Of a stretch of DNA of 64,000 nucleotides, positions 1 to 64,000 are shown piece by piece. How positions within the stretch are numbered: position 1 is the stretch's first letter; every line of letters begins with the position of its first letter. The stretch lies in IMG/VR virus record IMGVR_UViG_3300032294_002055, positions 7,878 through 71,877 of that record, one strand, 5' to 3'. The notes beneath the pieces were generated by a model. The model saw nothing but the letters and a program-made list of their open reading frames with translations. It did no database searches and was not told where the DNA came from. This DNA is from a virus. A program made the translations under genes and the position numbers.

Positions 1-177
1 TTCGCTGAACCGAATTTCCTTGGTCGTGCTTACGTCCTCCAGGACGTCACCATGTACGTAGAGAAGAAGAAGGACATCCTTCGCTTCTCCGCACAGGAGA
101 AGATCGGTATCACGTTTGCTAACGTGGCTGGTCTGAACAAGGTGACCTTCAATGGCGCTCGTATCTCAGCCGTCTAA
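1..177 (+). CDS. major capsid protein, C-terminal fragment (5' truncated by window)
   Basis: Frame 1 is open to TAA at 175-177: FAEPNFLGRAYVLQDVTMYVEKKKDILRFSAQEKIGITFANVAGLNKVTF. It resembles HK97-fold MCP C-termini, has strong C-ending codon bias, and is followed by a terminator and neck/tail genes. Confidence 0.7.
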   Translation, partial: FAEPNFLGRAYVLQDVTMYVEKKKDILRFSAQEKIGITFANVAGLNKVTFNGARISAV

Positions 178-199
178 TATCGGTTAGATCAACTGTACT

Positions 200-231
200 G
201 GGCCGCAGGGGTAAAATCCTGCGGCCCTTTT
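200..231 (+). terminator. intrinsic terminator after capsid gene
   Basis: GGGCCGCAGG-N8-CCTGCGGCCC perfect 10-bp stem followed by TTTT. Confidence 0.9.
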
Positions 232-240
232 ACTTTACTA

Positions 241-269
241 ATGACAAGAGTTAAATTAGAGTATAAATT
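241..269 (+). promoter_or_regulatory. sigma70-like promoter, probably giving a leaderless mRNA
   Basis: ATGACA-N17-TAAATT (overlapping TATAAAT at 262-268); predicted +1 falls near the ATG at 276. Confidence 0.5.
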
Positions 270-275
270 ACTAAT

Positions 276-1493
276 ATGAGCAAACATCTTGCTACCCACC
301 CGGATTTTATCAAAGCATTTGTATCTGAATGTTTTTCTAGAGGATTTAATGAAAAACAAGCTTCAGAACTTTTAGAATCTTATGCTAAAGCCGAATTTTA
401 TCGTACAGATAAAGATTTCAAAGAAGGCGTAGACTCGTTTTTTAAAGAAGCCAATACTGTACCCAAGGCCACTTTGAATTTAATTAAAGCGTTAGCTTCT
501 TCCGCAAAAGGTAAGCCTGGAATTTCAACGCCAATACTTTCAGGAGCAGCTGCAGGCGCTCTTGCTCCTGAAGGCGTGCTACCAGATGATTTCCAAGGCG
601 GTGCGCTTTCTGGTGCTGCACTCGGCGCATTGCTTGGTGCTGTGGGTACTAGAGGTAAAGGTTTAGGTGCATCTTTGAGTAGACTCGGTAAATCTGTTTC
701 CAAAGGTGGTGTTGGGCGTACTGCTTTAGGCGAAGCTGGACGTTTAGTTACTAATAAATCTATCCTTAAAGGTACGGGTAGAGGTATTCTTGGCGGACTC
801 TCAGCTGCTGGCGTTTCTCAAGCTATGGACCAAGGTTTAGGCAGTCTCCTTCCCGGAAGAAAACCTAGCATTAATCCTAACACTGGTATGCCTTGGTATA
901 TGAGGGATGGCGCGGCTGCAACACAGTCAACTAATACTGCAGTGGCAGATCCTTTTGAATTACCGCCTGAAATAATGGCACGGCTTAGTGCCGGAAGTGG
1001 CGGAGGACAAGCTGGTGCAAATATGACAGGACCTCTCGGAGACCTGGCAAATAAAAAGAACCAGTTGCTGACATTAGAAGGTCAAATTTCCACATTACAA
1101 AATTCACTTCCTTCCGGGGCAACTCCAAGTTCTTATGCGCAAAGACAATCAATTCAGAATCAGATAGATAATCTGAAAATGCAGAGAAATTCATTGGTGG
1201 GAAATATTGGTTCTTTAGAAAGACAAATTAATACTGATAAATCCAACATGTTTAATTCTGCTATTGAAGCACAGCGCTTGGCGGAGAGAGGGCTTTCATC
1301 TACAAGAAATGAATTTGATACGCTTAGACGTAGACAGCAACTGGCAGCAGAAGGCGGTTTCCTCGGCGGTGCCATGGGACTATACAACCGCATGACCGGG
1401 TTAGATCGTCAGCTTGCTGAATTAGATCCTGCCTATGCTGGTTATGAAAATGAAATCGAGCAAGCTAGAAAATTACAGGAATTAGCAAGATAA
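276..1493 (+). CDS. putative internal head/ejection protein
   Basis: Lies right after the capsid gene; N-terminal KQAS and FFKEA motifs, Gly/Ala-rich hydrophobic segments, C-terminal coiled coil. Confidence 0.45.
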   Translation: MSKHLATHPDFIKAFVSECFSRGFNEKQASELLESYAKAEFYRTDKDFKEGVDSFFKEANTVPKATLNLIKALASSAKGKPGISTPILSGAAAGALAPEGVLPDDFQGGALSGAALGALLGAVGTRGKGLGASLSRLGKSVSKGGVGRTALGEAGRLVTNKSILKGTGRGILGGLSAAGVSQAMDQGLGSLLPGRKPSINPNTGMPWYMRDGAAATQSTNTAVADPFELPPEIMARLSAGSGGGQAGANMTGPLGDLANKKNQLLTLEGQISTLQNSLPSGATPSSYAQRQSIQNQIDNLKMQRNSLVGNIGSLERQINTDKSNMFNSAIEAQRLAERGLSSTRNEFDTLRRRQQLAAEGGFLGGAMGLYNRMTGLDRQLAELDPAYAGYENEIEQARKLQELAR

Positions 1494-1497
1494 TATT

Positions 1498-1914
1498 ATG
1501 GCATGTATCACATCAGAAGATGTTAGAATGTATATCTTTGATAGAAGTATCGAAGATAACGATCTGCTTTTAGACTTAAACTTTAGCGAGGAAGAAATCG
1601 CTAACTGTATGGTCAGAGCAGCTCGGGAATATGCTAGTATTCCTCCATATACAAGCACAGTGTCTCCTGCTTGTTTACCTGCTGATACCAATATGTTTCT
1701 GGATGCAATCGTCGCGCAGTTATACATGAGTGAGATGAATAAATTGATGCGCAATGACATTGATTATACATCTGGAAATGTCACTACAAATTTAGTGGCA
1801 AAAAGGATTAAACATTTAGCCGACTTAGTTAAATTCTATCAGGAGCGATTTAAGCTTGCAGCTAAGGAATGGAAAATTAGTGAAAACGTCAGTGCAGGTT
1901 TCTTTCATTATTAA
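1498..1914 (+). CDS. putative head-tail adaptor (neck) protein
   Basis: 138 aa, predicted helical; position between capsid and sheath genes. Confidence 0.5.
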   Translation: MACITSEDVRMYIFDRSIEDNDLLLDLNFSEEEIANCMVRAAREYASIPPYTSTVSPACLPADTNMFLDAIVAQLYMSEMNKLMRNDIDYTSGNVTTNLVAKRIKHLADLVKFYQERFKLAAKEWKISENVSAGFFHY

Positions 1915-2735
1915 TGAGCAATCCATTTTTAAATGTTCATATTCAGCCTTCGTATGCGCGGGATCAGGCTGTAATTAACTGGACTGTCCGTCCTGGATAT
2001 GCCGGTGCGGAATACTATGTATTCAAATCATACAATAAAGGCGTAGCGCCTTGGAAGTTGGTAAATGAGGAGCCTGTTTATAATAATATGCTCCAAGATC
2101 AAAATCTTTTTGTAGATGGCGATCCTTACTACAGAGTGTTGATGGTTTGGAATGGGCAGGAGTTTGATAGTCCCATTGTAGGCACATTTGATAAATTATC
2201 TAAAGCTCAATATGGCGGTGTAAGCCGCATGATGCAGCTTGAATATCTGCGTATGAGTACTGGTAACGGTATTCAGGTTTTGCATTATATCCCATTAATT
2301 GATGGTGAATATGTGGAAGGCGTAGATCCTGATACACAGCAGATGTATAGCGTCCCATGTAAAGATGATTATACAGACAATTTAGGAGAGATGTTCAAAG
2401 GTGGTTTCGCTAGCCCGGTTTATACATGGATTGAAATATCCAGGTTTGGAGATGACGTAAGAACAGAAAGTGAAGATGGTACCGGTGTTAATAACAAACT
2501 AATTCATCAAGGTAGGCTTCTAGCATTTCCAAGACCTAAACCAAATCATTTAATTATACATCCTCCTACAGACAATAGATATGTAGTGACAGAAAAAGTG
2601 CAGGGTAATTTTTTTAGAGGCGTATTCCCTATATCTTATGATGTAGGCCTTCAATTACTGAGAAAATCTGATCCAAGATATAAGGTTGCTGTACCTTCTC
2701 CTCTTCCAACTCCTTTATGGGCTAAATATGAATAA
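1914..2735 (+). CDS. putative head-closure/neck protein
   Basis: Synteny; beta-rich N-terminal domain plus C-terminal FPRPKPNHLIIHPPTDNRYVV of head-closure type; TAATG coupling to the previous gene. Confidence 0.45.
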   Translation: MSNPFLNVHIQPSYARDQAVINWTVRPGYAGAEYYVFKSYNKGVAPWKLVNEEPVYNNMLQDQNLFVDGDPYYRVLMVWNGQEFDSPIVGTFDKLSKAQYGGVSRMMQLEYLRMSTGNGIQVLHYIPLIDGEYVEGVDPDTQQMYSVPCKDDYTDNLGEMFKGGFASPVYTWIEISRFGDDVRTESEDGTGVNNKLIHQGRLLAFPRPKPNHLIIHPPTDNRYVVTEKVQGNFFRGVFPISYDVGLQLLRKSDPRYKVAVPSPLPTPLWAKYE

Positions 2736-3363
2736 AGAAGATTACGTTCAATTATTTAATTGTATGAGCGAACCATTGAATGGTTCTAATTTACGTACAA
2801 TATTTTTGTTAATGACTAGGGCTCATTATTCTGATTCAAAGAATTTTGGGTATTTAGAAGAGCAATTAAAATGCGCGGTATGGAATTCAGATCATTCTAA
2901 ATCAGCATTAGAAATCGATCCTTCCTACCAATATGATATTAACAGAGATAACCGTAAACCGGGTATTTATGTTGGTGTAGATCAGCCTTGTCAGTTTAGT
3001 AAAGTTGACCTTGCAGCGAGGCAAGGTAATATCCCGGATAATAGCGGTTTCTTCTCAGGACAATTATTGCGCACAGCCGTAAGTTTCATTCATGTATTTG
3101 AAAGCGCAGATCAAGCTTTATTAGCGGCGGACTGCACTGCTTCATTCTTTGTTGGTATTAAGGAATCGCTACGCAATAAATTAAATCTTAGTTCTTTTGA
3201 ACCTATTTCTATTTCTCCTCCAGCCCTCATAGAAAAAGCGCCAGAAAGATTCTTTAGAGTTGACGTGATCTTCGGAATATCGTTTAATTATAGCGTGTTA
3301 GTGAATATAGAAAGTCACCGACTTAAAAAATTCGCTATTGAATTCGCGCCACAAGCGAGTTAA
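2728..3363 (+). CDS. putative tail terminator/completion protein
   Basis: Directly upstream of the sheath gene; likely start is ATG 2728, overlapping the previous stop. Confidence 0.45.
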   Translation: MNKEDYVQLFNCMSEPLNGSNLRTIFLLMTRAHYSDSKNFGYLEEQLKCAVWNSDHSKSALEIDPSYQYDINRDNRKPGIYVGVDQPCQFSKVDLAARQGNIPDNSGFFSGQLLRTAVSFIHVFESADQALLAADCTASFFVGIKESLRNKLNLSSFEPISISPPALIEKAPERFFRVDVIFGISFNYSVLVNIESHRLKKFAIEFAPQAS

Positions 3364-3419
3364 ACTTGCAAAGAATCATTTTCCCATTAAAGTATAGTAA
3401 CTTCACACCTTAGAAGAAT

Positions 3420-5762
3420 ATGCCTATCCCCAATTACGTTCGCCCGCAACTCACTATTGAGCAAATTCTGCAGCGTACCCCCGATGCTACCACGGATCGT
3501 ATTTCCGCTGTTGTTATTGGTCGCGAATATTTAATCAATCGTGTAGGCGTTACTTCAAATGTTTACAGCGTTAGTTTCAGCGCTACTGGTTATTCTGGTA
3601 CTGGTGCTACTTCTGGTATTCCTTTCAAAGTCTACGATGCGGCTTCTAGCAGCTATCAGCCTTTAGACACTTCAGTGTACAGCGTCACTGCTGGTAATAC
3701 TGATCTGTATATTCAGAATGGCGAAGGTATCCATTTGGATCTGAACCAAGCTGCTATGGATGGTGGTTCTCCTGGCGTGTGGAGAGTCAAGAGCGCGGAA
3801 AGCCCTAACGCACTTGTATTCTATTCTGCTACTGATAAAAAGTTAGTGTCTTCTTCTACTGCAGAACTTTATTCAGAACTTGATGGTCGCTCATTAGCTG
3901 TGGGTGATATTTTCTATGTTTCCGAAGGTGTTACTGCCACTCCTCGCCGTCGTACTGTAACCGCAGTAACAGCAAATGAAGTTACTCTCAGCGGTCCTAT
4001 TGTAGGTTCTACTGCAGCAACTCCAGTAACGGCAACTTTGGGCGCTACCGCATCTAACGCAACAGCTTTAACATTAGGTTCAACTGCCGGACTGACCGCA
4101 GGTCAGCCTGTTATCAGTCTTTCCGGGACTGCCTCGTTCTTCTCAGCAGGTACTTACATCTCAGCAGTTGGTTCTACTGGCGTAACGCTCAGCGCAGGTG
4201 TGACTGCTGTTAACGGGTCTACTATCAGCTTCTCAAATCTTCTGTACTCGCTTCAGTCAACTATCATAGTTAATAAAAATTTAGCTACCGATCAGTTCAC
4301 TGTTGATGTTACGAATACACAAGTTACTACTGATGCTAATCCTACAGTTGACATTGCAGAATTTGATACAGGTTCTGAAGCTCGTACGCTTAAGGACGGT
4401 CGCGGCAACCTTCTGGTTTCATACAGAGCTCTGCGCGCTCCTACATCTACCGAATCTTTAATCGAGATCTCCACTGTCTCCGATATCACGGATAAGCTGG
4501 GTACGATTGACATGGAGAATGAAATCGCCTTCGGCGCTAATGAGGCTTTCTCAGGTTCTCAAGGTAAAGTAATCTATGCTCTGCGCGTTGCGGATGACAC
4601 GACTACAGCATATACAACAGCTCTCAAGAAAATTGAGGCTACGGATATGGTGTATGCGCTGACTCCTATGACTGATAAGCTGACTGTGCAGCAGATCGTT
4701 ACTACGCACTGTGAAGCTATGTCTCGGAAGGATGTCAAAAACTTCCGTAGATGTTACGTCGGTACCGACTCCCCCGGAGAATACGCTGCGCTGGCTAGAT
4801 ATGATGGTTCTCCTATTCAAGTTGCAATTACAGTAAGTCCTTCATCTGCTCCAGTCCTTGACGTGGTTACTGCAGGTGTAAATCTTGAAACTGTAGGCCT
4901 TGTTCAAGGTGACATCGTAAAAATGATCGACTCTCTTGGTAACTACACCGGAGCCGAGTATATAATTTCTAACGTCACTGACGCTAATACCGCTTACCTT
5001 ACCACTGGTCCTGCTTCTAGCCAGACCCAGGTGTTTGCTGAGTTCTGGAAAGCTGATACTCCTGAAAGCCAAGCTGCTTATGTTGCTGATGTTTCAGCCG
5101 CATTGGGTAGTCGCCGGGCAGTGAACATATGGGTTGAAAACGGCACGCGCCTTATCGACGGTGTTCGCACTGTGATCCCAAATAAGTATGTTGCTGCTGA
5201 AGTCGCTGGTCTCCGTTCTGCTGTGATTCCTTGGCAGGGTCTGACTCTTACCGAGATCAACTCTATCACAGACGCTCCTGCTATGTATACCCGCTACACA
5301 AATACACTGCTCAACACAGTGGCTGCAGCTGGTACATTCATTGTCACCCAGGAAGCTGAAAGCGGCGGTGTATTCATCAGACACCAGCTTACTACGCAAT
5401 CAGATGCAGGTAGCCTGGCTTACGAAGATAGCATCGGTGTTTCACTTGATGCAATCTCCTTCCAAATCAAAGATGCCTTGAATGTCTTTGTGGGTCGCAA
5501 GAATGTGACTCGCCAGACACTCGAAGAAATCTACGATACAGTTTGGACAATCTTAAATGGCGCGACCACCTCAGCAGCTATTGCTGATTACGGTCCGCAG
5601 CTTAATGGATTCACCAACAAGGCTGGCGAGAGAAACAAAGTGGATGTTACCGTTCACCCAACTCTTAAAGATAGAGTTCAGGTTTACGCCAGACTCCTTA
5701 TGCCTCTGCCTCTGAATACGCTTGAAGTGATTCTTGATGCTTCAGTAGACTTCGCACTTTAA
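3420..5762 (+). CDS. tail sheath protein
   Basis: N-terminal YVRPQLTIEQ and sheath-like C-terminus (FIRHQLTT...LKDRVQVYARLLMPLPLNTLEVIL); followed by a tube-sized gene. Confidence 0.85.
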   Translation: MPIPNYVRPQLTIEQILQRTPDATTDRISAVVIGREYLINRVGVTSNVYSVSFSATGYSGTGATSGIPFKVYDAASSSYQPLDTSVYSVTAGNTDLYIQNGEGIHLDLNQAAMDGGSPGVWRVKSAESPNALVFYSATDKKLVSSSTAELYSELDGRSLAVGDIFYVSEGVTATPRRRTVTAVTANEVTLSGPIVGSTAATPVTATLGATASNATALTLGSTAGLTAGQPVISLSGTASFFSAGTYISAVGSTGVTLSAGVTAVNGSTISFSNLLYSLQSTIIVNKNLATDQFTVDVTNTQVTTDANPTVDIAEFDTGSEARTLKDGRGNLLVSYRALRAPTSTESLIEISTVSDITDKLGTIDMENEIAFGANEAFSGSQGKVIYALRVADDTTTAYTTALKKIEATDMVYALTPMTDKLTVQQIVTTHCEAMSRKDVKNFRRCYVGTDSPGEYAALARYDGSPIQVAITVSPSSAPVLDVVTAGVNLETVGLVQGDIVKMIDSLGNYTGAEYIISNVTDANTAYLTTGPASSQTQVFAEFWKADTPESQAAYVADVSAALGSRRAVNIWVENGTRLIDGVRTVIPNKYVAAEVAGLRSAVIPWQGLTLTEINSITDAPAMYTRYTNTLLNTVAAAGTFIVTQEAESGGVFIRHQLTTQSDAGSLAYEDSIGVSLDAISFQIKDALNVFVGRKNVTRQTLEEIYDTVWTILNGATTSAAIADYGPQLNGFTNKAGERNKVDVTVHPTLKDRVQVYARLLMPLPLNTLEVILDASVDFAL

Positions 5763-5784
5763 TCCTTACCCTTAATATAAATAT

Positions 5785-6216
5785 ATGGCCCAAGACTTTT
5801 TCGGTTATAACAGAACAGTAGGTTCAAGCAATCAGCTTTCTAGTTCTGAATTTGCAGCGCTTACAGTAGGTTCGCGTGTGATGCTCTGTCAGAGCGTCAA
5901 CGCTTCTTACCAGCAGGAAGTACGTCCTATTTACGAGGTAGGTAATCCCTCCATCTTCTTCGTACCCGGACATGCATCTGGTGCAGTAGGTTTTTCTCGC
6001 TTAGCTGGTGAAGGTAGCTTCTTCTCTCAGCTTAGAGACAATAACTGCGGTCAGATTACTCCTGTTAGTATCAACTCATCTGGCAGCGCATGCTTCACTG
6101 GTAGCGGTACCCTCAATTTTGCTGGTGCTGTTATTCGTAGTGTGTCACTTACCATGACTACCGGCGCAATTGAAATCACCGAGCAGGCTGATTTGATTGT
6201 GGCTTCCATGAGCTAA
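5785..6216 (+). CDS. tail tube protein
   Basis: 143 aa after the sheath; motif QSVNASYQQEVRPIYEVG typical of contractile tail tubes. Confidence 0.8.
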   Translation: MAQDFFGYNRTVGSSNQLSSSEFAALTVGSRVMLCQSVNASYQQEVRPIYEVGNPSIFFVPGHASGAVGFSRLAGEGSFFSQLRDNNCGQITPVSINSSGSACFTGSGTLNFAGAVIRSVSLTMTTGAIEITEQADLIVASMS

Positions 6217-6231
6217 TACTTTCGGTAATTC

Positions 6232-6260
6232 TTGACATCTCTAACTTAAAACCTTAAATA
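6232..6260 (+). promoter_or_regulatory. putative promoter overlapping terminator
   Basis: Perfect TTGACA (6232-6237)-N17-TAAATA. Confidence 0.45.
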
Positions 6261-6292
6261 GCGGTTATCGAAAGGTAGCCGCTATTTTTTTT
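6256..6292 (+). terminator. intrinsic terminator after tube gene
   Basis: AAATAGCGGTTATC-GAAA-GGTAGCCGCTATTT followed by a T run. Confidence 0.9.
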
Positions 6293-6295
6293 ATT

Positions 6296-8827
6296 ATGAT
6301 TACTCCAAAAGGCGATGCAATGTCCGCAGGTTCTAATCAGCCTGGATTAACTCGCATAGAAGCAGGTCGTGTTTACACGGGCATTATTAAAGAGACGCAT
6401 CATGGCGATGGGCTTTACACAGTAGAAGTTGATGGAATTGGAACAAACATTACTTGTGTATGGGCTGCTGGCATATTCTCTCCTATTCTAGGAATTAGAA
6501 CCAAGTACTATCCTACATTGGATACTAAAGTTGCAATGCTGGCTACAGGTCTAAATTCTGGATGGATCATTACTACTGCGCCTAGTGAGAAGTATGACTC
6601 AGCAGCAGGAGGTGCGCTTACCATGGCGGGTGTTCAGCTAGACGAAGAAAAGCTTGAGCCTTTCGAGCAGGAACTGAGCGGTATGGGATTAAGTGTAACT
6701 AATCCTAATGATTTGCTGGAAGGTGAATTTGCTATAGCCAATAATTTTGGTGTAGCTATTCAATTCCTTACTACGTTAATTAAAATGCAAGCTTCAGAGC
6801 GGGCAAAGATTGAAGCCTCGCTTATGGATGACATGGTGAGAATTGTTAGCGAAACATTTAAACACTACAGCTCATTTGGTGATTTCCAAATTTATAATGA
6901 CGGTAGATTGAATGTAAGATTTGACGGGTCTAGTTATGAGTTTGAATCTTTTGGTAAAGAAAATAATACCGATCCTCTTGTTAATGCTAATAACAAACAG
7001 GTGGAATTCCAGAAAACATATAATGAAACTGGCAGATGGAGATTTAGTGAATACATTGGTTTCCTTGGTGATTTTATTCACACCTTTGTAACTGAACCTA
7101 ATGCTACATTAGCTTCCATTGCTGAAGAAGCTACCCGTCCTGGAAAGGCTCGAATGCAGATGCATAGCGATGGTACAATCTTGATGCAGAGCGTAGCAGA
7201 CATAACCATTGAGCGCGTATGTCGTGTTGTATCACCTACAGAGGTTAAAAGACAGGATGACCCAGAAGGTAATAAGAAAAATGAATTCGATAAGCTTAAT
7301 AAAGAATATCTGAAGATTTGGAGCTACGGTAAAGACATGAGTAAAGCGCATTATGCATCTTACCAATTAAGGCAATATGCACGTTGGCTATCCTGCTTCC
7401 ATTCCTTTGCCCGGTTTCATCAATTAGATAAAGACTGGAAGCTACCTAAAGAAACTGATTTTGAACATTCATGGACTAATCAGGAACAAGATGTAGAGCA
7501 GGCAAATGCAGGGCAAGACACCCTGTATGATGTGTATGCTACATTCAGAATTATGAGAGATGGATCCATATTAATTATGGATGGATTTAATTCTGCTATA
7601 TCTATGGTGAGAGGTAATATTCAAATGTCGGCAGTAAGGCATATTGAATTAGATGCTGCCGGGGATATTAGAATTAATGCAGGGCAGAACCTGTACATTA
7701 AAGCACGACGTAATATTGAGATCTCTGCTATTGTAGGCGGTCTTACATTGAAGGCACGTACATGGTGGAAAGCCCTGTGTGAATGGGGAACAGTATGGAT
7801 TAAATCTGACGCAATCGATCCTTCTTCTGGACAAAGTATTCCTACACCTGAAGATGCTACACAAGATCCTGAACCAGAAGTTCACGGTGCTGCTATATTC
7901 TTAGACGCTGCTAGAGGACAGACTTTAATTCAAAGTGAAAGGAGAGCTACTGTATCTGTCATTGGTAATCCTGATGATAATGATTCATTAACTGATACTA
8001 CGGCTTCTGTTGTTATTCAGAGTAAGAATCAGGATGTTCGTTCTATTGCTGCAAGACATGCAGCTGTTAAATCAGAAGGACGCAGCCAAGGAAAGATTAT
8101 TTTAGATTCCGCTAATGCTATTATTGTTACTGCATTTAGCTTCTTAATGAAGATTAAATTAATATTTGATATCAATAAGAAATTTACATTACGTAGTGAT
8201 AATATTGTTAATGTGGAAGAAATCCGCAGTAAACGAGCGCATTCTGAACAGACAATTTCTGGACCTGAGAATAAAGGCGTTGATCATGAAAATGATAGGA
8301 TTCCACACCACGGACACGGACATCATATTCTTAAATTTAATGGAGATGCAACACCTATTGAATTTGCAGACAACGAAGAAGTACAGCAATTAACTGACTA
8401 TACTTCGGCAGATGTTAATGAAGTTAATCCTCATGAAGATGTAGGCGATCCTGCTAACGGACCTGATTGGGCGTATACCGCAGAAGATAAAACATTTAAT
8501 AATCAGGGGTATGTAGAACAACCTTTAGAAGATGAAACATTCCAGCCTATGGCGCAGCAAAGATTAGCTGAAGATGGTACAGATAATCTTATTGATAAAG
8601 CATCTTATGAAGAATGGGATTGGGAAAATGATAATGCTCTTAAACCGGGTATAAGAACTGATACTTCTAGTCGCCCATTCCCCGGAGCAGCAGCCCAGGA
8701 AAAGAAATTTACAGCTGGACAACCATTGCATCAGCCTTTAGATGAAGAGTATTCGGCGCAGTCTCCTGACAATGCGCAAGATCCTTTAAACCAAGCAATC
8801 ACTCGCAAGTTTATCAAATACAGTTAA
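6296..8827 (+). CDS. baseplate spike/hub protein (gp5/VgrG-like)
   Basis: N-terminal OB-fold-like region and beta-helix-type repeats (IELDAAGDIRINAGQNLYIKARRNIEISA); tail context. Confidence 0.65.
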   Translation: MITPKGDAMSAGSNQPGLTRIEAGRVYTGIIKETHHGDGLYTVEVDGIGTNITCVWAAGIFSPILGIRTKYYPTLDTKVAMLATGLNSGWIITTAPSEKYDSAAGGALTMAGVQLDEEKLEPFEQELSGMGLSVTNPNDLLEGEFAIANNFGVAIQFLTTLIKMQASERAKIEASLMDDMVRIVSETFKHYSSFGDFQIYNDGRLNVRFDGSSYEFESFGKENNTDPLVNANNKQVEFQKTYNETGRWRFSEYIGFLGDFIHTFVTEPNATLASIAEEATRPGKARMQMHSDGTILMQSVADITIERVCRVVSPTEVKRQDDPEGNKKNEFDKLNKEYLKIWSYGKDMSKAHYASYQLRQYARWLSCFHSFARFHQLDKDWKLPKETDFEHSWTNQEQDVEQANAGQDTLYDVYATFRIMRDGSILIMDGFNSAISMVRGNIQMSAVRHIELDAAGDIRINAGQNLYIKARRNIEISAIVGGLTLKARTWWKALCEWGTVWIKSDAIDPSSGQSIPTPEDATQDPEPEVHGAAIFLDAARGQTLIQSERRATVSVIGNPDDNDSLTDTTASVVIQSKNQDVRSIAARHAAVKSEGRSQGKIILDSANAIIVTAFSFLMKIKLIFDINKKFTLRSDNIVNVEEIRSKRAHSEQTISGPENKGVDHENDRIPHHGHGHHILKFNGDATPIEFADNEEVQQLTDYTSADVNEVNPHEDVGDPANGPDWAYTAEDKTFNNQGYVEQPLEDETFQPMAQQRLAEDGTDNLIDKASYEEWDWENDNALKPGIRTDTSSRPFPGAAAQEKKFTAGQPLHQPLDEEYSAQSPDNAQDPLNQAITRKFIKYS

Positions 8828-8831
8828 TATC

Positions 8832-9563
8832 ATGAGCCAAGTAAATCCTGAAGATGTAAAAGCGTTCCTTTCTCAACAAGAGCAGAACACAGAAAATGTA
8901 GAGGTTACAACTGAGTCCCAGATACCAGGGCATGAGGTTATTAATCTTGACGAGGCGCGTAAACAGCAAGAGCAAGAACAGGCAGAGGTTAAAGCGCTGC
9001 ACGATAAGGTGGAGGAAGATCGCAGCAAATTGTTTGAGCCAGATAAAGCTAGCCTAGCACATTTATCTTCTTGGGTATTTGCTGCTGGTAATCTTGAAGC
9101 AAAAGTTGATGCAGAAGACAAGGCGTTATACCTCAAATCTCTTTTAAACGATATTCCTCTAGCGCTTAATATAAAATTAGAAATGGGTATTAATTTTGTA
9201 ATTAGAGCTACTACTAATTACGATCTCGATGTTATTTTTAAATGTCTTGAAAAATATAGCGAGGAAAGTAAAATTCCTGGTCCTGCTCAATATGCAAGTC
9301 TGGTGCAGAAATGCGCAGCTGCAATTCAGATTATTAAATTTGGAGATCAGCCATTAAATCCTCCTACGTTTACGTACGGTCAAAATAGCGTTGAAAAAGA
9401 TGCGGAAATTTTAAGAGAACGTATTGAAACTGTCCTTGGTAAATGGGCGTGGCCTAAATGGAATACTGCTATAACTGCACTTAGAATTTTTGAAGCTAAA
9501 CTTGCTCTTTGCAATGAGAATGCGCGTCAGGCAAATTTTTGGCAGACCGCAGATGCCAATTAA
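8832..9563 (+). CDS. tail assembly chaperone (gpG-like)
   Basis: Upstream of tape measure; slippery heptamer A-AAT-TTT at 9533-9539. Confidence 0.7.
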   Translation: MSQVNPEDVKAFLSQQEQNTENVEVTTESQIPGHEVINLDEARKQQEQEQAEVKALHDKVEEDRSKLFEPDKASLAHLSSWVFAAGNLEAKVDAEDKALYLKSLLNDIPLALNIKLEMGINFVIRATTNYDLDVIFKCLEKYSEESKIPGPAQYASLVQKCAAAIQIIKFGDQPLNPPTFTYGQNSVEKDAEILRERIETVLGKWAWPKWNTAITALRIFEAKLALCNENARQANFWQTADAN

Positions 9564-9583
9564 TGCTGGTAGCCTATCTGCGG
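9533..9583 (+). promoter_or_regulatory. programmed -1 ribosomal frameshift signal
   Basis: X-XXY-YYZ heptamer AAATTTT, 7-nt spacer, stem CCGCAGAT (9547-9554)/ATCTGCGG (9576-9583). Confidence 0.8.
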
Positions 9584-9928
9584 GGGCTGTTAAAACCTGA
9601 TTATCCACAGGGCGTTCGGTCCGTAATCAGAGAGAACTTTATTTTGCAGGCTCTTTCTAGAGAGCTGGATGCAAAAGAAATGCTCGCGCGCGTAGAGCAT
9701 GAGGGAACCTTTATTGCTTTAATAACGCATGACAATGCTAACAAGCTATTGAAACACCAAGATAAAATGTTATCTTTGGCTTTCAATAACTTCAGACACA
9801 AGGCAGAAAAACACAGCAATAAATCAATTAACATGGAAGCTATTGATAAACTATTATCTACTTATGCTGCGCTTAAGAAACAAGGCATGGTAGGTCTTAA
9901 CCCCGCAACCGCTGACAATGTCAATTAA
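9539..9928 (+). CDS. tail assembly chaperone -1 frameshift extension (gpT-like)
   Basis: Opens in the -1 frame exactly at the slippery site; the ORF track start is only a TTG. Confidence 0.7.
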   Translation: MADRRCQLMLVAYLRGLLKPDYPQGVRSVIRENFILQALSRELDAKEMLARVEHEGTFIALITHDNANKLLKHQDKMLSLAFNNFRHKAEKHSNKSINMEAIDKLLSTYAALKKQGMVGLNPATADNVN

Positions 9929-12584
9929 TCCATCCTTTTTTGCTAACACTAGTGGTTTAGGTCCTCAGACAGGAGGATTTAGTCCTACGCCTGCTGATGC
10001 TATTTCTTCTGCTTTTAGGCAGGCTTCAAGCAATGGATTATTAGAATATTCTTTATATAGTTCGCCGCGTGTAAGAGCATTATCCGGGATACTGGCTACT
10101 GGTCTGGCAGGTGATCCTGCTCAAGCTGCAAGACTTTCAGGTCAAAGTCAGCTATTAAAAGATGTATCTGCTTTAGCTGTAGCTGCAGGTCTAGTTCCCG
10201 GAGGTAGCCCCATGCAGCTGGCTTCTAGCGTGCAGCAAATGGTAGGTACGCAGGGTTTCAATGTAGGTGGAAACTTTGGGAGAAATAGTCCTGTGTTTGG
10301 TGGCGGCGTTATTACTGACATGATGTCTCGAAGTGTTTTTGATGCTGTCAAAAATAACTTTTATGACAAAATAACGGACTTACCGAAAAGAGCAGCACAT
10401 GGTTTGAACATGACTCAAATGTCAGAAGCCATGAATCAGTTAACCGCTAGAGGCGCTTTTCGTGGTATAGACATTGGTGAGCTTAACATGGATAAGAATG
10501 GCAAAGTCGATTTTAAGCTCGATAAGCAAAAAATGGAAAGGGTTAATAAAATATTCACTGATTATGCTGGGATGCTTAAAGATGCCAGAAAAATTTTTGG
10601 AGACCTACCTATAGCTGATTTAACACAAAATGCGGAGCGGTTAATCGGTACTTCTTTAAGAGAGTCAGGTAGTATAAGCGCTATGAGAAATCGTATGGCT
10701 AACATACAGGCTACATCTGCTGCTTTCGGTTTAAATCCAGCAGCTGTTGCAAACAGGATGATGGACATGACTGATTCTTTACAGATGGCTATGTATGCTA
10801 ATGCTATGAAAGATCCTCGCATGTCTAGAGATCCGCATATGCAGGCAATTACTGCTACGGCATTTGGACGTAATGCTGCGGATATTTCGCATGCCGCTAT
10901 AACAGGAGGTTTAGAAGCGGCGCATACTTCGACTGTAACATCCAATCTCTATGCTGAGAAAGGTGTATACATACCTACTATGAGTAGCGAAGATGCCGCT
11001 CAAGTTTTGGCCGGAACTATGCAGCAGATGCAGACAGGTCGAGACGAGCATGTGATTGGTAATGTTCTCGCAACAAGACACATGCTTTCTACTGGTAAAA
11101 TAAAAGATCCTGTGCTCGCAGCTAAATTAAAGGATTTAATGAATAAAACAATGTCGGCGGGCAGTGTTCAACAATCTGCTGAATTAAATCAGCAGATTGC
11201 GACTACATTAGCCGCAAATGGCATCAACATAGATAATTATAAAATGGGGCGTACAGATGCTGAAATGCGGCGTGAGTTAGATCCAGCTAGCAGCAAAGCC
11301 CAGTCATACGCGGAAGAAGTAGGTGCGCGACGACGTCTTGTAGAGGAAGGCACGATAGAAATGCATGAAAGAGGAGATGATTTTGGTTTATTTAATCCTG
11401 AAACTGGAGAAAAGAACAGAGAGCTATTCTCAGATTTCATGAGCGGAGTAAATAAAAAATCGCTAGATTCTCTTCTTGGTGCTGTGGGGGCTAATGGCGA
11501 GATTAATCAAGATCAATTAAATAAGGTATATGAAAGTACACCTATGTTGGCGCAGGCTATGCCTATGGCTAAGTTTAAAGAAATGATTTCTTCTTTCGCA
11601 AAAGACCCGGCTCGCGCAAAAGGTAATCTTGTAGATCAGATTAACGCAATGGCTACCACGATGCACCGAGGCTCTCGTTTGGCTGCTACAGGGTCTGCGC
11701 AAGAACGCTTAATGGCGGAGGAGCGTGCAGTTAAAAGCTATTTGCAAACAACTTCTTTAGGAGAGGGTATTGACCAGGAAAGTTTAGGTACTGAACTTAT
11801 GCGTGGGTTTTTTGGTGCTGGTAAAATTGATAACGAGGTTGTTATGGCGAGTCTTAAAAACAAAGGACAACTCGCCAGCTTTACCCAAAAAGCTGGTAAT
11901 ATGGGATTAGATTTAAATACTGAATCGTTAGGTAAATTGTCAGATACTATTGGCGCAGATAGTATGGCTAATATTGCTGCCGAATTAGGTATTGATCCCA
12001 GCGATAAAAAAGCATTAGCTGCTGCGCTTGGAACACCTCAAGGCTTTGCAGTTTTGCAGCGGAATCTTGGCACCAGCGGTATGCGAGTCAACAAAGATGG
12101 TACAGTTTCATTTGCCTCTGGCGCGGCTTTAGAAGAAGAAACTAAAGCTCTAGAGACGCAGGCTATGATGACTGCCGCTAAGAATTTGCTTGGCTCAGAT
12201 AAAAAAATAGGCGGAGATCTAAATACTGAAGAAGGTCGTGCGCAATATAATAAAGATGTATTAAACGAGCTGACGAAAGACAAGGGCAGCAGACTTACTG
12301 AGCTGGCAAAAACATTCAGCGATACTGATTTTTCCGGTAAAGAATTTGAAGCACTTTCTGCACTTTCTAAAAGTAACCCTGCCATTAGAAAAGCTATTCA
12401 AGATTCTGCTAAAGCAGCTAGAGCAGAAGGCACTGACGCAGGTAGAGAAAAATATAAGCAATTGAGCCGCTTAGACCGGGAACTTGCCGCTGATGCTGGC
12501 GGAGGAAATAAATATTTAGGCGTGCTTGAAATTATGTCAGAAAGTCTTACTCAATTAAAATTATTCCAAGAATCTGGAGGTTAA
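9918..12584 (+). CDS. tape measure protein
   Basis: 888 aa, Ala/Gly/Met-rich and predicted helical; follows the chaperone pair. Confidence 0.7.
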   Translation: MSINPSFFANTSGLGPQTGGFSPTPADAISSAFRQASSNGLLEYSLYSSPRVRALSGILATGLAGDPAQAARLSGQSQLLKDVSALAVAAGLVPGGSPMQLASSVQQMVGTQGFNVGGNFGRNSPVFGGGVITDMMSRSVFDAVKNNFYDKITDLPKRAAHGLNMTQMSEAMNQLTARGAFRGIDIGELNMDKNGKVDFKLDKQKMERVNKIFTDYAGMLKDARKIFGDLPIADLTQNAERLIGTSLRESGSISAMRNRMANIQATSAAFGLNPAAVANRMMDMTDSLQMAMYANAMKDPRMSRDPHMQAITATAFGRNAADISHAAITGGLEAAHTSTVTSNLYAEKGVYIPTMSSEDAAQVLAGTMQQMQTGRDEHVIGNVLATRHMLSTGKIKDPVLAAKLKDLMNKTMSAGSVQQSAELNQQIATTLAANGINIDNYKMGRTDAEMRRELDPASSKAQSYAEEVGARRRLVEEGTIEMHERGDDFGLFNPETGEKNRELFSDFMSGVNKKSLDSLLGAVGANGEINQDQLNKVYESTPMLAQAMPMAKFKEMISSFAKDPARAKGNLVDQINAMATTMHRGSRLAATGSAQERLMAEERAVKSYLQTTSLGEGIDQESLGTELMRGFFGAGKIDNEVVMASLKNKGQLASFTQKAGNMGLDLNTESLGKLSDTIGADSMANIAAELGIDPSDKKALAAALGTPQGFAVLQRNLGTSGMRVNKDGTVSFASGAALEEETKALETQAMMTAAKNLLGSDKKIGGDLNTEEGRAQYNKDVLNELTKDKGSRLTELAKTFSDTDFSGKEFEALSALSKSNPAIRKAIQDSAKAARAEGTDAGREKYKQLSRLDRELAADAGGGNKYLGVLEIMSESLTQLKLFQESGG

Positions 12585-12587
12585 TCA

Positions 12588-13061
12588 ATGGCCATACTAT
12601 CACCATGTCGAGGTAATGTTTATAAAGTGGATCCAACGGGCGGCGAAGGTAATAGCTCGGGGGATATTGGATTTTATTACATTCCAGATCTTAAAGCTAA
12701 AAAAGGACCTGGAGACGCGCTGCTTGTCATGAGCGTCAGTCCGCAGAAAAGCGATGTAGTAGCTCCAATAATTACCTTAGAAAATACTAGAATACTTTAT
12801 TCATTCGGCGCTAATTTTGGAAACATAACTATATCAGGTATGATATTACTTGGTAAATCAGGAAATCCCGGGGAGTCATTGAAAACGCTTGTAGACTTCT
12901 TTGAAGAAAAAAGAGTGTCTAAATCGACTAGCCCCATAAAGGTATCGGGACCTGGCACGGCTTGGCAAGTATTCTTGACAGGTTTAAATATTGGTGAAGC
13001 CGATAGTGTGAACAACACGCAGTCTTTTGCTTTGACGGGTATTATCGCAGAACCTAAATAA
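12588..13061 (+). CDS. putative tube-initiator/baseplate protein
   Basis: Tube-like fold motif (ILYSFGANFGNITISGMIL) after the tape measure gene. Confidence 0.5.
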   Translation: MAILSPCRGNVYKVDPTGGEGNSSGDIGFYYIPDLKAKKGPGDALLVMSVSPQKSDVVAPIITLENTRILYSFGANFGNITISGMILLGKSGNPGESLKTLVDFFEEKRVSKSTSPIKVSGPGTAWQVFLTGLNIGEADSVNNTQSFALTGIIAEPK

Positions 13062-13064
13062 CAT

Positions 13065-13826
13065 ATGCGTAACGCTGTATTACATTTAATTACAAACAAG
13101 TCTGGAGACTTTGGTTCATCTGTTTTACCAGAGAATAGTTTCTATGCTCCCCATACACCAACAGAAGCTGAAGCATTTATCAGATCTAGGCTGTTAATTA
13201 ATGACTCTAATTATCATTTAGTAAACAGCATGTTAGCTGTCTACGCATTTCCAGAAATACTTTCTGATTTCCGGGAAACTTCTAGGACATTTGATTTTAA
13301 AGATTTACAAAAAAATGTTGTGTCAATAGCAGGAGCATCCTATGCTAATACACCAACAGAAAATTTTAATATTGTAAATGTGCCTGATACTTTTCCTTCT
13401 GCCAGTTATTTTAATTGGACTATTAAATATCAAGATTATGAAAATCTAGTTTTCATTGGTTGCGATACTAGCTATACAATTCCGTATACTTTGACGGAAA
13501 CAGTACAAGATGCTATTACTTACAGAATCATATCTGCTGACTGGCCCGTTGTAACTGGAATTAAGGGAGGCTTCTCTTTAGATCCTTCTACAGATTGGAG
13601 TACTGGTAATTCATTTTCTCTGACTGTGTACCCTGCAATATTTCCATATGAAGCTGCAATTAATTATGTAAACAAATTCGCAGAGACAGCTACGCTATTA
13701 ACTAATACGGGATTAGCGCGTAACTATTATAATGCGCAATCGTACATTGAAAAATATGCTACACTAATGCTTGCTTTAGCAGATGCAGATAATAATAACC
13801 CTAAAGTAGCAAGTACTTGTAACTAA
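13065..13826 (+). CDS. hypothetical virion protein
   Basis: Tightly packed ORF within the tail/baseplate operon. Confidence 0.5.
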   Translation: MRNAVLHLITNKSGDFGSSVLPENSFYAPHTPTEAEAFIRSRLLINDSNYHLVNSMLAVYAFPEILSDFRETSRTFDFKDLQKNVVSIAGASYANTPTENFNIVNVPDTFPSASYFNWTIKYQDYENLVFIGCDTSYTIPYTLTETVQDAITYRIISADWPVVTGIKGGFSLDPSTDWSTGNSFSLTVYPAIFPYEAAINYVNKFAETATLLTNTGLARNYYNAQSYIEKYATLMLALADADNNNPKVASTCN

Positions 13827-13828
13827 TT

Positions 13829-15286
13829 ATGGCCGCTGCAAATAAAGTTGAAGTAAGAAAGCCAAAAGTCACCATACCCGGTGAATCTACTGATTCTATT
13901 ACTTATCGTGCGACTGTTCCTGTCAGTTCTTCTATAGCGGGCTGTCCTGCTATACGTTATTCCTCTCATAAAGCTGGAGGAGATAGAATAGAAAATCCTA
14001 CAGCTAAAGAGTTAATTGCAAAAATAGCGGAAGCTCAAACTAAAATGTTTGAAGCTCCTACTAAAAATGAAATCATAATAGAAGATGGCGGTGGTAATTT
14101 TGTTGTGTTTCAGGGTTACGACACAGGGCCTCACCATGATCTAATGTTTGGCGGTGTAAATAATGGTAAAAGTTTAGTGCATCGCTGTGCGCGTCTTTTC
14201 TTTATTAATACTTCAATTTATATGCCACCTCGAGCGAAGCCTGGGGAAAAGGTACCTCCAACAGCTGCAGCAGTTACGACTCTCAATGCAGCCAAAAATC
14301 CATGTGAAGCTCTAAAAATAGTTTTAGAAAAAATTATAAAAGATAGCAAGGTTACTTTAGGCGCAGACACTACAGAAAATAAAATTCGTAAAAAGATACA
14401 TGCGGATAATTTAAAGATATTAAATGAAGAGTGGTACCCAATTTTAAATGCTAGTACAGAGTCTGGGATTCCTGCGTGGGAATCTGCTATGAATACTAAG
14501 CCACTTAGACTACAAATATATACTCAAATTAGAGACGTCTATTTAGGCGGTACTGCTGACTTCTCTTCGATTATTTCTACATTTGAAAATTTATTTCAGA
14601 TGAGGTTTATACCTGGACATATGGGCACGACCTCGGGAAAATTTATTCCTTTGTCCGCACTACTTTCAGATGCTGAAGATAAAGAAGTAAATATTGCAAG
14701 TCTATCCATGAATCCCGGACCAAGAAAGTTTCTTGCTCCTACCGCAGTTGCTATTCGCGGACTACCTTCAGATGAATTAGATCCTACAGCTGCTGCCCAG
14801 TCTTCAGCGGGACCTGGTATGATTTCATGGCCTGATCCCCTACCTGAAGCAGGACAGACATTAGTAATGCAACTGCCTGCATGGTTACCTTCTAGTATGT
14901 TTCCTAACTTCATTGTTAAAGGAGGAACTAATTTAGATTTTAAAGCAAACTTTGAGGCAGTTAAAGGTATAGAAGCTCAAAAACTTTTAAGCGCGTTTTT
15001 AGTAAAAAGAATTTGTTCTGATATTGCGCGGTTAGCTTACAATGACATTTCTTTACAGGATGCTGTTGCGACTATTGTTTGTCCTTTGGATGTCAGTTGG
15101 GAGCTAGGTAAACGCTATTCAATTAAGCAACCTAGTACTACCTCCGGAGATAGTTCAGTTTTATTCTCTGGCTTCTTGAGAGATGTTCAACATAGAGTAA
15201 GTTCTAATCCATCAAAAGCAGAGGCAACTACACAGTTGACTTTTTCTCATGTAGAAGCTACTGGATTTACTTTACCTAATAAATAA
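13829..15286 (+). CDS. putative baseplate hub protein (gp27/gp44-like)
   Basis: C-terminal LFSGFLRDVQHRVS...TTQLTFSHV typical of hub proteins; synteny. Confidence 0.5.
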   Translation: MAAANKVEVRKPKVTIPGESTDSITYRATVPVSSSIAGCPAIRYSSHKAGGDRIENPTAKELIAKIAEAQTKMFEAPTKNEIIIEDGGGNFVVFQGYDTGPHHDLMFGGVNNGKSLVHRCARLFFINTSIYMPPRAKPGEKVPPTAAAVTTLNAAKNPCEALKIVLEKIIKDSKVTLGADTTENKIRKKIHADNLKILNEEWYPILNASTESGIPAWESAMNTKPLRLQIYTQIRDVYLGGTADFSSIISTFENLFQMRFIPGHMGTTSGKFIPLSALLSDAEDKEVNIASLSMNPGPRKFLAPTAVAIRGLPSDELDPTAAAQSSAGPGMISWPDPLPEAGQTLVMQLPAWLPSSMFPNFIVKGGTNLDFKANFEAVKGIEAQKLLSAFLVKRICSDIARLAYNDISLQDAVATIVCPLDVSWELGKRYSIKQPSTTSGDSSVLFSGFLRDVQHRVSSNPSKAEATTQLTFSHVEATGFTLPNK

Positions 15287-18200
15287 TGGACAGAGACCAA
15301 CAACGGCAAAATAAACGTAATATCGTTTCTGGATTTTCCTGTACTGCGGGTGCTGAGTTGCCTTCTATTATAAGTCCTACAGGTAGACCTGGGGCTGCTT
15401 GCGATCCTGCACCTACAGCGCCAATACCTTTTGCTGCTGTTACTCCTCCGCCTTGTCCTCCGCCGCTTCCGGTCCCTTTAAATCTTCCTCCGGGACTCAC
15501 GGTTATTAATGACATTACAACTGCTTACTGTCCATCAACTGGGGGTTACAGTGTAACGGGAACTACTGCTTCTACAGTAGCCGCAGGCGCTCAACAACAG
15601 ATTGTACTTTTTACTGCTCTAGCAAATATCACGGAGAACCAGTTAAATTATTTGTATGAAGTAGTTCCTAGTTCTAGTACAGCGATTATTTCTGCTGCTT
15701 TGAGTGGCGCTACTAGTACGGTTATCAATTTAACGCATTTAAACTATGCGCAGTCTGAAGAATTAATAATTACAATTCAGGATGCTAAATTTACAGTCAA
15801 TACTTTGGCTGTAGAGCAAGCACGTAATCTTCTTGTCTGCCAGGTAGAGAATAATTTACAAGTAGCGCAATGCCCTAGCGGTGCTTACTTTGGTCCTACC
15901 GCAGCAGTACCCCCTGGACTGCCGTATGTTCCTTCTGCTACATCTTCGACTGGATCTGTTTTAGTTACATTTGCTTTGACTCCTACTGCTGGTGGTCAAA
16001 CAGCATTTACTCTGTTAAATATCCCAAGTCTTACCGCAGCTGCAGCACAAGCTAATAGCTTAGCTCTTGCACAGGCGGAAAGTACTTTACGCTGTGTGTA
16101 CGGTAACGCAGCCACAGCCGCTGCTTGCTGTACTTCTGAAGCGCCAGGAAACAATTTAGGATTCACTTACTGTGTTCCTGCGACTGGCCCGACTATACCG
16201 GGATCAGCTACTGCGGTGGGCTATTTTTCGGTAGCCGCTAATACAATTTTTTCGGTAGTTTCCGCTACTGAAGCGAACAGTGTAGCTAGAGAATTATCTA
16301 GAAATTCTTTAAACTGTTATTTTCCTAGTACAGGAACTACAGCTACATGTGCAGGAACCGGACCTACTGGTTTAGGCTTGACGGGTCCTTTTGCTCCGAC
16401 TTCTACCACGTCAATATACCTCGAGCCCGGCGCAGTAATTTTATATGACTTGGATTCCAGTGTTACTGCTGCCAATCAACAAGCTTTGTTGCTTGCTCAG
16501 GCATCTCTTAATTGTTTCTGGAGCAACGCGGAGCAGACAGCGTTCTGCCCGCCTTCGGGTACCTTTACTGCAATTAATAATATAATATATAATTTAGCAG
16601 CTAGTGAAACTGCTTCTGCTAATTATTCCAGTACTGTTTCCGCAGATACTGTAATATCCTATGAAAGTTATTTTGAGGCCAACCAGCAGGCTTTACAATT
16701 AGCAAGAGCTAATCTTTCATGCACATATTGTAACAATGCAGTTCCTGCTACTTGTAGCGGAGGTGTAAATGCGACTATAGGAGCTGAAGATGATTTAGTT
16801 TGTAATGTTATTGCAGAGGTGGCGCAAAATACTGCAATATCTCTAGGTAGTATTTTAGTCAATAATTCTGAAGGTGGTATTAACTGCTGTTATGGAAATG
16901 ACCCAGTAGAAAATACACTTCTGTGTGGGCCTGACGCTTTGTACGACCCTGCTTCTACATTCACTAGCGCTGACAGCTTCTTCCTCCCGGCTAACATTAT
17001 AACAGTATGTCAGTCGACTACAGCACCACCGCCTCCTCCTTTACTCTGGTCTTATGAAAATCTTTTTGCTACTAATGTAGCAACTGTAGGCTGTTGCTCG
17101 GACATTCTTCTGTGTGGAGGAATTACAGGGTCTTTAACTGCGCTACCTCCGATTTGGGCTGAAGCCACTAATCTATTTAATGGTTTAGGAATTGGTGCTA
17201 CTTTTTATACTGACGAATCAGGCACTACTCCATATACATTCCCAGCTGGATCTGCATTTGTTGTTTCCAGATCTGGCGCTAGATACTATAGAAGCATTAC
17301 GGGTTCTCCTGGTTATACTGAAAATTTAGCAGCATGTACCGCATGTCAGGGATTAACGGGTTATGCGTTTAGAGGTGCGACATTAGGAAACTACTTTGCT
17401 GCCAGCGCTACGTACGCTTACGCGGATATATTCTGCGGCGGGCCTACTGCTCAGAATATAACTCTATACACTGCTTCGCTCAATCCATTTGCAGCTATAC
17501 CTAATTCTTGGTATTTAGATCCTTGCGGTTTAAGTGCATTTAACCCTGTAGTTGCTCCTGGCTCCACTAATTATTATTACGCTGGACATTTATCTGGTAC
17601 TACAGGCACTATGCTGGTATTCAATACGCAGGGTGCTAATACTTCTGTACTAGATGGGCAATACAGTACTACTGCTTGTCCTGTATCTAAATATCCTTAT
17701 GCTGTATACATAAACAATACGGCATGTAGTACTGCTAGCGGAGCTACAACTTTGTACGGTACGACTGCTGCGCCTAACTTATTCACTTCTTATACAGGCT
17801 CTACTGTATTCTACGCACAGCAATTCAATGATAGTTCCGTATACTCTTATCCTTCAGGCACAGGCTACATAACTTATGTAGCACCTGATACGACTTTTTA
17901 TACTAGAGTTATAAACGGTTCTACTGCAGGCGAACTGATTCAATGCAATACCCTGTATAGTGTTACTGTACAATGGTCGAATACAGCAGCAGCTGATGTC
18001 TGCAATTATCCTAATCATTTCGATCCATCTAATACCGGGATTTATAATTCAAACATAAGGTCATTATGGTGTAATGTGGAAAACCCATTTACTAATGGCG
18101 CATCCGCTAAATTTTATACGAGTCCTTTTCCGTTTAATGCCAATCTCTTTAAACCTGGAGTTTCTGGTACTGTTTACCTCTCCAAGTTTTCTCCCGGAGA

Positions 18201-20844
18201 TACATATAGAAACGCTTATAGAGAATATACTTGGAGTAATACAACCTCGACTTTAAAAAGTTATACAGGCGATTTTAAAGCCAGCCCATTCCTAACATCA
18301 ACTGTTTGGGCTCACAGTGCTACAGCAAATTTAATGGGTGCTACTGCTGTAGGTACTAGACCTTATACTAAATTTTTATTAAATGCTTCTGGTTGTACAG
18401 CTAATTCTACGTATTCAGATATTAAAGTAGCACTACCTCAAAACCCTAGCATACTTTCTAAAACTTATAAGACTATACCTTTTGCGCCTGTTGCTAATGA
18501 CTTATATAGTAAGTTCTTGCTGTTCGATGGTATTGGTTATGAACTGTCCTCCAATGCATCCGGTACAGCGAGCAATACTAGCTTTGTTCTAAATGATCTT
18601 ACCAAGGTTGGCGCTGGGTTTACTGGTGCTATTGTGCGCGCCGCTAATCAGCAGTTAATCGGTAATTACCAGTTTGGTTTTCCAAACTTTACTGCGATTC
18701 CCACTTATATTTCTAGCATCAATACAACTTCAGGCGCGATTAGTCTTGGGGGTTATTACAACCAGATAAACACATCTTTTTCTGGTACCGCTGTATATGT
18801 TACAGGTTTCAAAATAGAAGCAGGCAACTGGACTGGCTCTCAATTCACTTGTTACGGTGATTTGTGCAGTAAGGTTGATGTAGGTCATTCTATATACTCA
18901 TATTACACCGGACCATTGGGTCCTACTTCTTCTTTTGGTTATGTTACCAGAGTTGTTGGAAACACTGTATACTACACAGGAGCGCCGGGGTATAATAACT
19001 TTGCTTCTTTTGATATAGGTACTGGTGCCTCTCACGGCTCAGGACATGTTTATATTCAAGGTAAGCAATTCACTCGATTCTGGGGCGACGATAATAAAAC
19101 CCAACCTTTGTATTTTGATTTACAAAGTAATGCTTATAATTATTTATGGACGCAGACTGATGGTAGCACCTCGCAGCTTGTTAATTACACATCTTCAAAA
19201 AATTTAGTATTGGGAAATACAGCTGGTTCTACGGCTTCTTTTATAATAGCGGGTGTTAATTACAATTATACTCCAGCTACGGTAGCGCCACGGCCTTACA
19301 GCTATTACACTGGAACTAGTGTTACTTACGAACCCCTGACAAATCAATATCTTACCGATAGCTACTATTATAATTGCGACGGAACTGTAGATCTTGTAGG
19401 TGAAGTTGTCCCTTTTACAACTCTAGGTATAATAGATAGTTGCTGCGACACTGTTGCTCCTGCTGACTTTTATTTAGGCGGTACTGTGTCAGCCTGTATG
19501 TACTTCAGCACGTACGGTACTGCGGGCGTTGACCACTCTTACTGTTCTGCCACTTGTGATAGAGTAGAAATAGGTAACGGGCAATATTGGCAAGGAGGTA
19601 CTACATTAAATGGTACTTATATTGTAGAGGGTGTGCCCGAAGGAAGTTATGGTCCTTCAGGTCAGCAAGGGGGTGGTGCAGGACCTATAGTGGCTCAAGG
19701 ATTGTTTGATCTGTCTTTTGCTTCTACTTATTTTGTAGCTGGTAATAAAGTAAATGTTTATCCTTGTAACGCAGCATTTGGTAACATTGCACCTGCGCCG
19801 ACTTTATCTTTTGGTTGGACGCGCGAGTTTATAGGTTATTACGATACTTCCGATCCTTACGATCCTATATATCCTTTCGACTACTCTTATCCCGGAGGAG
19901 GTACAGCTGTAAATTCGCCAACTTATTTTGCTCAGCAAAATGGTGCGGGTCTTAATGTCGGTTATGTATTTAAAGAATATGAGCCTGCAATAAGTCCTGG
20001 ACAGCCTGCGGCAGAAACAGGTTGTAATTGCGGTAACTTTACGGCCATAGAATACAGCTTAACTTCTGGTAGACGCTACAGTATATGGTCAACAACTGCA
20101 GAAGCTTGGTCGACGGTGTATCAAAACGAGCCAGGTGATTATCCTACCATGGTTTTTAACTCATGTACCGCAGGTTGTACACCAATATACACATGCACTG
20201 ATCGTGACGATTGTGACTCAGGCGCTCCAGGCCTTCGTGCTGCTCCCGCTTCTTTAGAAGTTATAAATTATAATCCTTCAGAATTACCTTCTTTTGATTT
20301 TACTTCAGCGCCTAGCGTAGGCGGTACTGCTGAGGATCTTAAAGCGGAGGCCACGGCCATTGCCCAAACTTTAGTTAATAGTTTTGTACGTTGTTATTAT
20401 TTAAATGATACGCAAGTAGGACAAGAATGTCCAGGTACTGATATAACCGCCTCTATAGGACAAGTAGCTGCCGGGGAAGTTATAAGTTTTTATAGTAAAG
20501 AAGACGCAAACAATAGAGCGCAAGATATAGCAAATTCTAGAACTGTATGCCTTAATAGCAGTATTATAAGTGGCGCTGGTTGCGCTTCTACTGAAATATC
20601 CAATGCCGAAGGTAGTGATGACAATGAGCTAATCGATGTTTCAATGACATTTCCAAAAAGTGGTTGCGTTTTCAGTCCAACTATTTCTATTACAACGAGC
20701 TTAACATTAGAACCTTTAAGTTTCACGCCAGTTACTATTTGTACTGGGGGAGGTGAAACTATAACTCGCTATCTACTTGGCATAGATGGTGACTACTCCG
20801 GACAAAATGTAAGCGTACCTGTTAAATTTCTAGATCCTCCTTAA
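15286..20844 (+). CDS. giant Cys/Thr-rich repeat protein, probable fibre or adhesin with DUF5977-like repeats
   Basis: 1852 aa, about 55 Cys by hand count; recurring units like VSADTVISYESYFEANQQALQLARANLSC. Confidence 0.55.
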   Translation: MDRDQQRQNKRNIVSGFSCTAGAELPSIISPTGRPGAACDPAPTAPIPFAAVTPPPCPPPLPVPLNLPPGLTVINDITTAYCPSTGGYSVTGTTASTVAAGAQQQIVLFTALANITENQLNYLYEVVPSSSTAIISAALSGATSTVINLTHLNYAQSEELIITIQDAKFTVNTLAVEQARNLLVCQVENNLQVAQCPSGAYFGPTAAVPPGLPYVPSATSSTGSVLVTFALTPTAGGQTAFTLLNIPSLTAAAAQANSLALAQAESTLRCVYGNAATAAACCTSEAPGNNLGFTYCVPATGPTIPGSATAVGYFSVAANTIFSVVSATEANSVARELSRNSLNCYFPSTGTTATCAGTGPTGLGLTGPFAPTSTTSIYLEPGAVILYDLDSSVTAANQQALLLAQASLNCFWSNAEQTAFCPPSGTFTAINNIIYNLAASETASANYSSTVSADTVISYESYFEANQQALQLARANLSCTYCNNAVPATCSGGVNATIGAEDDLVCNVIAEVAQNTAISLGSILVNNSEGGINCCYGNDPVENTLLCGPDALYDPASTFTSADSFFLPANIITVCQSTTAPPPPPLLWSYENLFATNVATVGCCSDILLCGGITGSLTALPPIWAEATNLFNGLGIGATFYTDESGTTPYTFPAGSAFVVSRSGARYYRSITGSPGYTENLAACTACQGLTGYAFRGATLGNYFAASATYAYADIFCGGPTAQNITLYTASLNPFAAIPNSWYLDPCGLSAFNPVVAPGSTNYYYAGHLSGTTGTMLVFNTQGANTSVLDGQYSTTACPVSKYPYAVYINNTACSTASGATTLYGTTAAPNLFTSYTGSTVFYAQQFNDSSVYSYPSGTGYITYVAPDTTFYTRVINGSTAGELIQCNTLYSVTVQWSNTAAADVCNYPNHFDPSNTGIYNSNIRSLWCNVENPFTNGASAKFYTSPFPFNANLFKPGVSGTVYLSKFSPGDTYRNAYREYTWSNTTSTLKSYTGDFKASPFLTSTVWAHSATANLMGATAVGTRPYTKFLLNASGCTANSTYSDIKVALPQNPSILSKTYKTIPFAPVANDLYSKFLLFDGIGYELSSNASGTASNTSFVLNDLTKVGAGFTGAIVRAANQQLIGNYQFGFPNFTAIPTYISSINTTSGAISLGGYYNQINTSFSGTAVYVTGFKIEAGNWTGSQFTCYGDLCSKVDVGHSIYSYYTGPLGPTSSFGYVTRVVGNTVYYTGAPGYNNFASFDIGTGASHGSGHVYIQGKQFTRFWGDDNKTQPLYFDLQSNAYNYLWTQTDGSTSQLVNYTSSKNLVLGNTAGSTASFIIAGVNYNYTPATVAPRPYSYYTGTSVTYEPLTNQYLTDSYYYNCDGTVDLVGEVVPFTTLGIIDSCCDTVAPADFYLGGTVSACMYFSTYGTAGVDHSYCSATCDRVEIGNGQYWQGGTTLNGTYIVEGVPEGSYGPSGQQGGGAGPIVAQGLFDLSFASTYFVAGNKVNVYPCNAAFGNIAPAPTLSFGWTREFIGYYDTSDPYDPIYPFDYSYPGGGTAVNSPTYFAQQNGAGLNVGYVFKEYEPAISPGQPAAETGCNCGNFTAIEYSLTSGRRYSIWSTTAEAWSTVYQNEPGDYPTMVFNSCTAGCTPIYTCTDRDDCDSGAPGLRAAPASLEVINYNPSELPSFDFTSAPSVGGTAEDLKAEATAIAQTLVNSFVRCYYLNDTQVGQECPGTDITASIGQVAAGEVISFYSKEDANNRAQDIANSRTVCLNSSIISGAGCASTEISNAEGSDDNELIDVSMTFPKSGCVFSPTISITTSLTLEPLSFTPVTICTGGGETITRYLLGIDGDYSGQNVSVPVKFLDPP

Positions 20845-20849
20845 CCGTA

Positions 20850-21251
20850 ATGAGTAAATTAGAACTATATATTTTGGGTTCTTTGTGTGTTAGCAGTATG
20901 ATGATGTGGTGGTTTACCACAAATCTACCTATACACATTGTTCAAATACTGCATAAACTTGGGCTGAAGAAAGACGATAAAGAATTCTGGGAATCAGACA
21001 CGCCTATACACTTGTGGACGCAGTTTGATTTTAGTCAGTGGAAAATGCGTAGCATTCCTGCCTGGCTAGATGAACTCACCTCATGTCCCGGATGCTTTAG
21101 CATGCACTTGAGTTTTTGGATTTCTGCTGTTTTCTCAATTTTAACCTGGACAGGTTACGACTCTTTTATATTGTTTTTACTTGCTTGGTTAGGTTGGCCA
21201 TATATTAGTAACATCAATTTAGCTATTCTAAAAAAACTAAACAAACACTGA
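20850..21251 (+). CDS. small membrane protein with CxxC (DUF1360-like)
   Basis: Hydrophobic helices flanking LTSCPGCFSMHLSFW. Confidence 0.55.
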   Translation: MSKLELYILGSLCVSSMMMWWFTTNLPIHIVQILHKLGLKKDDKEFWESDTPIHLWTQFDFSQWKMRSIPAWLDELTSCPGCFSMHLSFWISAVFSILTWTGYDSFILFLLAWLGWPYISNINLAILKKLNKH

Positions 21252-21252
21252 T

Positions 21253-21744
21253 ATGAGCGAAACGCAGCAAACAGAACCAAAGCCTAGAGCTAGAATTATC
21301 TATATGTATCGGATGGTTCAGGGGAATAAAGTCCGCTGGAAATTCGAAGTAGATAATCAGATGGTTATATTAAATGAAGGTCCTGCAGAAAACCAGCCTA
21401 CAGAAATTCAGCAAAATACATCAATACCTGGGCCTAAGCCTGTTGATCTTCAACCTGATGCAATGATGCAGTATAAAAAGGTTCTTGAAGAGCGTGGTAT
21501 CACTTACAGTACAACCTCTACAGGTCAGGTTATAATTCAAGATATTCCAGCTAAAGAAAAGATAATCATGCAGTTCTTTGATCTGAACGCGCCATGCCCT
21601 GACGTGCCTGGATTAGAAGATATTAGAAATAGGTATAAACAAGAATACGATCAAGCAGGTGGAGCTGCCTGTCCTTCATGTCAGCTTAATACGCTGCAAA
21701 GAAAGTATAGAGAAATATTGAAAGCAAAACTACCTAATGGCTAA
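21253..21744 (+). CDS. hypothetical CxxC protein
   Basis: GAACPSCQLNTLQRKY near the C-terminus. Confidence 0.55.
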   Translation: MSETQQTEPKPRARIIYMYRMVQGNKVRWKFEVDNQMVILNEGPAENQPTEIQQNTSIPGPKPVDLQPDAMMQYKKVLEERGITYSTTSTGQVIIQDIPAKEKIIMQFFDLNAPCPDVPGLEDIRNRYKQEYDQAGGAACPSCQLNTLQRKYREILKAKLPNG

Positions 21745-21937
21745 TCGTCCATATGACCACATGATTGCGGGTATATCTAATTACCCAGATCTTGAAAAAA
21801 GGCTTTCTGCAGAACTTGCGTATTCAAAGCCTTCCGGGTCGGGTTGTGGTCAGTGCCAAAAGCAAAAGATCATTAGAAAGTTTAAATCTTTATTAGATCT
21901 AAGACGTAAAAAAGAACCGCCCTCTCGGCGGTATTAG
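21737..21937 (+). CDS. small basic CxxC protein
   Basis: GSGCGQCQKQKIIRKF, similar to the C-terminus of the preceding ORF. Confidence 0.5.
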   Translation: MANRPYDHMIAGISNYPDLEKRLSAELAYSKPSGSGCGQCQKQKIIRKFKSLLDLRRKKEPPSRRY

Positions 21938-21938
21938 C

Positions 21939-21968
21939 TTGAAAGTCAGTCATATTTAAACTATAAAT
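21939..21968 (+). promoter_or_regulatory. sigma70-like promoter of the sigma factor gene
   Basis: TTGAAA-N17-TATAAAT, ending 8 nt before ATG 21977. Confidence 0.6.
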
Positions 21969-21976
21969 GTAGTTGT

Positions 21977-22693
21977 ATGACTGGCGCTAAACCCAATAGT
22001 CTTGATTCAGCGTATGCTGCTTACTTAACTGATCCAAATCCTGATCGGTTAAATGATGTTGTCGATCACCTTACGCCTGTTATTAATTATAACTTATCTA
22101 CCATTAATGCTAGTGGTAATAATTTAATTAAAAATAAAGCGAAGATATTTGCTGCACAAGCAGTGAAAAAATTTGATCCCAATTCAGGTGCTTCTTTACC
22201 TACCTGGGTAAGCGGACAGTTGATGCAGCTGAAGCGTTACAATAGAGAAGTGAATCAGCCGGTTAAAGTTCCTGAGCGTGTTCAACTCGATGCCTACACA
22301 ATATCTCGGGCAGAGAAGGAATTCTATGACAAGCATAACAGGGAGCCTGATGTAGAAGAATTAGCGGATTACGCTAAGATGCCGAGAAAAAGAATCGAAA
22401 AGGTTCGCCGCTCGTTTAGAGCTATGCCTAGCCAGGGAGCTATAGGTGAGGGTTTCACTCAGACAGAAACAGACTTTGGGGCTGAAGCTTTAGATTACGC
22501 TTATAAAGATGCTGACCGAGTTGACCGTAAGATCATAGAAATGAAAACGGGATATGGTGGTAGATACGAACCCATGCCGCCAAATAAAATCTCCGCTATG
22601 CTGGGATTAACTCCAAGTCAATTAACTCGCAGGTCTATTAAACTATCCTTGAGAATTCAGGAGATAGAAAAAAATTTACAGGATATTCAATAA
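21977..22693 (+). CDS. phage sigma-70 family factor (SigB/FliA-like)
   Basis: Region 2 AVKKFDPNSGASLPTWV, region 3 HNREPDVEELAD, region 4 HTH PNKISAMLGLTPSQLTR. Confidence 0.85.
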   Translation: MTGAKPNSLDSAYAAYLTDPNPDRLNDVVDHLTPVINYNLSTINASGNNLIKNKAKIFAAQAVKKFDPNSGASLPTWVSGQLMQLKRYNREVNQPVKVPERVQLDAYTISRAEKEFYDKHNREPDVEELADYAKMPRKRIEKVRRSFRAMPSQGAIGEGFTQTETDFGAEALDYAYKDADRVDRKIIEMKTGYGGRYEPMPPNKISAMLGLTPSQLTRRSIKLSLRIQEIEKNLQDIQ

Positions 22694-22694
22694 T

Positions 22695-23051
22695 ATGAAG
22701 ATGATTGAACAGTTCCTGCCTGCAGAAGCAGAGCAGAGATTAATAGATATTAACGCCTGGGTGCAAGCCGCACCTCAGCGTTATGCTGCTGAATACTATT
22801 CATCGTTTACTGCTTTTGTAGATCATCTTAAAAGTTTGGTGACTGCGGCTAACGCAGCAGTGCAAACAGAAGAAACTAAACAAGATCGCATTGAAAGAGC
22901 CAAGCTAATGTATGCAGCTGCTATTTACCGGGACTGTAAATACTCGTTGATGCATAGAGGCAGACTTCAAGAATTAGGTATAAACAACATGTACCGAGAA
23001 GCTTATGAAGTTGGAAACTTTGCTAATCTATCTCAAAGTCCTTTAGAATAA
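22695..23051 (+). CDS. hypothetical protein
   Basis: Tightly packed ORF in the operon. Confidence 0.5.
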   Translation: MKMIEQFLPAEAEQRLIDINAWVQAAPQRYAAEYYSSFTAFVDHLKSLVTAANAAVQTEETKQDRIERAKLMYAAAIYRDCKYSLMHRGRLQELGINNMYREAYEVGNFANLSQSPLE

Positions 23052-23060
23052 TTAGTGTAT

Positions 23061-23456
23061 ATGGAAGGAATTAAAATCAATTTTTTGAACGGCGATATCT
23101 ATATCGAACCCACGGAAAAAGTCACTGGGTTCGATGCTACTATTCAAAATGCGCTGGTCAATATTGGTACACGGCAAGGTACTGACCGAACATACCCAAC
23201 CAAAGGAACTACTATTTTAAAGAGCGCAGTAGAAGGTAAAATAGTAGGCTTGAATATTGCCAACCATGAATCGCAGATAGCTGCTATAGACACACTATTC
23301 TTTTCTCGAGAGTATGAAACTTCCACTGATTTATCCATAAGACTTGGTAAAGTGTTTATGGATACGTTATCTTATGATGGTACAAAATTAAGAATAAATT
23401 CAGCATTCGTCAACTTTTCGGATACCATCACTAAAGGTACAGTAACTATTTTATAA
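23061..23456 (+). CDS. baseplate wedge protein (gp25-like)
   Basis: VTGFDATIQNALVNIGTRQGTDRTYPTKGT resembles gp25/GPW; precedes the J-like gene (alternative GTG start at 23055). Confidence 0.65.
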   Translation: MEGIKINFLNGDIYIEPTEKVTGFDATIQNALVNIGTRQGTDRTYPTKGTTILKSAVEGKIVGLNIANHESQIAAIDTLFFSREYETSTDLSIRLGKVFMDTLSYDGTKLRINSAFVNFSDTITKGTVTIL

Positions 23457-23457
23457 T

Positions 23458-25191
23458 ATGGCACTTGATTTCATTAACACTTATTTTCCTGATGTAGCGG
23501 ATGTAACGCAGGAACAACTGTTATCTGCACGCACAAGGCTGGATACAATACTAAAACAGAAATATGCTAACTTGGATACAAGACCTAACTCTGTATTTGG
23601 AGATTTAGGTTTAGCTCCTTATGCTTATTTAGTTGCCTGTCATGAAATTGCTATGGAGCGATTCATGAGCGACTTAGATTTAGAGCAGGTAGCAAACGGT
23701 ATTATCTATAACTGTGACTTTGTTAAAAAGTATATTCAAAATTTTGCTACGGTAGATCAGACCACCTTAAAGTCTTCAGGTGTGATCAGATTAGTTTTTT
23801 GCGCTGATAGTACTTATACAATCGATAGAAGAGCTAGATTTATATTTGATACGGAAAATGAGTTTACTCTGCGTCTAGCTAACCCGGGATCTCTAGATGT
23901 TCTGCCTGTGGGTTCAGTTCCTTCTCCTTTCACTAATGAGTATGTGTTGAAACAGATTTCAGAGACAGAGTATGCAATTGATATTGGTGTAGTCGGTACT
24001 ATGGTCAGTCAGGTTTCAGCTGGGGCTGTAGGTACTACAGATTACACAGTAACAGATTTAACGAACATTCTGGCAGTCACGAATTTTGAATTTGGTCTGC
24101 CTACAGAAAGTTTAGCTACTCTTGCTGCAAAAACAAGAGAGGCGTTCTACAGCGCCACCCTTACCACTCGCTCAGGTGCTAACAATTACTTAGCTAGAGA
24201 ATTTCCAGATCTTGCAGCTACCTCCCCTATTCTTCCTGGTGACACAGCTGCTGTTCGTGCTGCTGTAAATCCATTAGGTGTAGCAAACGGTAAGATGGAT
24301 ATTTGTGTGCAGTCCAAAAACTTTGGTACTACTGTGTCCCAAACTCTGCAGCTTACCTACAGCGCTTCTGGTGCCTCAGGTCCTGCTTACTATGGAAAGT
24401 TGGACCTACTGGAAGTACCTCAGGTAATTGATTCTATTCAGTATTCAGGCGATACAACAGTTGAGTTAGGTATTAAAGGCCCTACAGGTAAAATTAATGT
24501 ATTGAGTAAAAGCACGGATTTTTCTAAAGCTCCTCTACTTACATCTGCTTATTCTACATACGAAGATTATTGGATTCGTATCGTAGCTCCGTCTGCCTCT
24601 GGCTTTGACTTCGATCCTATCAATGACATAAGCGGCGCACAATTCAATTACTTCACAATTAATTATAGAGCTGATCCTCTTGTTAAAGTGGTATCAGATA
24701 CTTTAGGTAGCTCAAACTTAACTCCTATCGGTGTTGATGTTTTGGTTAAGGGATATGTACCCATCTATATTAATTCTTTACTGATTACCTATACGAAGAA
24801 AGCAGGCGTGCGTGTAGCATTAGAGACAGCAAGAGATGAAATATATAATTATTTCAAAACACTAGGCTACAATAAAATTTATGCTGCCAGTAAGATTTAT
24901 GATGCGATGTATTATGCTGGCGCAGATGATGTTGTGTCTATTTCAGTAAACTCTCAGATTCAGTGGTCAATTGCCGACAAGATTATCCCGGCTTCTGTTA
25001 CTGCAGATCCTGCCGGGCAGACTGGATTTGATGCTGCATATGCTGCTAGCTTACCGTTACCGGCGAATGTTTATAATAATCTTTCTGCTACTGCTGCTTT
25101 TGAATCTACAACCTATAGTGTGATGGAAGCAAGAAACAGAGGTTATTATTTACCTTTGGAAAACATCTTATTCTCTGAAGTCATTTATTAA
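23458..25191 (+). CDS. baseplate J/gp6-like wedge protein
   Basis: LDTRPNSVFGDL, GVIRLVF and G-x-x-x-ES-x-x-x-L-x-x-x-R motifs of the baseplate J family. Confidence 0.75.
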   Translation: MALDFINTYFPDVADVTQEQLLSARTRLDTILKQKYANLDTRPNSVFGDLGLAPYAYLVACHEIAMERFMSDLDLEQVANGIIYNCDFVKKYIQNFATVDQTTLKSSGVIRLVFCADSTYTIDRRARFIFDTENEFTLRLANPGSLDVLPVGSVPSPFTNEYVLKQISETEYAIDIGVVGTMVSQVSAGAVGTTDYTVTDLTNILAVTNFEFGLPTESLATLAAKTREAFYSATLTTRSGANNYLAREFPDLAATSPILPGDTAAVRAAVNPLGVANGKMDICVQSKNFGTTVSQTLQLTYSASGASGPAYYGKLDLLEVPQVIDSIQYSGDTTVELGIKGPTGKINVLSKSTDFSKAPLLTSAYSTYEDYWIRIVAPSASGFDFDPINDISGAQFNYFTINYRADPLVKVVSDTLGSSNLTPIGVDVLVKGYVPIYINSLLITYTKKAGVRVALETARDEIYNYFKTLGYNKIYAASKIYDAMYYAGADDVVSISVNSQIQWSIADKIIPASVTADPAGQTGFDAAYAASLPLPANVYNNLSATAAFESTTYSVMEARNRGYYLPLENILFSEVIY

Positions 25192-26620
25192 TGAACAACA
25201 TCTTACATAACAAGCATTTTGTTTTCGGGGACCTGGGTGATTTCTGGTACCGTCAACAAAGTGAATCGAATGCAAATGGTATTCAGTTCGCTCGCACCTT
25301 ATCGCATCTTGTGGATAACAATGGTGCGGTCAGTGATATGTCTGGATCTATTCAAAGATTGAGCGGAGATGGAAGAGTATATAAGAGTAACTATACTATC
25401 CCATTTAATCCCTTTGATGTAAGGATATTAAATTTTAATATCAATCAAAGATATAAGACAGGTAGCTTTCCGACATTAACAGTAGCTAAACCAGTAAAGT
25501 ATTCTTTACCCAATACTGGCGCATTACAGATTGAGGCTTTACCTGTCGATACTCCTTCACCTGCTCCTGAAAGCCTTACAACTAATTTAAGCAACACTTT
25601 AGCTGATAATGATTATGGGAACTTTTGGTTTGAACTAGAGGACTCAAATAGAACAGTGCTTTTCAGTACTGATGAAGCACGCCCTCTTTACTTTGTTCCT
25701 ATACCTCTGACTATCGAGCCAATATCGATTACCACAAATACTCGAGAACTAACTACAGGTTGTAGTTTTATAGCTGGTCCTGGTTACTTATTATTTTTTG
25801 AAGATCCTTATACATTGTTTCCAGACAATTTAATTTTTGTACGCAATTCTGTATCCTTAGAATCGCATACAATGGATTATGTGTATCAGGTAGATAACGT
25901 ATACTCTGATGGTCGTTACATCGCAGCATACATGCGCACTACGCATTCTGCAGATGCTCTGAAACTTGCATTATCAGAAGTAGCAGGACTACCTATTCTA
26001 CATGAAGATTCTGTACTGCAGCAAATATACGAGAACTACGATGTAACTATTTATGAGTTTGATACTCAGGTAATTAGCGTACCAAACTATATTGAGCACG
26101 ACGCATTATCCATCGGAACTACCTACCCGGCAGGAACTATTTTCGGCAGTGAATATGTAAAAATATATTCAGCCGCTAATGTATCCGATTCTCCCTGGTA
26201 CCGTACTTCTGATTTAGCTGCTGTGTGGGCTACGTCTGGTTTGTCTCTCAATACTATTACGCCTTTCTCTGGAATAAAGGTTCCTGATGCCACCGGTACT
26301 TTTGCTTATAATGGTTCTACTGCTGGTGGTGGTACGGCTCACTATTATTTGACCGGGATTACTGGCGGGAATACAGGAGCCTATTGGTCATTCGTTCGTT
26401 CATCAGAAACGTACACAGATAAGTATTTAGCAGATGTAGCTGGCGTAACACTTGGCGCTACCGCTAACTGTATTAATTTTTATTTTAATAATATGCTTAC
26501 TTATAACGCTATAGTTATAAAGTTAAGAACACAAGAATTAGGTAGTGAGCGTCATCAGAACGTGATGTCATTCATCAGAAGAGATTTGCCTATTAATGTC
26601 ACTCCTATTATATTAACGTA

Positions 26621-26621
<1 letters not shown>
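25191..26621 (+). CDS. baseplate wedge protein (gp7/gpI-like)
   Basis: Follows the J-like gene; motifs LGDFW, ALKLALSEVAGLP and C-terminal FIRRDLP. Confidence 0.55.
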
Positions 26622-30267
<3,646 letters not shown>

Positions 30268-30271
30268 TATC

Positions 30272-30658
30272 ATGATTCCAGATACTGACTTCTACAAAGC
30301 AGTCATGCTAACTTGCCCGGGTAGGCCGTTTATGCTTTCCCCTGAAACTTATGATGGGCTTACTATGTTAGACGGCGGCGATAAACCAACTTTGGCTGAA
30401 ATTGAGATGGCTTGGGCTAACCGCCCACCAGAAGTACGTAAATGGCAAAACGTAGAAGAGTTTGTAGCGGAGTTTACATTGACAGAACTGGCTATGATCG
30501 AGCTTAGCCAAGTACCAAACATTGCAGCGCTACGGCTTAAGTTAAACACCTGGCTTAGCGCTATTCACTCTGACGATCCTCTCGTCGTACAGGGACGGTC
30601 TGAACTTGTCGATGCAGGTATTCTTACAGAACAAAGGGCAACAGAAATATTTGGTTAA
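30272..30658 (+). CDS. putative tail fibre assembly/chaperone protein
   Basis: Small gene directly after the fibre; KPTLAEIE motif. Confidence 0.5.
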   Translation: MIPDTDFYKAVMLTCPGRPFMLSPETYDGLTMLDGGDKPTLAEIEMAWANRPPEVRKWQNVEEFVAEFTLTELAMIELSQVPNIAALRLKLNTWLSAIHSDDPLVVQGRSELVDAGILTEQRATEIFG

Positions 30659-33135
30659 CGTAGATTCATATTAGCCATAAGCTTATCTGCATCAAACTCC
30701 TCAGTGAGTGCAGGTGTAGTATGGTAATAAGAGTTCAGCGCTTCTAGCATACTCTCTGCGTCCACATCTATCTGTTCATCTGTTATAGTGACAGATTTAG
30801 ATATTTGTTTTAGCTCATATTCTAGACCTTTAATATCGTCCACCTTATCAAATGCCTTTTTGCTGATCTGTAATTTATGAGCGTTGATATTTCTAATGAA
30901 GTAATCTTTGACTTCATCTATTCCAATACGGCTGAGCATATTGTCCAGATTTTCAAATGGCGTCTTACTAGCGGGCCAAGATAAAAGACCACAGGAATCT
31001 ATGATAACCTGCGCACCTTCCTTCGAATAAGCATTAGCCCGAGATACGCTGTGTTCTTGTTGAAAGTTTTCTGCCTGAGTTTGTAATGCCCACTCAGCTA
31101 TTTTCTTTGTTATAAATTTTAATGTAGCCTGCGCTTTATGTACGACATCTAAAGAAAAGTTTTCATTGATGACAGTACCAGCGTCACATAGAATAAAAGC
31201 TGACAAACTGCTTTTATTAATTTGTGAAGAAGAATATCCAACAGCGTAAAACGGAAAGCCTCGAACACCTGGTATTTCTTCTCCTCTCATGTTCTGGTTT
31301 AATTGCAGTACTGCTGTCTGTCCTAGCGATGCAAAAATTTCTGACAACAATCGACGTGCTTCTGCATTGTTGTAAATAGGTAGAGGCTTAACCTGCATAC
31401 TCAAAAATGTACGCACAATAAATGATGCGGCCTGGTTAAGTATGTTAACAATGACTTCAGGTAGATCATGGTGCAGAGCACAAACATCTGATATATCAGT
31501 CGTAAAGCTGGATAGCGTCGGAATTATCGGATGTAAGTATTTCTTGCCTAACCTAGAACCTTTACGATCTGCTATGAAATAAGGAGCGTAGAATGAGGAT
31601 CTCCGGGGAGACCAACCTAGCATTGGTATACCCTCTGTCTTGGTCAATTGAGACACCTGTTCCCGTAGGTAAGTAGTTAAATATTTAGCACCACTTCTTT
31701 CCATCACAGTGGGAATATTTATTTCAGTATTAGATACTCCCATAGTAGCACGTCTGGCTGCTTTCTCTAATTCCGTAATCTTATCTATCTCTTCCTGTTT
31801 TAGAATGATAGGGTATTTATCATTATTAAATAAAAGATTCCCTGCGTGGAATATATCTGTGGATTCTGTGAATACGATGTTCTGTTCTAACTCAATTGTG
31901 AAGTTACTAATATTATTAGTATAGACATCATTGTTGTGTTTCTTTATGGAGTACCCATATGGATTACTGAATAGTGTAATCTTATCATCCTTGTACACTG
32001 GCAGCGTCTTGAAGAAGTTACGTACTTCATCTGCTTCTTCAAAATATCTATTGGCGTGTAACTGGACAAGAAGTTCCTGGCGGCTTTTATGATTTAGTTC
32101 TACCAGAGGAAGAATACTACTGATGGGCATTTTCTTCTTTAGTTCTTTAACCACGCATTTGAGTATAAACTCGTTTGCGTCCACTGGTGTATAATCGGCA
32201 TGTAATCCTACTTTATTTTCAGACACAGTTAAGTCTGGAATATAGCGCTGCAATGTACCAGCAACTCGTAAGTCAGAATGATTTTCTCCACTAGCAATAT
32301 ACGTAGCCGAAGGAAGAACAAATGATTCACCTGATGCAGTAGCGTCTACCATCATATGCAAGCAGAGCATCTCAGGATTAACTCTGCTATATTGTGTATT
32401 AAGCTTTGCTGCTTCTGCATACGTATATGCAACCTTAGTTTTCTTACACCCGGGGTGTCTCTGTAGCAGTGAGAAGAAAGACGTTCTAGATGGTAATATA
32501 TTAATCTTCTCTGGCTTAGAATCAGGAGTCTTTAAAACCAGTAAATGACTGATGGTATGGTAATTAACAAAGTAGGGTAGTACAATGTAAGGTCCTGTAA
32601 TGTTTATATTTTTATCAGGATATATATTTTTTATTAGCTCTTTTAATACATCAGTTTCTTGTGCGCTAATAACGAAAACAGAATGACGCAAAGCTTCAGG
32701 ATCTAATCCCTGTGCTCTCAACGCACTTCTGTACTGAATAATTTTAATATTGTTTTGAGAACCATTCAGCGCGTTCTTTAAAAAGAAATCAAATATCTTT
32801 CTTTTATTTTTTAATTGGGTTGTAATTAGCTTTTGATTTTTATATACAATAGAATTCTTTAATTTATCATCCAGTATATTGTTGAGCGTTTCTATGGCTT
32901 GGCTCCATCCGCAAACACCCTTGGCTACTAAATAATCGATCGATGATCCAGCACGGAAAGTGCAGAAGCTATTTTCACATACAAATTCTTTATCCAGAAT
33001 GAATAATTTGCTTTCGCATTTTGGACAATTTGTAGTATATTCTCCGCTTAGACCTACATGCAATTCTTCGCCCAGCAAGTGTATTAACTCGATGGGATTT
33101 ATAATTTGATCCAAAGTTTGAACGCTCAATTCCAT
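30655..33135 (-). CDS. primase-related protein with N-terminal zinc finger, apparently degenerate
   Basis: INPIELI...CPKC...VCENSFC...GSSIDYL...AIETL resembles a primase Zn-binding domain; no clear TOPRIM or Walker A motif. Confidence 0.45.
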   Translation of the reverse strand: MELSVQTLDQIINPIELIHLLGEELHVGLSGEYTTNCPKCESKLFILDKEFVCENSFCTFRAGSSIDYLVAKGVCGWSQAIETLNNILDDKLKNSIVYKNQKLITTQLKNKRKIFDFFLKNALNGSQNNIKIIQYRSALRAQGLDPEALRHSVFVISAQETDVLKELIKNIYPDKNINITGPYIVLPYFVNYHTISHLLVLKTPDSKPEKINILPSRTSFFSLLQRHPGCKKTKVAYTYAEAAKLNTQYSRVNPEMLCLHMMVDATASGESFVLPSATYIASGENHSDLRVAGTLQRYIPDLTVSENKVGLHADYTPVDANEFILKCVVKELKKKMPISSILPLVELNHKSRQELLVQLHANRYFEEADEVRNFFKTLPVYKDDKITLFSNPYGYSIKKHNNDVYTNNISNFTIELEQNIVFTESTDIFHAGNLLFNNDKYPIILKQEEIDKITELEKAARRATMGVSNTEINIPTVMERSGAKYLTTYLREQVSQLTKTEGIPMLGWSPRRSSFYAPYFIADRKGSRLGKKYLHPIIPTLSSFTTDISDVCALHHDLPEVIVNILNQAASFIVRTFLSMQVKPLPIYNNAEARRLLSEIFASLGQTAVLQLNQNMRGEEIPGVRGFPFYAVGYSSSQINKSSLSAFILCDAGTVINENFSLDVVHKAQATLKFITKKIAEWALQTQAENFQQEHSVSRANAYSKEGAQVIIDSCGLLSWPASKTPFENLDNMLSRIGIDEVKDYFIRNINAHKLQISKKAFDKVDDIKGLEYELKQISKSVTITDEQIDVDAESMLEALNSYYHTTPALTEEFDADKLMANMNLR

Positions 33136-33147
33136 ACTTCAATTTTC

Positions 33148-33156
33148 AGTATAGCA
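33148..33156 (-). promoter_or_regulatory. extended -10 promoter for the 826-aa gene
   Basis: Minus-strand TGcTATACT, 12 nt upstream of the start codon. Confidence 0.55.
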
Positions 33157-33193
33157 CAATCCAAGACGTGCGCGACAAAGAATTTAGAATCAC

Positions 33194-33222
33194 TTGACCT
33201 CATTTAAATTTACGGCGATAAT
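33194..33222 (+). promoter_or_regulatory. sigma70-like promoter, leaderless
   Basis: TTGACC-N17-GATAAT; ATG at 33228 coincides with the expected +1. Confidence 0.7.
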
Positions 33223-33227
33223 TACTT

Positions 33228-34280
33228 ATGACTATGGACTTCACTAAAGACCAAAACCCCACCGCGCTTTACGAAGTAGGCATTAAGGCTGGAGACAGCT
33301 TGCCTAACTATGTCAAAGAAGCGTCTATTCTTCAAGAAGAAGATTTGGTATCTTTACATGATTGTGCATTTGCTGATCAAGCAAATAGATTACATCCTAT
33401 TCATACAAAGGCGGCTACATACATGAGCGCCGTATATCTTGCCGGTGAAGGTAAGATCGATTCTAAAGAATTTGCTGCCGTAAAAGAAGCAGCTGCATTA
33501 TTTGATATTGAACAAGATATTGAAGATGCCGTCGCTCTTTTACCTCAGGTAGAAAAGTCAGCGCATGAATTGGCTACTGAAAAATATGCGCTTAGCTTCC
33601 AGATTGAAGAAGAAGATACTTGGAAAGCTTACGCTATTAATAATGATGTAGACGTAACTAAGGCTGCTACGGAAGTTGTACGTGACTGGAATGACGAACA
33701 CATTCCTACTGACTGGTTCTTCCACGCAGCGCGTAACATTGTTAAAAGAGCTAATGAGTTGAATATCCCACGTAACGATATTCCTGAAAAGGTATGGCGT
33801 TTCGGTGAGGAGCGTCTTGTTGACTTTGATAATGTTGACTACGCTATTGGCGAGCGTGCTCGCGCTGGCGTTACCGATGTGTCTGAATATGCGCAAGCAC
33901 TCAAGCAGGCTTCTGCTGGAGAGGTTACTGTCGAGCAGGCTATTGATACTTGGATGGGTTTAGACGCTGCAAACAATATCAGCCATAAGCGTGTCACTTC
34001 GCCTCATGAGGCTTTCTACTCTGGAGCTAAGGTTGCTTACTTACAGGATCTGTCAGAAAAGAATATCTTTGTTTCTGAAGTTATGGTACCTGCAGAAGAA
34101 TTCAGTAAATTAGCTGCTGACAATTATAAGGCTGTAAGAATGGCCTTTCGTAAAGAGGCTGCTGATAATATCATTAATATTCTTTCTGAAAAGGATGCCG
34201 CTAAGACCTCGGCTAAAATTGCCAGCCTTGAAAGTAATCAACAGAAACAATTGTTGAGTTTACTTTTAAAGGTGGCATAA
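33228..34280 (+). CDS. putative head-associated protein
   Basis: Acidic and predicted helical, with multiple KxA motifs (KEAS, KEAA, EKSA, KQAS, KLAA); near the terminase gene. Confidence 0.4.
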   Translation: MTMDFTKDQNPTALYEVGIKAGDSLPNYVKEASILQEEDLVSLHDCAFADQANRLHPIHTKAATYMSAVYLAGEGKIDSKEFAAVKEAAALFDIEQDIEDAVALLPQVEKSAHELATEKYALSFQIEEEDTWKAYAINNDVDVTKAATEVVRDWNDEHIPTDWFFHAARNIVKRANELNIPRNDIPEKVWRFGEERLVDFDNVDYAIGERARAGVTDVSEYAQALKQASAGEVTVEQAIDTWMGLDAANNISHKRVTSPHEAFYSGAKVAYLQDLSEKNIFVSEVMVPAEEFSKLAADNYKAVRMAFRKEAADNIINILSEKDAAKTSAKIASLESNQQKQLLSLLLKVA

Positions 34281-34286
34281 TGCCGT

Positions 34287-34916
34287 ATGCTCGACACATT
34301 TCCGTTTGATAAACGATTAGCTGCGGATCTCTTAGCCGATACCGAAACAACGGCTACGGTATTGCATATGATCATCTTGGCCGCTTACGGAGATGAAGTG
34401 TATGGTTCGCTAGAACACGGCATTGAACCTGCAGATCCTGTGGAGTTGTGGATGCGTCTTAAAGAAGACTTCTCCGTTAATATCCCGGAGTCCAATGAGA
34501 ACAAAGTAAATGCTTTGATGTTGGCTTTATCCACGGAAGCTTTCTATGATGATCCATTGGCATTCATCAGCATATGTAATGCTTTGTATTCCGGGGATCT
34601 CGGTGACTTAGTTAATGGTGCTCTCGAGGATTTAACTATGCCAGAAATGCTCTGGGGTATCTACGAGGTAGAACTTAACCGTGGAGACTCTGAAGGATTT
34701 GCTTTGCCTATTGATAGACTGATTGATGAGATCATTAAAAATGAAGCAGAGGATAATGAGGAATTAGAAGAAGTCGAAGTAGTTCCTTACTATGAAAAGT
34801 TTGTCGCGGAAATGCGCGATGACATGCTTGTTCAGATGCGTATGTTGGGAGTGGATGAGATGGTCATTAAAAAGATATTAAAAGAAGATCTGACACCGGC
34901 TCCAGAGTTATCCTGA
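34287..34916 (+). CDS. hypothetical acidic protein
   Basis: 209-aa ORF convergent with terminase, 9-bp overlap. Confidence 0.55.
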   Translation: MLDTFPFDKRLAADLLADTETTATVLHMIILAAYGDEVYGSLEHGIEPADPVELWMRLKEDFSVNIPESNENKVNALMLALSTEAFYDDPLAFISICNALYSGDLGDLVNGALEDLTMPEMLWGIYEVELNRGDSEGFALPIDRLIDEIIKNEAEDNEELEEVEVVPYYEKFVAEMRDDMLVQMRMLGVDEMVIKKILKEDLTPAPELS

Positions 34917-36797
34917 AATAGCACCGCCTAAATCAAAACCTCCATGAGGGTTAAAGAACTGCGTCTGCTGTCCCGGATTAAATGTTTCTCTAAATATATG
35001 AGTTAGTGCGGGGTCTTCAAGAATAGGCTCATTCAGGATAATGCGAGCAAGACAGAAAGCAAAGTTGATCGCGTGCAGAGTATCGTCTGCTTTTGATCCA
35101 TGGCGTTGATACCTAAACCCTGAATTACCTCCAACTGTTTCTGTTGGTACGCGATAAAGATTTAATAATTCAAGAAGTCGTTCTTGTGCAAGTTCCCAAG
35201 CGTAACAACGAATTCTTCTGTTTTTAATAGCCTGATAAAGACTAGTAATGGATTCAGTTCTGTTCAGTGAATACTGGTTGAACCAACCGGGGCCGCTACT
35301 GGGTGCTTTAATAAGCGCAGACTGTGGACCTACGTAACCGAAGATGAAATGTCTCTCTGGGCGAATAATGGGATTCTCGCGCAGAAGCATATTATACGCA
35401 GCACCCACACCAAAGTCAGAAGCTATACCTATGCAATGGTAAGCCTTATGATCTTCACAGATTTGGTTTGAAATGCTTCTATAGTCCATACCAGAGTACT
35501 GTCTGATATGTAAAATCTCAATACTACCATCCCAGCAAATACCGAGGATGACATGTACGGTGTATGATACTTTAGTTTTAGAGGCTGGGTTATAATCAGA
35601 ACCACCCCAGTCACATCCTGACACTGTGTACTTATAACGCCCCTGCTCAGGGCCTGATAAACTTTTTAATGTCTCAGGCGTTTCAGGTAGAACACACATG
35701 TTCTTTAGATCCTGTGTTGTAATTTCCCTCATACCCTCTTCTGTGGGAATACCTAAAATTTCCTGTAGGAACTTTTTAATGTCGTAGCTCTGGAAGGCAT
35801 TCCAGATTTCCATCCATTTCTGAGGAATGTTAGCGTACTCAGGAATAATGATCTGAGGAATATGGAAGCCTAAGTAACCCTGATCAAAATTAGATTGAAG
35901 CTGGTGCACGAATCTACCATCGGTTACATCAATTACTTTTCCTGTAGCCGGATTAGTAATTCCTTGAGGCTGAATAGATTTAAGGACATCGTCTTTATCA
36001 GAGCAATTAAGCCAGCCATGTCCTGCGCTATTGGAGTGATAACCGGGAGCTCTGATTAACCAGGCAGACTGACTAGACTCTAGAAATTTAGTTTCTAATA
36101 ATGAGTCAGTAATAGTGGATGTACCTGCATAAATAGTGGTAGGCATACGTGATGCCTTTTGGCACTGTTCAATATCAGGAAGGAAGTCGGGATCAAGTAA
36201 CTGACACTCATCAAACAGCGCTTCGTCTGTAGTTTTAGAACGGGCCTCTTGTGTGTCCGTTAAACACTTGACCATCTGAATTACGGACTCGTTTGGATAC
36301 TCTTTATATTTTAAGTTCTGTCTATAATCTTTATGTACCTGATAGAACCTAAAAGCCCTCTCCATTTCCCGAACACGGTTCGCGTATGTATCCAAGAATG
36401 ATTGGTGCGGAACGATATACATACTGCGCCTTTTACGCATAATGTGTGCGTACATTAACTGCCTAGCAGATAGCGACGTAGACTTTCCAATCTGACGTCC
36501 AGCGCGTATACTCAGAAAACCACCAATCTGCATATGAAACATTGCAAACGAATATGGCCTTGCGGTACAGGATAGTGGCTTATCGTATGGGTACTGAGGA
36601 AAGAAGTAGGGAACAAGCAACCCAGCATTGTATTTGCAAAGTCTATAAATATCTATTATCCTACTGGCAATTTTGTCACTGCCGTGCGGGTCTCCTTCAG
36701 TTTCTTTTTCTAATCGTTTGATATCGTCAGTTAAAGCTTTAAGCTTATACCGAAACTCCGCATTTGTTTTGACTTCCCAGTTTAAATCGATGTACAT
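34908..36797 (-). CDS. terL: terminase large subunit
   Basis: Walker A RAGRQIGKSTS, Walker B ALFDECQ, nuclease motifs GCDWGG and ADDTLHA. Confidence 0.9.
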   Translation of the reverse strand: MYIDLNWEVKTNAEFRYKLKALTDDIKRLEKETEGDPHGSDKIASRIIDIYRLCKYNAGLLVPYFFPQYPYDKPLSCTARPYSFAMFHMQIGGFLSIRAGRQIGKSTSLSARQLMYAHIMRKRRSMYIVPHQSFLDTYANRVREMERAFRFYQVHKDYRQNLKYKEYPNESVIQMVKCLTDTQEARSKTTDEALFDECQLLDPDFLPDIEQCQKASRMPTTIYAGTSTITDSLLETKFLESSQSAWLIRAPGYHSNSAGHGWLNCSDKDDVLKSIQPQGITNPATGKVIDVTDGRFVHQLQSNFDQGYLGFHIPQIIIPEYANIPQKWMEIWNAFQSYDIKKFLQEILGIPTEEGMREITTQDLKNMCVLPETPETLKSLSGPEQGRYKYTVSGCDWGGSDYNPASKTKVSYTVHVILGICWDGSIEILHIRQYSGMDYRSISNQICEDHKAYHCIGIASDFGVGAAYNMLLRENPIIRPERHFIFGYVGPQSALIKAPSSGPGWFNQYSLNRTESITSLYQAIKNRRIRCYAWELAQERLLELLNLYRVPTETVGGNSGFRYQRHGSKADDTLHAINFAFCLARIILNEPILEDPALTHIFRETFNPGQQTQFFNPHGGFDLGGAISG

Positions 36798-36799
36798 AT

Positions 36800-37036
36800 A
36801 TGGCTTTCTCTTACACAGCTAATTCTTTAAGGCACATCCGTCCCAATCGTTTTTTTAAAGCTAGATTTAGAAATATTAGATGGAATAGAGATGATACTAT
36901 TGTTGTTGACAGCGCTCCTGTCAATGATAATAAATTCGTACCTACTGACCCTGAGATAGTAAATGAGCAGCTGCTCAATACATTGAATAACACAAATGCC
37001 AAACTCGAAAGAATCAGAAACCGCTACAACGGATAA
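36800..37036 (+). CDS. hypothetical protein
   Basis: 78-aa ORF divergent from terL. Confidence 0.45.
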   Translation: MAFSYTANSLRHIRPNRFFKARFRNIRWNRDDTIVVDSAPVNDNKFVPTDPEIVNEQLLNTLNNTNAKLERIRNRYNG

Positions 37037-37454
37037 AGTTGATAAGGCGGAAAATAAATTGTCTGAGAATTTTCAAAAAGCTCTTGAAGCGCTTCAATAT
37101 ATCGCTAAAAAGCTTCCAGAAACTGAAAAGGCATTTGACCCCGTATCTTATTTAATTAAATCTCTCAAAGACAGCGATGTCCTAATCGAGTATAAAATTA
37201 TAGCTCACAGTAAGAATGGAGAAATATTTAATATTGAAGGAGTAAACAATCTACCCAGACTGTTTGATGAATCGATGCTTCCAGAAGCGCCTACCAATTT
37301 TGAACATGCATTTAACTCCAGTATTATTCGTCCTGCGTTAAATGCCTTCATGAAATACACTCGGGATAAAATTGAAGAATACAAGAAACCAACTTCAGTC
37401 TCCCAATCGTTAATGCTACCCCCTACAGATAAGACAGACTTCATATCAGAATAA
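36996..37454 (+). CDS. hypothetical protein
   Basis: 152-aa ORF ending 4 nt before thyA. Confidence 0.55.
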
Positions 37455-37458
37455 AGTT

Positions 37459-39057
37459 ATGATTGAGTACCAAAAGTTAATGAGTCATGTGTTAGAGAAT
37501 GGCGTGTACAAAATGGATAGAACTGGCACAGGTGCTATCTCTGTATTCGGTACACAGAGTCGTTACAATTTAAATGAGGGCTTCCCTCTAGTGACGACAA
37601 AGAAGATGTTTACCAGAGGCGTAATTGGCGAGCTTCTATGGTTCATAGAAGGTAATACCAATGCGCGTTACCTGGAAGAAAAATACGGAATTAAATTCTG
37701 GAAAGATTGGGCTGACCCTGAAACTGGGGAGCTTGGTCCTTTGTATGGTAAGCAGCTACGGAATATTGAGTATTCTTATTGGATAGAGCCGAGACTACGC
37801 GTTCAGCCTCCAGAAGAATTAGTTTTAACGCCTATCTTTGATAAGAATGTTGTTGTGGATTATTTGTCTGGTGAGTCGGTATATTTGGGTAAAACAATAC
37901 AAACCAAAGAATGCGGACTTTGCACAGTTATTAAAGAAATTTCAATACCTGGAGAGAGAAGCCAATTCGATGTAAAATTCCACGATACAGGTTACGTACG
38001 TCGTGTAGATTATGCAACTGTACAAACTGACGCAATTAAGGACCCATACTGTCAGTCTGTATATGGCGTAGGTTACTACGGCGAGTTCGCTGAAGACGAA
38101 CACACATCTATGTTAAAAAATGTGTGGCGTGAAATGCTGCGGCGCTGCTACAACTCTAAAAGTGATTCTTATAAAAGTTACGGAGCTAAAGGTATTCACG
38201 TAACCCCGGCGTGGCTTTGCTTCGCTACTTTCAACAAAGACGCTAGAACTTTAACGAACTGGAACTGTCGTTTAGAATATGGTGCCGAATATGAGTTGGA
38301 TAAAGATGTGCGCTATGCCGCCAATTACTACAGTAAAGAAACTTGTATGTGGTCTTCCAAGCTGGAGCAAAGCTACAACACATCGACTAATAGACCTTTC
38401 AAATGTGTAAATCCTGCAGGTGAAGAATTTTTCTTTCGTTCAGTAGGGGAAGCAAACAGAAAGTTTAATTTAAATGTTTCTGCAGTGCATCGTTGCCTAA
38501 ATGGAGAACTTCAAACGCATCACGATTGGAGTAATTTTGAGTATGTATGTGAGGAGGGTAAAGTTTGTAGGACGCGAGTGATTGATCAGCTAAAAGAGGT
38601 TATAGCTGAAATTAAGCATAACCCTAATAGTAGAAGATTAGTCATTAGTTTATATAATCCTCACGAGTTGGATAAAATGAACTTACCTCCTTGTCATGGT
38701 AGCGTAATTCAATTTTTTGTAGATGACGAAAAAAGATTGAGCTTACATATGTATCAGCGAAGTGGAGATGTATTTATAGGTGTCCCTGTAAACATTGCCA
38801 GCTACTCATTGCTGTTAATGATGGTTGCTCAGGTTACTGGTTATACACCGCATGAATTTATTCATACTATCGGTGACGCTCATTTATATTCCAATCATAT
38901 TGAGCAAGCCAAACTCCAGCTTTCCCGAGAACCTCTGGAAAGTCCTATTATGAAGATCAATCCCAATATTAAAAATATTGATGGCTTCAAATATACGGAT
39001 TTTGAATTGGTGAATTACGAATGTTATCCTGCTATCAAAGCAGAGATTGCCGTTTAA
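37459..39057 (+). CDS. thyA: thymidylate synthase with in-frame HNH endonuclease insertion
   Basis: [45 protein letters not shown]; about 270 aa longer than typical ThyA. Confidence 0.95.
37765..38577 (+). mobile_element. HNH/NUMOD-type homing endonuclease domain inserted in thyA (boundaries approximate)
   Basis: WREMLRRCY...[11 protein letters not shown]...W...LDKD...YSKETCMW...EQSYN plus NUMOD1-like [22 protein letters not shown]. Confidence 0.75.
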
Positions 39058-39076
39058 TTAACCTACTATATTTATC

Positions 39077-39106
39077 AAAGGGGTGCTCGTAACTGGGCAC
39101 CCTTTT
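39077..39106 (+). terminator. intrinsic terminator after thyA
   Basis: GGGTGCTC-GTAACT-GGGCACCC-TTTT. Confidence 0.8.
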
Positions 39107-39126
39107 GTGTTATATAAATTTGTACG
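39105..39126 (+). promoter_or_regulatory. 22-bp promoter-like repeat, copy 1
   Basis: TTGTGTTATATAAATTTGTACG, identical to 42293-42314; both copies are intergenic at the head of a transcription unit. Confidence 0.65.
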
Positions 39127-39157
39127 CACCGGAATTATCTAGGACGTACTTCACGTT

Positions 39158-41155
39158 ATGTTCTTACACATCAAACAACAAGTACAGAAGCGCTTTAATG
39201 AGCTTCTGCAAAATGGTCCCGTATTTTGCGTGGACGTCGATAAGGAAACGATCTGGGAAATGTACCTCGCTGCATTCCCGGAACAATACAGACAGGAGAA
39301 TACCTGTAACTGCTGTAAATCTTTTATCCGTCAGTTCTCAGGACTGGTAGGTATTAAAGATAACAAGGTCCTTACTCTGTGGGACTTTGAATGCACCGAT
39401 CCAGAGTATACTAATTCGGTTAAGGCAATGAGGGATTATATTCTCTCCTGCAAGATCGATTCAGTTTATGTTAATTCGTTCGCCAAGCTGGGAACGGATA
39501 AAACACCGGATACAAAACGCAGTCTGGTTTGGGAGCATTATTTTATTAATCTTCCCAATAACATGGTGATGCGTGAAGAAAGAATCGGACCGCATCAAGG
39601 TAATGCTAGGGATAATAAAAATGTCCTGAAGCGTTCTCTGGATGAGCTCACTGATGAAGCAGTGAATACTGTCCTTGAGCTGATTGATCAGAATTCTCTT
39701 TACCGGGGTAACGAACATAAAACTACACTGACTGAATTCCTTAAACTTAAGGAGCAGTACAAGAAGGTTCCTAATGCTCTTCGAGATAACTTCTGCTGGG
39801 TGCAGTCTACCAAGACTCATGCTGCAGTCTGCCGTATTCGTAATACGTCTATCGGTACGCTGCTGGTAGATCTGTCTGAAGGTCGCGACCTTGATAGCGC
39901 TGTCTCTGCGTTTGAACGCGTGGTGGCTCCCGCTAACTACAAGCGCCCTACCGCGCTGGTTACACCCAGGATGATTGAACAGGCGCAGGAACGTCTGACT
40001 GAGCTGAATATGCTTGGTTCACTTGAACGTCGTATTCTGGACAGCCGCGATCTCAATGTTAATAATACATTGTTCGTGCATCGTCCATCTGGTGGCGGTG
40101 TTTCCGATATCTTCGCAGACCTGAAGAAAGACACCATTGTCAATCCTAAGAGTCTGAATAAAGTTGAGGAGATCAGCATTCAGGACTTTGTGGATAAAGT
40201 TCTGCCTACTTCCAAATCTATTAAAGTTCTTGTGGAGAATATTCACATGCCGAACTTTGTTACTTTGGTCGGCGCTAAGAACCCGGATGATCCTACCATG
40301 TTCAAGTGGGGAAATAATTATTCCTGGGCATATACAGGGGATGTGACTGACTCGATCAAAGAGCGTGTAAAAGCTGCCGGTGGTAATATCACTGGCGTTC
40401 TGCGTATCAGTTTGTCATGGCATAACCATGATGATCTGGATCTGCATGTTCATGAGCCTAAGGGTTATCACATATACTTTGCTAACAAAATGTCACTGTC
40501 TCCATCAGGCGGTATGCTGGATGTAGATATGAATGCAGGTGGCGGTACAACTCGCGAACCAGTAGAAAATATCTTTTGGTCCGGAGAACCAAAGATGGAA
40601 GGTAAGTATTCTGTTGTTGTGAATAATTACTGCCGCCGTGATAATAAAGATGGGGGCTTTGAGGTTGAGATTGAGTACAACGGTGAAATTGAAACTTTCA
40701 CTTCTAGTACCAATGCAGCCACAGATAAAAATTTTAACATTGCTGAATTTAATTACACCAAGAAAGATGGTGTTCAGTTTATTAATTCTAGCGGTAAATC
40801 TAATATCGCTAAATATAATTCCAGAGAGAAGTGGGGTGTAAAGACCGGGCAGTTTGTTCCTGTTCGTGCTATCACTCTTTCTCCTAACTTCTGGAATGAT
40901 ACATCAGGAAACAAACATTATATGTTCCTGCTGGAAGGTTGTAAATCGGATGAGAAAACTCGTCCGTTTTTCAATGAGTTCCTTAAGCCTGAGCTTAGTG
41001 CAGATCGCAAGGTCTTCGAAATCCTGGGCAGTAAGGTAAATGTAGACAAGGCGGAAGATGAGCTGTCTGGTATCGGTTTCTCCGACACCGTACGGAATCA
41101 TGTTTTCGTTGAAGTCGAAGGCACATTCAAGCGTGTCGTCAAAGTTAAGTTCTAA
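39158..41155 (+). CDS. phage protein with YfaP/DUF2135-like domain
   Basis: LRISLSWHNHDDLDLHVHEP...LDVDMNAGG...PVENIFW; N-terminal CNCCK. Confidence 0.6.
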   Translation: MFLHIKQQVQKRFNELLQNGPVFCVDVDKETIWEMYLAAFPEQYRQENTCNCCKSFIRQFSGLVGIKDNKVLTLWDFECTDPEYTNSVKAMRDYILSCKIDSVYVNSFAKLGTDKTPDTKRSLVWEHYFINLPNNMVMREERIGPHQGNARDNKNVLKRSLDELTDEAVNTVLELIDQNSLYRGNEHKTTLTEFLKLKEQYKKVPNALRDNFCWVQSTKTHAAVCRIRNTSIGTLLVDLSEGRDLDSAVSAFERVVAPANYKRPTALVTPRMIEQAQERLTELNMLGSLERRILDSRDLNVNNTLFVHRPSGGGVSDIFADLKKDTIVNPKSLNKVEEISIQDFVDKVLPTSKSIKVLVENIHMPNFVTLVGAKNPDDPTMFKWGNNYSWAYTGDVTDSIKERVKAAGGNITGVLRISLSWHNHDDLDLHVHEPKGYHIYFANKMSLSPSGGMLDVDMNAGGGTTREPVENIFWSGEPKMEGKYSVVVNNYCRRDNKDGGFEVEIEYNGEIETFTSSTNAATDKNFNIAEFNYTKKDGVQFINSSGKSNIAKYNSREKWGVKTGQFVPVRAITLSPNFWNDTSGNKHYMFLLEGCKSDEKTRPFFNEFLKPELSADRKVFEILGSKVNVDKAEDELSGIGFSDTVRNHVFVEVEGTFKRVVKVKF

Positions 41156-41191
41156 TCCCAAACAAACCAAACAAACCAAACAAATAAAACA
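41156..41191 (+). repeat. CAAA-rich short repeat leader
   Basis: CCAAACAAA x3 directly before ATG 41192. Confidence 0.7.
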
Positions 41192-41587
41192 ATGGCACTC
41201 GAAACACTCGTAATCAAAGCCGCTCGTAAGAAGTGGCGCTTCGCAACCACCAAAGGTCACCTCAGCTTTGAGGACCTCTGGGATCTTAGCCTGGAGGCGC
41301 TCGATAAGATCGCCGTCGCTTTGGATGAGAAAATCCAGAAGGGCGGACGTAAGTCCTTCATCACCAAGCGTACCGAAAGCATGACCGAAGAACAGGGCAT
41401 GTTTGATCTGGTTTCTTACGTGATCGAAACCAAGATGGCAGAGGCTGATGCCGCTAAGGATCGCGCTGCTAAGCGTGGCCAGCGTGAGTTCCTTGAGGAG
41501 CTCAAGAAGAAGAAGCAAATCGCTACTCTCGAGGGTCTGTCTCTCGAGGAGATCGATAAGCAGATTGCTGCGCTTGGAGAAGAGTAA
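41192..41587 (+). CDS. phage coiled-coil protein, companion of the YfaP-like gene
   Basis: RFATTKGHLSFEDLWDL motif; strong high-expression codon bias. Confidence 0.6.
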   Translation: MALETLVIKAARKKWRFATTKGHLSFEDLWDLSLEALDKIAVALDEKIQKGGRKSFITKRTESMTEEQGMFDLVSYVIETKMAEADAAKDRAAKRGQREFLEELKKKKQIATLEGLSLEEIDKQIAALGEE

Positions 41588-41596
41588 CTAAACCAC

Positions 41597-41633
41597 GCCG
41601 CCAGGAGTTAATTCTCCTGGCGGCTTTCTTTTT
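41597..41633 (+). terminator. intrinsic terminator
   Basis: GCCGCCAGGAG-TTAATT-CTCCTGGCGGC-TTTCTTTTT. Confidence 0.9.
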
Positions 41634-41637
41634 ATCT

Positions 41638-41901
41638 ATGGATTTAATCGCATCGCTTGATACCTTTGAACAAAACTTATTAAAAATATCAGAGGAAGAA
41701 AATAAGTTTCCATTAGGTCTTAGTGAAGCTGAATTTAAGGCTTCATTTGTTCCTCAATTTTTAGCTACCATGGCTGCTAATAGATTTAATGATTATTGCG
41801 CCATGGATAAACAAGAAGAAATATCTTCTTTGCCTTTTGAAGATGCTGAATTTTTAGCTGAAGAGGTTTATAAAAAATATTACGAATTTAAAAATGGATA
41901 A
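41638..41901 (+). CDS. hypothetical protein
   Basis: 87-aa ORF. Confidence 0.5.
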   Translation: MDLIASLDTFEQNLLKISEEENKFPLGLSEAEFKASFVPQFLATMAANRFNDYCAMDKQEEISSLPFEDAEFLAEEVYKKYYEFKNG

Positions 41902-42271
41902 AATTTTAAACTATATCAAAGAACAACTACAGCTTACCAAAAATCAGAAAACATATACTGATTGGGAAGAAGCTAGAAGAGAAGGAGCTGAAGGTGTTCT
42001 TGAAGATTTGCTAGAACAATTTTCAAAAGTTAATACCGAGGGCACTCAAACCAAAATCGAGTTACTGTACAACGGTGACTATCCCGGGCACCCATGTGTG
42101 CGTGTAAACGATAAATGGCTTGATTCTAAAGAAGAAGTATCTCTATGTAAATTCTTTAATGTTAACGACCTTAAAGAGTTATATGATAAAGTAGGGCTGT
42201 CCAAAGATTGGGACGGTACAATTAGCGAAGAGCATAAACCTTTTGAAGGTACGCTCTCAATTCATAAATAA
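41894..42271 (+). CDS. hypothetical protein
   Basis: 125-aa ORF overlapping the previous stop. Confidence 0.5.
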   Translation: MDKILNYIKEQLQLTKNQKTYTDWEEARREGAEGVLEDLLEQFSKVNTEGTQTKIELLYNGDYPGHPCVRVNDKWLDSKEEVSLCKFFNVNDLKELYDKVGLSKDWDGTISEEHKPFEGTLSIHK

Positions 42272-42274
42272 TAT

Positions 42275-42314
42275 TTGCAATACTTAGTATTGTTGTGTTA
42301 TATAAATTTGTACG
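42275..42314 (+). promoter_or_regulatory. promoter of the ncRNA cluster (22-bp repeat, copy 2)
   Basis: TTGCAA (42275-42280) followed by TTGTGTTATATAAATTTGTACG (42293-42314). Confidence 0.65.
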
Positions 42315-42337
42315 GCAGTTAATACCTGTTGTGCAAT

Positions 42338-42481
42338 AAGCGTGTGGCGGAATGTAAAACGCAATTTCGTAAGTATAGTGGGAAACTGACCAGCCCAACG
42401 TAACTTAGGTAATCAGTGAACTGTCAGTCTAGCTGAGAACGAAGTTGGAGTCTATTGCAGGTTCAAATCCTGCCACGCTTA
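42338..42481 (+). tRNA. tRNA-Leu-like RNA with ~65-nt structured insertion in the anticodon loop
   Basis: Acceptor AAGCGTG/CACGCTT, discriminator A, Leu-type D arm GGCGGAATGTAAAACGC, T arm GCAGG-TTCAAAT-CCTGC, anticodon stem ATTTC/GAAGT, long variable region; no encoded CCA. Confidence 0.75.
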
Positions 42482-42488
42482 AAATTAA

Positions 42489-42616
42489 ATTGCTCTTAAA
42501 GCGCCCACGGCGTACCGAATGGTATTCTGTGACGGTTACAAGGCCGAATGCCTCGACTGGGTTTACAAAGTCGGTGCTGCTCTGCGCCTTTGCAGAGAAC
42601 GTTGAGTAAGAGCAAT
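42489..42616 (+). ncRNA. twister self-cleaving ribozyme (type P1)
   Basis: P1 ATTGCTCT/AGAGCAAT, U^AA cleavage site (42497^42498), P2 AGCG/CGTT, P4 CGG/CCG with loop TTACAAGG, 3' GAGTA; both pseudoknots (CC/GG and TAC/GTA) are complementary. Confidence 0.85.
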
Positions 42617-42649
42617 ATTGGAATGATATTAGTATAATGTTATTAGAGT

Positions 42650-42785
42650 AACTTCTTGGTAATAATATAAGTCAGCGAACAGGTTCTGCAAAACTTGTGG
42701 CGTCTGACCATCCCGATGAAACAATACCCAGCACATCAACAAGTACGCAGGCATGCAGAAGTTGATTGTGTCCTAAGTTGTAGGA
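42650..42785 (+). ncRNA. unidentified structured RNA
   Basis: No long ORF; nested stems GTCAG/CTGAC, ACAGGTT/AACTTGT, GCACATCAAC/GTTGATTGTGT (or AACTTCT/AGAAGTT) and TCCTA/TAGGA. Confidence 0.4.
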
Positions 42786-42822
42786 GAGCGTCCAGGTAGA
42801 AATACCTGGGCGCTTTTCTTTT
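42786..42822. terminator. terminator closing the ncRNA cluster, possibly bidirectional
   Basis: AGCGTCCAGGTA-GAAA-TACCTGGGCGCT followed by TTTCTTTT; the convergent kinase gene stops at 42828. Confidence 0.85.
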
Positions 42823-42827
42823 ATATA

Positions 42828-43463
42828 TTATGTAATATAAGGATCTACCAGATAAGGGCGTCCTTGCGGCGAAAACATAATATTTCCTGATCCTGCAATA
42901 TCGCTTATATTAACAGGTCCTTTAGCAGTCTGCATAGTTGCAGTATTTGGTAACCCGCCTGCTCTAAAACTTTGGTATTTTTTAGCGGCAGGTATAGAAA
43001 CTCTCTCCGGGTTCAGTGTAGATTTTTGAAATCTCTGTACAAAGTCTAGCCACTGTTTTTTATTACTAGAAGGTAGTGATAAAATTTCTTTTAGAATATT
43101 ACCTGTAGGAGGTATTGGATTCAATCTTGGAATAGCATAACCTCTTCCACCTCTAATTACAGATAGAATATTCGGGAAGATATCCGAAGATGAAAATAGG
43201 TTTTCTATAGCCTTAATTCTTTTCTCATTAATAGGCGATGCCTTAGATGAAATTAATTTTAATGCTGAAGGACCTTGTCCTCCAGTAAAGCTTTCATAAA
43301 CTCGCCCTTCTCCACCAGCGCCAAGCATCTTCGGTTTCCCGGATATGTCTTTTAATAATCTTGTTTTATTAACAGGAAGAGCAGCGATTAGTTTCTCTAT
43401 ACTCTGTGGCGACATTCCTTTAGCCAAAGCACGAACCCAAGCAGGTGATGCCTGTTTATTCAT
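42828..43463 (-). CDS. protein kinase-like protein
   Basis: Gly loop LGAGGEGRVY, SALKL lysine, catalytic-loop-like SDIAGSGNIM, DFG-equivalent LVDP; likely start MNKQAS at 43463. Confidence 0.7.
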   Translation of the reverse strand: MNKQASPAWVRALAKGMSPQSIEKLIAALPVNKTRLLKDISGKPKMLGAGGEGRVYESFTGGQGPSALKLISSKASPINEKRIKAIENLFSSSDIFPNILSVIRGGRGYAIPRLNPIPPTGNILKEILSLPSSNKKQWLDFVQRFQKSTLNPERVSIPAAKKYQSFRAGGLPNTATMQTAKGPVNISDIAGSGNIMFSPQGRPYLVDPYIT

Positions 43464-43523
43464 ACCGCTAATTAAATTTATTTTATTTTTATTCACACAA
43501 ATACAATAAACCATTAAAACAAC

Positions 43524-43739
43524 ATGACAATTGTAAAAGCACGCATTACAGAACAACCTAAATCGATGTTTGATCCCATGCCCGAAGTATGGGTTACATA
43601 TGAAGATGGAGAAGAAGAAAAGCTCTTCTCTTATTATCCAGATGAGATTTCATTTGATGCCTCTGAATTTGTAGGCTTAACAAGAGAACAAGCAATGAGT
43701 CTGTATACTAAAAAAGATGTAGCGTATCTGAGGTCCTAA
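43524..43739 (+). CDS. small hypothetical phage protein
   Basis: 71 aa, LFSYYPDEISF motif. Confidence 0.55.
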   Translation: MTIVKARITEQPKSMFDPMPEVWVTYEDGEEEKLFSYYPDEISFDASEFVGLTREQAMSLYTKKDVAYLRS

Positions 43740-43740
43740 T

Positions 43741-43947
43741 ATGATTAAAAAAACTAAATTGCTATGGGCGTTTGAACGCGCTAGTGAAGCTCGCCCTGAA
43801 AAAGATATTGTATACCGTGTTGAAGATTGGCTTGGTATGTGGACGCCGATTATAAACAGAGCAGGATTAATTTTATCTTTAAGCGATCCTTATGGAAAAA
43901 AACAAGAAGCTAAGAAAATATGTGAGGCGCATTATCAAACACACTAG
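43741..43947 (+). CDS. hypothetical protein
   Basis: 68-aa ORF packed against the previous gene. Confidence 0.45.
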   Translation: MIKKTKLLWAFERASEARPEKDIVYRVEDWLGMWTPIINRAGLILSLSDPYGKKQEAKKICEAHYQTH

Positions 43948-44012
43948 CTGTAGAAACAACTATATAAAAAATAAAATAGATAAAGATAAATGTAAAAATC
44001 TAGAAGACACGC

Positions 44013-45155
44013 ATGATTAAAATTATTCACACCGCCGACTGGCATCTGCGCGATATGCAGTTTGGCAAAACCGCTCGCGCTCAAGACTTCACTGACTCAG
44101 TGTTCCGTATTGTGGACATTGCCGTTGAAAATGAAGTTGATTATATTTTATGTGCTGGAGATATCCTAAACTCCAAGCGTCCTAGCAGTAGAAATATTGC
44201 AGACTTGATTCGCCTGAACCAGAAGCTTCTGGCAAATAAAGTTAAGCTATTTGTTATCACTGGTAACCACGACAAATGCCATCCTTCCTGGATTAAAGTA
44301 TTGCAGGAAGAAATGCAGGAGAATGGTCAATGCGCTATTTATGATATCGATTTCCAGCTTAAGCGTATTCAAAGCCGAGACGGTAATTACTATACAATCT
44401 ATGGTGTGCCTGATATGGCTCCGGATGATTTCCGGGAGAAGAGCGTGGATTTTCCTGAAGCTGACTTCATGATGTTCCATGCGCTAATCAAGGACTTTGC
44501 AGCATTTGATGCTGGTGACAAAGTTCTCAAGGTCAGTGACCTACCATCAGATAAGTACAAAGCTATTCTACTTGGCGACATCCATGTTCATAAATACATT
44601 GATCTGGAAAACTGTGTAGTCGGTTATCCCGGCTCTACTGAGTTGTGCTCGCGTAATGAGAGTGTAAATAAATATGTAACGCTATTTACGTTGCAGGATA
44701 ATGGTACTCTGGAAAGAGAATCCATTCCTCTGAAACTGAATAAGCCTATCATTGCTGAGGATGTGCATACTGTTGAAGAAGCTAATTCTTTGCTTATTAA
44801 AATTAATGAGCTAAAGGATCAGTATCCAACTATTCTGGTGCGTAAAGATCCTTCATTTACAGATCTGTATATGCGTATTGCTCGCATTGTAGACACTAGT
44901 AAATGTATTATCCGTGTCACCAATTTACAGCCCGCTGGGTTTAAACTTATTAATATTGTCAGTCGTAGAACTGATAATCCTGTAGGTAAACAACCTGTAG
45001 ATTTTGTATCTGACTATTTCCCAAATGGTTCTGATATATTTGAATTAGCCCAGGCTCTTTGTGACCCCCAGGCAGCTGCTCCTCATCTGATTGAAAACTT
45101 CATAGACAAACGACTATATGCGAATCAAAAACCTGCTGATAAAAAATTTGGGTAA
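44013..45155 (+). CDS. sbcD: SbcD/Mre11 nuclease
   Basis: HTADWH, AGDI, TGNHD, LGDIH and YPGS phosphoesterase motifs. Confidence 0.9.
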   Translation: MIKIIHTADWHLRDMQFGKTARAQDFTDSVFRIVDIAVENEVDYILCAGDILNSKRPSSRNIADLIRLNQKLLANKVKLFVITGNHDKCHPSWIKVLQEEMQENGQCAIYDIDFQLKRIQSRDGNYYTIYGVPDMAPDDFREKSVDFPEADFMMFHALIKDFAAFDAGDKVLKVSDLPSDKYKAILLGDIHVHKYIDLENCVVGYPGSTELCSRNESVNKYVTLFTLQDNGTLERESIPLKLNKPIIAEDVHTVEEANSLLIKINELKDQYPTILVRKDPSFTDLYMRIARIVDTSKCIIRVTNLQPAGFKLINIVSRRTDNPVGKQPVDFVSDYFPNGSDIFELAQALCDPQAAAPHLIENFIDKRLYANQKPADKKFG

Positions 45156-47655
45156 ACACAAACATCTGGAGGCAACTCTAGATGGGTCTGTTGTAGGATT
45201 GATGGGACCTAATGGTTCAGGTAAATCCACCATTCTTAAATTAATTCATTTCCTGATTACTGGCTGGACACCCGCCAAGGAAACACAGGAATCATTTATC
45301 CGTAAAGTAGATCCAGACCTGGAAGTTGAACCTGCGTTTGGTTTAGCTGAAATGGAATTCTCTGCACAGGGAAACACATATAGGATTAGTCGCAAGATTG
45401 GATCTCCCTCTTCTAGAAAGCTTGCTAAGCTCGACAGTAAGGGAGCCGAAATCAAAGAAGACACCTATACTCGGGCAGATGAAATTCAGGCTACTTTAAC
45501 TGATATTCTTGGTGCAGATAAATATGCTATTGATAATGCAGTGTTCCCGGAGCAGGGTGCCTTGGATAAAATCCTATTTGGCTCCCAGGCAGAACGTGAG
45601 GAGTTGTTGGTAAAACTTCTCCTACTTGGACACATGCAGAAGGTAGCAGATGTAGCTGCAGGTAAGATTAAAATACTAGGCTCTGAGATCCAGGACTTCT
45701 CGACTTTGCACGATGAGTTACAGGCATCTAGAAATAGCGCAGAAGTAGATCTAGCTAATGCTGAAGAACAGCTGATGCGTACTCGCAGTTATGATGCAGA
45801 AATTAAACTGTATGAAGACTGGGAGCGTGCAGTTAATGAGCTGACATCTAATTCATCTCATCTGCTTAATGCTAAAAATGCTGCGCGTGTAAATGATGAA
45901 AAAGCTAAAGCTACGTTGGACGAACAAGCTTCCAAACTTGGTTTAGTTTTGAAATCACCAGATGAGTTGGGCGACTGGATTGAGAAGCTTAAAAATAAAA
46001 TTAAAGCTACACGCCAGACGGTGACCACACTGCAGGATACCAAAAGTAAAGCTGTGCAGTACAAGAGCATCAAGGAACGCGTAGATAATTATAATAATGA
46101 TCTTACACAGCTCAAAGCTGATTGCCCTGCTGCTGTAGACCCTAACTTGATTTCTGCTCTTGATATGGGAATCCGGGAGCAGCAGAATCGAGAACATTAC
46201 AGATCACAGATCGCTGATGCTACTACCAAAGGTAAGGAAACTCGAGACAAGATTGATAGACTTACCGAAATTGTTAATGAGCTATCCGCTGAGTTGAAGG
46301 ATGTCGAAGATAAAGAACAGGTCTTATCTAATGAGAGATCATTGTTCAAAACTATCACCGATACCTGTAAGCTTGCGCTAGACAGTGGCTGTACTGCTGA
46401 TTGTCCTGTATGTGGCGAAAATGTATCTCATGAAAAACTGAGGTCCAGATTCGAAACATACAATACAAAACTAATGGAAGCTTCCAATAAGCTACGCGAT
46501 ATTGGTGCTATTCACGCTCAGACGAGTAAACAGCTGCGTGAAATGCAGCATGACCTTACTCAACGGCAGACGTTACTGACTGTTTATATTAAACAGTATA
46601 AAGATAACAAAGCATTACTTGATGCTGGTGAAGATCAGGATGTGCAGGCTCTAAAAGCTGAGTTTACACGTCTAAATAATATCAATGCTAAGCGTGCTTC
46701 TGATATCAAAAATATAGAGAAGATTGAATATGAAATTAAGAAATTAGAATTTGCTCTTCAAGGTTACACCGAAGAAGAAGTTAAAAGTTTCAATGAGTTA
46801 GACCTTACCGCTTTGGATAAAGAGGTAGTTGAACTCAATGATAAGGTCGAGCAATGGAGCTCTAAGCTGGATGAGTTGTCTAAAACTTATATGACGATCA
46901 ACCAACTTATTTCAGCTAGAGAAACGGAGATTAAACGCTCCGAGGAATTTGCTGCTGCATGTGAAAGCTTCGCTCTAAAAAGGGATGCAATCTTTGATTC
47001 TTTTCCGCCGCAACTAAAGCACTTAGTTGAGCAAGGGGGTGAGATAAAAGACACTCTGATAGAGAACAATAAAATATTTAATCAACTGGAAGCAAAAGCT
47101 GCACAGCTTAAAGTCCAAGCCAATGGTATACGTAAACGGTTACGTGAAATTGAGGAAAAGATAAAACTAGATGCAGAGAAGCGTGCTGTTATTCAAGAGT
47201 TACAGCGCGTGGTACATGCATTCTCAAGACAAGGTATTCCCATGTCTTATGTTCAACATAAGTTTGATAGCCTTGTTAGTATGACTCAGGACAATCTGGA
47301 AATCATGGATGCGAACTTCGCTATTATTCCGCATCCAGCGAAGCCAGTGAGTCTGCAGTTCTACCGCGTAGATGAACCGGGCCAGGTATTGTTCGATCAT
47401 GACAAACTGTCAGGCGGTCAGAAGGTTAGGCTATCTATTGCCTTCCTTCTTGCTGTTCAGCAGCTAGTTATCCCCGATCTGGGCTTCTTAGTATTAGATG
47501 AGCCTTCTACCCATTTGGACGAGGAGGCTAGAGAAAATTTAAAAGAGCTCTTGCTTAATCTGAATCAACAGCTAGAAAGTACGGATACTCAAATTCTCGT
47601 CTGCGATCATGCTAGAGAACTGGAACCTGCTTTTGTAAATGTAATTCAACTATGA
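45118..47655 (+). CDS. sbcC: SbcC/Rad50 ATPase
   Basis: GPNGSGKST, coiled coil, Zn hook CPVC, LSGGQ signature, LVLDEPSTHLD. Confidence 0.95.
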   Translation: MRIKNLLIKNLGKHKHLEATLDGSVVGLMGPNGSGKSTILKLIHFLITGWTPAKETQESFIRKVDPDLEVEPAFGLAEMEFSAQGNTYRISRKIGSPSSRKLAKLDSKGAEIKEDTYTRADEIQATLTDILGADKYAIDNAVFPEQGALDKILFGSQAEREELLVKLLLLGHMQKVADVAAGKIKILGSEIQDFSTLHDELQASRNSAEVDLANAEEQLMRTRSYDAEIKLYEDWERAVNELTSNSSHLLNAKNAARVNDEKAKATLDEQASKLGLVLKSPDELGDWIEKLKNKIKATRQTVTTLQDTKSKAVQYKSIKERVDNYNNDLTQLKADCPAAVDPNLISALDMGIREQQNREHYRSQIADATTKGKETRDKIDRLTEIVNELSAELKDVEDKEQVLSNERSLFKTITDTCKLALDSGCTADCPVCGENVSHEKLRSRFETYNTKLMEASNKLRDIGAIHAQTSKQLREMQHDLTQRQTLLTVYIKQYKDNKALLDAGEDQDVQALKAEFTRLNNINAKRASDIKNIEKIEYEIKKLEFALQGYTEEEVKSFNELDLTALDKEVVELNDKVEQWSSKLDELSKTYMTINQLISARETEIKRSEEFAAACESFALKRDAIFDSFPPQLKHLVEQGGEIKDTLIENNKIFNQLEAKAAQLKVQANGIRKRLREIEEKIKLDAEKRAVIQELQRVVHAFSRQGIPMSYVQHKFDSLVSMTQDNLEIMDANFAIIPHPAKPVSLQFYRVDEPGQVLFDHDKLSGGQKVRLSIAFLLAVQQLVIPDLGFLVLDEPSTHLDEEARENLKELLLNLNQQLESTDTQILVCDHARELEPAFVNVIQL

Positions 47656-48134
47656 GTGATGTAGCTACTCTGTATAATGTGAAGATCAAACTGACTTCTT
47701 CATGGCTGGGCAATCAAAGAACTCGAGAAAACGTACGTCGTTTTCGCCGGGATCGAGATGGTAAACTTGCTGTAGATATGGCTCAATGGAGCTGGACCTT
47801 TCAGCAAGCTGCCGAAGCTTTGCATATGTCAGACATTGATACGGATACTATTCGTCCACAGATGAATATCGATCCTCCATCTTTAGTTTTATACAGACGT
47901 AACTACACTCACAAAAATAAGCAGCAGCACGAAATGTTTGAAGCCATTCGCGAAAACTGTGTTTTAACAATCAAAGTTTTAGTGACGGCTACAGACAAGC
48001 AAGATAAGTTTGCTCCAGATCTGGCTAGGCTCAGAGACATATTCAAATTCACTGGTATGTTTCTGGGTCTCAGCCCTTGGGGCGGTCAATACGGCTATGG
48101 TCGTTTTGATGTAGAAGACATAACCCCATTGTAA
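47652..48134 (+). CDS. stand-alone RAMP (Cas7/Csm3-like) protein, tentative
   Basis: N-terminal VKIKLTSSWLG, central FEAI, C-terminal Gly-rich loop GMFLGLSPWGGQYGYGRFDV. Confidence 0.55.
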   Translation: MSDVATLYNVKIKLTSSWLGNQRTRENVRRFRRDRDGKLAVDMAQWSWTFQQAAEALHMSDIDTDTIRPQMNIDPPSLVLYRRNYTHKNKQQHEMFEAIRENCVLTIKVLVTATDKQDKFAPDLARLRDIFKFTGMFLGLSPWGGQYGYGRFDVEDITPL

Positions 48135-48158
48135 AACAACAAACATTAAAATAATATT

Positions 48159-48455
48159 ATGGCAGAAAAATCTCTAGATGTAACTTCAATAGCAGACGCT
48201 CAACAAAAAGTCTCAGACATACAAGTCGTAGGTAATGGTGATTTATTTAAGGTGCTGTGCAAGGCCTCGTCCAAATCTCAAGGCTGGATGAAGTCTACAA
48301 AAGCTATGCAGTTGTATAACGGTTGTGTGGTGCAAGTCACTACACAGCAAGGCGACAATGTAGCGGAGGCACTAACCTTTGTTCCTGATGTGTACATCGT
48401 TCCTGACGTGAACGGAGGTCACAGGCTTATGGTAAAAGGAGAAGAGTACCTTTAA
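48159..48455 (+). CDS. hypothetical phage protein
   Basis: 98-aa ORF with an A-rich leader. Confidence 0.6.
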   Translation: MAEKSLDVTSIADAQQKVSDIQVVGNGDLFKVLCKASSKSQGWMKSTKAMQLYNGCVVQVTTQQGDNVAEALTFVPDVYIVPDVNGGHRLMVKGEEYL

Positions 48456-48486
48456 GCTTATTTGTAAGCAGTAATGTTTAATTCAA

Positions 48487-48526
48487 ATATAATACGGGAT
48501 AGTAATATGTCCCGTATTATATTTTA
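48487..48526. terminator. AT-rich hairpin, probable terminator
   Basis: AATATAATACGGGATA-GTAATA-TGTCCCGTATTATATT followed by TTATT. Confidence 0.7.
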
Positions 48527-48593
48527 TTATGTGATGAAATCAGACCTCTTTAATTTACTTATCAGAAATAATAAATTTGAATGAGACAATGAA

Positions 48594-48938
48594 ATGACAC
48601 AAGAAGAAAAAAATATCAAACTAGCTGAGGCCGATGGTTGGAAACTGGAGTGGAGAACCATCAGAGGTAAGCGAGTTAGGCGCGCAGTCAAAAAGGCTCC
48701 AGGCGTAGTATATCAAAGAGAAACTTTCTTTAACTACTTTGAAGATTTGAATGCGGTGCATGAGTTGTGGCTATCATTACCAAGAGTAAGTCGAATACTA
48801 GTTGTAGCTAACTTAGCAGACATGCTCGGCCTACCAAAAGGCGAAGAAGACGAAATCGGTGAATTGGAGGAAGCATTATTTTCCGCCACCGCCGCGCAAC
48901 GCGCCGAAGCAATAGGTAAAACTTTAAAACTATGGTAA
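48594..48938 (+). CDS. phage ABA-sandwich-like protein, paralog 1
   Basis: LAEADGW...NYFEDLNAVHEL...ATAAQRAEA. Confidence 0.55.
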   Translation: MTQEEKNIKLAEADGWKLEWRTIRGKRVRRAVKKAPGVVYQRETFFNYFEDLNAVHELWLSLPRVSRILVVANLADMLGLPKGEEDEIGELEEALFSATAAQRAEAIGKTLKLW

Positions 48939-49376
48939 ACTATGAAACAGGAAGAAAAAAATATCTTACTTGCTAAGGCCGATGGCTGGCGACTTCGCTG
49001 GCAAAACAGAGGTGGTGGTGATTTATTCGATGAAAAACCAGATGGGCATGCCTGGCAAGTTTGGACACCGCCTCAAAAATGGTGGGATACCCTCGCTGGA
49101 AAAACGGCAATACGAACTGGTGATTTTTCTATTTGCGCTCCACCTAATTATTTTGAAGATTTGAATGCAGTACATGAGTTGGAGGAGCTGGTTTGGATTG
49201 ATCGATATCGTTACGACTACAACAATAATCTTGACCGTGTGGTTGGCGCAACTCCAGTAAAAGGCCACGAAAGTAAGGTCGGACCTTGGTTTTATGAAGG
49301 TACTAAAGCACGTCGTGCCACCGCAGCCGAACGCGCCGAAGCAATAGGTAAAACTTTAAAACTATGGTAAACTATG
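48898..49376 (+). repeat. 47-bp exact direct repeat (48898-48944 = 49330-49376)
   Basis: AACGCGCCGAAGCAATAGGTAAAACTTTAAAACTATGGTAAACTATG. Confidence 0.95.
48942..49370 (+). CDS. phage ABA-sandwich-like protein, paralog 2
   Basis: Same three conserved blocks as paralog 1. Confidence 0.55.
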   Translation: MKQEEKNILLAKADGWRLRWQNRGGGDLFDEKPDGHAWQVWTPPQKWWDTLAGKTAIRTGDFSICAPPNYFEDLNAVHELEELVWIDRYRYDYNNNLDRVVGATPVKGHESKVGPWFYEGTKARRATAAERAEAIGKTLKLW

Positions 49377-49523
49377 TTTGAAGGATTTGATACAGGCTCA
49401 CCATGGGGCGATGAAGACGGGCAACCAGAACCACCGCCTCCTCCTTGGTATATTCAAATTCTAATTTTGATTACAGTAGCTGCAATTATTTGGGCTATTT
49501 ACGAAGGTATTAAAAGTTTATAA
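49374..49523 (+). CDS. 49-aa single-pass membrane protein (not in ORF track)
   Basis: MFEGFDTGSPWGDEDGQPEPPPPPWYIQILILITVAAIIWAIYEGIKSL fills the gap between neighbours exactly. Confidence 0.65.
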   Translation: MFEGFDTGSPWGDEDGQPEPPPPPWYIQILILITVAAIIWAIYEGIKSL

Positions 49524-49525
49524 TA

Positions 49526-50965
49526 ATGAGTAAAGAAGTACATCTCATGTGGGATGATTCTGTACTGACTATTGCCCCGTCCAGCCCTGCGCTGGAAAAG
49601 TTTCTAACTTATCGGGAAAAGACGTTGGCTCAGGATCCAAAATGCCCATGGAAAAAAGTTACCAAGGTAACTGTAAATCCTTTATATAAAGTCGTCAGCC
49701 AGCAGAATGGATACAATGTTATCCAAACCATGCAGGGCATGTGGCTTAAAGTAAAAACATTTCTAGAGACGAATGGATGGGATGTAAAGTTCTATGACAT
49801 GCGCATAGCCTTCCCTAAACCTCGTTTAGATTTAATGTGTGGTTTCAGGTTTAAGCAGCAGGAATTGCTGACTTCATTTTTGAACACCAACTGCAGCGGC
49901 TTACTTGGTGCGCCCACGCGGTACGGAAAAACGACATTAATTAAAAATACATTAAGAGCATTTCCAAATGTTCACACTGTAGTCACTGCTCCCGGTGCAG
50001 ATCTAGTTAAACAGCTTTATGAGGATGTTAAAGAAGCACTCCCGCATAGAGAGGTTAAACTTATTGGCGCAGGTTCAAATAAGAGTCCATGCGATGACAT
50101 CAATGTCGTTAGCATGGATAGCTTACATAAGTGTGACGCTGCTGCTTGTAAATTATTATTGATTGATGAGCCGCATGCATGTGTCACAGACAGTCGTTTA
50201 CCTGAACTGACTAAGTTTGATAAGGCACGTCGCATTGGCTATGGCGCTACACTTAAAGGTAGATTCGATCAACGCGACATTCTAATTGAAGCTTTGATTG
50301 GTCCCGTAATTGCAGAACGCACATTCCAAGAAGCTGTAGCTGAAGGTGCTGTGTGTCCTCTAATTGTATACATGATTGTCATACCTTTAACTGGTCATGC
50401 CGATGATCGTGATCGCGCGTACAAGGCGCATTTATTTAAAGGCGAGCGTGTAGCAAAAGCTGTGCGTTGGATTTGTCATGAACTTCTTCCTCAGGACTGG
50501 CAGACTCTGCTTTTTATTAAAAATGAAGAACAGGCTGAATACTTTTTAGATTGGGTTGGGCAGGATGGCACTATTGCCATGGCCAAACGCATGACTAAAA
50601 CAGAGCGAGAAGAGCTCATGGAGAGAATGCGTGGTGATGAAATTAAACGCTGCCTGGCTAGCGAAATCTATGCGCAGGGCGTTACATTCAATCATGTCCG
50701 TTCTCTTATTAACCTGAGTGGCGGAGGAGCGAATACATCTACAATTCAGAAACCTGGCAGACTTGCAGAAGTTCGTCCAGATAAGAAGTGTGGCGTAGTA
50801 TTCGATTTCTTCTTTACCCCGGGAACTGGGAAGGGTGGCGGTATACAAGCTTTATACAGAGAGTCTATGGCTCGAGTTAAAGCTTATACTGAAAAAGGTT
50901 ATGAGATTATTTTCGTAGACAGTTATAATGAGCTTGAGTCTTCGTTTAAGACTAAAGCTATATGA
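49526..50965 (+). CDS. superfamily 2 helicase (UvsW-like)
   Basis: APTRYGKT, LLIDEPH, GAT and IQKPGRL motifs. Confidence 0.85.
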   Translation: MSKEVHLMWDDSVLTIAPSSPALEKFLTYREKTLAQDPKCPWKKVTKVTVNPLYKVVSQQNGYNVIQTMQGMWLKVKTFLETNGWDVKFYDMRIAFPKPRLDLMCGFRFKQQELLTSFLNTNCSGLLGAPTRYGKTTLIKNTLRAFPNVHTVVTAPGADLVKQLYEDVKEALPHREVKLIGAGSNKSPCDDINVVSMDSLHKCDAAACKLLLIDEPHACVTDSRLPELTKFDKARRIGYGATLKGRFDQRDILIEALIGPVIAERTFQEAVAEGAVCPLIVYMIVIPLTGHADDRDRAYKAHLFKGERVAKAVRWICHELLPQDWQTLLFIKNEEQAEYFLDWVGQDGTIAMAKRMTKTEREELMERMRGDEIKRCLASEIYAQGVTFNHVRSLINLSGGGANTSTIQKPGRLAEVRPDKKCGVVFDFFFTPGTGKGGGIQALYRESMARVKAYTEKGYEIIFVDSYNELESSFKTKAI

Positions 50966-51309
50966 ACATGTCGCATAAAAGATTCAATATGATTCATCTG
51001 TTACGCAACCTCGCTAGATTTTTTACTAGCTATCAAATAGCTTTACCTTGGAAGATAGGAGACACAGTCGTCGATGACCTGACAATGACCTTGGCTAAAA
51101 TTCAAGGTATTGAATGGTCAGAGGGAAAAGTTATTGATTCCAAAGGACGCAGGCAGCATTATTCTGGCTGCGTAGTCCTATGGTTAGACAATGATTATCT
51201 TGACGGAGGTCGTCATCCATGGGAAGTAAGTGACCCACTATCAACTGAGGAAATATCTAAATGGGACGTATCTCTAAAAAATTACAGGAAGAAAAGCCAA
51301 GGTGGTTAA
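50962..51309 (+). CDS. hypothetical protein
   Basis: ATGA-coupled ORF. Confidence 0.5.
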   Translation: MNMSHKRFNMIHLLRNLARFFTSYQIALPWKIGDTVVDDLTMTLAKIQGIEWSEGKVIDSKGRRQHYSGCVVLWLDNDYLDGGRHPWEVSDPLSTEEISKWDVSLKNYRKKSQGG

Positions 51310-51497
51310 TGACCCCTGAAGAGTTGGATCATGCTGATGGCTGGTTCATCTATCGTAGGTTTAAAAATAAAACAGAAATGGCTGTCTTTGTTAATGATCC
51401 TGGCAACATCGTTGACTTAGACCATCGCTATCCTATAGAAAATTATAGACGTAAATTAGATATAGATAAGCACTACATTGCACTACTGAGACGTTAA
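51309..51497 (+). CDS. hypothetical protein
   Basis: TAATG-coupled at both ends (start 51309). Confidence 0.5.
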   Translation: MTPEELDHADGWFIYRRFKNKTEMAVFVNDPGNIVDLDHRYPIENYRRKLDIDKHYIALLRR

Positions 51498-52135
51498 TGA
51501 ACGATGATCGCCTAGACGCTGTTGCTAGAGAAATTCGTAGCCATTACATAGAGAGAAAGCGTGCATTATACAACGACACCTACAAGGTGAAAGCTGGTGA
51601 CTTTGTTCACTGGCAAAAAGCTGCAAGACTATGCGAGGAGTTAAAAGCTGCTCCAGAAGTATTTGTAGATGCTGCCTTTTCTCAATGTCGGTCTACGCTT
51701 GGTCCTTTTCCAAATGCGATGTATGGGCCTGCATGCCGTAACTGGTACACAGCCCATACCGCAGCACGAAAGGCTTATAGACAAGCTAAAGATGCCGCAG
51801 AATTAGCAGGGAGAGATCCCATGTTTGATGCTGAGTCAGATAGTAGCGTTGTCGATTTAAAATATGAAATTGATTTTGTTGAGCGCTCTTTAATTAGGTT
51901 AACCGGGACTAAACAAATTAATGCTGTCACTATTGAATACTTGAACAGCTTGACCACAAGCTACCCAGCACACATTCGTGTTTTGCTTGGGAATGGTAAT
52001 GATAAGATAAAATTATTCTTCGGAAAAGATGCCTTAGATTTTTACAACACAAGGCCGCATATGTATCGCGCAGCCCAAACCCTTGGTTATCCAATTAGAG
52101 ATATTTTGATATGGCTAAGTGCTCGAAACAATTAG
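51497..52135 (+). CDS. hypothetical protein upstream of helicase
   Basis: 212-aa coupled ORF. Confidence 0.55.
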   Translation: MNDDRLDAVAREIRSHYIERKRALYNDTYKVKAGDFVHWQKAARLCEELKAAPEVFVDAAFSQCRSTLGPFPNAMYGPACRNWYTAHTAARKAYRQAKDAAELAGRDPMFDAESDSSVVDLKYEIDFVERSLIRLTGTKQINAVTIEYLNSLTTSYPAHIRVLLGNGNDKIKLFFGKDALDFYNTRPHMYRAAQTLGYPIRDILIWLSARNN

Positions 52136-53625
52136 AAACTTATATAGACAACAATTACAAATGGTTCGAACAAGCCGTTGTAGCTGTTTGCAGAACAAAT
52201 CTTCAAAGTTTTAAAAAATTCAGCCCAGTGCTGTGTTTAAAGTCTGGGTTTAAAGATAAACATTCAGATGATTTTGAGGAACACTATCACAACATAATCT
52301 ATGATGCCATTCGTGGATATAATAGTTTATTTGAAGGTGCTAGCGAAAGCGTATTCAGACCTATAGGTACTCAACAGTTACAAACCATGCTCCATGAGCG
52401 TGCTAGTAAAGGCGAGATTGTAGGGTTCTCTGAAATTCCAGATATTATTAAATACTTTGTAGAAGCTATTGAGCCGTTCCCTGGCGGGGAAGACACAGCG
52501 TATATAGTTAATACAGGTATACCATATTATCTAAAGAACATTAGAGCTAAGAAGATTATTAACAGTGCTTCTTTGCTTGGTGCTAATCTGGATGATTTGA
52601 CTTTGTTATGTGAAGCGGATGTTACGCTTATCAACAAGCTAGATGACGGAGGTAAACTCCTCATTGATATCCCGGATAGAATTGAACTCGCTGACATTTC
52701 TGAGTTTGATGATCCTAACAAAGTTCTTATTGAAACTTTAGATTGTGACATACCTAAATTGAATGAAACTATTTCTTCATTCAGAAAAGGGCATGCCTAT
52801 TTATTTATCGGAGGTACTGGTTCTGGTAAAACTATTATTGCTTGCCAGTTAGCAGCTGCTTTCTCTTATATTAATGGAGCATCTGGTTTGTATATCTCTA
52901 CGGAGCAAAAACACGACGAGCTATACAGACGTATCGTTTCTAATAAGTGCAGTATTCCACATCGCACTATTAGTAATGGGATTTTTAAAGATAAGCTTAC
53001 ACCTAATGAGCTTCAGAGATATTTAGATTTCAGACAGAAGGCAAACAACCTTAACTCTGGAGATGCTCAATTTATTAACTGGGGTAACTTTCAAAAACAG
53101 GCAGACATCAACATGATCAAAAAGATTGAAGATGAAATTGACCTGTATGAAAAAGATAGCGGTAAGAAAGTTGAATATGTAATTCTTGACTGGATTGGCG
53201 GTGCGTTGGGATCCATGGCAGAAGCGGGAGATAAAACTCGCCACATCTACCAGGCTGCAGCCGACGCGTTAGAAGAGCTTTGCCGTAAAAGAAATTTTGT
53301 GGCTATTGCTTTTGCTCAGGCTGTACCATCATCCGTTAATAAAGTTAAGATCGATTCACAAGATCTTTCTGAGTGTAAAACCATGGGCAGAAATTATTCT
53401 GCTATCATTGGTATATCCAGCTTGTACTCGGAAGAGTATGCCAAGCAGGTAGATCAAGAAAAGAATAAGAAACGCAAAGATTATAGGGTGGGCTCTGAAT
53501 TAGACGAAGCCGCTACCTATGGCACGAAGCAGTTCTTATTTATTTCAAAGTCTAGGTTTGGCGATCCAAAAGCTGTGCCATTCAAAAGAGAATACGAGTA
53601 TCAAAGAATCGCACCATGGGTGTGA
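52111..53625 (+). CDS. dnaB: DnaB-like replicative helicase
   Basis: GGTGSGKT, YISTEQ, VILDWI, FAQ and KSRFG motifs. Confidence 0.85.
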   Translation: MAKCSKQLETYIDNNYKWFEQAVVAVCRTNLQSFKKFSPVLCLKSGFKDKHSDDFEEHYHNIIYDAIRGYNSLFEGASESVFRPIGTQQLQTMLHERASKGEIVGFSEIPDIIKYFVEAIEPFPGGEDTAYIVNTGIPYYLKNIRAKKIINSASLLGANLDDLTLLCEADVTLINKLDDGGKLLIDIPDRIELADISEFDDPNKVLIETLDCDIPKLNETISSFRKGHAYLFIGGTGSGKTIIACQLAAAFSYINGASGLYISTEQKHDELYRRIVSNKCSIPHRTISNGIFKDKLTPNELQRYLDFRQKANNLNSGDAQFINWGNFQKQADINMIKKIEDEIDLYEKDSGKKVEYVILDWIGGALGSMAEAGDKTRHIYQAAADALEELCRKRNFVAIAFAQAVPSSVNKVKIDSQDLSECKTMGRNYSAIIGISSLYSEEYAKQVDQEKNKKRKDYRVGSELDEAATYGTKQFLFISKSRFGDPKAVPFKREYEYQRIAPWV

Positions 53626-53644
53626 AAAAAACTTCACATTTGTG

Positions 53645-53678
53645 TTGCGCGACCATCGCGCCTTGCTAACATCGCGCC
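53645..53678 (+). promoter_or_regulatory. promoter with overlapping direct repeats
   Basis: TTGCGC-N16-TAACAT with extended TG; CATCGCGCC x2 at 53654 and 53670. Confidence 0.5.
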
Positions 53679-53682
53679 CCTT

Positions 53683-55149
53683 ATGCTTTGGAAACCTTGT
53701 GCCTTCGTTAAGACTGAAGAGAGACCTCGCCGTCCTGTGGCTCATAATACGTTGAGTATTCCTGACCACATGGTGATCGCCTCTGAAAGCGATATTCCTG
53801 TTCTATCCATAGCGTTGAATTTCAACAGCTTGGAAGAGAGGACTAAAGCAGAAGTTCTTGCTCTGATTCAGCATATGAATCAGCAGGGTAAATTCGTTTC
53901 CAAAGAATGGGTGTTTACACGTCTTAACTTCAAAGCACGTAAAGCAGATGACATCTTTGCTGAGCTAAAGCGTGAAGGTAAGATTGAGGATTTCCTTGCA
54001 GTACGTGGACCACGTCAGCACGGAACCTATTGGCGCATAGCAGGCAAGAAGGCGCAAAGAGAAATGCAAAGAGTGCATGCATCGATACGCCGCGCTCGCC
54101 GCGCTACTATTTTGGAGAGTATTAACTCTCCTGAAGGTTCTCTGGAAATCAGAGAAGAAGCCCAAGCAAATTCTATTTCCGGGGATGACTTGGAAAAAGA
54201 ATTTGAATCTGTAGAAAAAATATCATTGCGTCATCAAGCGACTTCCCGGAACCATGAAAATGGAGCTCCGGGAGATGGCTTGGAAGGAACGCATTACACA
54301 GAGGCAGGATGCTTTGAACGTCTATCAAACCCGGAACGTAATCCTACGGAATACGCTCTCATTGAGAAACTTGCAGAAGCATCTGATGACAAAATGCTTA
54401 CCCCGGCAGCAGCTAGAAGTGCTGCTAGAAGAATCGATTCAGGCGTCATAAATAAAATGTCTGTCGCCAAGATTTGTAAAATTATTGAATCTAAACAGTT
54501 GGTTTACAGTCTTTTAGATTTGATTCGTAACTTTGATGAAATCCTCAAAGATAATTGTGATACTATCAGACCCGGTGAACTTGATTATATTAATGACCAG
54601 ATTAATGAGATGGCTGAGGGAAGTTCTGAGAACTATGTCTTCAAGGAAATTGCTTTAGCTTCTAAGATGCTTCGTGAACTTGATTCAAATGTTGAAAAGC
54701 TGACCTACAATGATTATTATAATTTTGTTAGATCCTATTCAATCCCTGTCTATGCTAAACTCGTTGCTCTAAGTCTGTCTAAATATTATAAACCTAGTAT
54801 CATTAAGTTGTTAGCTGTTGAATTTGAAAAAACTCTGTTTTCTGAAATTGCTGCTAATCTGTCTGTATATAATTTCTTAGTTAACTTTAAAAAGTTTAAT
54901 TTTATTAATTGGTCTGATTTTGCTGAGCATCGCCGTGAAACTGTTGATAGCCTTAGATGTACTTTATTCATAAACAAACTTCGCAACAGAAAACTAGACA
55001 TGTTCGCTAGTCAGTTGCATTTCTTTGACCGCCTATATGCACACGGAAGTCAATACAACTCAGGGTCTATCCTCGAGCACGATACCGAGGGATATTCTGA
55101 TACTAGCGGAAGCTTTGAGCCGCTTACATGGACCTGCGGTAATTCGTAA
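53683..55149 (+). CDS. hypothetical DNA-binding protein (winged-helix-like N-terminus)
   Basis: SKEWVFTRLNFKARKADDIFAELKREGKI; lies between helicase and primase. Confidence 0.45.
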   Translation: MLWKPCAFVKTEERPRRPVAHNTLSIPDHMVIASESDIPVLSIALNFNSLEERTKAEVLALIQHMNQQGKFVSKEWVFTRLNFKARKADDIFAELKREGKIEDFLAVRGPRQHGTYWRIAGKKAQREMQRVHASIRRARRATILESINSPEGSLEIREEAQANSISGDDLEKEFESVEKISLRHQATSRNHENGAPGDGLEGTHYTEAGCFERLSNPERNPTEYALIEKLAEASDDKMLTPAAARSAARRIDSGVINKMSVAKICKIIESKQLVYSLLDLIRNFDEILKDNCDTIRPGELDYINDQINEMAEGSSENYVFKEIALASKMLRELDSNVEKLTYNDYYNFVRSYSIPVYAKLVALSLSKYYKPSIIKLLAVEFEKTLFSEIAANLSVYNFLVNFKKFNFINWSDFAEHRRETVDSLRCTLFINKLRNRKLDMFASQLHFFDRLYAHGSQYNSGSILEHDTEGYSDTSGSFEPLTWTCGNS

Positions 55150-56302
55150 CGAGTCCAACGGCTTTCACATTTATTTACCCTCTCCTGAATGTTTAAAAAC
55201 AGACGGGAGAAAGGAAATACAAAGTAAGCATTTAACTGTAAATGCTTCTAGATATAAACAGACAGATGATTGGATTCAAAAGCATGGGCATTTAAGAGAT
55301 GACCTTGCTAAAGACTACAGTGCTGTCTGTCACAAAACTAATACCAAGTATAAGGTATCTGATTTGTTAAATGAGAGAAAGTATCCCACTCTAGAAAAGA
55401 GAGGGTTACAGAATATATCTTCTAAAATTATTCAGGCTGCCACACAGCGGGCTGATAGTTTAGTAGATGATGGTAAGGGTAACCTGATTCCTATGGATCC
55501 AGGGGTAGTTATTCCAATTACTGATTTACCGCCACTTCATCCTGCTGTTGTATATCTAAAAGACAGAGGGTATGATTTGAATCTTTTGTACACGCAATTC
55601 AAGTGTTCATTCTGCACACAAGAAAATCCGGAGAATGCCGCAAAAGGTATTTTCTATAAAAGACTACCGCTTGACTTCAAAGACACGCCGCAAGGAAGAA
55701 TAGTTTTCTATTCTTTTATTAACGGTGTTCAAGTTGGGTGGCAGGCCCGTATTATTGAACGTGTAGAAGGTAATCTAAAATATTATCTTCACCCGTATAA
55801 AAATAATTGGGTAGCGACTGAACAGAAGCATGCAGAGACTGGTAAATGGGAACCAATTCCCGGGATAGAAATTAAATTAGATGGCTATACCATAGAATGG
55901 AAAGTTGCTAAATATAAGACAGCGTTTGGTATGCAGCGTAATGAAACCCTTATGGGTGTCGATGCTGCTATCAAATTCAATAAAGTATTAGGACTTAAAA
56001 AACCTACTGCTTTTATTGTGGAGGGTCCTTTAGACGCAGCTCGTATTGGTCCAGGATGTGTTGCACTTCTTGGTAAGTATATGAGTGAGCGTCACGCTGA
56101 CCTGCTGGTTAGTAAATTCAAAAGACTAATTGTTGTTGCTGACAACGACAAGGCAGGCAAAGAGATGGCTAATAGAATTAAACAATTGATGAGTGAGAGA
56201 AATGTTGAAGTTGTCTTCGTCGACATTCCTGAGCAATACAAGGACGTTGGCGAAATGACATACGATGCAGCACTTAATTTGGTATACAAACATATAAACT
56301 GA
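55037..56302 (+). CDS. dnaG: DNA primase (TOPRIM)
   Basis: YLKDRG, GRIVF, GWQAR, IVEGPLDA, ADNDKAG and KDVGE motifs. Confidence 0.85.
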   Translation: MHTEVNTTQGLSSSTIPRDILILAEALSRLHGPAVIRNESNGFHIYLPSPECLKTDGRKEIQSKHLTVNASRYKQTDDWIQKHGHLRDDLAKDYSAVCHKTNTKYKVSDLLNERKYPTLEKRGLQNISSKIIQAATQRADSLVDDGKGNLIPMDPGVVIPITDLPPLHPAVVYLKDRGYDLNLLYTQFKCSFCTQENPENAAKGIFYKRLPLDFKDTPQGRIVFYSFINGVQVGWQARIIERVEGNLKYYLHPYKNNWVATEQKHAETGKWEPIPGIEIKLDGYTIEWKVAKYKTAFGMQRNETLMGVDAAIKFNKVLGLKKPTAFIVEGPLDAARIGPGCVALLGKYMSERHADLLVSKFKRLIVVADNDKAGKEMANRIKQLMSERNVEVVFVDIPEQYKDVGEMTYDAALNLVYKHIN

Positions 56303-56303
56303 C

Positions 56304-57527
56304 ATGAGCACACAGAGCACACACATGATTAATGAGATTAACCACCGCGTACGCAGTGGAGGTATGTACTGGAAACAGTATAATATTTTAAAAGTGAATG
56401 TATGGTATTTTGCTTCAGAGGCTAGACTTGCAGATACATCACATCCTAAATGGTTGATTACTAATACTAATTTAGCCAAGCTTCTTAATGTAAGCGCAAA
56501 TAACTTGGCTAGTTATAGAAACTTAGTTTCAGATACTCAGGCTATTTATCATGACGATGCGCCGACGCATTTTGTTTCTGATGCTATCAAAACAACGAAG
56601 CGTACACGTCAGTTGATGTGGACTCTTTCTGGTGTGGATTTTATTCTTAACAAGTCTGGTATTCGTTTGCATGATCTGACCAAAGCTAATATGCTTTCTT
56701 GGCTTGCCAAACAGGCTGCTTCGTATGGAGTTGCATTATCTCCTGTGCAGCAAGATTTACCTATTTTCTCGCAGCCAGCACCTGCGGTTAAAGATGCGCC
56801 TATTAGTCCACGGATTAAATCTGTGGCTGACGCTAAACAAAATATTATTGAAGCTGTTCATTATATCGTTGATATTATTGATCAGCTATGGATCGAGCGT
56901 AACAAGCGCCGTGAGTTAGAGGTAGAAGTAGCAGCTCTGCGTGATCGGCTTTCTTCAGCAGTTAGTAAGGGTGCTCCTGCGCCTGCTCCTAAACCAGTTA
57001 AGCAAGATACTAAAATTCAAAACTTGAAGTTTAGTTCTAATAAAAATCCAGACATATACATCGCCGCTAATGAAAGCCTAAGTCAGTATATTTCTAGAAA
57101 AGGTAATAAGCATCACAAAGCCGAGCAGCTTACTCGTATGGGTCTACTGAATAGTGATCAGATTTACTCTCTGTTCTCTAGTTTCTGGACTGATCCTACT
57201 AATAACAAACTTATCAAGAAGGCTAAGTTTCAGGATGTGTTGCGTGATGTGTTTCATATGAAACATTCCACGCATCGCACGCCAATGCTTAAATCAGAAA
57301 TGATTAGAGACAACATGGCTATCGTGTGTCAGGTGTTCTGTAAAAAGAAACCTAATCCTGTTGATGATCACGGGAACAAATTGGAACTAGACAATCCTGC
57401 CTATGTATCCAGTCCTGAACCTTGTGTTCGTTTTCAGACACGTTACACATCGAAAGCTATTGACTATCTGAAGAAAAATTGGTACATGCTGCTTGAATCA
57501 TCAAGTGGACAAAAAATTAAAGCTTAA
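56304..57527 (+). CDS. hypothetical basic DNA-binding/antirepressor-like protein
   Basis: Basic composition, central coiled coil, N-terminal LAKLLNVS HTH-like segment. Confidence 0.4.
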   Translation: MSTQSTHMINEINHRVRSGGMYWKQYNILKVNVWYFASEARLADTSHPKWLITNTNLAKLLNVSANNLASYRNLVSDTQAIYHDDAPTHFVSDAIKTTKRTRQLMWTLSGVDFILNKSGIRLHDLTKANMLSWLAKQAASYGVALSPVQQDLPIFSQPAPAVKDAPISPRIKSVADAKQNIIEAVHYIVDIIDQLWIERNKRRELEVEVAALRDRLSSAVSKGAPAPAPKPVKQDTKIQNLKFSSNKNPDIYIAANESLSQYISRKGNKHHKAEQLTRMGLLNSDQIYSLFSSFWTDPTNNKLIKKAKFQDVLRDVFHMKHSTHRTPMLKSEMIRDNMAIVCQVFCKKKPNPVDDHGNKLELDNPAYVSSPEPCVRFQTRYTSKAIDYLKKNWYMLLESSSGQKIKA

Positions 57528-57693
57528 ACTGACCGCCAGACTGGCTCATCTAGAGAAATTAATAGATGAGCCAGTTATGGAAGATTTCGATTCAGGCCTT
57601 CGTGCCGGACATTGGGAAGAGATAGTATTTATAACAGAGGTTTTGAAAGAATATGGAGAATCAAAAGAAGGACAAGGTAATACCTGTTCCTGA
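57493..57693 (+). CDS. hypothetical protein
   Basis: Small ORF filling a gap; start uncertain. Confidence 0.35.
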   Translation: MNHQVDKKLKLKLTARLAHLEKLIDEPVMEDFDSGLRAGHWEEIVFITEVLKEYGESKEGQGNTCS

Positions 57694-60600
57694 TTATACT
57701 CTCCCACCGTTACCTCTAGTTGAAAAGACTGGGTCTATACGTGGGCACAACGGAGTAACATTTGTTGCTGGTCAGGGTAGTCAACCTTCAGATATAATGT
57801 TTATTGCTTCTTGCATATCACCGCAGGAGGCTAGCAGATTTATTAAAGGCAGGGATGGGAATGAAGGTGTGCGAGTTCAGCCTCGTTATCTTCGCTCAGA
57901 CGCAGGAGTTATATTTACTGATATTTTTAATCAGGAAGGTATAGACCTGTACAAGTGTTATTATACAGCTTTGGTTAAGTGGCTTTTGCCAAAGAACGAA
58001 AGAACTAAGATACCAAAAGATATTGTTAACTGGGCGCTTCCATCTTTAGAGGCGGAAATACAAGCGGTTAATCCTAAAATCATTGTATGTATAGGTAAGC
58101 CTATATTTGACCTGCTATCTAACATCAAGCTTTCGCTGAGCGATGCTAAGAGTGGTTGGTTCTACAATGAGAAGTACAATGCTAAGTTGTACCTGATTGA
58201 CGACACATACAAGCTAGTCACTAACCCGGAATACATTGAAAAGTTCCGGGTAGAAGCTAGAGAAATTAATAGGATGCACGATGAGATATGCAATATATCT
58301 ACCGGACGCATTCCTCTTGAGTATGAGACAATTACTAACTCCTCAGATTTAAAACGCGTAGTAAGTAATTGGAAACAAAATAGTTTTACTGTAATCAGTG
58401 TAGACTGTGAGTGGGCAGGTAACAATCATATAGATGGTAAACTGCGCAGTACTCAGTTTTGCTGGGCTCCAGGAAAAGCTTGTTATGTTCGCTGGATGGA
58501 TGACAAAGGTAATTACGTCTTTGACATATCTTATAAAGAAGCCGGTGCTATACTTTCTGAATGGTTAGATAAGGAATATGTTAAATACATAGGTCATCAC
58601 TTCGCTGCGGATGCTCCTTGGCTACATCATGTGCTAGGGTTGAACTGGTATGAGAAATGTATCTTCGATACTGAGTTTGCACAGCAGACAGCTAATGAAG
58701 CTGAAGACCTTTCTTTGGAACGCATAGCCATGAAATACACTGACCTGGGGCGTTATGACCTAGATCTGGTTTTGTGGGTAAAGCAAAATAAAGCTTTAAT
58801 GGAAGATGGTGGTTATGGTGCGATACCTGACGACATACTTATTCCATATGCTTGCAAGGACGTGGACACAGTGTTCCGTGCTTGGCCGTTTATTTATCGT
58901 AGTCTGCAGATACAAGATCTTGTAGATTATTATGATAAAGTTTTCCATCCGTTTGTTACGGATGTGTTTATAAGCTTTGCCTTGGTCGGCCTCCCAATGG
59001 ATGTCGCTACAATGGACGAGCTTAGAGTGTTATATACATTTGCTAGAGACAAAATGGAAGCTATCCTACGTGAAGATATTCACATAGAGGCTAAGAACTT
59101 TGTTCTCGTAGCATTTGCAACCAGGTTACCTCCTGAGATTGCATCTGAGAAATATCTAGAGTTTATTTCTTTAGTTGTTAACTCTGAGCATACAGAGGCT
59201 TGGGCTATTCTCAAAAGCGCGGCCAAAAAGCCCGATGATGTGCCTAAGCTGAAGTCTATCTTTGATCACTACATTGATAGCGCTCACTTTAATATTAGAT
59301 CTGCTGCGCATCTTAAACGCTGGCTATTTAATGTTAAAGGGTATGAGCCGATTAAATCGACTAGCAACAAAGAGAAAGGTCTTCCTGCTACATCGTGGGA
59401 AAAGATTATGGCTATGCCTCCCGAGGCACAGAAGAATTATAATCCAGCTGTGGATAAACAAACTCTACAGATTCTGTCAGAAAAAAATAACGATAGGATT
59501 CTACGTAAACTTCTACAGCTGAACGCTGTGGGTAATATCTGCAAAGCTTTCCTCAAGGAAGCTGATGTGGATGCTGACGGTAATGTTGTAAAAGAAAATG
59601 GTCTTCATTTTTTCCTATGCAGTGACAACCGGGTGCATGGGCAGATGAGTACAACGGAAACTGGACGGCCTCGTAGTTGGAAACCCAACTCACTAAACTG
59701 GCCCAGTTATGTTAATTCTATGATTTCCAATGGTATATCGGATCTATTCGGTAAACTAAAGGAAAGAGGTGAACTACCAGAAGAGTTTGAGAAATTTATT
59801 ATTAAGGATGAGAAGGGTGAGTATAAGAGTAAGGTGCCTTCTATACGTAGCTGCGTTAAAGCTCCTGAAGGTTGGTGCTTCGTAGAGTCAGACTATCAGA
59901 CTGCAGAAATTAGAGGACTAGCATTTATTTCAGGCGACAAGAACCTGATTGATATTGTTTGTAATCCTGACCTAAATTTTGCAGTAACGAAGGACGACAA
60001 GAAAGTTCGTCTGTCTTTCCCTCCAGAAGTATTTCCTCCTTCCGCTCAGGAAGAATATAAACATCTACTAGTATCCCCGGATGATCCCTCCCTAATAAGA
60101 AAAGATGATGGTTCATTGAAAAATCCAAAGCAAGACCTTCACTGGTCTCTAGCTGAGATGGTTCATATTAAACCAAGAGAAGTGCTTGATGAGAAGAAGG
60201 ATCGTGGTGCCGCCAAGGTTGGTAATTTCAGTTCCGCCTATGGTGCCTCGGCCTCAACTCTAGAGCGCAAAATTGAACAGGATACAGGAAAGAAACCTGA
60301 GGAAGGTACTGGTCTACGGTTGCTTAAAGCGCTTGAAAAGCGTCAGCCTGTAGCTCAAGACTTTCTGATAAAGATGGAACGCGTGCCAGAGAAGCCGGGT
60401 TATTACCGTGCAGCCTCTGGTCGAATCCGTCATTTCTCTTCCCACGATCCAAAATATCTAGATGACATAGACGAACATTTGACTATGGGTCTCTTCAAGT
60501 CTATGGGTAGGGAAGCCCGCAACTTTCCAATGCAAGAGAGTGTAGCAGCTACAGCCGCGAGAGCAGGCAAGTGGCTACTAGACACTTACATAAAGTTAAA

Positions 60601-60838
60601 AATGCAGGCCAGACCCTTGATTATTTTATATGATTCCGTTGTTACTCTTTGTCCACTTGAAGAACGATTTAAGGTTGCACAACTGCACCAGCTCTTTATG
60701 ACGGATGAGAACACATGGGAGTACCACGGGAGAAAAATGAACTATCCTATTGATACCGACTTTGTGTATCGCTGGTCTGCAAAGCCAGATAAAAATGATA
60801 AAAAATTGCTAGAAGATAAAACTTACAAAACCAACTGA
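57653..60838 (+). CDS. polA: family A DNA polymerase with N-terminal UDG-like domain
   Basis: Exonuclease motifs VDCE, GHHFAAD and YACKDV; motif A DYQTAEIR; motif B RGAAKVGNFSSAYG; motif C LYDS; N-terminal EIQAVNPKIIVCIGK of UDG type. Confidence 0.92.
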   Translation: MENQKKDKVIPVPDYTLPPLPLVEKTGSIRGHNGVTFVAGQGSQPSDIMFIASCISPQEASRFIKGRDGNEGVRVQPRYLRSDAGVIFTDIFNQEGIDLYKCYYTALVKWLLPKNERTKIPKDIVNWALPSLEAEIQAVNPKIIVCIGKPIFDLLSNIKLSLSDAKSGWFYNEKYNAKLYLIDDTYKLVTNPEYIEKFRVEAREINRMHDEICNISTGRIPLEYETITNSSDLKRVVSNWKQNSFTVISVDCEWAGNNHIDGKLRSTQFCWAPGKACYVRWMDDKGNYVFDISYKEAGAILSEWLDKEYVKYIGHHFAADAPWLHHVLGLNWYEKCIFDTEFAQQTANEAEDLSLERIAMKYTDLGRYDLDLVLWVKQNKALMEDGGYGAIPDDILIPYACKDVDTVFRAWPFIYRSLQIQDLVDYYDKVFHPFVTDVFISFALVGLPMDVATMDELRVLYTFARDKMEAILREDIHIEAKNFVLVAFATRLPPEIASEKYLEFISLVVNSEHTEAWAILKSAAKKPDDVPKLKSIFDHYIDSAHFNIRSAAHLKRWLFNVKGYEPIKSTSNKEKGLPATSWEKIMAMPPEAQKNYNPAVDKQTLQILSEKNNDRILRKLLQLNAVGNICKAFLKEADVDADGNVVKENGLHFFLCSDNRVHGQMSTTETGRPRSWKPNSLNWPSYVNSMISNGISDLFGKLKERGELPEEFEKFIIKDEKGEYKSKVPSIRSCVKAPEGWCFVESDYQTAEIRGLAFISGDKNLIDIVCNPDLNFAVTKDDKKVRLSFPPEVFPPSAQEEYKHLLVSPDDPSLIRKDDGSLKNPKQDLHWSLAEMVHIKPREVLDEKKDRGAAKVGNFSSAYGASASTLERKIEQDTGKKPEEGTGLRLLKALEKRQPVAQDFLIKMERVPEKPGYYRAASGRIRHFSSHDPKYLDDIDEHLTMGLFKSMGREARNFPMQESVAATAARAGKWLLDTYIKLKMQARPLIILYDSVVTLCPLEERFKVAQLHQLFMTDENTWEYHGRKMNYPIDTDFVYRWSAKPDKNDKKLLEDKTYKTN

Positions 60839-60839
60839 C

Positions 60840-62444
60840 ATGTCATTCATTCCTACTGATTATTCACAAATTCAAAAGCAGCTTAAAGCCGAAAAAGAAA
60901 ATAGCTACTGGGGTGGCTATTTTAAAACAGGTGTTTACGGCGGCACCCCTACACAGAAGAAATCTTATTCTGGTAGAATTCTACCAGCATTTAATTATGC
61001 GTTGTCTCAGGCCGATTCAGAATTCCAAACTTCTTGGATGCCTTATCGTAATGCAGACAACATCGATACAGAAACCAATCAGCCAGTTCTCAGCGCTTTC
61101 TTTGCTGTAGTTGGTGCTTATTCTTGGTTCGGTAATAAACAGGTATCCTTCCTGAGTCCGTCCACTCTACGTTTTACTCACAGTATCTCGCGTGGTCCTG
61201 AGCTCATTGATCCTGTGCAAGATATTCGCAACTTCGCCAAGAAGCACGATGATCCTGCTATCCGTTCTTTGACTGAGCGTCCTGAGAATAAGAAAGATGC
61301 CAAGATTGTCATCCCTTATCCTCAGCGTCGTTATGTATTTAATTTCTATGGAACAAACGGAGTTGACCGTAATCATAAAAATTATTTGATCGATGTCTCG
61401 CAGAAAGCATTCGAAGATTTGGCAGGTAAGCTGTCTGAATGGCGTCCTGCTCATGAGCAGACCATTGATCCTAACTGGCCTCATTATCTTTATGGTGACA
61501 TCACCGATCCGAAGAATGGTATATTTGTGGAAACCACATCTATCCCATCCAATCCGCAGCCATTTAATGGTTTCGTATTTACTACCGGGTCTCACAAATC
61601 TCTAAAGGGTGTTAGACAGTTCCCTGTTCCACCAGAAGCTCTTGCTGGTCGTTATCATCTGTATGGTGACAACTCCGCCTTCAAGATTATGGGCGCGCAG
61701 GAGATTGTTGAATTCCTCGTAGAGGATGGTGCAATTCCTTATCATCTGATTGAGGAAGTCTGCAGCAACTATGCGCATGTTCCTGCTCGTCCTAGCAGAG
61801 CCAAGGTGTTCCCTGGTTCTGTGTCGGAAGAAGAAGACATGGATTCCTATCGTCCCCCGGTAGTTAATCCGTACATGCAAAAACCTGCTGCTCCTGTTCA
61901 ACCAGCTGCACCAGTTTTTGTTGCTCCTATCGCACAAGAAACGCCGCCATGGGAGGAGCCAGCGCCGACTCCGGTTGCTCCTCCGCCCCCGCCACGGCCA
62001 GCAGCTCCAGAACCTAGATTCTGGGTTTCTATGAATGGGAACATTGAAGAGGCTATATACACCAGTACTGAGGTGCAAAATCTCATCTTCAAGAATCCTG
62101 GACGTACGTTCAGCGTTTGCAGTACTGAACAAAATAGCCCGTGGCAATCGCCTAGTGAAGCGGGGTTCTCAACTCCGCCAACAAGCAAGCCAACGCCGCC
62201 GCCTCTTCCGAGTGCTCCTGTAACTGCAGTACCTCAACCTGCTGCAGTACCTTCTATTCCTGCTATGCCTAGTGCTCCCCCGCCAGTACTACCAGCTAAA
62301 CAGGCAACTTCTTCGGTTTCTGATTTAACACCAGAAGAGCTAGAAGAATACAATTCGTTAAAGGAAGGATTTGGCCGAGGTTCGCTGTCGACAATGGAAC
62401 TTACTAAGTTCGTGAAGTACGCCAGCAGAATCGAGAAGGCTTAA
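60840..62444 (+). CDS. putative ssDNA-binding protein with Pro-rich linker and GYF_2-like domain
   Basis: Lies between polA and recA; GRILPA and ITDPKNG gp32-like motifs; RFWVSMNG...YTSTEV...W segment. Confidence 0.5.
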   Translation: MSFIPTDYSQIQKQLKAEKENSYWGGYFKTGVYGGTPTQKKSYSGRILPAFNYALSQADSEFQTSWMPYRNADNIDTETNQPVLSAFFAVVGAYSWFGNKQVSFLSPSTLRFTHSISRGPELIDPVQDIRNFAKKHDDPAIRSLTERPENKKDAKIVIPYPQRRYVFNFYGTNGVDRNHKNYLIDVSQKAFEDLAGKLSEWRPAHEQTIDPNWPHYLYGDITDPKNGIFVETTSIPSNPQPFNGFVFTTGSHKSLKGVRQFPVPPEALAGRYHLYGDNSAFKIMGAQEIVEFLVEDGAIPYHLIEEVCSNYAHVPARPSRAKVFPGSVSEEEDMDSYRPPVVNPYMQKPAAPVQPAAPVFVAPIAQETPPWEEPAPTPVAPPPPPRPAAPEPRFWVSMNGNIEEAIYTSTEVQNLIFKNPGRTFSVCSTEQNSPWQSPSEAGFSTPPTSKPTPPPLPSAPVTAVPQPAAVPSIPAMPSAPPPVLPAKQATSSVSDLTPEELEEYNSLKEGFGRGSLSTMELTKFVKYASRIEKA

Positions 62445-62456
62445 TTTTAGCTTCAG

Positions 62457-62484
62457 ACGTGCTGCATGGAAACGTGCAGCACGT
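62457..62484 (+). terminator. strong hairpin, terminator or mRNA stabiliser
   Basis: ACGTGCTGCATG-GAAA-CGTGCAGCACGT with a weak T tail. Confidence 0.6.
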
Positions 62485-62507
62485 TAACCTTTATTATTAA
62501 ATATTTT

Positions 62508-64000
62508 ATGTCTGTAGAAATTACTAAAAAACGCAGAGGTCGCCCACCGGGCTCCGCCAAAAAAGATACAGCTCACGAACTAGCTGTAGAGTCTATAGTA
62601 GATAATGACGTTATTGAAAGTCCACCAGCCCCGGTACCAGGGGTTAATATTGATTATGGCTTTCACTTTCTAGACAGTGAAGAGGACTATGGTGACAAAT
62701 TTAAAGTCGCTTTAGATGGTGCTGTTTCTTCTAGAAAGAATCAAAGCGTAAGCTTCAAGAAGATGTCTGAGATCCAGGAAGGTTTCGCCTTCCCGTTCAA
62801 ACATTTCTTGCTTCAATATGCGGTGGGACAATACGGCGTACCTCCTCAAAAAATTATAGATATTATCGGTGCAGAAGGTATCGGTAAATCTACGCTTGTG
62901 ATGGATATGCTTGGTAGTGCTATGGATGTAGGGTGTCCTGCCCTTTATCTGGAGTGCGAGTCAAAGCAGATTCCACCACCTCGAGTTATGCGGGCTTTAC
63001 ATCCTAGTATTACTCGAGCTTATAAAATGCTTAACCGCTTGCGTGTAGAGCCAGTGAATTCTCTGGACCACATGTGGCAAGCAATGAAAGACTTCGTGTA
63101 TATTGCCCGAGGAACTAAGGGCACAAAGGATACGCCACGCGTTCCTATGCACGTACCAATTGTTATCGCTGTTGACCCGTGGTCAAAGTTATTAAACCCT
63201 GACGAGGCTGCAGGTTTTTATAACTACGGTGATAATATGTCTGATGCTAAGAAGAAGAAATTCAAAGAGATCAATGAGGGTTCAAATCTTGGGCATGCCA
63301 AGTGGGCTCATAAGTGGTGTCGTCTTCTTCCTGCATTTCTTAAACAGTACAATGTTGTTCTAATTATTGTACACCATCAAAATGATAAGATTGATATGGG
63401 TGGTAGCGGTCCGTCGTTCATGACGCCGGAATCTAGTGCTTTATATAATAAGACTCGTATTGGTGGTAAAGCTTTGCATCAGAACACTGCGCTGACATTG
63501 ATTTTGTCACGTAGAGGTTTGGCAAAGAATGGTTCAGGTGATGTCACCGGGAACCTTATTAGTTGTCGTGTGGGTAAGAATTCCCTTGGTCATGACAATG
63601 TTAAGTTTTTCTATGAGCTGCGCACAGGTTTCTATAATGATACTCTGACGCACATGGATCCCGCAATCAATTTTAATATTGGTTTTGCTACCATGTGTGC
63701 GGAACAGAAATGGATGAGCACATCTGTTAAAGGTTCCAAATTCTCTAGCCCGGTGCTGGGAGTTACAGAAGTATCTGCAGATGAATTCTGTGAAGCATTT
63801 AATGCTAACCAGGAAGTGAAGTTTAATCTTGGTAAGCAGCTAGGCATCAACGGTTATGTTGATGTTGTTGATAACATTAAATCTACAATCGAAAAGAATT
63901 ATCATGCCGATCATGATGACTCTGTTGAATCTGAAGTTGAGCTAGGTACCCAGATTGATGAGGCAGCACTTAAAGTTTTGCGTCAAAAGATGGAACAAGG
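62508..64000 (+). CDS. recA: RecA/UvsX-like recombinase (3' truncated by window)
   Basis: Frame from ATG 62508 contains IIDIIGAEGIGKST, LYLECE, IAVDPWS, IVHHQND and IGGKAL. Confidence 0.85.
   Translation, partial: MSVEITKKRRGRPPGSAKKDTAHELAVESIVDNDVIESPPAPVPGVNIDYGFHFLDSEEDYGDKFKVALDGAVSSRKNQSVSFKKMSEIQEGFAFPFKHFLLQYAVGQYGVPPQKIIDIIGAEGIGKSTLVMDMLGSAMDVGCPALYLECESKQIPPPRVMRALHPSITRAYKMLNRLRVEPVNSLDHMWQAMKDFVYIARGTKGTKDTPRVPMHVPIVIAVDPWSKLLNPDEAAGFYNYGDNMSDAKKKKFKEINEGSNLGHAKWAHKWCRLLPAFLKQYNVVLIIVHHQNDKIDMGGSGPSFMTPESSALYNKTRIGGKALHQNTALTLILSRRGLAKNGSGDVTGNLISCRVGKNSLGHDNVKFFYELRTGFYNDTLTHMDPAINFNIGFATMCAEQKWMSTSVKGSKFSSPVLGVTEVSADEFCEAFNANQEVKFNLGKQLGINGYVDVVDNIKSTIEKNYHADHDDSVESEVELGTQIDEAALKVLRQKMEQ

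Follow-up and report, generated by a model that had tools for sequence, protein, structure and literature searches.

According to the consulted portions of three papers (PMC5408937, PMC5113685, PMC6154101), twister ribozymes carry a U-A at the junction of P1 and L1, followed by a further A, and a P2 of 4 bp, directly after which a dinucleotide pairs with a dinucleotide in L4 (pseudoknot T2). P4 is closed by a G-C pair, the 8-nt L4 has the form U-NNN-A-A-NN, and the 3' strand of L1 reads G-A-NNN, of which the NNN pairs with L4 (pseudoknot T1) and abuts P1. The conserved guanine 3' of P2 is described as the general base and is followed by a conserved A (PMC5113685, PMC6154101, same portions), while a P5 is reported in approximately 1% of twisters (PMC6154101, same portion). 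Published double mutants in which pseudoknot bases were swapped on both sides kept their activity (PMC5113685). In the part of PMC6765202 consulted, the role of most genomic self-cleaving ribozymes is described as open. For the theta ribozymes of phages, the definition or trimming of tRNA 3' ends has been proposed (PMC10879173, portion consulted). On the side of tRNA-shaped phage RNAs, phage T5 encodes RNA1 and RNA2 (NC_005859), annotated as 'tRNA-like stable RNA with unknown functions'.

The locus described here is a gene-free RNA unit at positions 42293-42828 of a 64,000-nucleotide stretch of DNA from an uncultured phage (hereafter the window). It comprises, in this order, a promoter-like 22-mer, a leader hairpin, a tRNA-shaped RNA, a twister-shaped RNA, a conserved 3' RNA and a strong terminator (Table 1). 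Every element listed in the earlier note was recovered, with coordinates that are exact or off by a few bases. Its claim that a long ORF is lacking also holds, as every ORF is at most 58 aa long and the two longest ones overlapping the interval encode 58 aa on the minus and 54 aa on the plus strand. The fold of the whole interval is more stable than expected (z = -6.64; none of 100 shuffles equally stable). A blastn search with 42200-42900 against 50,697 phage records gave zero matches. The interval is situated in a lytic-type phage.

Table 1. Features of the RNA unit and its surroundings, in window coordinates.
Feature	Position	Strand	Remarks
ORF, 58 aa	42222-42398	-	One of the two longest overlapping the interval
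Promoter-like 22-mer with TATAAAT	42293..42314	+	Exact second copy at 39105-39126
5' leader hairpin, 7-nt loop	42308..42336	+	10 pairs and a possible terminal U-A (10-11 bp)
tRNA-frame RNA	42338..42481	+	Acceptor stem, leucine-tRNA-like D arm, T arm, A42481 at the discriminator position
ORF, 54 aa	42445-42609	+	One of the two longest overlapping the interval
Variant twister-type ribozyme (predicted)	42490..42615	+	Type P1 plus P3, P5 and one extra hairpin; ~126 nt
P1	42490-42496 / 42609-42615	+	Twister-shaped RNA
Predicted scissile bond	U42497 / A42498	+	P1/L1 junction
P2, four pairs (A-U, G-U, C-G, G-C)	42500-42503 / 42600-42603	+	Invariant
Pseudoknot T2	42504-42505 (CC) with 42542-42543 (GG)	+	Invariant in the family
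P3	42506-42531	+	Twister-shaped RNA
P4	42533-42535 / 42544-42546	+	2 pairs and a closing G-C
L4, 8 nt, form U-NNN-A-A-NN	42536-42543	+	Twister-shaped RNA
Pseudoknot T1	42537-42539 (UAC) with 42606-42608 (GUA)	+	A42540 and A42605 in the A/A places
P5	42550-42577	+	Twister-shaped RNA
Extra hairpin	42580-42597	+	Between P5 and P2
G42604, A42605	L1 3' strand	+	At the places of the conserved G and A of the cited papers
Conserved 3' RNA	42616..42781	+	Alignments A2 and A4
Hairpin with invariant loop motif CUGCAA (42686-42691)	42671-42708	+	Within the 3' RNA
Long-range helix	42721-42725 / 42777-42781	+	Within the 3' RNA, conserved
Intrinsic terminator	42782..42828	+	17-bp stem (42782-42819), 4-nt loop, then U run
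RNA-library contig cover	42509..42756	+	X1, X4, X5; two studies
X1	42509-42732		RNA-library contig
X5	42509-42736		RNA-library contig
X4	42520-42756		RNA-library contig

The promoter-like character that the earlier note ascribed to the 22-mer is strengthened by its exact repeat, which lies upstream of a 665-aa gene, and by the two copies of its 19-nt core in the window, a count reached in none of 100 shuffles. The 22-mer is kept upstream of the unit in all five related loci (see below), and it is absent from the output of a generic sigma-70 scan of the window. The 665-aa neighbour sharing this promoter has zero sequence matches in Pfam, NCBIfam and PDB. The leader hairpin, put forward as an 11-bp stem, is present with one terminal pair left as a possibility (MFE -11.9 kcal/mol, z = -3.23), and all related loci have a hairpin at the equivalent leader position, there with a 10-bp stem and a GUAA loop. 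The terminator stem covaries between relatives; weak Rfam ctRNA matches over this region are terminator-shaped.

The RNA at 42490-42615 is probably a twister-class variant, an assignment for which its architecture gives good support. The twister order of stems P1, P2 and P4 with loops L1, L2 and L4 is found in the window RNA (fold z = -3.39), and the U42497-A42498-A42499 of the predicted site as well as G42604 and A42605 are unchanged in all six sequences of the family. The earlier note's twister call and its predicted site agree with ours in position and architecture, the putative cut falling 16 nt past A42481. A descriptor written from the class features in the literature and relaxed after the window sequence had been seen gives a single match in the 64 kb on both strands (42493-42612), one match in each of the five homologues and none in 300 dinucleotide shuffles of the window; across 168 loci totalling 1.46 Mb, it matches the homologues only. 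The initial stricter descriptor gave zero matches, the window P4 being one pair shorter than the described form. The Rfam search suggested beforehand had a mixed outcome: the twister models (RF03160, RF02684 and related ones) returned nothing at the gathering score, RF03160 (twister-P1) having no match at the locus over the whole record, but the P4/L4 of the Twister-P5 consensus aligns to 42527-42547 as a partial match of 10.3 bits (E = 7). T1 and T2 are complementary with bases unlike those of the Rfam consensus (for instance, the consensus T2 has GC in L4, here GG), and three of the five pseudoknot pairs differ from it with both sides changed. Because these bases deviate from the consensus yet still pair (UAC/GUA, GG/CC), both pseudoknots appear to be kept by two-sided changes. 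The collection of homologues, likewise suggested, reveals covariation in the peripheral stems of the six-sequence alignment, at 8 of 10 P3 pairs and 5 of 8 P5 pairs; these 13 pairs carry double changes, 96.1% of the cells in the consensus fold are paired and none of 500 shuffles scores as high. The catalytic core shows no covariation within the family, as the inner P1, P2, P4, T1 and T2 never vary; neither does the extra hairpin. The outer three P1 pairs are broken in one relative (L004). An HDV-like ribozyme was considered and rejected: the drz-agam-2-2 match (12.4 bits against a gathering score of 38, E = 1.1) is noise, and placing the conserved long-range helix of the 3' RNA as an HDV P2 would put P1 in non-conserved sequence.

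The family consists of six loci, the window included, found in IMG/VR and one metagenome scan. The four relatives that span the unit (L004, L005, L006 and L019) all show its elements in the same order, from promoter, leader and slot to twister, 3' RNA and terminator, while the fifth (L026) is a contig of 1,120 nt that ends inside the 3' RNA. Other loci from the pattern scans (L011, L012, L014-L016, L018, L021-L024 and L027) lie in coding DNA and were discarded as matches by chance. Conservation extends to the promoter, leader, twister, 3' RNA and terminator but not to the slot ahead of the twister, whose content is exchanged between loci: a tRNA-shaped RNA in one of the six (the window), T-loop hairpin RNAs in three, an RNA of another kind in one and a pair of small ORFs in L006. 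The promoter-to-terminator layout put forward in the earlier note is thus conserved, but the tRNA mimic is not a constant member of it. Judged by the 665-aa protein (45% identity), the closest named relative is phage phiMAM1, in which protein genes occupy the syntenic place without a gap. The 3' RNA carries, besides the loop motif in Table 1, an invariant GAAACAA. Compensatory changes occur in 15 of its 36 predicted pairs, chiefly in the CUGCAA hairpin and the terminator; folded alone, it does not stand out from shuffles in energy (z = -0.29).

Transcription of the interval, presupposed in the earlier note, finds support in RNA-library contigs from two studies, which cover only 42509-42756. 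In the runs of X1, X4 and X5, cover is zero at 41600-42508 and 42757-43400, and the flanking genes are uncovered, although a lack of cover does not demonstrate absence. At 42509, 11 nt past the predicted cut, two contigs from different studies begin with no loose end, a weak hint of cleavage; contigs cannot show RNA ends, and the assembly might simply have broken at the variable P3. A further run (X3) is probably DNA and was left out of the expression evidence.

The RNA at 42338-42481 is one of a large family of phage RNAs in which a leucine-tRNA-like frame surrounds a hypervariable middle. It has a 7-bp acceptor stem (42338-42344 / 42474-42480, AAGCGUG/CACGCUU) and a canonical T arm (42457-42473, 5-bp stem, loop UUCAAAU), and the place of the anticodon arm is taken by approximately 77-90 nt of different structure. 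Default ARAGORN calls zero tRNAs in this region, and the Rfam tRNA model (RF00005) reaches 15.1 bits (E = 4.3) over the T-arm half only, below the gathering score of 29 bits; alone, the RNA folds with an energy like that of shuffles (z = -1.27). In IMG/VR, 21 loci share an identical 22-mer that spans the T arm and the 3' strand of the acceptor stem; 15 of them are ARAGORN-called tRNAs (13 Pro and 2 CUA suppressors), four (L029, L034, L036 and L039) fall in the tRNA-frame family and the other two are L031 and L044. The family comprises 19 distinct members of 82-257 nt with very unequal inserts, its near-constant frame sequence recurring across many unrelated phage contigs; because the filter itself demanded a full acceptor stem (7 of 7 pairs) and a T arm, the pairing of these stems carries no independent weight. 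The window RNA has the paired ends, Leu-like D arm, canonical T arm and unrelated insert of this family, and the comparison with its members supports the view of the upstream RNA as leucine-tRNA-like and non-decoding. Among the 15 frame-family loci compared with the Rfam tRNA model, five shorter members, in which the insert replaces the anticodon loop, reach the gathering score with 32-36 bits. A scan of a genome collection with a 20-mer of the frame found three contigs, each from a metagenome-assembled genome.

Sequence architecture, conservation, covariation of the peripheral stems and presence in RNA libraries are direct observations at this locus. The reading that we favor, with a probability of roughly 0.65, is that a single transcript of ~520 nt is made and that a twister-class self-cut splits exchangeable cargo from the conserved 3' RNA. 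The transcript would run from the promoter-like 22-mer, near which it presumably starts, to the terminator, opening with a protective hairpin and continuing with the exchangeable 'cargo' segment, which in the window phage would be the tRNA-frame RNA without a usable anticodon arm. RNase P may process this RNA, and the ribozyme would cut itself between U42497 and A42498. One product would then be the cargo RNA with a 16-nt tail and a 2',3'-cyclic phosphate end, and the other a 3' RNA of ~325 nt with a 5'-hydroxyl, the folded ribozyme at its 5' end, the conserved body and the terminator. Since the twister and the 3' RNA are constant and the slot changes, the ribozyme most likely serves chiefly to detach the conserved 3' RNA from the variable segment ahead of it and to furnish both products with defined ends that resist nucleases. 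A search of the 72-kb record for the RNA ligases PF09511, PF09414 and RtcB (PF01139) gave zero matches, but the record is ~40% complete and PF09511 matched no control either, which makes this outcome uninformative.

The twister-shaped element might also have ceased to cut and persist as the structural 5' domain (e.g., protein-binding or nuclease-blocking) of a twister-descended non-coding RNA of ~330 nt. The failure of the Rfam models, the shortened P4 and the extra hairpin between P5 and P2 fit this view, and G13 and G48, positions at which single substitutions are lethal in the rice ribozyme (PMC5113685), differ here; in the RNA contigs, ribozyme and 3' RNA are contiguous, as both readings predict. 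Still, we consider the loss of cutting unlikely: every changed position is compensated by its partner, the features that the consulted papers link to catalysis are all present (U-A-A at the site, G and A on the L1 3' strand), and the core is invariant across six phages despite diverged flanking RNA. Even less probable is that the interval is an ordinary untranslated region or a set of small protein genes with incidental RNA folds. The two ORFs of Table 1 and the small ORFs in the slot of L006 would suit such a region, but this explanation can practically be set aside given that substitutions in the stems are pairwise compensatory and not codon-like, that the 54-aa frame crosses both the ribozyme core, which is invariant, and the covarying stems P3 and P5, and that RNA cover is restricted to the non-coding part of an interval with a markedly stable fold.

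The upstream RNA might instead be a true tRNA-Leu (GAG) with a removable insert of 63 nt, the twister then cutting off a 3' trailer in the manner of theta ribozymes. When introns are permitted, ARAGORN indeed draws an 83-nt tRNA-Leu(GAG) with 63 nt removed between anticodon stem and loop, and the discriminator position is an A. The portions consulted of two papers supply parallels, in the theta ribozymes proposed as trimmers of phage tRNA trailers (PMC10879173) and in the unexplained introns of Lak megaphage tRNAs (PMC6784885). At the family level, however, an intron-containing tRNA-Leu finds no support: the pattern of stem, insert, 7-nt loop and stem fits three of the 19 members and arises in 11 of 200 shuffles of the RNA's own middle, while the 11 intron calls of ARAGORN in the family name eight amino acids with inserts at differing positions. 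In addition, CCA is not encoded, the RNA released by the cut would still carry 16 nt of tail and a cyclic phosphate, and a tRNA-frame RNA occupies the slot in one of the six loci. We know of no bacterial splicing route for a 63-nt insert. Taken together, a spliced tRNA-Leu is an improbable identity for this RNA.

Returning to the self-cutting transcript, a wider and more tentative idea is that the unit is a natural 'ribozyme-insulated' cassette, in which twister, 3' RNA and terminator form a constant module and phages swap the cargo ahead of it. The tRNA-frame RNAs could then be a phage-only scaffold that presents variable inserts and is freed by the twister with protected ends; we regard this reading as a whole as possible, though doubtful. 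Cargo of such a cassette would include tRNA-frame RNAs with swappable middles, T-loop minihelix RNAs and small ORFs, and the inserts might act as decoys against host defences or as guides, for example. If the cassette exists, the long-unknown role of bacterial and phage twisters would be modular RNA maturation in phage small-RNA operons. At this locus a twister has a defined position in a small unit bounded by a promoter and terminator of its own, cargo lying on one side and a conserved RNA on the other, and RNA libraries from the environment contain the downstream product. Because of this defined setting, the hypothesis that the ribozyme separates two RNAs and sets their ends is testable with simple constructs. 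The locus also links a twister to a large, uncharacterized family of tRNA-frame phage RNAs, and it indicates that standard RNA-family models miss twisters with co-varied pseudoknots.

Compared with known systems, the predicted ribozyme is closest to twister type P1 (RF03160), with which it shares the order P1, L1, P2, L2, P3, P4, L4, P5, P2', L1', P1', the U-A at the site, the 4-bp P2, the positions and lengths of both pseudoknots, the G-C closing L4, the U...A-A frame and the G-A that starts the L1 3' strand. Unlike described twisters, it has a P4 of 2 pairs plus G-C instead of 3 plus G-C (PMC5408937, portion consulted), and it combines P3, P5 and a further hairpin after P5 in ~126 nt; the hairpin at 42580-42597 is absent from the twister description in the parts of PMC5408937 and PMC6154101 consulted. 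It also differs in falling below every Rfam threshold and in its setting within a non-coding RNA unit of a lytic-type phage. Theta (minimal HDV-like) ribozymes of gut phages likewise lie directly downstream of a tRNA-shaped RNA, but theta is a different ribozyme class that cuts at its own 5' edge, whereas the window element would leave a 16-nt tail and its upstream RNA is no decoding tRNA (PMC10879173, in the portion of which consulted the word 'twister' is absent). Our literature search, judged mostly by listings and with supplementary lists outside its scope, gave no report of a twister acting on phage tRNAs or tRNA-like RNAs. Lak megaphage tRNAs with 'enigmatic introns' are likewise overlong with inserts in the anticodon region, but their anticodon can be assigned once the intron is taken out (PMC6784885, portion consulted), a reading that suits few of the tRNA-frame RNAs (3/19). 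The nearest annotated relatives of the tRNA-frame RNA are RNA1 and RNA2 of phage T5, which at ~125-145 nt share a Leu-like D arm, a T arm, paired ends and a big non-tRNA middle, and sit among phage small-RNA genes; this comparison rests on shared frame motifs, and the T5 region differs from the window locus in having zero matches to the twister descriptor. The earlier note's statement that the system matches no described family consequently has to be revised, the ribozyme being a probable twister-class variant and the tRNA-shaped RNA being of the T5 RNA1/RNA2 kind. The locus is composed of known kinds of elements in variant forms, and it is their arrangement that is new.

The interval between two open reading frames in the window holds all the elements that the earlier note had named: a promoter-like 22-mer, a leader hairpin, a tRNA-shaped RNA, a twister-shaped RNA, a 3' RNA and a terminator. 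It folds far better than its shuffles (z = -6.64), and the whole window yields no match with default ARAGORN and none with Rfam at gathering score. A 151-nt Rfam query gave only a partial Twister-P5 match (10.3 bits, 42527-42547), in which the consensus P4/L4 (CGG UCcCAAGC CCG) aligns to CGG UUACAAGG CCG in the window. According to the class description (PMC5408937), P1, P2 and P4 are essential and P0, P3 and P5 optional, cleavage falls at a U-A step adjoining P1, P2 has four pairs, and P4 continues into an invariant G-C pair and a U/A pair. Two pseudoknots complete the fold: T1, in which three Watson-Crick pairs and an A/A pair link L4 to L1, and T2, which joins the dinucleotide after P2 to two L4 bases. 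In the rice ribozyme, T2 comprises G13-C31 and C14-G30, C25 and C26 bind guanines in T1, G48 among them, and A46 is essential (PMC5113685); G45 is given as the general base and U6/A7 as the cut (PMC6154101). All class features claimed for the window can be placed in its sequence, P4 being one pair short, and this position-by-position fit identifies core 42490-42615 as a predicted twister-class fold. Where the pseudoknots depart from consensus, the pairing partner departs to match; in published double mutants, pseudoknot pairs exchanged for other pairs retained activity (PMC5113685).

Features of the RNA unit, its neighbours, its relatives and the matching contigs (window positions unless a locus is named)
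Feature	Position	Description
125-aa ORF	ends 42271	flanks the RNA unit on one side
242-aa ORF	ends 42828	convergent; flanks the RNA unit on the other side
P1	42490-96 / 42609-15	
Predicted site and following A	U42497, A42498, A42499	
P2	42500-03 / 42600-03	
T2	CC 42504-05 with GG 42542-43	
P3	42506-31	
P4	42533-35 / 42544-46	
L4		U-UAC-A-A-GG
P5	42550-77	
Extra hairpin	42580-97	
L1 3' strand	G42604, A42605, GUA 42606-08	GUA pairs with L4 UAC (T1)
Slot, window		tRNA-shaped RNA
Slot, L005, L019, L026		another covarying RNA; its terminal 10-bp hairpin has a T-loop-like loop of 7 nt
Slot, L004		third kind of RNA
Slot, L006	6768-7122 of L006	two small ORFs: one of 67 aa, followed by a hydrophobic one of 54 aa
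L026 contig		1,120 nt; breaks off within the 3' RNA
X1 contigs	42509-42732	one study
X5 contigs	42509-42736	second study
X4 contigs	42520-42756	same study as X5
tRNA-frame family (among matches listed)		L029, L034, L036, L039, L050, L052, L053, L072, L080, L093/L128, L094, L098 (two copies), L109, L124, L135, L140, L142, L155, L163

When the twister features were coded as a descriptor requiring a three-pair P4 and the G-C pair, no match was obtained; the window P4 has two pairs plus the G-C, a real deviation from the described twister. After relaxing the P4 requirement as the single change, the descriptor matched once in the window (both strands), once per homologue and in none of 300 shuffles of the entire window that preserved its dinucleotides. 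A looser version, allowing any base before AA, matched homologous loci only among 168 loci (1.46 Mb) and found nothing in the small-RNA region of phage T5. Because the descriptor was adjusted with the sequence already known, all these counts are somewhat optimistic.

Relatives were sought by a protein-anchored search and by scanning IMG/VR for DNA patterns, together with one metagenome scan. Five related loci were obtained (L004, L005, L006, L019 and L026; L005 shares its contig with L013, L004 with L017, and L006 with L020 and L025), and the remaining pattern matches were discarded as chance matches in coding DNA. Promoter-like motif, leader hairpin and the same core of about 130 nt occur in all five, and a related 3' RNA and terminator in all four that reach that far (not L026). 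An alignment of six ribozyme sequences, assessed against a structure that includes both pseudoknots, has 96.1% paired cells; 13 pairs changed on both sides, a number reached in 0 of 500 shuffles, while slid controls gave 1 to 4. This covariation is confined to eight of the ten P3 pairs and five of the eight P5 pairs. As P2, P4, T1, T2, the extra hairpin and inner P1 are invariant across the six, the family speaks neither for nor against these elements. In L004, P1 has lost its three outermost pairs; this stem is reported to be dispensable for twister catalysis (PMC5113685; PMC6154101).

The 3' RNA, aligned from five sequences, folds into a consensus with double changes in 15 of 36 predicted pairs. 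It carries a covarying hairpin with invariant CUGCAA in its loop, an invariant GAAACAA and a long-range helix adjoining the terminator, and matched no family in an Rfam search. The CUGCAA loop (42686-42691) is a perfect complement of the invariant UUGCAG (42590-42595) in the ribozyme's extra hairpin; this could reflect contact between loop and helix, or else an alternative fold. The slot between leader hairpin and core is unconserved. The promoter, leader, twister, 3' RNA and terminator of the order proposed earlier are kept in relatives, while the tRNA mimic occupies this slot in only one of the six loci, the window. The slot RNA of L005 (8690-8790; equivalents in L019 and L026) consists of two covarying hairpins and the 10-bp hairpin with loop UUCAAUC and variants; it folds with z = -4.22 and has no Rfam family match. 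In L006, the hydrophobic ORF stops one base before P1.

The unit lies among phage genes in a 71.9-kb IMG/VR virus record of about 40% estimated completeness, 64 kb of which form the window. A 665-aa protein (39158-41155) shares 45% identity with proteins of Serratia phage phiMAM1 and other Ackermannviridae; all 542 matching records stay below 60% identity. Among the neighbouring genes are those for SbcCD-like nuclease subunits and for thymidylate synthase. A second copy of the promoter-like 22-mer (39069-39126 region) sits downstream of a terminator-shaped hairpin and ahead of the 665-aa gene (PHROG 1735), and because of this common motif the gene and the RNA unit may be co-regulated. The thymidylate synthase is a 532-aa ORF (37459-39057, + strand) in which an HNH/I-HmuI-like homing-endonuclease region (approximately residues 139-385) is read in frame with a ThyA stretch on either side. 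This region may have been inserted in frame, or it may be an intron that is read through.

The 22-nt T arm and acceptor 3' strand of the window's tRNA-shaped RNA are identical in 21 IMG/VR loci. Fifteen are ARAGORN-called tRNAs (13 tRNA-Pro and two CUA suppressors), and four without an ARAGORN gene also have its 5' acceptor and D-arm sequence. The suppressor-type tRNAs (L033 10511-10587 and L045 5015-5091; "Pyl" according to ARAGORN) have the acceptor stem and T arm of the tRNA-frame family. A scan with the D-arm 14-mer gave at least 117 loci, many necessarily by chance; filtering for seven of seven acceptor pairs and a T arm left, among the matches listed, at least 19 distinct RNAs of 82-257 nt with unrelated, hypervariable middles in a near-constant frame of acceptor, D and T arms. 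Two further members (L036, L039) were recognised by eye, outside these 19. We take the D arm to resemble that of leucine tRNAs, among them one real tRNA-Leu (L047) that passed the filter and is excluded from the count. Five of 15 family loci searched (16 with L039) reached the Rfam tRNA gathering score; in these, the insert replaces the anticodon loop. A frame 20-mer occurred in only three contigs, all from metagenome-assembled genomes, among 185,579 prokaryote genomes. One contig with a tRNA-frame RNA (L135) also carries a tmRNA (3202-3532, - strand; 117.6 bits). With introns allowed, ARAGORN reads the window RNA as a tRNA-Leu(GAG) interrupted by 63 nt of insert. Such a reading fits only three of the 19 members among the matches listed, also comes up for 11 of 200 shuffles of the RNA's middle and is called inconsistently across the family; we therefore take the window RNA to be a tRNA-frame RNA that does not decode. 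A twister follows none of the other family members listed.

A search of sequencing runs returned six RNA-labelled runs with 5-8% of sampled words of a 1.8-kb stretch. Contigs of four were compared with the locus; one run (X3) is probably DNA. Contigs of the other three resemble the window at 95-99% or higher and leave the flanking genes within the compared stretch uncovered, evidence that ribozyme and 3' RNA occur as RNA well above their neighbours. They show no joints and no loose end at 42509, and since contigs cannot show RNA ends, their cover is taken only as evidence of RNA presence; the starts at 42509 are a weak hint of an RNA end near the predicted cut.

The architecture is conserved, its ribozyme and 3' RNA are present as RNA, and a mechanism can be proposed for it. 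Transcription would start directly after the TATAAAT motif, rendering the leader hairpin 5'-terminal, and the twister would cut co-transcriptionally. On the upstream product, a hairpin or tRNA-like end would be followed by a short tail carrying a cyclic phosphate; the downstream product would begin at a 5'-OH enclosed by the folded ribozyme. In general, RNA ends of this kind hinder bacterial exonucleases and decay that starts from the 5' end. As twister and 3' RNA are constant and the slot is variable, holding even ORFs in L006, the comparison leads us to prefer, as the primary role, insulating the 3' RNA, defining its end and releasing cargo over the trimming of a tRNA trailer.

The earlier note could match the system to no described family; its parts do match described kinds. 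The arrangement was not found described in a literature search for a twister on a phage tRNA or tRNA-like RNA, judged mainly from the result entries, and the theta-ribozyme paper (PMC10879173) does not mention twister. New are the compensated pseudoknot variant, which family models miss, the elaboration of twister by P3, P5 and the extra hairpin, and the cassette layout with its RNA evidence. The ribozyme class is already known, and the tRNA-frame RNA is of a known but unexplained kind: RNA1 and RNA2 of phage T5 are both annotated in the T5 record as "tRNA-like stable RNA with unknown functions", RNA1 is built on a frame of this type, and the "enigmatic tRNA introns" of Lak megaphages (PMC6784885) are a second related published observation.

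Follow-up and report, generated by a model that had tools for sequence, protein, structure and literature searches.

A divergent type-P1 twister fold between variable upstream RNAs and a conserved downstream RNA in a phage non-coding RNA unit

On the plus strand of a stretch of viral DNA of 64,000 nucleotides (hereafter the window), itself part of a virus record of 71,877 bases that is about 40% complete, positions 42489-42616 adopt, with high confidence, the fold of a twister ribozyme. The twister class was reportedly described by Roth et al. in 2014. What is reported here is best regarded as a true type-P1 twister, if a divergent one, and it constitutes a new form, where the pseudoknot T1 is re-paired, one pair of the pseudoknot T2 is flipped and the P5 site is occupied by a double hairpin. 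As judged from its sequence, the element is likely to cleave itself between 42497 and 42498. It belongs to a non-coding RNA (ncRNA) unit laid out as a promoter-like block, a 5' hairpin, a variable cargo, the twister, a conserved downstream RNA and a terminator (Table 1). Taken as a whole, the locus is probably best explained by a divergent self-cleaving twister acting as a fixed joint in this phage ncRNA unit.

Table 1. Features of the ncRNA unit and of the twister element, in positions of the window
Feature	Position	Strand	Remark
Promoter-like block	42275..42312	+	TTGCAA ... TGTGTTATATAAATTTGTA; presumed start of the ncRNA unit, putative promoter
5' leader hairpin	42312..42332	+	ACGGCAG / CUGUUGU, read from the sequence
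tRNA-like module M1	42337..42482	+	8-bp acceptor-like stem, 3-bp D stem, T arm, ~70 nt replacing the anticodon loop
Twister element, whole	42489-42616	+	all class elements present
P1, 5' strand	42489..42496	+	8 bp with 42609-42616
L1, 5' strand	42497..42499	+	UAA, unpaired; predicted scissile bond U42497^A42498
P2, 5' strand	42500..42503	+	AGCG, pairs with CGUU 42600-42603
T2, 5' strand	42504..42505	+	CC, pairs with GG 42542-42543 in L4
P3 hairpin	42506..42531	+	optional stem in the twister class
P4	42533..42546	+	CGG 42533-35 / CCG 42544-46; loop L4 UUACAAGG 42536-43
T1 pseudoknot	42537-39 with 42606-08	+	UAC with GUA; L4 with L1 3' strand
P5a, first extra hairpin at P5 site	42550..42577	+	core CGACU/AGUCG
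P5b, second extra hairpin at P5 site	42580..42597	+	CUCUGC/GCAGAG
P2, 3' strand	42600..42603	+	CGUU, partner of AGCG 42500-42503
L1, 3' strand	42604..42608	+	GAGUA; GUA 42606-08 is the T1 3' strand
P1, 3' strand	42609..42616	+	partner of 42489-42496
Structured RNA M3	42617..42781	+	covarying closing helix, hairpins with CUGCAA loop, GAAACAAC ... GUUGUAGG
Intrinsic terminator closing the unit	42782..42824	+	17-pair stem and T run; conserved in relatives

Anatomy of the element and its match to the twister class

The sequence-only reading of this locus had placed every element of the twister class within 42489-42616, and each of them was found where it had been placed; the same holds for the two hairpins it had seen at the P5 position, at 42550-42577 and 42580-42597, which are backed by the minimum-free-energy (MFE) fold and by two-sided pair changes among relatives. 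The MFE fold of the window copy contains the same helices (z = -3.9), and only one out of 200 shuffles folded equally well. P3 and P5 are optional stems, encountered in 78% and 1% of twisters, respectively (PMC6154101). In the numbering of the Osa-1-4 twister (PMC5113685, PMC6154101), the site U42497-A42498 is equivalent to U6-A7, A42605 to A46 and G42604 to G45, the general base; the assignment of the cut site follows U6-A7 of this ribozyme and the general-base role is that of its G45, as given in PMC6154101.

Searching the whole window against Rfam at gathering thresholds returned no family, and the window copy did not match Rfam twister-P1 (RF03160) at E<=10, the sole local Rfam match under this cut-off being a partial Twister-P5 alignment over P4/L4 (10.3 bits, E 6.7). 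On the whole virus record, RF03160 gave a lone, unrelated match of 14.8 bits outside the window. The same model was aligned full-length (positions 1-68) to the homologous element of a relative, L016 (29.9 bits, E 8.8e-4), and again full-length to a minimal copy in another virus, L048 (33.6 bits, E 9.9e-6), both scores being below the gathering threshold of 67.2 bits; in both cases the parse is identical to that derived for the window copy. Rfam misses the window copy because the letters of its pseudoknots, scored by the model as fixed single-stranded letters, depart from the consensus and because about 50 nt of extra hairpins are present. A match to an Rfam covariance model, to which the sequence-only reading had looked, is lacking for the window copy itself, and this absence is outweighed by the covariation described below together with the sub-threshold full-length twister-P1 alignments of the homologues. 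Applied to 151 genomes of one phylum, RF03160 gave no match, with the control also giving none. As for the HDV family, matches at the locus were limited to chance-level ones to drz-agam-2-2 (12.4 and 9.1 bits, versus 38); it is the twister fold that the covariation supports, not the nested double pseudoknot with a catalytic C that characterizes HDV.

The class consensus was taken from the alignment lines of Rfam itself, i.e., '...cgCc GC C...' with the loop 'UCCCAAGC'. The order and spacing of Rfam twister-P1 are matched, namely P1, UAA, a 4-bp P2, a 2-nt T2, P3 with an initial C, P4, a loop of 8 nt that contains CAAG, P2', GAG+3 and P1'. UAA at 42497-99 aligns to the invariant 'UAA' of this consensus and GAGUA at 42604-08 to 'GAGGG', and the core letters (the U-A site and the next A, the GA of the 3' strand of L1, and the AA in L4) all align to upper-case letters of RF03160. 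What is shared with the type-P1 twister (RF03160, clan CL00120) is thus the element order, the 8-nt L4 with CAAG, the U-A site, the G-A dinucleotide and the two pseudoknots. The departures concern, on the other hand, (i) T2, which is CC/GG here instead of GC/GC, one pair being flipped with respect to the 'GC' of the consensus and the '...AAGC' of its loop, (ii) T1, which is UAC/GUA here and UCC/GGA or UGC/GCA in relatives, instead of CCC/GGG, (iii) the first P4 pair, which is A.A here and C-G in L008, (iv) the P5 site, with two hairpins in place of one stem, (v) the A-rich stretch before P2', given as 'UAAA' in the consensus, which is shortened to AA here and gone in L008, and (vi) the score, below the Rfam threshold or none, as well as the setting in a phage ncRNA unit. 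Expressed in the numbering of Osa-1-4, the identities conserved at >97% that are replaced are G13/C31, here C/G, and C25-C27/G47-G49, here U,A,C / G,U,A; in each case the pairing is kept.

Relatives and covariation

Searches with the flanking proteins and with DNA patterns recovered the element in related contigs, five of them viral and another three from metagenomes. Altogether the element is carried by ten loci, i.e., the window, L002, L003, L006, L007, L008, L016, L021, L026 and L048, the element of L016 being identical to that of L008. Seven distinct versions, the window included, or eight distinct sequences once L048 is added, were available for comparison, a small sample in which six are closely related. 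L048 came from a looser pattern scan and is an unrelated, GC-rich viral contig, where a minimal type-P1 twister of 55-62 nt, devoid of P3 and P5, lies between two genes with T2 as CC/GG, like in the window, and T1 as UGC/GCA.

The pattern scan of viral sequences returned only the 5 known contigs, that of metagenomes 15 stretches, of which 4 were real and one of these a duplicate of L006, and that of one genome per prokaryotic species 13 stretches, all of them chance matches. The remaining pattern matches are chance occurrences in GC-rich coding DNA and were rejected, as they fail R1, a covariance model derived from these seven versions of the element. This model found exactly one copy per record in 5/5 phage records and none of 25 chance pattern matches (the 3 true loci excluded), a test that took in 14/15 metagenome and 11/13 genome loci, those omitted (L018, L035 and L039) being duplicates of L006, L020 and L014. 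One further candidate, L055, reached 26.5 bits with R1 and was excluded from membership, as it has UAGUC in place of GAG and the T1 strand.

With 7 sequences aligned by MAFFT alone, independently of any structure, 92.8% of the cells are paired and 15 pairs change on both sides, a result equalled by 0/500 shuffles. With the 8 distinct sequences aligned by the model, a procedure that leans towards the structure, 94.6% of the cells are paired and 21/44 pairs change two-sidedly, again with 0/500 shuffles doing as well; when the partners of these 8 sequences were slid by 1-3 columns, only 29-45% of the cells were paired. Considering the individual helices, the inner 4-5 pairs of P1 are kept in 8/8 sequences and 3/8 of its pairs show two-sided changes (through L048), the outer ones being disrupted in L003 and to some extent in L048. 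P2 is paired in 100% of the cells, with two-sided changes at 2/4 pairs (first pair AU:6, UA:2), and P3, folded independently in relatives, in 94% of the cells with such changes at 9/10 pairs. P4 is invariant in 8/8, and the A.A at its base becomes in L008 the C-G pair expected by the Rfam model. P5a, which is missing from L008/L016/L026 and L048, changes two-sidedly at 5/8 pairs, and P5b is paired in 100% of the cells with one two-sided pair change, in L008. T1 is paired in 24/24 cells, its middle pair being AU:6, CG:1 and GC:1. T2 is C-G, C-G in 8/8, complementary and without covariation within the family; set against the Rfam consensus lines, the change from GC/GC to CC/GG seen by the sequence-only reading is confirmed. 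UAA, GAG and the AA of L4 are invariant in 8/8 sequences. Folded singly, five relatives give the same helices, four of them with z of -3.0 to -4.8 and 0/200 shuffles as good; L048 alone folds no better than its shuffles (z = -0.8).

The ncRNA unit around the twister

The twister locus sits in a gap of 556 bases, 42272-42827, devoid of any ORF of at least 60 aa on both strands and flanked by genes of DNA metabolism, namely those of a thymidylate synthase and of SbcD-like and SbcC-like proteins. The standard code leaves the long ORFs of the window uninterrupted and no recoding context was seen. Using blastn, the ncRNA unit gave 0 matches in 50,697 phage records and, using tblastn, the SbcD-like neighbour gave only matches at ~25% identity, which indicates that the phage has no close named relative. 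The DNA datasets carrying this stretch are labelled as lake or freshwater metagenomes.

At the start of the unit, the promoter-like block contains a 19-mer core present in exactly 2 copies in the window, at 39106 and 42294, for a chance expectation of 0, and the copy at 39106 is located after a terminator-like hairpin and before an ORF of 665 aa. The block is kept upstream of the twister in L002, L003, L007, L008, L021 and L026, and its role as a promoter is the one we infer from this layout; a scan for the sigma-70 consensus left 42275..42312 unflagged. At the position of the leader hairpin, relatives exhibit another sequence from which, by inspection, a hairpin can still be formed.

Between this leader and the twister comes the cargo, which in the window is the module M1. 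Its T arm is canonical (GCAGG UUCAAAU CCUGC), and homologous modules exist in L016 and L026, alike at the ends, where the acceptor stem shows two compensatory changes, and unrelated in the middle section. With default settings ARAGORN called 0 tRNA genes in the window, and the Rfam tRNA model RF00005 scored M1 at 15.1 bits against a threshold of 29. With the intron option, ARAGORN reads M1 as a tRNA-Leu(GAG) with an insert of 63 nt at the non-canonical position 33/34; regarding the modules of relatives, that of L016 needs an insert of 101 nt and that of L026 receives a 4-letter anticodon. A tmRNA that ARAGORN called in L016 at a low threshold was dismissed as spurious. M1 resembles a tRNA without being a canonical one. 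Such a module precedes the twister in 3/10 loci only, i.e., the window, L016 and L026, and in the latter two it is found together with a pseudoknot-plus-hairpin RNA, which makes up the cargo in L002, L007 and L021. The cargo of L003 is yet another RNA, that of L006 a hydrophobic ORF of 54 aa, its stop codon overlapping base 1 of P1; in L048 the twister is preceded by a protein gene, and L008 presents no cargo at all. Sequence similarity among relatives begins at 42488, at the very edge of P1.

Downstream, the consensus fold of M3 from 5 sequences comprises 37 predicted pairs, 11 of which with two-sided change. M3 and the terminator are common to six versions, L021 having been left out of the fold because its contig ends too soon, and loci of the L008 type possess a shorter tail downstream of the twister. 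Over 42000-43200 and at E<=10, M3 was unmatched in Rfam, look-alikes of the terminator aside. Searches for RtcB (PF01139) and T4 RNA ligase 1 (PF09511) were negative in 5/5 records, these records being 21-67% complete and the PF09511 control also giving 0, so that ligation or circularisation of the RNA is neither supported nor contradicted.

Some RNA-derived sequences cover the unit. RNA libraries account for six of the 20 listed runs in which some of the stretch is present, and four of these libraries, from two studies, were examined. They provided four RNA contigs, one per library, of 224-242 nt, starting at 42509, 42509, 42516 and 42520 and ending within 42730-42756; all four cross the junction between the twister and M3 at 42616/42617. 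They derive from close relatives, as seen, e.g., from T>C at 42553. The two contigs starting at 42509 come from different studies and both end there without a loose end, and in another one a sequencing adapter immediately precedes 42516. Starting 11-22 nt downstream of the predicted cut, these contigs give a weak hint of a 5' RNA boundary in its vicinity; contigs, unlike reads, do not preserve true ends, and DNA may be present in RNA libraries. Within 42280-42830, contig cover is absent over 42280-42508 and beyond about 42756, an absence that is uninformative.

Alternatives, mechanism and significance

That an ordinary, GC-richer stem-loop region unrelated to twister would resemble it by chance is hardly credible. 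Matches at Rfam gathering thresholds are absent and the degenerate patterns also match many unrelated coding regions, but such chance matches fail the covariance model, whereas the real copies covary in 21 pairs including a pseudoknot, are single-copy and syntenic, and in two instances were aligned full-length by Rfam twister-P1; as far as computation allows, chance resemblance is refuted by the covariation set against shuffles. A more serious contender, still unlikely, is a twister fold that is catalytically inert and serves the downstream RNA in another way, e.g., as a 5' domain resistant to nucleases or as a module for protein binding. In mutagenesis of Osa-1-4, most T1 pairs as well as the T2 pair C14-G30 are reported to tolerate replacement by other Watson-Crick pairs, the ribozyme remaining active (PMC5113685). 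The flipped T2 pair of the present element is, however, the equivalent of G13-C31 and as such counts against activity, since G13 belongs to the four positions at which no single substitution left any activity and since rescue by a pair swap in T2 is stated for C14-G30 only, not for G13-C31 (PMC5113685). An inert fold would also fit with every Rfam score being sub-threshold and with RNA contigs that start at 42509-42520 rather than at 42498, as reverse transcription halted by a stable fold could produce. It is opposed by the residues linked to catalysis, i.e., the U-A site, the next A, the G-A of the 3' strand of L1 and the AA of L4, all invariant in 8/8 sequences, by both pseudoknots being kept, T1 through compensatory change, and by the minimal CC/GG twister of the unrelated L048 virus, where a structural role for the downstream RNA is inapplicable; the RNA contigs without upstream extension weigh in the same direction, as a weak hint only.

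The sequence-only reading had seen in the element a processor of tRNA 3' trailers, functionally analogous to theta ribozymes, which are minimal HDV-like ribozymes adjoining tRNAs in gut Caudoviricetes according to PMC10879173, a paper where the word twister is absent. Such a dedicated role, making it a twister-class counterpart of the HDV-like theta ribozymes beside phage tRNAs, appears improbable. The modules of the window, L016 and L026, with their tRNA-type acceptor stem, D arm and canonical T arm, do end 16-18 nt before the predicted cut, the two compensatory changes in the acceptor stem indicate that this frame is under selection, and theta ribozymes set a precedent for ribozymes located 3' of phage tRNAs (PMC10879173). 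Yet the placement as a trailer processor was not supported: M1 fails with ARAGORN at default settings and with Rfam, and the modules are only read as tRNAs at the price of an insert of 63 or 101 nt or of a 4-nt anticodon; the module is confined to 3/10 loci, with L008 free of cargo and protein genes upstream in L006 and L048; and the genuine tRNAs scoring over the cut-off in three relatives (8, 10 and 3, i.e., 21) are separated by tens of kb from the only twister copy of each record. Besides, the predicted cut falls 16 nt past the discriminator base of M1 (16-18 nt across the window, L016 and L026), and therefore no mature tRNA 3' end would be made, the 16-nt trailer left behind still requiring trimming. 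The analogy with theta ribozymes itself applies to the geometry of this one window, i.e., a small self-cleaving ribozyme that (here by homology) cuts its own 5' edge, 3' of a tRNA-shaped RNA in a phage, with the cyclic phosphate upstream; it does not extend to a general function of the element. Furthermore, the ribozyme class and fold are different, the upstream partner is non-canonical and inconstant, the predicted cut comes 16 nt after the discriminator, recoding context is absent here, and the metagenome labels are lake or freshwater, not gut. In a full-text literature search, no paper linked twister with Caudoviricetes, and the combination of twister, phage and tRNA-like RNAs returned irrelevant papers only, about 1.7 million PubMed Central articles being outside the coverage in both cases.

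Rather than maturing tRNA specifically, a divergent self-cleaving twister probably cuts variable small RNAs located upstream off the conserved downstream RNA. It folds as P1-P2-P3-P4 with T1 (UAC/GUA), T2 (CC/GG) and the two hairpins at the P5 site; in the cut of the bond U42497/A42498, G42604 would serve as general base, A42498 being the general acid. By homology with the class, the upstream product of this cut would end in a 2',3'-cyclic phosphate and the downstream product would start with a 5'-OH. The twister may in this way act as a fixed self-cutting joint, freeing the upstream cargo, in this instance the tRNA-like RNA, with the downstream RNA keeping the compact ribozyme as a uniform 5'-OH end. 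The constant parts are the twister and what follows, because the upstream segment varies by locus while the downstream RNA and terminator are shared. For this role as a joint or insulator, the balance of probability is about even. In engineered ribozyme insulators and ribozyme-flanked RNA cassettes, a self-cleaving ribozyme separates an upstream part that varies from a downstream RNA that stays constant. As with those, the downstream RNA here would always be given one 5' end; those are man-made, whereas the present arrangement is natural and its purpose is the one we infer.

Going further, the unit may be envisaged as a natural plug-in RNA cassette, where the twister joint permits the exchange of cargos and where the released tRNA-shaped cargos, bearing a cyclic phosphate, would be effectors against host systems sensing or cutting tRNA; this is a speculative proposal and a rather doubtful one. 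The cargos to be considered under it are tRNA-Leu-derived scaffolds with unrelated inserts of 24-120 nt, the pseudoknot RNA and the small ORF. The chemistry of twister ribozymes is well understood and their biological roles are described as largely unknown (PMC6765202); if true, the plug-in cassette would provide the first concrete biological role for them.

A natural flip of the equivalent of G13-C31 offers a direct test of whether the identity of this pair is needed or whether pairing alone suffices. The subtype with flipped T2 and re-paired T1 escapes curated models, which means that twisters may be under-counted in viral data and that a retrained model could find more of them. For the biology of these ribozymes, the locus, whose junction of twister and downstream RNA is crossed by RNA contigs, constitutes a defined natural setting, in which a single-copy and syntenic element joins exchangeable small RNAs to a conserved RNA in phages of an uncultured lineage.

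Variable cargo upstream of the twister

As the segment lying 5' of the candidate twister ribozyme, the cargo takes several forms among the window and its related contigs (L002, L006, L007, L016, L021, and L026). In the window, L026 and L016, it is a tRNA-shaped frame, in which the T arm and the start of the D arm are identical and the acceptor pairs covary, while unrelated inserts, about 24, 70, and 120 nt long, take the place of the anticodon-loop region. In its intron mode, ARAGORN called Leu anticodons, namely GAG in the window and UAG in L016. This frame may be a scaffold RNA derived from tRNA-Leu, or it may reflect an unusual intron or a gene in decay.

Another conserved small RNA module (M2), missing from the window, comprises a covarying hairpin and, after it, a long GC hairpin whose loop resembles a T-loop. 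Because the loop of the covarying hairpin (GGUGU or AGUGU) is complementary to ACACC or ACACU further downstream, a pseudoknot is suggested; for L016 and L021, Rfam searches at E<=1 matched nothing. In L006, the TAA stop of a short hydrophobic ORF overlaps P1 of the twister at the first base of that helix.

Features in the window and in other contigs
Feature	Location	Strand	Remark
Thymidylate synthase ORF	window 37459-39057		532 aa
Exact 19-base repeat	window 39106-39124 and 42294-42312		heads two transcription units
tRNA-shaped frame	window 42337-42482		5' of twister
tRNA-shaped frame	L026:7623-7717		5' of twister
tRNA-shaped frame	L016:1089-1275	-	5' of twister
M2	L002:~3215-3320; also L007, L021, L016, L026		5' of twister
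M3	window 42617-42781		conserved structured RNA 3' of twister
54-aa hydrophobic ORF	L006:4052-4216	-	ORF in RNA cargo's place
Twister-like arrangement	L055:1263-1396	-	UAA, CCC, P3, P4 with loop UGACAAGG, complementary P2'
Minimal CC/GG-type twister	L048:10333-10394	-	unrelated GC-rich viral contig

Other elements of the window

The downstream RNA (M3), most of which is covered by RNA-library contigs, is closed by a covarying helix and carries a loop reading CUGCAA as well as GAAACAAC...GUUGUAGG. The repeat TGTGTTATATAAATTTGTA, whose core is similar to TATAAAT, is likely a phage-specific promoter; neither copy was called in the sigma-70 scan. Respective to the thymidylate synthase ORF, the match to the synthase domain is split into two stretches and residues 317-355 form an I-HmuI/NUMOD-like endonuclease segment, an arrangement suggestive of an inserted or fused homing endonuclease.

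Twister-like elements elsewhere

In L055, a candidate not counted as a member, the general-base G is replaced by U and P1 is not clear, and the arrangement may correspond to a degenerate relative or to chance. The minimal twister of L048, with the pseudoknot pairing CC with GG, comes after the end of a protein gene and a GC hairpin, ahead of the next gene's ribosome-binding site, and is therefore probably an mRNA-processing site.
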